30,140 bases of DNA from a virus (lineage: Duplodnaviria > Caudoviricetes): positions 1-30,140 of IMG/VR virus record IMGVR_UViG_3300032330_000331; one strand, written 5' to 3'. The notes under the pieces were generated by a model that ran no database searches, was not told the origin of the DNA, and worked only from the letters and a program-made list of their open reading frames with translations. Of this stretch, positions 1-30,140 are shown piece after piece. A program made the position numbers and the translations under genes. Numbering within the stretch: position 1 is the first letter of the stretch; each line of letters begins with the position of its first letter.

Positions 1-1
1 A

Positions 2-1009
2 CCTGATGAAGCTGAAATAGTTAATCAGTACAGAGCAATCAAAAGAGAATCAAATAGTTTAGGATTAGATGATTCAGATGTAAAACACGGATGGTTAAAG
101 TCTAAAAATGCTTCATTGTTCTTCAAAAATCCGAACTTTAAAGAAGCTGAAGAAATAAACTACAAGGAATTACAGGAAGCAATCATTCAGGATATTCGTG
201 ATTTTAAACCTGAATATCCTACAATCTTTAGGAATCCATCTACTGACGGACATTTACTTGTGGTTGATCCTGCTGACATTCACATCGGAAAATTATGTGA
301 AGCATTTGAAACAGGTGAAGATTACAATAATCAAATTGCAGTCAAACGAGTAAAAGACGGAGTACAAGGAATCTTAGATAAAAGCTCAGGGTTTAACATT
401 GATAAAATTCTTTTTATTGGAGGAAACGATATCTTACATATTGACACACCAAAACGAACTACTACTGGAGGAACACCACAGGACACGGATGGAATGTGGT
501 ATTCTAATTTTTTAATCGCAAAACAATTGTATGTTGACATCTTGGAAACTTTGCTATCTGTTGCTGATGTGCATTTTACCTTTAATCCATCTAATCACGA
601 TTATACACACGGATTCTTCCTTGCAGACGTTATACAAACGTGGTTTAGAAGTTGTGATAATATTACTTTCGATTGTTCTATTGCTCATCGCAAGGGATTT
701 CTATATGGGAAAAATCTAATCGGAACTACTCATGGAGACGGAGCAAAACACGAACACTTACCTTTATTGATGGCGACCGAGTTTCCTCATGAATGGAGCT
801 TAAGTAAACATCGTTACGTTTATACGCATCACGTTCATCACAAGACTTCTAAAGATTACATCGGAGTAACAGTTGAATCGTTGCGATCACCTTCAGGAAC
901 AGATTCATGGCATCACAGAAACGGCTACCAGCATTCACCACAAGCAGTAGAAGGATTTCTGCATCACAAAGATTTTGGACAAGTTGCTAGATTAAGTCAT
1001 ATATTTTAG
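2..1009 (+). CDS. Calcineurin-like metallophosphoesterase (5'-truncated)
   Basis: Frame is open from position 2 (PDEAEIVNQYRAIKRE...), so the true start lies outside the window. Motifs: DIHIG, GNDILH, SNHD, HGD, HHVHH. Confidence 0.8.
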   Translation, partial: PDEAEIVNQYRAIKRESNSLGLDDSDVKHGWLKSKNASLFFKNPNFKEAEEINYKELQEAIIQDIRDFKPEYPTIFRNPSTDGHLLVVDPADIHIGKLCEAFETGEDYNNQIAVKRVKDGVQGILDKSSGFNIDKILFIGGNDILHIDTPKRTTTGGTPQDTDGMWYSNFLIAKQLYVDILETLLSVADVHFTFNPSNHDYTHGFFLADVIQTWFRSCDNITFDCSIAHRKGFLYGKNLIGTTHGDGAKHEHLPLLMATEFPHEWSLSKHRYVYTHHVHHKTSKDYIGVTVESLRSPSGTDSWHHRNGYQHSPQAVEGFLHHKDFGQVARLSHIF

Positions 1010-1017
1010 TATATTTG
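1010..1017 (+). promoter_or_regulatory. Bacteroidota sigma-A -7 element
   Basis: TATATTTG matches TAnnTTTG, directly after the phosphoesterase stop codon. Confidence 0.5.
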
Positions 1018-1048
1018 TAACTTCATAGTTAAATTTGGTTTTACAATT

Positions 1049-1081
1049 AAGGGTAGGTACGTAATGTATCTACCCTTTTTT
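1049..1081 (+). terminator. Intrinsic terminator between convergent genes
   Basis: AAGGGTAGGTAC-gtaat-GTATCTACCCTT stem followed by a T run. Confidence 0.85.
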
Positions 1082-1085
1082 CATG

Positions 1086-1559
1086 CTATACAAATCTGTA
1101 TTCAAACTTCTTATTAAATAGCTTAGCAATTTTATAAAGTATTCCAAGCGTAAGTTTACCTTGCATTTCACGTTGCTCTATTTCATACATTGATTGTGAA
1201 GTACACCCATACATTTCACCAAGTGTTTCTAAGGACATATTTTTACTTAATCTTTCATATTTAATTAATCCAATAACAGGTATTTTTTCTTCTGTAGTAA
1301 AACCATATTCCCACAACAAACATTTCTTATCTATGAAATATTCTAGAATTGAACTGTCGTAATTAAACCATTCTCCACTAACTCTAAAATCTTTAAACTT
1401 TTGGTGCAGTTCTTTTTCTAAACTTACGTTACCTTCTATAAGGTGCAATACTTCAAGTTTAACAGGACTAGAAACCTGTAACTGAGAAAGTCTTTTATTA
1501 ATGTTTTTTGTAAATCCAATCTTAACAAATTGGTCTAAATGTGCTACTAAATATATCAT
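1086..1559 (-). CDS. GIY-YIG (T5orf172/MUG113-like) nuclease fused to C-terminal XRE-type HTH
   Basis: IYLV..VKIGFT..NKRLSQLQ..SP..E..LH..F...R..GEWF signature; C-terminal MSLETLGEMYGCTSQSMYEIE HTH. Only credible minus-strand gene. Confidence 0.8.
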   Translation of the reverse strand: MIYLVAHLDQFVKIGFTKNINKRLSQLQVSSPVKLEVLHLIEGNVSLEKELHQKFKDFRVSGEWFNYDSSILEYFIDKKCLLWEYGFTTEEKIPVIGLIKYERLSKNMSLETLGEMYGCTSQSMYEIEQREMQGKLTLGILYKIAKLFNKKFEYRFV

Positions 1560-1970
1560 ATTATCATGTTTTAACCTTATAAAGATACTAAATAAATGCG
1601 ATATTTAAGGTTGAATACTTTATTTTTTCAGGCTATAACCTTTATTTTACCTTTGTTCTGTTACAAAACTATCCCATATTTACCTTTGTTTTGTAGCAAT
1701 ATAATGTGATTCTGCATATTATTTTATTCGTAAATGGTCATTTAAATGTCAAATACACAATATAATGTCACTTTTAAGTTACTTTATGTATACGTATTTA
1801 TACGCATTGATACGTAAAATATACGTATTTAAACCTTATAGGGTATAAATTATCCTAGTAAAACCTAGCATTTTAAAAATAATTGTAAAAAAAATAAAAA
1901 TAATTGTTCATAATTGAAACCTTATGTTTATATTTGCATATAAGTAATTCAAATAACAAATTTAAAAGCT
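1560..1970. promoter_or_regulatory. Main non-coding control region with tandem promoters, direct repeats and palindromes
   Basis: TACCTTTG at 1648 and 1681, TATATTTG at 1929; near-consensus TATCTTTA on minus strand at 1580-1587; CAATATAATGT at 1697 and 1758; ATACGTATTTA at 1790 and 1821. Confidence 0.65.
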
Positions 1971-2135
1971 ATGAAAAAACAAGAAATGATTAACACTATC
2001 CTAGAAGAAAAGGATAAATTATGGACAGAAATGATGGAGTGTATTGACAAACTAGGAATGCGTGATCCAATTACAGATGCAGCTGTTGCACGTTGGGGAG
2101 TTATTAATCAATTAGTAAAATCTTTAGGACTATGA
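1971..2135 (+). CDS. Hypothetical early protein, 54 aa (MKKQEMINTILEEKDKLW...), not in ORF track
   Basis: ATG after TATATTTG promoter and A-rich leader; ATGA overlap with next gene. Confidence 0.75.
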   Translation: MKKQEMINTILEEKDKLWTEMMECIDKLGMRDPITDAAVARWGVINQLVKSLGL

Positions 2136-2317
2136 AAACAAGAAACGAAGTATTGGATTTATTTATTCCAGTAGCATTATTTTTGGTTGTAATGAGCTTT
2201 TTCATCGCAACTACACCAAACTACATTAAAGAAGATAAAGTCATTCAGGACATTCCTATACACGTTCAATCACCTGTATTAGAGAAATACGGAGAGTTAA
2301 TTACTAAAAACAAATAA
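2132..2317 (+). CDS. Small membrane protein
   Basis: One hydrophobic segment LFIPVALFLVVMSFFIA; coupled to upstream ORF. Confidence 0.65.
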   Translation: MKTRNEVLDLFIPVALFLVVMSFFIATTPNYIKEDKVIQDIPIHVQSPVLEKYGELITKNK

Positions 2318-2318
2318 G

Positions 2319-2654
2319 ATGTTAGATATAGAATACGACAAAAACGAAATGACAATCAGTTACGAAAGAGGAAAAATATGCTTTCTAGTTACTTTAGATT
2401 GGTGGTGGGATGATTACAGTAAAGATCAAATTTTTGACACGGAATGGGTTAATATTAATTTTGATATTAAAGATGCTGAATGGTGGGTTGAAGATAAAGA
2501 AGGAGTTCATAAAATCAAACCTACAATACTTTACAAAGAATGGCTAGCAGAAGAAATTGAAAAAATGCGTAGAAACGAAGGATTCCTGTTTGACGATATG
2601 CGAGAACGTATTTGTGAAATTCACGAAGATAAATCAGAATATTATGATTTTTAA
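2319..2654 (+). CDS. Hypothetical acidic, Trp-rich protein
   Basis: 111-aa ORF in tightly packed operon. Confidence 0.7.
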   Translation: MLDIEYDKNEMTISYERGKICFLVTLDWWWDDYSKDQIFDTEWVNINFDIKDAEWWVEDKEGVHKIKPTILYKEWLAEEIEKMRRNEGFLFDDMRERICEIHEDKSEYYDF

Positions 2655-2772
2655 ACTACAACGAATGATTCAGTTTTGGAAAACGAAGTCATCAGCAGAA
2701 ACAATTAGAGGCAGCTTCAACGAGGAGCTTTACAGAAGAATATGTGAAATAAAATTTAATCAAGAGTTATGA
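2644..2772 (+). CDS. Hypothetical protein, 42 aa (MIFKLQRMIQFWK...)
   Basis: Internal ATG of track ORF 2557..2772 gives a short overlap upstream and an ATGA overlap downstream. Confidence 0.6.
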   Translation: MIFKLQRMIQFWKTKSSAETIRGSFNEELYRRICEIKFNQEL

Positions 2773-2981
2773 CGTATTATTGGAAAATGAAAAATGGAAA
2801 TTTAATTGATGTTGACCAAATGACTGAAACGCATTTACGAAACACGTTAAAAATGATTGTAAGAAATAGTCAGGTGAAACCTACTAAAACACGAATCGGA
2901 AACATAGAAGAAAACTTTATGGAGGAAGTTTACTTGGAGTATGCAGACGAAGAAACACTAAACGATTTTTACGGATTTTAA
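2769..2981 (+). CDS. Hypothetical phage protein
   Basis: 70-aa ORF with W-x4-G-x2-I-x4-M-x3-HL-x-N pattern; ATGA overlap. Confidence 0.7.
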   Translation: MTYYWKMKNGNLIDVDQMTETHLRNTLKMIVRNSQVKPTKTRIGNIEENFMEEVYLEYADEETLNDFYGF

Positions 2982-2991
2982 ACTAAAAAAA

Positions 2992-3144
2992 ATGAAATAC
3001 AAACTAACTTACAAAATAGGATTAGCTATAGTTCAAGAATGGATATTTACATCCAAGAGTTTAGCATACTGGAAAAAGAGGGATCTAATCGAAACAGGAC
3101 GTTTTAATATGGGTAGTTTTCAAATAGAAGAATTTAAATTTTAA
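2992..3144 (+). CDS. Hypothetical protein, 50 aa (MKYKLTYKIGLAIVQEW...), not in ORF track
   Basis: ATG after A-run; fills the gap between neighbours exactly. Confidence 0.65.
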   Translation: MKYKLTYKIGLAIVQEWIFTSKSLAYWKKRDLIETGRFNMGSFQIEEFKF

Positions 3145-3148
3145 CGAA

Positions 3149-3559
3149 ATGAAAAACGATTTAATAGAACGAGTAACGTATCTAATCGAAAGAGACGAAC
3201 TCAATAAGAGAAATAGACGAAAAGAAAATATTTATAAGAAGTGCTTTTTGATGAACCAACTACGAAAAGAGGAACTAACTTTTAACGAAATAGGTGCTTA
3301 CTTCAATCAGCATCATGCTTCAGTAATTCACAATATTAAAACGCATAAAAATCTCATGCAATATAATAAAGATGAATACATGGGAATCATTAGGGAATAT
3401 CAAGTATTCCTAGTTGACTCAAAGTACATTCTACAGCCTAGAAACATTATTGACGATGTAAACGGATGTACAAGTCTTTACAAGTTGTTACGTGTCAAAA
3501 GATGGATTGCAGAAGGCAGATATAAAAATTTAGAAGATGAAGCAACTTTATTAGAATAA
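3149..3559 (+). CDS. DnaA C-terminal-like HTH DNA-binding protein
   Basis: LTFNEIGAYFNQHHASVIHNIK resembles the DnaA domain IV signature (SLxEIGxxFxxRDHTTVxH). Confidence 0.6.
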   Translation: MKNDLIERVTYLIERDELNKRNRRKENIYKKCFLMNQLRKEELTFNEIGAYFNQHHASVIHNIKTHKNLMQYNKDEYMGIIREYQVFLVDSKYILQPRNIIDDVNGCTSLYKLLRVKRWIAEGRYKNLEDEATLLE

Positions 3560-3566
3560 GTTTCGT

Positions 3567-3574
3567 TATCTTTG
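3567..3574 (+). promoter_or_regulatory. Bacteroidota -7 promoter element for replication operon
   Basis: TATCTTTG in the gap after gene 3149..3559. Confidence 0.7.
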
Positions 3575-3576
3575 TA

Positions 3577-3667
3577 TGCGTTCATCCGACAATATAAACG
3601 CAAGGATATTATTAGCCATTTTAATGAACAAGAGGTCGGATGCTTGGGATTTAAGATGGCTTTTTTT
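3577..3667 (+). ncRNA. Structured leader RNA: two hairpins with complementary loops, ending in T7
   Basis: TGCGTT/AACGCA stem with loop CATCCGAC; AGCCATTTTAA/TTAAGATGGCT stem with loop GTCGGATG; the loops are exact reverse complements. Confidence 0.65.
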
Positions 3668-3685
3668 ATTACTTATAATTTGCTA

Positions 3686-4306
3686 ATGGCAACAGAAAAA
3701 AATTCATTCCTGCTTTACTGTGATATTATTCACACTGTAGAGAAATTAAAAGATGTAGATGCAGGAGCTTTACTTAAACACATCTTGCGTTATGTTAATG
3801 ATCAACATCCAGTAACAGACAACCCACTTGTAGAAATTGCATTTGAACCGATTAGACAAAGTCTCAAGCGTGATTTACTAAAATACGAAAACATACGAGA
3901 ACGTAATAGTGCTAACGCAAAGAAGCGATGGGATGCGAAAGAATGCGACCGTATACCAAATGATACCAAAAATGCCGATAGTGATAGTGTAAGTGATAGT
4001 GTAAGTGTAATATATAATATAGACTATCAAGCGTTGCTTGACTTTGTGAATAAAACTTTTGGCAGAAACTTTAAAGTAATTGCTGATAAGGTACAACGTT
4101 CATACAAAGCACGTTTAAAAGACGGATACAAAAAAGAGGATATTATAAACGCTATCAAAAACTGCAAAGAGAATCCTTACCACAAAGAAAACAACTACCA
4201 GTATTGTACACCTGAATTTTTTAGTAGAGCTGAGACGTTAGATAAATATGCTGACAGGACGATAAAAACGGAAAGTGATAGTATATTAGCAATCTTAAAC
4301 AAATAA
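3686..4306 (+). CDS. Replication initiator / replisome organizer (DUF6291-like N-terminus)
   Basis: MATEKNSFLLYCD..AGALLKHILRY..YENIRERNSANAKKRW, low-complexity linker, C-terminal TPEFFSR..LDKY; upstream of helicase. Start moved to ATG 3686 because the track's extension overlaps the promoter and leader RNA. Confidence 0.75.
   Translation: MATEKNSFLLYCDIIHTVEKLKDVDAGALLKHILRYVNDQHPVTDNPLVEIAFEPIRQSLKRDLLKYENIRERNSANAKKRWDAKECDRIPNDTKNADSDSVSDSVSVIYNIDYQALLDFVNKTFGRNFKVIADKVQRSYKARLKDGYKKEDIINAIKNCKENPYHKENNYQYCTPEFFSRAETLDKYADRTIKTESDSILAILNK
3923..4020 (+). repeat. Putative replication origin iterons inside initiator gene
   Basis: 10-bp phased AAGCGA/ATGCGA/ATGCGA/ATACCA/ATACCA at 3923-3968, then GATAGT/GTAAGT hexamer tandem 3977-4010 and an AT tract. 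Confidence 0.55.
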
Positions 4307-4308
4307 CT

Positions 4309-5238
4309 ATGATACTGAAACAAGGAGATTCGTTACAATATCTATTGGATGTAAAAGACGGCAAGATTAAACAAGGGTTAGGATTAGACTGCTTCCTCGA
4401 TGAGCATTTAAGATTTAAACCTAAGCAACTAAACATAATTTTAGGTCACGACAACGTAGGAAAAACTTATTGGATAAATTGGTACTTTCTTACGCTAGCA
4501 TTAAAGCACAATTTAACCTTCTGCATTTGGAGTGGTGAGAATCAGAAAGGACAAATCCTGCGTGATATGATACAGATGTACAGAGGTAAGCCATTTAAAG
4601 AACTTAGTCATTCTCAGATAACCGGAGACCTTGCATTTTTAGAACAGTCATTTATGTTCATTGATAACTCTAAACTTTACAAACCTGCAGATGTATTAAA
4701 GCTATTTTTAGAAAGCGGAGCTGATGTTGGATTAATAGACCCATTTACAGGACTTGATAGAGAGATGAGCTTTGCAGGAAACTATGAATTTATGAACCAA
4801 GCAAGACAATTTGTTAATCAGACAGGAATGACAATCTACATAAACACGCACCCAAATACTGAATCAGGTAGAACAGGGAACTTGTATGCTGATGGAGAAC
4901 TAAAAGGACATCTAAAAGCACCATTAAAAGACCACATTGAAGGAGGTAAGGCATTCTTAAACAGATGTGACGATATGATTGTTATACATAGACTAATCAA
5001 ACATCCTGAGTTAAAATACAAAACTTGGGTACAAGTAGAAAAGGTCAAAGATATGGAAACAGGAGGAAAACATACAGGAATGGATGAACCAGTTGTTTGT
5101 GATTTTAACAAAGGCATTGGATTTGAAATACACGGAAAAGACCCTTTAAAACCTTACAGAGTAAAAGAACCTTTCCAAGCCAAAATTACAATGACAGAGC
5201 AGAAGTTGAACGCACTAAACAACAAAGGATGGACATAG
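4309..5238 (+). CDS. DnaB-like (SF4) replicative helicase
   Basis: Walker A GHDNVGKT, WSGE, Walker B GLIDP, THP motif; follows initiator. Confidence 0.8.
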   Translation: MILKQGDSLQYLLDVKDGKIKQGLGLDCFLDEHLRFKPKQLNIILGHDNVGKTYWINWYFLTLALKHNLTFCIWSGENQKGQILRDMIQMYRGKPFKELSHSQITGDLAFLEQSFMFIDNSKLYKPADVLKLFLESGADVGLIDPFTGLDREMSFAGNYEFMNQARQFVNQTGMTIYINTHPNTESGRTGNLYADGELKGHLKAPLKDHIEGGKAFLNRCDDMIVIHRLIKHPELKYKTWVQVEKVKDMETGGKHTGMDEPVVCDFNKGIGFEIHGKDPLKPYRVKEPFQAKITMTEQKLNALNNKGWT

Positions 5239-5525
5239 GATTAAAACTACTTTACATCAAAGGACTTATTCAAAAGAACATTTGGAAAGTAAAGCTAACA
5301 CGAGAAGAATTACAGGAGAAACGACCTGAAGCTGCAGCGTACATTAATGGAGCAAGAGACACGGAGAACGATTTAAAGCAAGTACAGTTAGCAATCATTG
5401 AACTTGAGACAGAACTACGCTTACACGGACGAGAAATCAACAGATGTCTGCATATAAACGGAGAATTAAAGAAAAGAATAGAAGAATTAGAACACGAACT
5501 TAAATTTAAAAACGTAGAATTATGA
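5229..5525 (+). CDS. Hypothetical coiled-coil protein
   Basis: Heptad-rich 98-aa ORF overlapping both neighbours. Confidence 0.7.
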   Translation: MDIGLKLLYIKGLIQKNIWKVKLTREELQEKRPEAAAYINGARDTENDLKQVQLAIIELETELRLHGREINRCLHINGELKKRIEELEHELKFKNVEL

Positions 5526-5776
5526 GAATAGAGCATAAGCTAGTTGCACTAGCAGCAGTACTTCCAGTATTAGCAGATTGGATAGAAGACCTAAACGATC
5601 AATCAGTATTTAAACGAGACCTAAAACGCAAAGCAAATATGTTAATGCAAGAGATTAGACGAGTGGATGACCAAGTTTTAAGTATTTACGGAGATAACCG
5701 AGAGCAAATCTACGAACAACAGGTAGACTTGCAGATTAGATTCCGTCAATTTGTAGAATCAATAATTGTAGACTGA
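5522..5776 (+). CDS. Hypothetical protein
   Basis: 84-aa ORF with ATGA overlap. Confidence 0.7.
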   Translation: MRIEHKLVALAAVLPVLADWIEDLNDQSVFKRDLKRKANMLMQEIRRVDDQVLSIYGDNREQIYEQQVDLQIRFRQFVESIIVD

Positions 5777-5976
5777 TGAATCAAAATAGAATTTTCAGAG
5801 TAATTAAATTAATGGAATATTTACAAACTAAACCAAGACCAATTTATGCAATGGTTAGATATTTACAAATTTCAGAACGATCAGTTTATCGTTATTTAAA
5901 AATGTATGAAAAATTAGGATATAAATTAAACAAGGATAAGTTTAGTAAATATTCAATCACTAAATTACCGTTATGA
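5776..5976 (+). CDS. Stand-alone winged HTH (HTH_11-like) protein
   Basis: RIFRVIKLMEYL...LQISERSVYRYLKMYEKLGY pattern typical of WYL/DeoR N-terminal HTHs. Confidence 0.7.
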   Translation: MNQNRIFRVIKLMEYLQTKPRPIYAMVRYLQISERSVYRYLKMYEKLGYKLNKDKFSKYSITKLPL

Positions 5977-6491
5977 GATGTAAAAACTGCAAACAAAAGT
6001 TTGAACCTATCAGATTCAATCAAAAATATTGCTTACAACATGAATGTTTAAAAGCTGCTGTTGTAGAATTCCAACAAAAACAATGGAAAGTAACCAAAAC
6101 ACGGATGAAACAAGAACTTAAAACTACTCAGGATTGGCTAAAAGAAGCACAGACAATCTTCAATAAGTACATAAACTTAAGAGATAAAGGATTACCTTGT
6201 ATATCTTGTGACAAACCAATAACAGGTAGAGTTAATGCTTCTCACTTTTGGAACGCTAACAATCACCATAACGTAAGATTCGATGAAGACAATGTACATT
6301 CAAGCTGCATTACTTGCAATCAATTCTTATCAGGTAACTTGTTGGAATATCGAACAAGACTATGTTCTAAAATCGGACAAGAAAGATTTGATGAACTAGA
6401 AGCAAAAAGACACGTTACAAAAAAATGGACAAAAGACGAATTAAAAGAAATTATAAAAAAATATAAAGATTTAGTGCGAGATATGAAATAA
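5973..6491 (+). CDS. ninG: NinG/Rap-family recombination endonuclease
   Basis: CKNC..C..C, AQTIFNKYINLRD..PCISC, ASHF, RFDEDNVHSSCITCNQFLSGNLLEY. Confidence 0.9.
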   Translation: MRCKNCKQKFEPIRFNQKYCLQHECLKAAVVEFQQKQWKVTKTRMKQELKTTQDWLKEAQTIFNKYINLRDKGLPCISCDKPITGRVNASHFWNANNHHNVRFDEDNVHSSCITCNQFLSGNLLEYRTRLCSKIGQERFDELEAKRHVTKKWTKDELKEIIKKYKDLVRDMK

Positions 6492-6496
6492 TGTTA

Positions 6497-6504
6497 TATC
6501 TTTG
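6497..6504 (+). promoter_or_regulatory. Bacteroidota -7 promoter element for recombination genes
   Basis: TATCTTTG 22 nt upstream of ATG 6527. Confidence 0.65.
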
Positions 6505-6526
6505 TATAAACAAAACCCAATTTATT

Positions 6527-7045
6527 ATGAAACATTTATTTAAATCGTTGGCTCAGTTCCAACAAGAAGTACCAGTGATCCACAAAGCAACACAAGGCTA
6601 TGGATATTCTTACTCGGATTTACCTAAGATTTTTAGTGTAATAAATCCACTATTAAAAAAACACGGATTAGGATTTACTCAGTTAATTAACGAAGGGGAT
6701 GTCTTGACGATTCTTTTCCACGTAGAATCAGGAGAACAAATCCAAAGCTCAACTACTATTCCTCAGAACGTACAACTGAAAGGAATGAACGATTTCCAAG
6801 TTCTAGGTTCTGCAATTACTTACATTCGCAGATATGCGATTAGTGCAATGCTAGGATTAGTAACAGATAAAGATACTGATGCAGGAGGAGAGCAAGTAAA
6901 AAACGAACCAAAGAAACAAACGCTAGACGCTAAGAGATTCCAAGATGCAGTCAAAGCACTAACAGAAGGAAAGATAACACGTGAATCTTTAGAAGCTAAG
7001 TTCACGTTAACAGAAGGTCAAATTGATATACTCAACGCACTATGA
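6527..7045 (+). CDS. erf: ERF-family ssDNA annealing protein
   Basis: YGYSYSDL, PLLKKHGL, HVESGE, QVLGSAITYIRRYAISAMLGLVTDKDTDA signature; start placed after the promoter. Confidence 0.9.
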   Translation: MKHLFKSLAQFQQEVPVIHKATQGYGYSYSDLPKIFSVINPLLKKHGLGFTQLINEGDVLTILFHVESGEQIQSSTTIPQNVQLKGMNDFQVLGSAITYIRRYAISAMLGLVTDKDTDAGGEQVKNEPKKQTLDAKRFQDAVKALTEGKITRESLEAKFTLTEGQIDILNAL

Positions 7046-7713
7046 AAGTTAGATGCTCTGCTATAGGAAAAATTATGTCAGCACCTCGTAATAAATCGGA
7101 GGTGCTTTCACAGACTGCAAAGACTTACATTCACGAGATGGTGCTGCAGGATAAATACGGAATCAGAAAAGAGTTCAGCTCACGTTACACAGACAAAGGA
7201 AATGAAGTTGAGAACGAATCAATAAACTTAGTCAATGAAGTGTTAGACGTTGGATTTATTTACAAGAATGAGGAGTTTTACGAGAATGATTGGATTACAG
7301 GAACACCTGACGTAAACACGGAAGAAGTATTGTTAGATGTTAAAAGCTCTTGGGATGGTTCTACCTTTCCGTTTTTTGAAACTGAGATACCTACAAAGGA
7401 CTATTACTACCAACTGCAAGGTTATATGTGGCTTACAGGTAAACAACAGTCAATGTTATGTTACTGTTTAGTTGATACTCCTGAGTTAATGGTTGAGGAT
7501 GAGATTAGAAGAACTCACTGGAAACTTAATCTAATGGAGGAAAGTTTGGATTTAAGAGACGAGATTCAGAAGAAGCATATCTTTAGCCACATTCCAAAGA
7601 ACAGACGTGTGAAGGTATTCTTTGTACAGAAAGACGAAGCAGTTATAGAACGAATCAAAGAGCAGGTAGAGCTTTGCCGAGAGTATTACAACACCTTAAT
7701 CAATTTCCTATGA
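7042..7713 (+). CDS. YqaJ/lambda-exonuclease-like PD-(D/E)XK nuclease
   Basis: RCSAIGKIM, KGNEVE, GTPD, DVKSSW, YYYQLQGYMWLTG; adjacent to ERF. Confidence 0.85.
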   Translation: MKVRCSAIGKIMSAPRNKSEVLSQTAKTYIHEMVLQDKYGIRKEFSSRYTDKGNEVENESINLVNEVLDVGFIYKNEEFYENDWITGTPDVNTEEVLLDVKSSWDGSTFPFFETEIPTKDYYYQLQGYMWLTGKQQSMLCYCLVDTPELMVEDEIRRTHWKLNLMEESLDLRDEIQKKHIFSHIPKNRRVKVFFVQKDEAVIERIKEQVELCREYYNTLINFL

Positions 7714-8189
7714 ATACAAATGCTTGTTGTAATTGTGGTTATATTGGTAAATTAGAAAACCATCATGTTGTGCCAAAAGTTATGGGAGGTGCTTTTACAG
7801 TTCCATTATGTGTAAAATGTCATGGATTAGTTCATGGAAGAGATTTTGTTAAATCAAGAAATTTACAATTAATAGGTATTGAAAAAGCAAAACTAAATGG
7901 TAAATATAAGGGTGGGAATAGAAAACCTGAAACATTTGATAATTGGATTAAAAAGAAATATATAAAAGAAATATGTGTTTATAGAATTAATACTAATTAT
8001 TCTTATAGAGACATTTCAGAAACTGTTGGTTGTTCATTAAGCACAGTTCAAAAAGTTTACAAATTAATTTCATATGATGTTGCTGCTGCTATTGCAAAAG
8101 AACAAACAATAAATATTGAAAAAGTATTAAAAAAAGAAATTTTAATAAATAGATATCAAAATAAAATTAATAAATTAACTCAAATATGA
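7710..8189 (+). CDS. HNH endonuclease with C-terminal resolvase-like arm and HTH
   Basis: CCNC..ENHHVVP..GG..VPLCVKCHGLVH; GIEKAKLNGKYKGG; YSYRDISETVGCSLSTV. ATG 7710 gives ATGA overlap. Confidence 0.8.
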   Translation: MNTNACCNCGYIGKLENHHVVPKVMGGAFTVPLCVKCHGLVHGRDFVKSRNLQLIGIEKAKLNGKYKGGNRKPETFDNWIKKKYIKEICVYRINTNYSYRDISETVGCSLSTVQKVYKLISYDVAAAIAKEQTINIEKVLKKEILINRYQNKINKLTQI

Positions 8190-8413
8190 ATCAACTAATC
8201 GAAGACCAAATAGTCATTCGTGTTCTAAGCCGATTTGCCGAACGTTCGCAAGTAGGAATAGCCAAGTACAACACAACGCTAGAAAGAACTGATTTAAGCA
8301 CGTTAGAATGGCTTACACACGCACAAGAAGAAGCAATGGACTTTGTACTTTACTTGGAACGACTGAAAGACGAATTTAAAACAAAAGATGTGTCACGAAC
8401 AATGCCTAAATAA
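8186..8413 (+). CDS. Small phage protein, possibly all-alpha NTP-pyrophosphohydrolase (MazG-like) fold
   Basis: RSQVGIAKYNTTL..WLTHAQEEAMDFVLY with an EExxD acidic motif; the ORF is solid, the function tentative. Confidence 0.55.
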   Translation: MNQLIEDQIVIRVLSRFAERSQVGIAKYNTTLERTDLSTLEWLTHAQEEAMDFVLYLERLKDEFKTKDVSRTMPK

Positions 8414-8419
8414 ACACGG

Positions 8420-8587
8420 ATGAAAATAACAATAGAACAATACGAACACACGGTAACACATGAAGTGCCATTTAACGATGTAGACTTAGACGAAGCATTA
8501 AGAATGTGTGAAGGACTATTAAAAGCAATTGGATATGTATTCAGCGGAAACCTTCAAATATTAGATGAACAAATCAATCAAGAATAA
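8420..8587 (+). CDS. Hypothetical protein, 55 aa (MKITIEQYEHTVTHE...), not in ORF track
   Basis: ATG 6 nt after previous stop; open to TAA. Confidence 0.7.
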   Translation: MKITIEQYEHTVTHEVPFNDVDLDEALRMCEGLLKAIGYVFSGNLQILDEQINQE

Positions 8588-8608
8588 GTGGCAATTTTTA
8601 CCACTTAT
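8584..8608. repeat. Inverted repeat upstream of mini-gene array
   Basis: ATAAGTGG-N9-CCACTTAT. Confidence 0.6.
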
Positions 8609-8666
8609 CTTAAATAGAAATGATATTAATTAAGTAAAACACGGATAAATTTAAACAACAAGAACA

Positions 8667-8879
8667 ATGAAAAAGAAACAAGTAGCAACTAAAGAACAAG
8701 CAAAAGAATTAGTAGATAAATTTAATTTTAGTTGCAGAGAATGTGATAATGCTATATTATCAGCACAAGTAGCAGTAGATACAATTATTGAAAGTGATTG
8801 CTTACATATGCCCGAAGATAGATTGTATTGGAAATCAGTAAGAAAAGAACTTGATATTTTTAAACAACAAGAACAATGA
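8667..8879 (+). CDS. Cassette ORF 1, 70 aa
   Basis: Starts at ATG of repeat 1 and reads through repeat 2 as KQQEQ*. Confidence 0.75.
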   Translation: MKKKQVATKEQAKELVDKFNFSCRECDNAILSAQVAVDTIIESDCLHMPEDRLYWKSVRKELDIFKQQEQ

Positions 8880-9055
8880 AAGTGATATATGAACAAGATT
8901 TAGGTATGGAAACCTACGCAGAAGTAAGAGTAACTTCTAATAAAAAGTATGTAGTATTTGTAACACCTATGTTTGGAGGTGATTTCTTTCAGTACACACA
9001 AGATGAATTTGACACTTTAGAAGAAGCGAAAAAATTTGTTAACTCAATTACTTAA
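8876..9055 (+). CDS. Cassette ORF 2, 59 aa (MKVIYEQDLGMETYAEV...), not in ORF track
   Basis: ATG in repeat 2; stop is the TAA of repeat 3. Confidence 0.75.
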   Translation: MKVIYEQDLGMETYAEVRVTSNKKYVVFVTPMFGGDFFQYTQDEFDTLEEAKKFVNSIT

Positions 9056-9067
9056 ACAACAAGAACA

Positions 9068-9211
9068 ATGAAGATAGTTAGCCTTTACCCAAGCAATGAT
9101 GTATACCAAGTAGTAAGTGAAGATGAATCAAGTGTTCACTTTCAAGGTAGAAAGGAAGATTGCATGAGATATTTACTTGAGCAAGAACTAATTAAAAACG
9201 GAATAATCTAA
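9068..9211 (+). CDS. Cassette ORF 3, 47 aa (MKIVSLYPSNDVYQVV...), not in ORF track
   Basis: ATG in repeat 3; stop is the TAA of repeat 4. Confidence 0.75.
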   Translation: MKIVSLYPSNDVYQVVSEDESSVHFQGRKEDCMRYLLEQELIKNGII

Positions 9212-9223
9212 ACAACAAGAACA

Positions 9224-9328
9224 ATGAAAGAGAAAACACTAGCAATCCTATTTCTGCTTTTTGCACTATCCGTTTTTTGCTACGGATTCCTACATTTTGT
9301 AGGTTATATATGGCGAGGAGCATTTTAA
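9224..9328 (+). CDS. Membrane peptide, 34 aa (MKEKTLAILFLLFALSVFCYGFLHFVGYIWRGAF)
   Basis: ATG in repeat 4; one hydrophobic helix. Confidence 0.65.
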   Translation: MKEKTLAILFLLFALSVFCYGFLHFVGYIWRGAF

Positions 9329-9353
9329 ACGTAAACAATTAAATATATATACA

Positions 9354-9509
9354 ATGGAAAAACAAACATTTGAACAAGCAGTAAAGCCATTAATGAAATG
9401 GTTAAGTGAAAACAAAAATCCACACACTACGGCAATAGTTACAAGTAATGTATCTGAATTAGTAGAAGGTGTTGAAGTAGTAAACACAGATGAATTTTTA
9501 ATTGATTAA
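9354..9509 (+). CDS. Hypothetical protein, 51 aa (MEKQTFEQAVKPLMKWLSEN...), not in ORF track
   Basis: A-rich leader, ATG to TAA, fills the gap on the coding strand. Confidence 0.7.
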   Translation: MEKQTFEQAVKPLMKWLSENKNPHTTAIVTSNVSELVEGVEVVNTDEFLID

Positions 9510-9520
9510 ATTTAAACAAA

Positions 9521-9760
9521 ATGGAAAACAAGTTAAACACGGGAGCAATCTTCAAAAACACGAACAAGAAAGCGGATAACCACCCAGACTACAAAGGAAA
9601 AGTAAACGTAAATGGCAAAGAAATGGAAGTTGCGTTATGGGTTAAACAAGGTAAAGCAGGATCATTCTTCTCTGCAGCATTCTCAGAACCATACGTTGCA
9701 CCTGAGACAACAGAAAGAAGACCAGTAAGTGATGATATGGATGATGACCTTCCCTTTTAG
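9521..9760 (+). CDS. Small ssDNA-binding-like protein (DUF736-like)
   Basis: GAIFKN..HPDYKG..ALW core and SSB-type acidic tail DDMDDDLPF. Confidence 0.7.
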   Translation: MENKLNTGAIFKNTNKKADNHPDYKGKVNVNGKEMEVALWVKQGKAGSFFSAAFSEPYVAPETTERRPVSDDMDDDLPF

Positions 9761-9798
9761 AAAGGCAACCAAAAACTACCTTTTTACGTTATAGTAAT

Positions 9799-10293
9799 AT
9801 GAAAACAAAAAATTGTATTGTATGTAATGTTGAGAAGGTAGTTTCTGAATATTATGTTCATCGTAAAATGACTGATGGACACTTAAATAAATGTAAAGAT
9901 TGTTGTAAATTACAGGCAACTGAAAGGCATCATAGATTATATAAAGATGAATCATTTGTTGAAAGCGAAAGAAAACGAGGGCGTGAAAAATATCAAAGGT
10001 TGAATTACTTAGAAAAGTATAGAAATATAACTGATGATAAACCTTGGATGAAAACGCAGATATATAAAAATTTACATAGATTAAATAAATGTGAAAAAGG
10101 TTATGAGTTACATCATTGGAATTATAATTATTTAAATGATGTGTTAGTTATGACTATTTCAGAACATAGAAAAATCCATAGAAAAATGAAATTAGATAAA
10201 GAAAAAAAAATATTTACTTACGATGGAATGTATTTAGATACATTAGAAAAACATAAAGCGGCAATAGAAAAAATACTTTCTAATGTACATTGA
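9799..10293 (+). CDS. Zinc-finger plus degenerate HNH endonuclease-like protein
   Basis: CIVC..EK..EYY..DGHLNKCKDC; ELHHWNY...EHRKIH. Confidence 0.7.
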   Translation: MKTKNCIVCNVEKVVSEYYVHRKMTDGHLNKCKDCCKLQATERHHRLYKDESFVESERKRGREKYQRLNYLEKYRNITDDKPWMKTQIYKNLHRLNKCEKGYELHHWNYNYLNDVLVMTISEHRKIHRKMKLDKEKKIFTYDGMYLDTLEKHKAAIEKILSNVH

Positions 10294-10483
10294 CGAGGGT
10301 GAGTTGCGTAAGCAATTAGTGAAGTTGTTACGTAGCAAAACACGAAATCAAATCGTGCAGGACATTAAATCAAAAACAGGAAAGTTTCACCAATATCAAA
10401 TAGACAAATTCTTGCAAGGCAAAGACATCACACTAAGCACTGCAATCAAATTAGACGAATATTTACTGCGTGAAAGAATGTAA
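10283..10483 (+). CDS. Small putative HTH/Cro-like protein
   Basis: QYQIDKFLQGKDITLSTAIKLDEYL resembles an XRE C-terminal half. Confidence 0.55.
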   Translation: MYIDEGELRKQLVKLLRSKTRNQIVQDIKSKTGKFHQYQIDKFLQGKDITLSTAIKLDEYLLRERM

Positions 10484-10487
10484 ACAG

Positions 10488-10513
10488 AAGCCACTTTAAC
10501 AGGTGGCTTTTTT
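10488..10513 (+). terminator. Intrinsic terminator ending the early/middle region
   Basis: AAGCCAC...GTGGCTT stem and T run. Confidence 0.8.
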
Positions 10514-10532
10514 ATTGTTGAAAACTTTTTAG

Positions 10533-10562
10533 CAACGTGATTAGATTTTCATCGTAAGTTTG
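10533..10562 (+). promoter_or_regulatory. Overlapping ECF-type and host-type promoters of the sigma gene
   Basis: CAAC-N16-CGTAA (10533-10557) overlapping TAAGTTTG (10555-10562). Confidence 0.6.
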
Positions 10563-10577
10563 ATTAGAATTTAACCA

Positions 10578-11105
10578 ATGGATAAATTACAAACACTTGC
10601 AAAGCATCACAAAGATTGGGTGAGAATCGTCAATAGTTTTGGCGAATACTTCCTAGCTGATGACATTGTACAAGAAACATATATTAAAATTATACGTTTA
10701 AATCATATAGATAAGATAGTAACTGACTCAGTCAATAAAAACATTATGTGGTTAATCCTGCGTAGTGTTTATGTGGATCATTTAAGAGCTAGAAAGATTG
10801 AAAGCGTATCTATTGACGATTGTGTAAAATTAAGTTATGATGATTGCAACGTAGAAAAACACGAAGCATTTAACATAATTGAACAAAAGATACAGGAAGA
10901 AGTAGATAAATGGCATTGGTACGACATAAAACTATTTAATCTATACAGAGAATCAAACTTATCAATGCGTGAGATAGCAGAAGAAACAGATATCAGTTTG
11001 ACTTCTATATTTAACACATTAAAGAACTGCAAGGAAAGACTTAAAGAATCAATTGGAGAAGATTTTGAAGATTATTTAAACGAAGATTTTGAACTAATAA
11101 AATAA
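10578..11105 (+). CDS. Phage ECF-type sigma-70 factor (probable late sigma)
   Basis: Region 2 ADDIVQETYIKI..WLILRSVYVDHLR; region 4 LSMREIAEETDISLTSIFNTL. Confidence 0.85.
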   Translation: MDKLQTLAKHHKDWVRIVNSFGEYFLADDIVQETYIKIIRLNHIDKIVTDSVNKNIMWLILRSVYVDHLRARKIESVSIDDCVKLSYDDCNVEKHEAFNIIEQKIQEEVDKWHWYDIKLFNLYRESNLSMREIAEETDISLTSIFNTLKNCKERLKESIGEDFEDYLNEDFELIK

Positions 11106-11107
11106 AT

Positions 11108-11341
11108 ATGAAATTATCAAGATTAGAATTAGTAGAATTAAATTTGTTTCTTAGAGTTATAGCTAGTCAATACAAACACTTTGGTAAAGAAGTTAATAAC
11201 TTAGGTAAATTAATTGATGAAGTTGAAGCTGAAGATGAATTAGATAATTATTATTATCAACAGTTACAAAAATCTCAAAAGGAGATAAAAATGCTTAGAG
11301 ATGATTTAGCAGAACTAAGTAAAGAACACTTTAAAAAATAA
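11108..11341 (+). CDS. Hypothetical helical protein
   Basis: 77-aa ORF in operon. Confidence 0.65.
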   Translation: MKLSRLELVELNLFLRVIASQYKHFGKEVNNLGKLIDEVEAEDELDNYYYQQLQKSQKEIKMLRDDLAELSKEHFKK

Positions 11342-11344
11342 ACA

Positions 11345-11728
11345 ATGGCAAAACGAGTAATTAAAAAAGCACAAGGATTAGGAGATACAATCGAACAAAT
11401 CACAGAAGCAACGGGAATTAAAAAGCTAGTTAAGTTTATTGCTGGAGATGACTGCGGATGTGATGAACGCAAAGCAAAGCTAAACGCATTATTTCCATAC
11501 AACAAACCTGAATGTTTAACAGAAGTTGAATATAATTACCTAAACGAAACACAGGTACTTTACAAGAACTCAATCAAACCTTCAGAGCAAGACGAAATTC
11601 TAAAGATTTATAATCGTGTTTTCAAAGTAAGACAAGAGCCAACATCTTGTGCTAGTTGTTTACGTGAAATAGTTGTAAAGATGCAACAAGTATTCAACGA
11701 ATATAAAGAGGAAGATGCCAATTCCTAA
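11345..11728 (+). CDS. Cys-containing phage protein
   Basis: GLGDTIEQIT.ATGIK..DCGCDERK..LN..FPY and CASC motifs. Confidence 0.75.
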   Translation: MAKRVIKKAQGLGDTIEQITEATGIKKLVKFIAGDDCGCDERKAKLNALFPYNKPECLTEVEYNYLNETQVLYKNSIKPSEQDEILKIYNRVFKVRQEPTSCASCLREIVVKMQQVFNEYKEEDANS

Positions 11729-12149
11729 ACCACATTCAGGAGAATCAGAAGCAGACTTTTTAAAGAGATGTATGTCTGACAATATAATGATAAACGAATA
11801 CGATACACAACAACGTAGTGCAATTTGTCGCACCAGCTATACAGAGAAACTTGCAGTAGAAAAGATATCGTTTGATTATGACGGAACATTCTCAACTAAA
11901 AAAGGATTTGATAGAGCAGTCAATCTTATTCAATCCGGTGCAGATGTGTACATCATTTCAGCGAGAGATTCAAAAGACGGAATGTTAGTAAGAGCAAACA
12001 AAGCAGGAATACTATTCTCAAGAGTTTACGCTACTGGAAGCAACGAAGCAAAAGTACAAAAGGTAAAAGACTTAAATATTACTGTTCACTACGATAACAA
12101 TCAAGATGTAGTTAATCAACTTCCAAACATAGGAAGACTTTTTACATAA
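11715..12149 (+). CDS. HAD-superfamily-like protein with short N-terminal PIPKP..RCM domain
   Basis: ISFDYDGT (DxDGT), IISAR, K, HYDNN motifs. Confidence 0.65.
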   Translation: MPIPKPHSGESEADFLKRCMSDNIMINEYDTQQRSAICRTSYTEKLAVEKISFDYDGTFSTKKGFDRAVNLIQSGADVYIISARDSKDGMLVRANKAGILFSRVYATGSNEAKVQKVKDLNITVHYDNNQDVVNQLPNIGRLFT

Positions 12150-12156
12150 ACACGAA

Positions 12157-12345
12157 ATGAAATATTACTTAGTTGATCACGGAAAAGAAATGCTCGAAGC
12201 TGCTAATGCAGTAACAGACAATTTAACTAAATTAGGTTATCACTATGTTGTTTATCTAACAGATGCTGATGGACTAATGTGCGTAGAAGAAATAAGCGAA
12301 AATGAATTTTTAGACCACTTTAAAAACTATAAAAAAACGAAATAA
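12157..12345 (+). CDS. Hypothetical protein
   Basis: 62-aa ORF in operon. Confidence 0.65.
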   Translation: MKYYLVDHGKEMLEAANAVTDNLTKLGYHYVVYLTDADGLMCVEEISENEFLDHFKNYKKTK

Positions 12346-12348
12346 CAA

Positions 12349-12759
12349 ATGGCAAAAGTAGGAAGACCAAGAAACCTAGATTCACCAGAACAACTAAGTG
12401 AACTATTCGACAAGTATAAAACAGACGTAAAAGCGAATCCAAGAATCAAAAGCGTATTCGGAGGAAAGGAATTTGAAGAAAGAGCAGAACCACTAGAAAG
12501 ACCTCTAACATTAGAAGGATTTGAATTGTTTTGCTACGATAGAGTAGGATGCGTTGAAGATTATTTTAAGAATACTGATAAAAGATACTCAGAATTTACT
12601 CCTATCTGTACACGTATAAGAAAAGCAATACGTCAAGACCAAATCGAAGGAGGCATGGTAGGACAGTACAATCCATCCATTACACAGCGTTTGAATGGCT
12701 TAACTGAAAAAGTTGAAAGCACGATTATAACTGAGCAACCATTGTTCCCTGAGGAATAA
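12349..12759 (+). CDS. terS: Terminase small subunit (P22 gp3-like)
   Basis: GRPR...PEQL, RPLTLEGF, IRQDQIEGGMVGQYNPSITQRLNGL; directly upstream of TerL. Confidence 0.85.
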   Translation: MAKVGRPRNLDSPEQLSELFDKYKTDVKANPRIKSVFGGKEFEERAEPLERPLTLEGFELFCYDRVGCVEDYFKNTDKRYSEFTPICTRIRKAIRQDQIEGGMVGQYNPSITQRLNGLTEKVESTIITEQPLFPEE

Positions 12760-12761
12760 CT

Positions 12762-13922
12762 ATGTTTAAAAGAACAACTGCGATAAATAAGATTCTATCC
12801 TTGAAAAAACGGATTAAGATAATTCAAGGGGGAACCAGTGCGGGAAAGACATTTGGGATTTTGCCCGTGTTGATAGACAAGTGCGCTAAAGAGCCAAACC
12901 TAGAAGTATCTGTAGTAGCTGAATCAATCCCTCACTTACGAAGAGGAGCATTAAAAGACTTCGTAAAGATAATGCGTTGGACAGGCAGATACAATGACGA
13001 TAGATTCAATAAGACACTTTTAAGATACGAGTTTGGCAATGGTTCTGTAATGGAGTTTTTCTCAGCAGATGACGCATCTAAACTACGAGGAGCAAGGAGA
13101 GACATCTTATACATAAACGAGTGCAACAACGTCAGCTTTGAATCTTATAATGAGCTTTCAATCCGGACTAAAAGAGAAGTATTCTTAGACTTTAATCCTG
13201 CCAATGAGTTTTGGGTACACAAGGAACTAAAAGACGAACCTGACTCAGACTTTATAATCTTAACGTACAAGGACAACGAAGCATTAGATGAATCAATCGT
13301 AAGCCAAATAGAAAAGAATCGTGAAAAAGCAGCAACGTCATCTTATTGGGCGAATTGGTGGAAAGTGTACGGACTAGGAGAAATAGGAAGTTTAGAAGGA
13401 GTAATCTTTAATAACTGGAAAACAATAGACACAATACCAAGCGAAGCTAAGTTGATAGGAATAGGGTTAGACTTTGGTTACACGAACGATCCAACCTCAG
13501 CAATAGAAATTTACAACTACAACGGACAAAGAATTATAAACGAGATATGTTACCGTACAGGAATGGTAAATTCTGACATAGCAAAAGTGCTACCTAACAG
13601 CGTTACTATTTATGCTGATAGTTCAGAGCCTAAATCAATCGAAGAGATTCGTAGATTCGGCAAGATGATTAAAGGAGTAACCAAAGGAGTAGATTCAATC
13701 AAGTTTGGAATTGACGTAATGCAAAGACAAGAATACTTAGTGACCAGTTCCAGTACAAACCTAATCAAAGAACTTAGAAGCTATTGTTGGAGTGTAAAGA
13801 AAGACGGAGAAAAAACAAACGTACCTATTGATCACTTCAATCACGCTATTGACGCATTAAGATATCACGAGATGGAAACACTAGGTTTAAAAAAGAACTA
13901 TGGACAATACAACATCAGATGA
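12762..13922 (+). CDS. terL: Terminase large subunit (PBSX family)
   Basis: QGGTSAGKT, LYINE, DFNP, TYKDN, GLDFGYTNDP, ADSSEPKSI, NHAIDALRY. Confidence 0.95.
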   Translation: MFKRTTAINKILSLKKRIKIIQGGTSAGKTFGILPVLIDKCAKEPNLEVSVVAESIPHLRRGALKDFVKIMRWTGRYNDDRFNKTLLRYEFGNGSVMEFFSADDASKLRGARRDILYINECNNVSFESYNELSIRTKREVFLDFNPANEFWVHKELKDEPDSDFIILTYKDNEALDESIVSQIEKNREKAATSSYWANWWKVYGLGEIGSLEGVIFNNWKTIDTIPSEAKLIGIGLDFGYTNDPTSAIEIYNYNGQRIINEICYRTGMVNSDIAKVLPNSVTIYADSSEPKSIEEIRRFGKMIKGVTKGVDSIKFGIDVMQRQEYLVTSSSTNLIKELRSYCWSVKKDGEKTNVPIDHFNHAIDALRYHEMETLGLKKNYGQYNIR

Positions 13923-14091
13923 TTTACCAATGATGAAAAGAGTAGTAGAGGATTACATCTATGAAAAAACGGGTAAAAAAATCACAATAGTATTCAATGA
14001 CGTTATGCAAATCAGAAGACACTTCCAAATGTTGACTGCAGCTTTCGATATAATCCACGTACAACAAAACAAAAATAAATCGTTTAATTAA
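13900..14091 (+). CDS. Hypothetical protein
   Basis: 63-aa ORF bridging terL and next gene. Confidence 0.6.
   Translation: MDNTTSDDLPMMKRVVEDYIYEKTGKKITIVFNDVMQIRRHFQMLTAAFDIIHVQQNKNKSFN
14062..14085 (+). promoter_or_regulatory. Putative phage-sigma late promoter
   Basis: CAAC-N15-CGTTT, 7 nt before ATG 14093. Confidence 0.6.
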
Positions 14092-14092
14092 T

Positions 14093-14860
14093 ATGAAGTT
14101 AGAAATCAACGTACCTTCGAGCCTAAGTGAAATTCCACTTAAACACTATCAGGACTTTCTTAAAGTTCAGGCAGATTCCAATGATGAAGAATTTGTTGCT
14201 CAGAAGATGGTAGAAATCTTTTGTGGCATAACACTAAAGGATGTAGTTAAAATGAAGCTAACGAGCTTAAATGAGCTAATAGCACACTTCACAAAGTTAT
14301 TTTCAGAGAAGCCACAGTTTCAAAACAGGTTTAAAATAAAATCAGAAGAAGGAGAGATTGAGTTTGGATTTATTCCAGAGTTAGAAGAAATCAGTTTTGG
14401 TGAGTATGTAGATTTGGAGAATCATCTAACTACATGGGACAGTTATCACAAAGCAATGGCTGTAATGTATCGTCCGATTATCAAAACACGGAAAGATAAA
14501 TACGATGTTTTACCATATGAACCTAATCAGGACTTTCAGGAGTTAATGAAGTTTGCTCCACTAGATGTTGTCTTAGCATCAAGTGTTTTTTTTTGGAGTT
14601 TAGGAAACGAGTTATTGCAGGCTACCCTGAATTATTTAGAGAATCAGATGAAGAAGGACAAGAAGCTATCAGCGACTTTTCAGAAACAACTCAATTTGCC
14701 AAACGATGGGGATGGTATCAATCAATATATGGACTCGCTAAAGGAGACGTTACAAAGTTCGATGCAATTACCGAGCTTAGACTTACTAAATGTCTCACCT
14801 ATCTTGTCTTCGAAAAGCAAAAAAACGAAATTGAACAACGACAATTTGAACGAAATTTAA
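14093..14860 (+). CDS. Probable tail assembly chaperone (0-frame product)
   Basis: First gene of tail block; contains T9 slippery run with an overlapping -1 ORF. Confidence 0.6.
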   Translation: MKLEINVPSSLSEIPLKHYQDFLKVQADSNDEEFVAQKMVEIFCGITLKDVVKMKLTSLNELIAHFTKLFSEKPQFQNRFKIKSEEGEIEFGFIPELEEISFGEYVDLENHLTTWDSYHKAMAVMYRPIIKTRKDKYDVLPYEPNQDFQELMKFAPLDVVLASSVFFWSLGNELLQATLNYLENQMKKDKKLSATFQKQLNLPNDGDGINQYMDSLKETLQSSMQLPSLDLLNVSPILSSKSKKTKLNNDNLNEI

Positions 14861-14868
14861 AACGATGA
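14586..14868 (+). CDS. -1 frameshift extension of the chaperone (gpGT-like), ...VFFLEFRKRVIAGYPELF...
   Basis: T9 at 14586-14594; -1 frame open for 91 codons, ending in ATGA overlap with next gene. Confidence 0.7.
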
Positions 14869-15320
14869 CAGGATTCTACGATTTATTAAACAAACTAAAG
14901 GTTCATTTTGACAATGATCCTATTGTTAATTCTGTTACACAAGGTGACATCTTTCAGGTTGACTTAAACAAACAGACTATCTTTCCATTAACTCACATCA
15001 TGGTAAATAGTTCTACACTGGGAGATAACACAATGAGTTTTAATGTTTCTATTCTAGCAATGGATATAGTGGACATTTCAAAGTCTGAAGTGATTGATAT
15101 CTTTCAGGAGAATAACAACGAACTAGACGTACTTAATGCGCAACACGCAGTATTAAATAGAGCATATCAACAGATGCTTCATGGTAACTTATGGGATGCA
15201 AAATATGTAGTTGAGAATGATCCTACATTAGAACCATTTACAGAACGATTCGAGAACTTGTTAGCAGGTTGGACAATGACATTAGATATAGTAGTTCCTA
15301 ACGAAATGACTATTTGCTAA
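14865..15320 (+). CDS. Putative tail terminator / completion protein
   Basis: 151 aa, FPLTHI and GWTMTLDI strands, tail-module position. Confidence 0.55.
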   Translation: MTGFYDLLNKLKVHFDNDPIVNSVTQGDIFQVDLNKQTIFPLTHIMVNSSTLGDNTMSFNVSILAMDIVDISKSEVIDIFQENNNELDVLNAQHAVLNRAYQQMLHGNLWDAKYVVENDPTLEPFTERFENLLAGWTMTLDIVVPNEMTIC

Positions 15321-16384
15321 TGGCGTTTAATTTCAATCTTCCTTCCATTACTGAAAGCTATGCAAACTTAGCTTCATTTCCTGCAACGGGTAGAACTGTT
15401 GTATTATACAAAGCATTAGACACAACTAATCTTTATACATGGAGTGGAACTGCTTATGTATTAGTTGACAAAAGATTTGCTTCATCGTGGGGTTCAGTAT
15501 CTCAAGCACCTGAATCAACTTCTATAACTAAAGACCAAGTAGGATTAGGAAATGTAGACAATACATCAGACGTAAATAAACCTATTTCAACAGCTATACA
15601 AACTGCTTTGAATTTAAAGGTGGATAAGATAGCAGGAAAAGGACTAAGTACAAACGACTACACAAACACGGAAAAAACAAAGCTCACAGGAATAGCAGAA
15701 GGAGCTGAAGTAAACGTTAATGCTGATTGGAATGCTACAAGTGGAGATGCTCAGATTTTAAATAAACCAACTATACCTAGCATATCAGGATTAGCAACAA
15801 CTACTTATGTTGATACACAAGATGCAACCAAACAAGCTACCCTAGTAAGTGGTACAAACATCAAAACAATTAATGGAAGTTCTATTTTAGGTAGTGGAAA
15901 TATGGTTGTTACTACAACTTCAAATCCTTCAGTAATTGCCGTAAGTGTACCTGATGGCACACCAATAACGGGTGGAACTTTAACTATTTCTACTTCTTTA
16001 TTAGTACCTGCAAATACAATAGCAACAAATTCCATCATTCAAATTAGTTGGGGTATTCAACGTGTTTCAGGAGTTGCGGGTACAGTACAAAATCAAATAT
16101 ATATTAACACTTCAAATACATTAACAGGCGCAATATTAGTTGCAACTGGAGGGAATTTGTCTACAGCTCAAACATATTTCAATCAAGCTAGAGATATTCA
16201 AAAAGTAGGGTTAGTAGCAAAAACTGCATCTACTGCACAACTTGTAACTGATGGAACTGCAAGTACTTCCATTAACACATTTACTTTAAATAATTCAGTT
16301 CCTTTATATTTTCTATTCGCTTGTAGTGGTGGTGTTGGAGATGTGTCAGTAATTAGACAAGTACGAATCACACAATACATTTAA
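15320..16384 (+). CDS. Fibre protein (mosaic head/tail fibre)
   Basis: Fibre modules TKDQVGLGNVDNTSD.NKPIS, KVDKIAGKGLSTNDYT, NADWNATSGDAQILNKP, LVSGTNIKTING; beta-rich C-terminus. Confidence 0.75.
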   Translation: MAFNFNLPSITESYANLASFPATGRTVVLYKALDTTNLYTWSGTAYVLVDKRFASSWGSVSQAPESTSITKDQVGLGNVDNTSDVNKPISTAIQTALNLKVDKIAGKGLSTNDYTNTEKTKLTGIAEGAEVNVNADWNATSGDAQILNKPTIPSISGLATTTYVDTQDATKQATLVSGTNIKTINGSSILGSGNMVVTTTSNPSVIAVSVPDGTPITGGTLTISTSLLVPANTIATNSIIQISWGIQRVSGVAGTVQNQIYINTSNTLTGAILVATGGNLSTAQTYFNQARDIQKVGLVAKTASTAQLVTDGTASTSINTFTLNNSVPLYFLFACSGGVGDVSVIRQVRITQYI

Positions 16385-16385
16385 T

Positions 16386-16589
16386 ATGAATATAACTACA
16401 ATAGAAAACGGATTTTTATTCAATGATTCAAGTTATTTATTTGATGGTGAAATTGAAGTAATCAGCGAAAGTCAATGCCATGTGCCTACAAATCAGGGAA
16501 CAATTTTACTTGATCTTTCATGTCAAATAAATGGATTTGATTTTATTGACATATATGTTTTCATCCAAGCATTAAAAGCCGGGCAATGA
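16386..16589 (+). CDS. Small acidic protein, possible fibre chaperone
   Basis: 67 aa immediately after the fibre gene. Confidence 0.55.
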   Translation: MNITTIENGFLFNDSSYLFDGEIEVISESQCHVPTNQGTILLDLSCQINGFDFIDIYVFIQALKAGQ

Positions 16590-16617
16590 CAGAATTTATA
16601 AAAGCACTTAAAGGAGA

Positions 16618-17130
16618 ATGAAACAATCAGAGCTTCAGTTAGAGTTAAACAAGTTTCGTGATTATGTCATAAGTCAGGCAAAATCTAATTTAACACGTCA
16701 AAGAAAAAACACATCTAAGACACTTTACAACTCTATTAAAGGAAATGTTAAGGCAATGCCTAATTCATTCAGCATGGAGTTTACAATGGAAGAATATGGC
16801 TTTTATCAGGATAAAGGAGTAAGTGGTATAAAGAAAAAATACAATACAGATTTTAACTATACTACAAAGATGCCACCACCAAAAGCATTTGATAAATGGA
16901 TAGTTAAAAAAGGATTAGCACCTAGAGATAAAGGAAAGTTTAAAAGTAGAAAGTCTTTATCATTTGCTATAGCACGTTCAGTTTACATCAATGGAATTAA
17001 ACCTAGTTTGTTTTTTACTAAACCATTTGAAGCTGCATATAAACGATTACCTAATGACTTAGTAGAAGCATTCGGATTAGAAGCAATAAAATTATTTAAT
17101 ACAACAACATTTCCTAAACAAAAAAAATAG
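16618..17130 (+). CDS. Basic neck/tail completion-like protein
   Basis: LYNSIK, YGFYQDKGV, PPPKAFDKWI..KG, IARSVYINGIKPSLFF; tail module. Confidence 0.6.
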   Translation: MKQSELQLELNKFRDYVISQAKSNLTRQRKNTSKTLYNSIKGNVKAMPNSFSMEFTMEEYGFYQDKGVSGIKKKYNTDFNYTTKMPPPKAFDKWIVKKGLAPRDKGKFKSRKSLSFAIARSVYINGIKPSLFFTKPFEAAYKRLPNDLVEAFGLEAIKLFNTTTFPKQKK

Positions 17131-18177
17131 ATGGCAATTTTCGCACGATCACCGTATATTATCACAATGAACGAAACAGGACAGACTGCTTCAATGCTTC
17201 ATGTATTCTTATGGAATGGTAATAGCACACCAGCACCAAGTTCACCAGCTTATGTGTTAAGTAAGCAAATACCTGCATCAAATGCACCTGCTACATATTA
17301 CGACATATCTCCTTACATTCGTGAATACATTAATCACAACTCATTACAAAATGTTACAAGTGGAAATCCTGTTACTCCTGCAGCTCAATGGTGTTGGGTA
17401 GGTATTAAAAAGTTCAAGAAAACTACAGGTGGATTTGTTCAAATAACAGATATAGTTTCTTATCGTTGTTATGATGGTTACGGAAATTACACAGATGGAG
17501 CTAATCCTACATTATCTCCTATTCATTTATCTCCTATTGATTCTTATTACTATTTAGACGGCACAGGAAACACAGGACATATTACAATAGAAGGTACAAG
17601 TGGGTATTCAATAAAATATACAAACTTAGTAACAGGAGCAATTCAAACAGGTTCTTTGGCTACGTCAAACGTTAATGATTGGGCTAAAGTATGGCCAACA
17701 TATTTAAGTGCAGGAAATCTTGTTGAAATAATAACAGGAGGAAGTACAGTATGGAGTGCAACATTTAGACCTAAAGACGAATGTAAATACACACCTATTA
17801 GATGCGATTTCGTTAATAAGTTTGGAGCTTGGCAAACTGAGTGGTTTTTCAAAGCAAGTAACAAATCAATCAGCGTTGAAAACACGGAGTATAATTTAAT
17901 GCCTGCAACTTATCCAAGTTATGATGTATTAGAAGGTCAACGCAAAATCTTTAATTCTAACGCAAAGGAACAAATAAAGGTAAACACGGATTGGGTAAAC
18001 GAAAGCTACTCAGAAACGATTAGACAGCTAATGTTAAGCGAAAGAATCTTATTAGACAAATCACCAGTGAAGATAAACACGAAATCAACAGAGCTATTTA
18101 AAAGCATAAATACACACATGATTAACTATCAGTTAGACTTTGAATACGCTTACGATACAATTAACTCAGTAGTGTAA
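17131..18177 (+). CDS. Tail structural protein
   Basis: 348 aa, F.NKFGAW motif, upstream of large tail-tip gene. Confidence 0.6.
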   Translation: MAIFARSPYIITMNETGQTASMLHVFLWNGNSTPAPSSPAYVLSKQIPASNAPATYYDISPYIREYINHNSLQNVTSGNPVTPAAQWCWVGIKKFKKTTGGFVQITDIVSYRCYDGYGNYTDGANPTLSPIHLSPIDSYYYLDGTGNTGHITIEGTSGYSIKYTNLVTGAIQTGSLATSNVNDWAKVWPTYLSAGNLVEIITGGSTVWSATFRPKDECKYTPIRCDFVNKFGAWQTEWFFKASNKSISVENTEYNLMPATYPSYDVLEGQRKIFNSNAKEQIKVNTDWVNESYSETIRQLMLSERILLDKSPVKINTKSTELFKSINTHMINYQLDFEYAYDTINSVV

Positions 18178-20453
18178 TGGAAAGAAAAATACAAGTATAT
18201 ATAGAAGGACAAAGACTTGAGTTATTTAAAGATGAAGAAATTCAAGTAACATCAACGCAACAAAACGTAGCAGATATATCTAAGACTTATACAGACTTTT
18301 CACAGGCTTTTACTATTCCTGCTTCACCTTACAATAATGCTATTATTCAGCATTTTTATCAAACAGATGTAGATGCAACTATTGATCATAATATAAGACG
18401 AATTGGATTGATTGAAATTGATTTAACATTTTTTAGACGTGGTAAAATTCAAGTAGAAAAAGCGCAACTAAAAAACGGAAAAATAGAAAGTTATACATTA
18501 GGATTTTACGGTGAAGGGAAGACGTTATTAGATTACTTTGGAGAGGATTTACTTTCTGATTTAGATTACACAGATAATAATCATGAATATTCAGGTGATG
18601 CAGTAAGAGATAGGATTTTAGATGGAACAAATGCTTATGATGTTAAATATCCCTTAATTAGCTCTAAACGAATATGGACTTACCAAAGTATAGCTCCTAC
18701 TACAATTACTCCAAGTTGGTTAACAATTCCAACTAGTAGTTCCAATGATATTCATCAAACTTCAGGGCATATACATTATCAAGAATTATTTCCTGCGCTT
18801 AGAGTTCAAGAAATATTTAAAAGAATATCACAAAAGTATTCAGTACAATTCAACGGAAACTTCCTAAGTGATGATAGATTTACTAAATTATTCTTATGGT
18901 ATAAAAACAAAGGTGAATTTTCATATAGCACTGAACAAGCAAACATTGATATCACATCTGTAACTCAACTACCACCACCAAATTTTGATGCAGGTAATCA
19001 ATTTGATTTGACAAATAATACACTTACATTAATTTATAAAGGAGGAGATGTTGTATCACATCAAATTCAATTTAATGTCACATCTGTATCAAATGCATTA
19101 GCTGTACACTATTTAGATGTTTACATTAATGGTAATTTAATAAATACTTTTATCGGTAGTGGTGTAATGGCTCATGATGTAGCTGTAATTTATGATACTG
19201 CAGGTTTAAATGCTGTTTATTCTTTTAAGATACGGAGTAATATGGCAATGACCATTAATTCTCAAATAAATTATAAAATAACTTATACATCAGGAACAAC
19301 AAATCTAACAACAGGTGCAGTAGGTTATCTAGCTCCAATTACCACAATAGCAAATATTAATCTAGCTTCATATGCTCCAGTGATAAAGATTAGTGAATTT
19401 TTTAGTGGAATATGTAAGTTGTTTAATTTAACTTGTTATGCAACTTCTGCTAATACATATCAATTAGAACCATTAGACGATTGGTATTCACAAGGAGCAA
19501 TTGTTGATATATCGAAATATACAGATGTAGATACAATTAGTATAGATAAAATGAAATTGTATAAAAAGATTACGATGAAATTTCAAAAATCTGAATCATT
19601 TTTAAACAAACAATTTAGTCAGTTATTCATTCGTGAATATGGAGATACAACTTATCAATACAGTTATGATGGTGATGAGTTTACTTTAGATGTTCCTTTT
19701 GAAAATTTATTACAAACAAAATTTACAGGAACAAATTTACAAGTAGGCTATGCATTAAATAATGAGTTTGCTCCATATGTTACTAAACCTGTTTTACTTT
19801 ATCAATATGATAATAAAGATGCAGATTTTAAATATCATAATGGAACTTCAGTAAATACAATTACTAATTACACTCCATTTGGTCAAGATTTATATACTAA
19901 TTTAACAGATTATACTTTAAACTTTTCTGCTGATATTTCAACGATGTTAAATGTACCAGTGCAACAAACATTATTTGCAACATATTATTTTTCTTATCTG
20001 TACAATCTTTACAATTTAAAGCAGAGATTAATCAGCGTAAAAACGATATTACCTATCTCACTTTTGACAGAGCTAAAATTAAACGATAGATTAATCATAA
20101 GAGATAAAAGATATATTATAAATTCAATGCAGTCTAATCTAACTACTGGAGAGGTAAACTTTCAATTGATTCTAGATTTTAGACCTATGGTAAATCATAC
20201 ACAGATTCCAAATGTAGGAGTTGATGGAGGAGCTGTACAATTTGCAGTTGATTTTGTAAACGGAGCAACAAGTGCATTCATATCAACTACAAGTTCTGAT
20301 GTAACTATTGCACCTGATTTAATTAATTCAAGTCAGTTAGTCACTATTACTTTACCTGCAGGAAGCTCAGGAACAGTTTACCCAATTAAAGTTGAATTTA
20401 CTTTAAATACAGGAATCATTGAAACACAAACTACTAATATTTTACAAAAATGA
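18177..20453 (+). CDS. Large tail tip / baseplate hub protein
   Basis: 758 aa; N-terminal DIS...TDFSQAFTIPAS..NN.I..H; adjacent to tape measure. Confidence 0.65.
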   Translation: MERKIQVYIEGQRLELFKDEEIQVTSTQQNVADISKTYTDFSQAFTIPASPYNNAIIQHFYQTDVDATIDHNIRRIGLIEIDLTFFRRGKIQVEKAQLKNGKIESYTLGFYGEGKTLLDYFGEDLLSDLDYTDNNHEYSGDAVRDRILDGTNAYDVKYPLISSKRIWTYQSIAPTTITPSWLTIPTSSSNDIHQTSGHIHYQELFPALRVQEIFKRISQKYSVQFNGNFLSDDRFTKLFLWYKNKGEFSYSTEQANIDITSVTQLPPPNFDAGNQFDLTNNTLTLIYKGGDVVSHQIQFNVTSVSNALAVHYLDVYINGNLINTFIGSGVMAHDVAVIYDTAGLNAVYSFKIRSNMAMTINSQINYKITYTSGTTNLTTGAVGYLAPITTIANINLASYAPVIKISEFFSGICKLFNLTCYATSANTYQLEPLDDWYSQGAIVDISKYTDVDTISIDKMKLYKKITMKFQKSESFLNKQFSQLFIREYGDTTYQYSYDGDEFTLDVPFENLLQTKFTGTNLQVGYALNNEFAPYVTKPVLLYQYDNKDADFKYHNGTSVNTITNYTPFGQDLYTNLTDYTLNFSADISTMLNVPVQQTLFATYYFSYLYNLYNLKQRLISVKTILPISLLTELKLNDRLIIRDKRYIINSMQSNLTTGEVNFQLILDFRPMVNHTQIPNVGVDGGAVQFAVDFVNGATSAFISTTSSDVTIAPDLINSSQLVTITLPAGSSGTVYPIKVEFTLNTGIIETQTTNILQK

Positions 20454-20605
20454 TAAAGAACATTATTGCCATGTTAGCCCTAGATAACTTCTACGGAATT
20501 TCAGAAAACATAGACATAGCAAAAGGAAAGTATGCTTACACAACTTCCTTTAGGAAAATGACAAGACAAGAACGAAGAAAACACGCACTAAAAAAAGTTA
20601 ACTGA
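20450..20605 (+). CDS. Hypothetical protein, 51 aa (MIKNIIAMLALDNFYGISENIDIAKGKY...), not in ORF track
   Basis: ATGA overlap upstream and TGATG overlap with tape measure. Confidence 0.75.
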   Translation: MIKNIIAMLALDNFYGISENIDIAKGKYAYTTSFRKMTRQERRKHALKKVN

Positions 20606-22731
20606 TGGCAGAAAAGAAAGTAGTTGAATTAAATGTACAAGCAGACTTAACACCTTTAAAAACCCAATTAAAACAAGCACAACAAGAGGTACAGGTTTTA
20701 TCTGATAAGTTTGGTGCAACATCTAGAGAAGCAGTTGAAGCGGCAAAGAAAGCTGCAATACTTAAAGATAGAATTGGAGATGCGAAAGCCTTAACTGATG
20801 CGTTTAATCCGGATGCAAAGTTTAAAGCTTTGTCAGGTTCACTTACAGGTGTAGCAGGTGGTTTTTCTGCTGTAACAGGTGCTATGGGTGCATTTGGAAC
20901 ACAAAGTGAAGATGTAGAGAAAGCATTATTAAAGGTGCAGTCAGCAATGGCATTAGCATCAGGACTACAAGCAGTAGGAGAAAGCGTTGATAGTTTTAAA
21001 CAACTAGGAGGAGTTATTAAAGACTCTTATCAAAAGTTACTTTTATTTATTGCAGGACAAGAAACACAGGCAGTAGTAGCAACTGAGGTAGCAGTAGCAA
21101 CTCAAGTTGAAGCAGTAGCAACAGAAGAAGCTACAATTGCGCAAATAAGTTTAAATACTGCAATGAAAGCTAATCCAATTGGAGTAGTAATTGTTGGAGT
21201 AGTTGCATTAGGTGCTGCAATAGCAGGACTTATTTATGCAATGGGTGATCATAATGAAGCAGCAGATAAACAAGCAGAAACAAATAAAAGATTAGCAGAA
21301 CAAGCAAAAGAACAACGTGAAAATATTGCTAAAGAATCAGGAGGATTTGCAACATTAATATCACGATTAAAAAATACTAATGCAGGTACTAAAGAACGTG
21401 AAGATTTGATTAAAAAAATCAATGGTCAATATGGTACTACTTTAAAAAATATTAAAGACGAAGCTAAATTCCAAGAATCACTGAATAAAGAATTAGCATC
21501 TTACTTAGAATATCAAAAAGCAAAATATACACTTCAAAAAAACGAAGATTTAATTGTTAAAAATTTATCTAAACAAGATGAAATTCGTGCAAAAATAGCT
21601 AAATCACAAAAAGATGAAGAAACGGCTAGAAAAGAAATGGCTGCAAGTGGTGGTTCTAATGCTATTATGTTACGAGCAATTAATTCACAGGTTGAACTTC
21701 AAGCTCAATTAGAAAAAGAACTTGCTAAAGCAGAAAAAAGATTTAATGCTTATGGTTCAGCAGCAAATACAGCAGCAAATAACGTAGACAAGATTACGAA
21801 TAGTGGAACTAAGTATGTTGAGCAAAATGATAAAGTAGTTGAATCTACTGAGGAAGTAATTAAAACAGAAGAGGAGTATGTTTTAACTCAGCAAGATTTA
21901 ATGGATAAAATAAATGCCATTAAACAAGCAAACTACTTAAATAATTTATCTGAGAATGATAAAGAAATTGCACTTGTAAATGATAAATATGCAGAACTTG
22001 AAAATTCAGCAAAAGGGAACGCAGAATATTTAGCAGATATTGAACTTGCTAAAATGAATGAAATCAATGATATTAATTTAAAATATCAGGATTTAGATTA
22101 TAAACAAAAAGAAGAATGGAGATTAAAAACAGAAGAAGCAACTAAAAAAGCAAGCGAAAAAGAAATTGCAGATGCAAAAGCAGTAGCAGAACAAAAGGCA
22201 GCAATTCAACAACAAGGATTAGATGTTGCTATGCAAGGAGTTCAATTAATTAAAGGATTATTCGAAAAATCAAAAGGAGTTCAAAAAGCAGCAGTTATTG
22301 CAGAATCAGCTATTGGTATTGCTAAAATGGTTATTGCAAATAAACTAGCAAACGCAGGAGCATTGGCAACTCCTCAAGCAATAGCCTCAAGTGGTGTATC
22401 AGCTATACCTGTAATAGCAATGAATAATATATCTACAGGAATAGGAATAGCAGCAAACATAGCAGCAACAGCTAAAGCATTAAGAACACTTGGTGGTGGT
22501 GGTGCACCATCAGGAGGAGGAATAGGTGGAAGTGGTGGTGGAAGTGGTGGTAGTGGTGGTGGTGGAACTACAGTTATGTCTCCATCATTTAACGTAGTTG
22601 GTAACTCAGGAATCAATCAACTTGGACAATTACAACAGAAACCAATGAAGGCTTATGTGGTTTCAGGAGATATGTCAACAGCACAATCATTAGATCGCAA
22701 CAGAATAGAAAATGCAACATTAGTCAAATAA
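20605..22731 (+). CDS. Tail tape measure protein
   Basis: 708 aa, Ala-rich helical/coiled-coil, ANPIG hydrophobic segment, Gly-rich linker near C-terminus. Confidence 0.85.
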   Translation: MAEKKVVELNVQADLTPLKTQLKQAQQEVQVLSDKFGATSREAVEAAKKAAILKDRIGDAKALTDAFNPDAKFKALSGSLTGVAGGFSAVTGAMGAFGTQSEDVEKALLKVQSAMALASGLQAVGESVDSFKQLGGVIKDSYQKLLLFIAGQETQAVVATEVAVATQVEAVATEEATIAQISLNTAMKANPIGVVIVGVVALGAAIAGLIYAMGDHNEAADKQAETNKRLAEQAKEQRENIAKESGGFATLISRLKNTNAGTKEREDLIKKINGQYGTTLKNIKDEAKFQESLNKELASYLEYQKAKYTLQKNEDLIVKNLSKQDEIRAKIAKSQKDEETARKEMAASGGSNAIMLRAINSQVELQAQLEKELAKAEKRFNAYGSAANTAANNVDKITNSGTKYVEQNDKVVESTEEVIKTEEEYVLTQQDLMDKINAIKQANYLNNLSENDKEIALVNDKYAELENSAKGNAEYLADIELAKMNEINDINLKYQDLDYKQKEEWRLKTEEATKKASEKEIADAKAVAEQKAAIQQQGLDVAMQGVQLIKGLFEKSKGVQKAAVIAESAIGIAKMVIANKLANAGALATPQAIASSGVSAIPVIAMNNISTGIGIAANIAATAKALRTLGGGGAPSGGGIGGSGGGSGGSGGGGTTVMSPSFNVVGNSGINQLGQLQQKPMKAYVVSGDMSTAQSLDRNRIENATLVK

Positions 22732-22738
22732 TACGTTT
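22715..22738 (+). promoter_or_regulatory. Putative phage-sigma late promoter
   Basis: CAAC-N15-CGTTT, 7 nt before ATG 22746. Confidence 0.6.
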
Positions 22739-22745
22739 TAATAAC

Positions 22746-23333
22746 ATGAAAATAGTAGAACTAGTAATAGACGAAAAAGATTCATTAAGTGGAATTGATG
22801 CAGTTTCTGTAGTTCATTCTCCAGCAATAGAAGAGAACTTCATTCACTTATCAAAACACGAAATAGAATTAAAGGAAATAGACACAGAGAAAAAGATTCT
22901 CATGGGTGCTGCATTAATTCCTAACAAACAAATCTACCGAGTAAACGAAAAGACGAAAGAAGAATACTACATTTATTTTTCTGAAAACACAGTACGTCAA
23001 GCATCAGAGTTATTCTTAATGAACTCAAACCAAAACAATGCTACCTACGAACATGACAAGAAACTGAAAGGAATGTCTGTTGTAGAAAGTTGGATAATTG
23101 AAGATTCAGCTCAGGATAAGTCAGCTAAATACGGATTCAGTTTACCTACAGGAACTTGGATGATTTCAATGAAGGTAAACAACGATGAAGTTTGGCAAGA
23201 TGTAAAAGACGGAAAAGTAAAAGGATTCTCAATCGAAGGTTACTTCGCTGACAAGTTAGAAATGTCAATGTTAAGTGAAGAAGATTTATTAATAGAAAAA
23301 ATCAAACAAATTATTCAAGATGGCGAAAAGTAA
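22746..23333 (+). CDS. Prohead protease (XkdF-like serine protease)
   Basis: AVSVVHSPAIE, GAALIPNK.IYR, EH, VVESWI, GTWM, VKGFSIEG. Confidence 0.8.
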   Translation: MKIVELVIDEKDSLSGIDAVSVVHSPAIEENFIHLSKHEIELKEIDTEKKILMGAALIPNKQIYRVNEKTKEEYYIYFSENTVRQASELFLMNSNQNNATYEHDKKLKGMSVVESWIIEDSAQDKSAKYGFSLPTGTWMISMKVNNDEVWQDVKDGKVKGFSIEGYFADKLEMSMLSEEDLLIEKIKQIIQDGEK

Positions 23334-23520
23334 AACACCGAGTTACTCATCACCCAAAGCAGGAAGTAAAAGGGGATGTTTATGCGAAAATGGAAAATAC
23401 TCTAAGAAATGTTGCGATGGTAGTCTTCAAGCACAAGGCATAGGAACGACTACAGGAACTGAAAATGTTTCTGTAACAATTAGTTCAGGTACTACAATTA
23501 TCATTCGTCAGAACGGATAA
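23320..23520 (+). CDS. Small Cys-rich protein in head module
   Basis: RGCLC..KYS..CCDGSLQAQGIG. Confidence 0.65.
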   Translation: MAKSKTPSYSSPKAGSKRGCLCENGKYSKKCCDGSLQAQGIGTTTGTENVSVTISSGTTIIIRQNG

Positions 23521-23525
23521 AAATA

Positions 23526-23550
23526 CAACAGGAATATAATATAAACGTTT
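23526..23550 (+). promoter_or_regulatory. Putative phage-sigma late promoter
   Basis: CAAC-N16-CGTTT in intergenic gap before scaffold/capsid genes. Confidence 0.6.
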
Positions 23551-23576
23551 AAATAATATCTAAATAAAAACGAAAA

Positions 23577-24161
23577 ATGAAAAATAGCACAATTAACAAA
23601 ATCAAAGCACTTTTAGGAATGGAAGTTAAATTAGAACAAATGAAGTTAGCAGATGGAACAACAGTTCTTGAAGCAGACGCATTTGAAATGGATAACGAAG
23701 TATTTATCATTACTACGGATGAGCAAAAAATTCCTTTGCCGATTGGTGAATACGAATTAGAAAATGGAATGATTCTAGTAGTAGAAGTAGAAGGAATGAT
23801 TAAAGAAGTTAAAGAAGCTCCAGTGGCTGAAGAAGTTATGCCTGAAGATGAGGTTGCTCCTGAAGTTCCAGTAGCTGCTGCTGAAGAAGTATCTGCTCCA
23901 AAGAAAACTATCGAATCTGTAGTTAAAGAAACTTTCTTTTCAGAAATCGAAGCATTAAAAACAGAAAATATTGAATTGAAAGCTAAATTGGAATTGCTTT
24001 CTAAAGTTGAAGAAGTTGCAACAGAAGCAACCGAACTTTCAGAAGAGCCAAAACCAATTATGCACAATCCTGAAAACACGAATCAAGTTGAAGTAATGAA
24101 GTTCGCTAAACAAAGAACTCGTACAACATTAGATTCAATCTTTGAAAAATTAAACAAATAA
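23577..24161 (+). CDS. Capsid scaffolding-like protein
   Basis: Very acidic, coiled-coil C-terminus, between protease and major capsid gene. Confidence 0.65.
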   Translation: MKNSTINKIKALLGMEVKLEQMKLADGTTVLEADAFEMDNEVFIITTDEQKIPLPIGEYELENGMILVVEVEGMIKEVKEAPVAEEVMPEDEVAPEVPVAAAEEVSAPKKTIESVVKETFFSEIEALKTENIELKAKLELLSKVEEVATEATELSEEPKPIMHNPENTNQVEVMKFAKQRTRTTLDSIFEKLNK

Positions 24162-24187
24162 TATTAACTAATAAACATTTTTAAAAA

Positions 24188-25141
24188 ATGGCAACTACAA
24201 CATCAATTACTACAACTTACGCAGGTGAGTTCGCAGGTAAATACATCGCTGCTGCTTTGTTATCTGCACCAACATTAGAGCAAGGTGGACTTACTATCCA
24301 TCCTAACGTGAAATTCAAACAAGTAATTCAGAAAATCGGTACAGATGGATTAACCAAAGACGCATCATGCGACTTCACGGCTACATCTACATTGACTTTA
24401 ACTGAGAAAGTTCTTCAACCTGAAGAGTTCCAAGTTAACTTACAATTATGTAAAAAAGATTTCCATTCAACTTGGCAAGCAGCTGAGATGGGTTACTCTG
24501 CATTTGATGTACTTCCTAAATCTTTCTCTGATTACTTAATCGGTTACGTTGCAGATAAAGTAGCTGCATCTATGGAATCTACAATTTGGACAGGAGTTAA
24601 CGCTAACTCAGGAGAATTTGCAGGTATCATGACACAAATTACTGCTGATGCTGCTTTACCATCTGCACAAGAAGTTGCAGGTACTACAGTTACTGCTGCT
24701 AACGTTGTTACAGAAATCGGTAAAATCGTTGATGCTATTCCTTCTCGTTTATACGGACAACCTGATTTGAAATTGTACCTTTCTCAAAATATCGTTAAAG
24801 CATACATTCGTGCATTAGGTGGATTCGGAGCTTCAGGATTAGGAGCTAATGGTACTAACAATTTAGGTACACAATGGTACACAAACGGAAGTCTTTCTTT
24901 CGATGGCTTACCAATTTTCATGGCTAACGGATTAGCTGCTAATACAGGTATTGCTTCAACTACTTCTAATTTGCATTTTGCTACAGGTTTGTTGAACGAT
25001 ATGAACCAAGTTAAAGTTTTAGACATGGCTGACTTAGACGGTTCTGAAAACGTACGTGTAATCATGCGTTTTACTGCAGATGCTAAATACGGATTTGCTG
25101 AGGATATCGTTACTTACGGAATCACTAACTCTGCTAACTAA
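24188..25141 (+). CDS. Major capsid protein
   Basis: 317 aa after protease and scaffold, followed by a strong terminator. Confidence 0.8.
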   Translation: MATTTSITTTYAGEFAGKYIAAALLSAPTLEQGGLTIHPNVKFKQVIQKIGTDGLTKDASCDFTATSTLTLTEKVLQPEEFQVNLQLCKKDFHSTWQAAEMGYSAFDVLPKSFSDYLIGYVADKVAASMESTIWTGVNANSGEFAGIMTQITADAALPSAQEVAGTTVTAANVVTEIGKIVDAIPSRLYGQPDLKLYLSQNIVKAYIRALGGFGASGLGANGTNNLGTQWYTNGSLSFDGLPIFMANGLAANTGIASTTSNLHFATGLLNDMNQVKVLDMADLDGSENVRVIMRFTADAKYGFAEDIVTYGITNSAN

Positions 25142-25160
25142 TATTAACAGACATTAATTT

Positions 25161-25190
25161 AAAGGGGAGGTCAAATGCCTTCCCTTTTTT
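25161..25190 (+). terminator. Intrinsic terminator after capsid gene
   Basis: AAAGGGGAGG...CCTTCCCTTT stem and T run. Confidence 0.85.
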
Positions 25191-25215
25191 GTTTCACTAA
25201 AAAAAATATAAAAAA

Positions 25216-25779
25216 ATGGCTTGTGATATCGCAAACGGAAGATTAGAAGTATGTAAAGATGCCATCGGTGGTATTGATGCAATCTACTTCATTAATTACG
25301 GAGACTATACATATCCTACAGACGTAGCTTATGTAACAGGAACTGACACTATTGATACAATTGCTAACGTATCAACACTTTACAAATTTGAATTAAAAGG
25401 TACAAATACTTTTGACCAAGTAATTACTTCATCTCGTGAAAATGGTACTTCATTTGTAGAGCAAACTTTATCAGTTACGCTTAAAAAACAAGATGCTGCT
25501 ACACACAAAGCAGTTAAATTGTTGTCTTACGGACGTCCTAACATCGTTGTTAGAAATCGTAACAATCAGTTTTTCTTGGCAGGTCTTGAATACGGAATGG
25601 AGTTAACAACTGCAAACGTATCTACAGGTACTGCAATGGGAGATATGAACGGTTATACTTTGACATTCGTAGGAACTGAGAAATTGTTAGCTAACTTATT
25701 AGATGCTTCTTCTGAAGCAGACTTAACAGGAAGTGCTGGAGATGTCTTTGGAGTTACTACTACAATTGTTTCTGCATAA
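25216..25779 (+). CDS. Major tail tube protein (probable)
   Basis: 187 aa beta-rich, C..G....CKD..GG start, SRENGTSFVEQTL, GTAMGDMNGYTLTF; followed by terminator. Confidence 0.65.
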   Translation: MACDIANGRLEVCKDAIGGIDAIYFINYGDYTYPTDVAYVTGTDTIDTIANVSTLYKFELKGTNTFDQVITSSRENGTSFVEQTLSVTLKKQDAATHKAVKLLSYGRPNIVVRNRNNQFFLAGLEYGMELTTANVSTGTAMGDMNGYTLTFVGTEKLLANLLDASSEADLTGSAGDVFGVTTTIVSA

Positions 25780-25805
25780 TAGATTCTTTTTTTCATAGTT
25801 TGATT

Positions 25806-25830
25806 AGGGGTGGCTTCGGTTACCCCTTTT
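25806..25830 (+). terminator. Intrinsic terminator with C(UUCG)G tetraloop
   Basis: AGGGGTGGC-TTCG-GTTACCCCT-TTT. Confidence 0.9.
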
Positions 25831-25838
25831 CTATTTTA

Positions 25839-25863
25839 AAACGTTTTAATACTTTGTACGTTT
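25839..25863 (+). promoter_or_regulatory. Putative phage-sigma late promoter
   Basis: AAAC-N16-CGTTT right after terminator, 7 nt before ATG 25871. Confidence 0.6.
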
Positions 25864-25870
25864 AATATGT

Positions 25871-26203
25871 ATGATAGTATTAACGCCTTCTACATCAGCA
25901 CAGACTTTTTCGTTTATTCCTAGATTCGAGGGATATACAACAATGACAATAACCGATGAACAAACGAATGTAACTACAACAGTTGCAATTTCATCAAATA
26001 CATCTAACGGCTATACAAACACGATTACTGCAACATTTGCTTTAAAGAACAATCATACCTACACATTACTATTAAGCACAGGAGGAACAATTTGTTTTAA
26101 AGACAAAGTTTTCTGTACTGATCAATCAATTTCGACATTCTCCGTAAATAACGGACAATATACTTCTAATGCCACAACAAACACTTTCATAGTTTATGAG
26201 TGA
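25871..26203 (+). CDS. Small structural protein (possible head closure)
   Basis: 110 aa Thr-rich beta protein before portal. Confidence 0.55.
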   Translation: MIVLTPSTSAQTFSFIPRFEGYTTMTITDEQTNVTTTVAISSNTSNGYTNTITATFALKNNHTYTLLLSTGGTICFKDKVFCTDQSISTFSVNNGQYTSNATTNTFIVYE

Positions 26204-27944
26204 TAACATACATATTTTAAGCCTAAGTGCTTACACAACGCCTACAATTCAAGAATCTAAAAGAGATAATTGGGTTGAATTTGGTGAGGATAATAATTTC
26301 TATTCTTATTTAATTGATAGATACACAAACTCTACTACAAATTCGGCTATTATAAACAACATTTCACGCTTAGTTTACGGAAAAGGTTTATCTGCATTAG
26401 ATGCTTCAAAAAAACCTGCTGAGTATGCTCAAATGATGACGTTATTCAGTAAGGATGATGTACGTAAAATTGTAATGGATCGTAAAATGTTAGGTCAATT
26501 TGCTATTCAAGTACACTACAATGACAAACATGATAAGATTCTAAAGGTTTACCATATGCCTGTTAATCTTTTAAGAGCAGAGAAATGTAATAAAGACGGA
26601 GAAATAGCAGGTTATTACTATTCTGACGATTGGACAGATACAAAGAAATTTACACCAGTGCGTTATTCTGCATTTGGAATGTCAAAAGATAAGGTAGAAA
26701 TCTTATTTTCTAAACCTTATGCAGTTGGGATGAAATACTACGCTTATCCTGACTATCAAGGGGCTTTACCTTATGCACTTTTGGAAGAAGAAATTGCAGA
26801 TTATTTAATCAACGAAGTACAAAACGGATTCTCAGGAACTCGTGTGATTAACTTTTCTAATGGTGTACCTAGTGAAGAGCAACAATCAATCATTTCTTCT
26901 AAGATAAATGCACAATTATCAGGTGCTAGAGGAATGAAAACAGTTATTTCATTTAACGACAACGTTGAATCAAAGACTACGATTGATGACATTCCTTTAA
27001 ATGATGCTCCTGAACATTACACTTACTTATCTGAAGAGTGTTTACGTAAGATTATGTTAGGTCATAACGTGACTTCTCCGCTATTATTTGGGGTGGCTAG
27101 TTCAAATGGATTCAGTTCTAATGCAGATGAGCTTAAAAACTCTGCTATTTTGTTTGATAACATGGTTATTAGACCAATGCAGGAAGAGTTATTAGACGCA
27201 TTTGATACTATTCTAGCATTTAACGGAATTGCTTTAAAACTTTTCTTTAGAACATTACAACCTTTAGAGTTCACAGACTTAGAAAATACGCAAACTGCAG
27301 AACAAATAGTTGAAGAAACAGGTACAGATGGAACTATGTTAAGTTCACATGCAAACGCATTAATTGATTTAGGTGAAGATGCAGATCCTAGTTGGATTTT
27401 GATTGATGAAAAACCTGTTGATTATGAAAATGACGATATTGAAAACGAAAATTTAGCAAAAGAAGATAAACAAAGTCTTTTAAGTAAAATTATAAATCTT
27501 GTCTCTACAGGTGATGCAAGACCTAACATAACAGATAAGCAAGATAAAACAATTGATGGCGTTAAATTCGTTGTGAGATACAAATACGAAGGTCAATTAA
27601 CTAAAAATCCTAGAGAATTTTGTACTGCAATGGTAAAGGCAAACAAACTTTACAGAAAACAAGATATTTTAAACATGGAAAATCAAGCAGTAAATCCAGG
27701 TTGGGGGCCAAAAGGTGCAGATACTTATTCTATATGGCTTTACAAAGGTGGTGGTAATTGCCATCATAGATGGAATAAGCAAGTATATGCAGTAATGTCA
27801 GGCAAAGCATTAGACTTACCAAATCAAAGACAAGTGGCACAGGCAAAAGCTGCAAAGTTTGGTTACACGGTAACTAATCCACAACTTGTTTCAACACGTC
27901 CTATAGATATGCCGAATCAAGGATTTTTACCTAAAAACAATTAA
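26196..27944 (+). CDS. Portal protein with C-terminal extension
   Basis: 582 aa; G.DN.F..YL, YY.YPDY, NGF, IMLGH.VTSPLLFG portal-like core; extra C-terminal REFC...KGGGNCHHRW domain. Confidence 0.75.
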   Translation: MSDNIHILSLSAYTTPTIQESKRDNWVEFGEDNNFYSYLIDRYTNSTTNSAIINNISRLVYGKGLSALDASKKPAEYAQMMTLFSKDDVRKIVMDRKMLGQFAIQVHYNDKHDKILKVYHMPVNLLRAEKCNKDGEIAGYYYSDDWTDTKKFTPVRYSAFGMSKDKVEILFSKPYAVGMKYYAYPDYQGALPYALLEEEIADYLINEVQNGFSGTRVINFSNGVPSEEQQSIISSKINAQLSGARGMKTVISFNDNVESKTTIDDIPLNDAPEHYTYLSEECLRKIMLGHNVTSPLLFGVASSNGFSSNADELKNSAILFDNMVIRPMQEELLDAFDTILAFNGIALKLFFRTLQPLEFTDLENTQTAEQIVEETGTDGTMLSSHANALIDLGEDADPSWILIDEKPVDYENDDIENENLAKEDKQSLLSKIINLVSTGDARPNITDKQDKTIDGVKFVVRYKYEGQLTKNPREFCTAMVKANKLYRKQDILNMENQAVNPGWGPKGADTYSIWLYKGGGNCHHRWNKQVYAVMSGKALDLPNQRQVAQAKAAKFGYTVTNPQLVSTRPIDMPNQGFLPKNN

Positions 27945-27946
27945 CA

Positions 27947-28447
27947 ATGGCAGAAGCTCTATTTATAACTCGTGACGACATCGTAAAATTTACTGCATTA
28001 AACGGAAATGTAGATACTGATAAATTTATTTCTTTTGTCAAAATTGCACAGGACATTCACATTCAAAATTATTTAGGTTCTAAACTATTCCAAAAGTTAC
28101 AAGCAGATGTTACTGCAAATACTCTTTCAGGTAATTATTTGAGTTTAGTTACTACTTATGTAAAACCAATGTTGATTCATTGGGCAATGGTTGAATATCT
28201 TCCTTTCGCAGCTTATTCAATCTCAAACAAAGGCGTTTACAAGCATTCATCTGAGAATGCACAGAACGTAGATAAAAACGAAGTTGATTATTTACTTGAA
28301 AAGGAACGTAGCATTGCTCAACACTATACAGAAAGATTCATAGACTATATGTCATTTAATCAGACTTTGTTTCCAGAGTTTAGAGCAAACAAGAATAACG
28401 ATATGTTCCCTGATTCACATAACAATTCTATTGGATGGTATCTGTAA
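27947..28447 (+). CDS. Head-tail adaptor-like protein
   Basis: 166 aa helical, AQDIHIQNYLGSKLF, directly after portal. Confidence 0.6.
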   Translation: MAEALFITRDDIVKFTALNGNVDTDKFISFVKIAQDIHIQNYLGSKLFQKLQADVTANTLSGNYLSLVTTYVKPMLIHWAMVEYLPFAAYSISNKGVYKHSSENAQNVDKNEVDYLLEKERSIAQHYTERFIDYMSFNQTLFPEFRANKNNDMFPDSHNNSIGWYL

Positions 28448-28536
28448 AAACTAAAGTATATAAACCGAAAGAAACTAACGTAGAGAAACTTCGTGTTTTT
28501 CTCGCTAAACTAAATAAAAACGAAAATGGCAAATAG
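28435..28536 (+). CDS. Basic peptide, 33 aa (MVSVKTKVYKPKETNVEKLRVFLAKL...), not in ORF track
   Basis: Overlaps both neighbours and fills the gap. Confidence 0.5.
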   Translation: MVSVKTKVYKPKETNVEKLRVFLAKLNKNENGK

Positions 28537-29449
28537 TAACGGATGGGGTGATGGTGCAGGAAACAACACAATTGGTTGGGGACAAGGTGCAAATAACACT
28601 ATTAGTTGGGGTAAATCTCATTCTTTATCTTCAGCAGGATTAACTGATATAGTAGGAACTACAGCTCCTTCTTATGATACGAATGCACAAGCATTTATTA
28701 CTGCAGCAAATATTACAGAAGTAACACAACAAACGGCAATAGATAATCTAGTTAAAGGATTAAAAACAGATGGGTTGTGGACATCTCTTTATGCTATTTA
28801 TCCTATAGTCGGAGGAACTGCTACAACTCATAAATATAACTTAAAAGACCCTAGAGATTTAGATGCTGCATATCGACTTCAATTCAACGGAGGTATGACA
28901 CATAGTTCAAACGGAATCTTATTCAATGGAACTAATGGATGGGCAGATACTTCAACAATAAATACTATTAATGCGTTTGGAGTATATACTAGAAATTCAA
29001 CTGATAATGGAACTGATTACATGGGTACTCAAGACTCATTCTATACTGATGATCCTGAAGGATCATTTTGGACACTTACTGCAGGTTATCAGGTAGCTTA
29101 TAGTGCTTATATTATATCCAATTTAAATGGCTATAGAAACACGAATAATACAATCAGAACAGGTTTATCTTCTGTAACAGTTGAAAGTGGTTTACAGAAA
29201 TTCTACAAAAACGGAGTTTTAAAAGATAGTGGAGCAAGTAATGGTTTGACAGGTGCAGGTTATACAATGGGAATCGGTGCTTTAAATCCTAATAGCAATA
29301 CATCGGGAGGTGGTAATGCAATCAATGGTTATTCAAATCAACAAATAGCATTTGCATTCTTAGGAAGTTCTACGCTAACACAAACACAAAATACCAATCT
29401 TTACACGAGAGTTCAAGCATTTCAAACAGCATTATCAAGAAACGTATGA
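28526..29449 (+). CDS. Virion accessory / fibre-like protein
   Basis: N-terminal GWG repeats, Gly/Asn/Thr-rich beta-sandwich-like body. Confidence 0.55.
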   Translation: MANSNGWGDGAGNNTIGWGQGANNTISWGKSHSLSSAGLTDIVGTTAPSYDTNAQAFITAANITEVTQQTAIDNLVKGLKTDGLWTSLYAIYPIVGGTATTHKYNLKDPRDLDAAYRLQFNGGMTHSSNGILFNGTNGWADTSTINTINAFGVYTRNSTDNGTDYMGTQDSFYTDDPEGSFWTLTAGYQVAYSAYIISNLNGYRNTNNTIRTGLSSVTVESGLQKFYKNGVLKDSGASNGLTGAGYTMGIGALNPNSNTSGGGNAINGYSNQQIAFAFLGSSTLTQTQNTNLYTRVQAFQTALSRNV

Positions 29450-29661
29450 TACAAGTAGCAATATTAAATCAATTACAAAAAGACGCATTAGAAGGCGTTC
29501 AATATGCACCGGATTGTTTTTATAATCCTATTTTAGATGCTTATGACGATTGGGTTATTTCACTTGAAGAAGTAAACGGTACAACTAATCCCGACACAAT
29601 GTGGGTTAAAGAATTAAATGTTTTAGATTACGCACCGAAACTTCCTGCAGATGAAATCTAA
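29446..29661 (+). CDS. Small acidic protein coupled to preceding structural gene
   Basis: 71 aa with ATGA overlap. Confidence 0.65.
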   Translation: MIQVAILNQLQKDALEGVQYAPDCFYNPILDAYDDWVISLEEVNGTTNPDTMWVKELNVLDYAPKLPADEI

Positions 29662-30076
29662 ACTTAGTCTTTTAGCTTTTTCTATATTTACGATTTTAAC
29701 ACCAGTAAAACCTTTAGTTATAATCGCAGTTTTATCAATTATTTTAGACACGTGTTTTGGAGTTTGGCGTTCAGTTAAAAAAGGAGGATGGAAGTCTATT
29801 CGTTCACGCAGACTGTCTCACACTATTTCTAAGACACTTTTGTACAGTGGTGCAATAGTTTTTGTGTTCTTGTTAGAAAAGTACGTTGTAGCTGATATTC
29901 TTGCACATTTCATTGAGATTGATTTATTAATGACAAAAGCGTTTACTTTTTTCTGCGTTTACACGGAAATAAAAAGTATTAACGAAAGCTACTTTTCAGT
30001 TACAGGAGTAAATGTTTGGGATAAGTTTGTGAAACTATTGAAACGATCAAAAGAAACTTTAGAAGATTTAAAATGA
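29651..30076 (+). CDS. Holin
   Basis: Several TM segments, D...G motif, E..SINE; directly upstream of endolysin. Confidence 0.8.
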   Translation: MKSKLSLLAFSIFTILTPVKPLVIIAVLSIILDTCFGVWRSVKKGGWKSIRSRRLSHTISKTLLYSGAIVFVFLLEKYVVADILAHFIEIDLLMTKAFTFFCVYTEIKSINESYFSVTGVNVWDKFVKLLKRSKETLEDLK

Positions 30077-30140
30077 CACTAATAGACAAATACGTTGCTT
30101 TCACTAAAAAATGGGAAGGTGGATTAAGTAGAGACAAATC
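30073..30140 (+). CDS. Endolysin, glycoside hydrolase 108-like (3'-truncated)
   Basis: MTLIDKYVAFTKKWEGGLSRDK contains the N-terminal EGG motif; ATGA overlap with holin. Only 22 codons visible. Confidence 0.65.
   Translation, partial: MTLIDKYVAFTKKWEGGLSRDK

Follow-up and report, generated by a model that had tools for sequence, protein, structure and literature searches.

A 20-bp start-stop joint borders variable mini-genes in a 30-kb phage and its relatives

An array of mini-genes in a 30-kb tailed phage

The stretch of DNA analysed here (the window; 30,140 nucleotides) is a whole virus record with a CheckV completeness of 99%, that of a 30-kb tailed phage with terminase, portal and tail genes. 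Round the array described below lie NinG, ERF, exonuclease (Exo) and SSB genes and a sigma-factor-like gene; the NinG/Rap homologue and the Erf/Exo pair adjoin the array, and the ERF and Exo genes end 0.9–1.6 kb upstream of it. Two further ORFs are probably mobile endonucleases: a GIY-YIG-like ORF (MUG113/T5orf172) at 1086–1559 on the minus strand, and an endonuclease-like ORF at 9799–10293, downstream of SSB. Two short motifs are spread very unevenly over the strands of the window, with AAACACG found 25 times on the plus strand against 4 on the minus strand and ACGGA 67 against 4 (raw counts, taken with no null model).

Judged from sequence, the host is probably a member of the Bacteroidota. 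Two links, both weak, lead there: the nearest cultured match of the exonuclease is in Nonlabens phages, and a Flavobacteriia MAG in GTDB has a 1.2-kb contig bearing the joint and an ORF of the kind found in our pool. Matches to cultured phages are short, confined to ERF/Exo, and fall in Nonlabens phages P12024S/L and one Rhodobacteraceae phage; the joint region of the window has no significant match among cultured phages. The locus is laid out as follows.

6527..7713, plus strand: ERF single-strand annealing protein (6527–7045; PF04404, 99.6 bits) and exonuclease (7042–7713); PHROG 155 and 5715
7710..8189, plus strand: ORF with weak HNH/HTH profile matches, in a second, repeat-free insertion slot (ATGA overlaps only)
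8186..8587, plus strand: two semi-resident small genes (75 aa and 55 aa) preceding the array; families 0 and 1 among relatives
8584..8608, plus strand: hairpin leader preceding the first joint (fold prediction)
8652..8671, plus strand: joint A copy 1 (TAA...ATGAA; exact 20-mer), starts ORF1
8667..8879, plus strand: cassette ORF1, 70 aa, C-terminal KQQEQ within copy 2; weak match to PHROG 21441 (function unknown)
8861..8880, plus strand: joint A copy 2 (exact 20-mer), where the TGA of ORF1 overlaps the ATG of ORF2
8876..9055, plus strand: cassette ORF2, 59 aa
9053..9072, plus strand: joint A copy 3 (exact 20-mer), its TAA ends ORF2
9068..9211, plus strand: cassette ORF3, 47 aa, homologues partly chimeric (nucleotide comparison)
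9209..9228, plus strand: joint A copy 4 (exact 20-mer), its TAA ends ORF3
9224..9328, plus strand: ORF4, 34-aa hydrophobic peptide (best 19-residue Kyte-Doolittle mean 2.4), typically last in the array
9521..9760, plus strand: SSB-like gene (PHROG 18154), the conserved right border of the variable interval

The array is marked by four exact copies of the 20-mer TAAACAACAAGAACAATGAA, here called joint A, at 8652, 8861, 9053 and 9209, spaced 209, 192 and 156 bp apart. With up to three mismatches allowed the window holds five matches, against 0.06 in shuffled sequence; the fifth lies at 22101 and has 3 mismatches. Frame 0 of the joint opens with TAA, frame 1 encodes KQQEQ followed by a stop codon that overlaps the next ATG, and frame 2 has no stop. 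An earlier note on this DNA had described four identical repeats, each interval between them holding one unrelated ORF (70, 59 and 47 aa) and a 34-aa peptide following the last; positions and spacing were recovered exactly, and the four ORFs have no mutual blastp match at E ≤ 10, for which reason tandem duplication of one gene was rejected. That note's account of the repeat as a double signal holds as well: the ATG of all four ORFs comes from a joint, and incoming ORFs are halted in two frames, ORF1 through KQQEQ-TGA and ORFs 2 and 3 through the first TAA.

Homologues of these cassettes turn up in other company. ORF1 has relatives of 96% nucleotide identity in locus L159 and 92% in L070, both with different neighbours; ORF2 is matched at 93–94% in five contigs, all with joint A on both sides and with four different upstream flanks between them; ORF4 has seven homologues at 86–96%. 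Measured against the window copy, over pairs that are not independent, pN/pS is 0.07 for ORF2 (5 pairs), 0.26 for ORF4 (7) and 0.22 for ORF3 (1). Relatives of ORF3 were found solely within the loci sampled here, and protein atlas look-ups of ORF1 and ORF2 returned hypothetical viral clusters only.

The same locus in relatives selected by their exonuclease

We fetched 80 loci by their exonuclease (79–100% identical), so as to avoid selecting on the repeat. Counting the window, 57 of the 81 sequences span the interval from Exo to SSB; this interval ranges from 222 to 3,918 bp and shows 46 gene orders among the 57 sequences, some of which are near-duplicate contigs (gene order by an ATG-only gene call). 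Joint A is present in 42 of these intervals, a second joint (joint B, below) in 10, both in 2 and neither in 3, so that 54 of 57 carry A and/or B. Interval length follows the number of joints (Spearman rho 0.89), and 186 of 188 joint copies in this set are located within the Exo–SSB interval. At the lower extreme, L174 has an interval with one gene and one joint only.

Gene gain at this locus does not need the joint. The slot between Exo and the 75-aa gene (family 0) is filled in 24 of 54 relatives, by 14 different inserts joined through ATGA overlaps only, and repeat-free starts also break often (below). The 55-aa family ahead of the array itself begins at joint A in 7 of 35 relatives.

The hairpin leader is matched in 33 of the 81 exonuclease-selected sequences, in none of which a joint lies within 1.5 kb upstream of it. 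Its loop stands in the opposite orientation in 14 of the 33 relatives (among L157–L236), a pattern as expected of template switching in a stem-loop. At the other end of the interval, the leader of SSB (TAACAATTAAA...ATGGAA; 9328–9360 and 9505–9525 in the window, also L162 and L185) recurs as a duplicate in front of genes that have been inserted immediately upstream of SSB, and it is possible that this duplicate acts as a third joint. Terminal copies of joint A often read AATAG, with the ATG lost.

Distribution of joints A and B

The exact 20-mer occurs in about 530 IMG/VR stretches from uncultured phages, from which we drew a repeat-selected sample of 131 loci. Within any one locus, all exact copies point the same way. 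At up to two mismatches (n = 297 copies) the ATG is intact in 287, the ORFs that follow have a median length of 63 aa, and there is no Shine-Dalgarno sequence; for 171 pairs of neighbouring joints, the intervening ORF is closed by the KQQEQ stop in 72 and by the first TAA in 43. Joints are 49–1,006 bp apart (median 212) and the sequence between them is coding. A CRISPR array was rejected on this spacing, on the lack of an Rfam match and on the absence of a cas operon among the 49 ORFs of the window.

In GTDB the 19-mer of the joint has 25 matches; every one is single-copy, and a host repeat or cellular array was rejected on that account.

Joint B, TAAATCAGAATAAGATG, which reads FKSE and a stop, emerged in the relatives without joint A and is found in about 330 IMG/VR stretches. 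Arrays built on it occupy the same locus (L200, L204, L226, L227, L230, L233, L188), and mixed A/B arrays exist. The third frame of joint B runs in register into the following start codon, by which N-termini can be lengthened.

Rfam gave no match, and a structured RNA was rejected accordingly. Sequences like the T-loop 3′ ends of tRNAs (GGTTCGAATCC) lie directly upstream of some joints (L013, L022, L030); ARAGORN found 0 tRNA genes in 7 loci, and the tRNA reading was rejected.

Fit of the joint to translation initiation in Bacteroidota

In Flavobacterium johnsoniae, initiation is stimulated by adenines at −3, −6, −12 and −13, according to the part of the source available (PMC6847099). Joints A and B both carry A at all four positions. 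Over 379 copies of joint A at up to two mismatches, A−6 is invariant and variation falls mostly at non-A positions; in the same copies the first-codon positions vary 13–18 times each and synonymous A-to-G changes number 0–2, on which a protein-level constraint on KQQEQ was rejected. Among the GTDB matches, the 19-mer starts an ORF of at least 60 aa in 12 of 14 Bacteroidota cases versus 1 of 11 others (Fisher p 0.0002). Joint A is thus likely to be a strong Bacteroidota translation start, and the repeat as a translation-start unit, which had been proposed for this DNA, is borne out as a sequence fit to the adenines of PMC6847099, as far as that source was available, and to the GTDB starts.

Homology breaks at the joint, and flanks are re-paired across it

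In the exonuclease-selected loci, the fairer of the two samples, 482 of 531 pair comparisons lose homology at joint A (pairs non-independent). Expressed per junction, the fraction of stops is 0.87 at joint A (103 junctions) and 0.79 at joint B (16), 0.66 at repeat-free starts in the interval (139 junctions; 1,964 of 2,418 pairs), 0.59 at starts in the upstream core (497), 0.32 downstream of SSB (177) and 0.03 in mid-ORF (439). A majority of comparisons break at 93 of 103 joint A junctions versus 88 of 139 repeat-free interval starts. In the repeat-selected set, made up of the window and 73 of the first 80 loci (7 same-contig overlaps dropped), homology stops in 431 of 467 comparisons at the joint, in 720 of 1,484 at other starts and in 438 of 2,390 at random places. 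Joint A is a hotspot atop strong mosaicism at gene borders, and is not the sole place of exchange.

Flanks on the two sides of a joint are nearly unlinked: 358 junction sequences from all phage loci resolve into 347 left-right pairings, and two or more partners are found for 52 of 53 left flanks and 54 of 56 right flanks observed more than once. In pairs of junctions with the left flank in common, 218 of 235 lose identity no more than 6 nt past the ATG. Of 113 family pairs that co-occur, only one shows a clear inversion of order (L047 versus L039/L066), a duplication at a contig end set aside. As the earlier note foresaw, mini-genes are gained, lost and reordered and the breaks fall at the repeat, a view supported by the 46 orders in 57 intervals, the stop fraction at joint A, the 347 pairings and the inversion; neither fixed content and order nor diverged tandem duplicates, the outcomes named there as counting against it, occurred.

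Exchange also takes place inside genes. In 78 of 165 cassette pairs the match covers one half only, some of these reflecting missed degenerate joints, and 6 cassette families have mixed A/B ends. Many of the half swaps fall at an internal stretch that encodes QAKEMEKEQ; this is where the very large MKTAVEWL-type family, a single cluster with 104 of the 511 ORFs, exchanges its halves (L185, L188, L334, L111, L162, L168).

Re-paired flanks could arise if metagenome assemblers fused unrelated genomes at the repeat; the data are nearly all metagenome contigs, and only 10 of the 347 pairings recur in sequence-distinct versions. Two flanks, however, have 2–3 alternative partners, each in sequence-distinct contigs; at least 31 exact bases are shared by just 3% of joint pairs; and a single k-mer contig, from run X1, covers 7700–10300 without any difference and spans the window array unchanged (this contig is possibly the source of the window). 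We regard assembly artefact as very improbable. Matching shares were small in 19 of 20 read runs; in contigs of four runs, joint-to-joint deletions or circles numbered 0; contigs drop rare variants and could hardly show circles.

Cassettes common to a T4-like phage and small phages

Record G001 (174 kb, complete) has T4 gp23 and RecA-family matches, gives none to ERF or PF00589 and is a T4-like phage; it carries 21 co-oriented copies of joint A in four or five clusters. Over 225 nt, one of its cassettes shares 98.2% identity with a cassette of L188, a locus whose exonuclease is 97% identical to that of the window, and a second is 97.0% identical in nucleotides to one in L072; L188 and L072 are both small-phage loci of the Exo/ERF type. 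Cassettes are thus common to unrelated phage types, the 30-kb group and a T4-like phage. A single joint copy is present in each of four further large records. One cassette family is present at two G001 arrays 53 kb apart, and at a contig end (L001 3402–4492; G001 172641–173731) two cassettes are identically duplicated round a third, through duplication or misassembly.

No ERF match was found in five larger records including G001, two of them complete (a search run without a positive control), and 25 of 73 repeat-selected loci have no ERF, Exo or SSB in flanks of up to 3 kb. ERF as a universal catalyst was rejected on these grounds, G001 having 21 joint copies and no ERF match.

A joint that may double as a crossover site

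On the observed anatomy, variable content, breakpoints and cassette sharing we base the following proposal, to which we give a probability of about two in three: the 20-mer is a translation-start gene joint that doubles as a short-homology crossover site for general phage recombination. The joint ends the upstream gene in two frames and supplies the next ATG; with the same joint between hundreds of unrelated mini-genes, it would offer a crossover point at which whole genes could be lost, gained or reordered. Crossing-over would occur within 20–40 bp of identity, by the phage's own recombinase or by slippage, the candidate recombinases being ERF/Exo in the window phage and the RecA-family protein in the T4-like phage. 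Crossover products would stay translatable, a feedback that may keep the joint uniform. On this view the accessory interval is mosaic throughout and the joint is a hotspot within it, rather than part of a machine dedicated to site-specific exchange.

In the window, ERF/Exo could plausibly catalyse exchange locally. The Erf/Exo proteins of phage D3 equal lambda Red in recombination, and the minimum identity for Red-beta is quoted as 23–27 bp, in the part of the source consulted (PMC3945230). Exact identity between joints is 20–23 bp in the window and has a median of 22 in the pool (40,035 pairs), where 34% of joint pairs share at least 23 exact bases; being at or under the quoted minimum, such identity implies that crossover events would be rare per generation.

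The joint might instead act as a selective filter only, an optimal start/stop unit in genomes where illegitimate breaks can fall at any place but persist only at gene borders. This would explain why repeat-free starts break often in the interval and in the core, why the slot next to Exo fills with ATGA overlaps only and why the same 19-mer starts unrelated cellular Bacteroidota genes, and it fits a joint identity below the quoted pairing minimum. Yet translation needs few adenines only, and the joint is uniform while other starts are diverse (the commonest upstream 16-mer in the loci occurs 135 times, the next 6). The partner is also joint-bearing in 309 of the 423 cases in which homology stops at a joint, majority breaks are commoner at joints than at repeat-free starts, and L174 has a single joint beside its single gene. 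We consider a filter by itself unlikely, and prefer the joint as a crossover site.

Integron cassettes, which depend on IntI, attI and attC, form tandem, co-oriented arrays of promoterless single ORFs in variable order behind a conserved leader. The array resembles them as a co-oriented, variable series of single-ORF cassettes, and differs in having no tyrosine integrase and no attC-like folded site and in exchanging cassettes also in halves. PF00589 was matched in 0 of 5 virus records (the window and four others at least 92% complete; control 14 of 14), and among the 49 window ORFs there is no serine or tyrosine integrase, a variable slot gene giving one weak 'DNA invertase' PHROG match in its HTH region. 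An attC-like fold is absent, the four joints being unpaired or no better than shuffles on both strands; the upstream leader alone folds. Hence the claim that the system is free of an integrase stands, with no PF00589 match in the window and none among its ORFs, and its description as a dedicated, 'integron-like' cassette system is unsupported or overstated, given the missing attC fold, the half swaps, and the breaks at the repeat-free slot and starts.

A site-specific system of integron type could still operate if an unrecognised phage or host recombinase cut the joint and moved cassettes as circles. The joint is near letter-perfect across unrelated phages, all copies are co-oriented, the conserved hairpin leader always precedes the first joint and an order inversion was seen, all of which such a system would account for; it is opposed by the lack of PF00589 in the five records and of any integrase in the window bar the weak invertase match, by a joint that is asymmetric and unfolded on both strands, by the interchangeability of joints A and B, and by the internal half-gene swaps. 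We think this quite improbable; the half-gene swaps and the six families with mixed A/B ends point to general rather than site-specific recombination at the joint.

Comparison with known systems

Lambdoid phages have 'boundary sequences', short sequences shared at gene borders, at which modules are exchanged. As in the relaxed recombination by Rad52-like proteins (Red-beta/Erf/Sak; PMC3945230), short homologies at the borders would allow module exchange here; unlike in the Rad52-like and lambdoid cases, exchange is at the scale of single genes, one standard joint is used in tandem, and identity is at or below the quoted minimum.

The closest described parallel in the parts of the papers available is the PeSL (promoter-early stem-loop) cassettes of the T4-type phages RB49, phi1, PST and nt-1, for which the authors themselves draw the comparison with integrons, propose homologous recombination and demonstrate mini-circles by inverse PCR (PMC2839356; PMC4122927). 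On those parts, both systems have a repeated element that ends at the start codon of small ORFans in a hypervariable region, indels and swaps at the element, and no integrase. By contrast with PeSL as described there, joint A is about 20 bp long with no promoter, stem-loop or Shine-Dalgarno sequence found, it also provides the stop of the preceding gene and links genes in head-to-tail order, and it is common to a 30-kb phage group and a T4-like phage. Mini-circles are a PeSL feature in these sources; joint A arrays are known here from contigs alone. A scan for sigma-70-type promoters gave 9 sites versus 17.8 expected, 0 of them spanning a joint; a Bacteroidota-type promoter consensus has no match at the joints, and no stem-loop or terminator was found within them. 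The best reading of joint A is a promoterless variant of T4 PeSL shuffling, not a PeSL.

The SAS/ESAS of Cluster K mycobacteriophages are 13 bp long, G-rich, dispersed and rare in the host, and a role in translation initiation has been proposed for them in the part of the source available (PMC3203893). Like SAS as given there, joint A is a short asymmetric repeat, mostly in one orientation, directly upstream of starts; unlike SAS, it is an unrelated A-rich 20-mer that does not match the 13-bp consensus GGGATAGGAGCCC, it delimits tandem arrays, carries stops and marks breakpoints, and the portion of the source seen gives SAS no role in shuffling. By analogy with the proposal for SAS, the joint could be bound by a regulator of the phage, a protein or an RNA, through which the mini-genes are co-regulated, with shuffling secondary. 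Repetition, asymmetry, co-orientation and association with starts are shared with SAS as far as that source shows (PMC3203893), and conservation is at the nucleotide rather than the peptide level, as a binding site would have it; but the joint is common to 30-kb and T4-like phages without an evident shared regulator, the unrelated joint B does the same job, and single copies stand at cellular starts. A regulator site seems to us barely credible as the main role, next to a start joint at which crossovers occur.

In the openly accessible literature covered, we found no description of this joint.

Cargo and meaning of the joint-borne mini-genes

The pool of joint-started ORFs comprises 511 distinct ORFs in 231 families, 39 with a hydrophobic segment. 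Pfam matches were obtained for 9 of 231 family representatives: Tad8, thioredoxin, MT-A70, ThyX, HNH, two DnaA-C HTH, DUF7695 and DUF3127; some of the matched ORFs could be resident genes lying where arrays end. An ORF started by joint A at L093:544–777 on the minus strand gives the Tad8 match (61 bits, cut-off 27). Tad8, a type II Thoeris inhibitor, is described as acting on ThsA, in the part of the source seen (PMC13728456). As Tad8 is one match only, it does not show the pool to be mainly anti-defence.

Given the pool and its distribution, joints A (KQQEQ-type) and B (FKSE-type) might form a community-wide plug format, in which several hundred mini-genes, many of them anti-defence, would circulate between unrelated Bacteroidota phage families, possibly as mini-circles, without an integrase. 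We put this forward tentatively, as a possibility we rather doubt; if true, the joint-flanked ORFs would be a catalogue for the discovery of counter-defence proteins.

Unrelated phages likely trade small accessory genes through a common joint. This gives single-gene phage mosaicism a concrete, countable route, in which a 20-bp joint would keep each swap translatable and crosses phage families. The joint is also a sequence tag that retrieves a large pool of otherwise overlooked mini-genes. Through it, two questions become testable: whether selection or targeted short-homology recombination accounts for breakpoints at gene borders, and what roles phage ORFans play.
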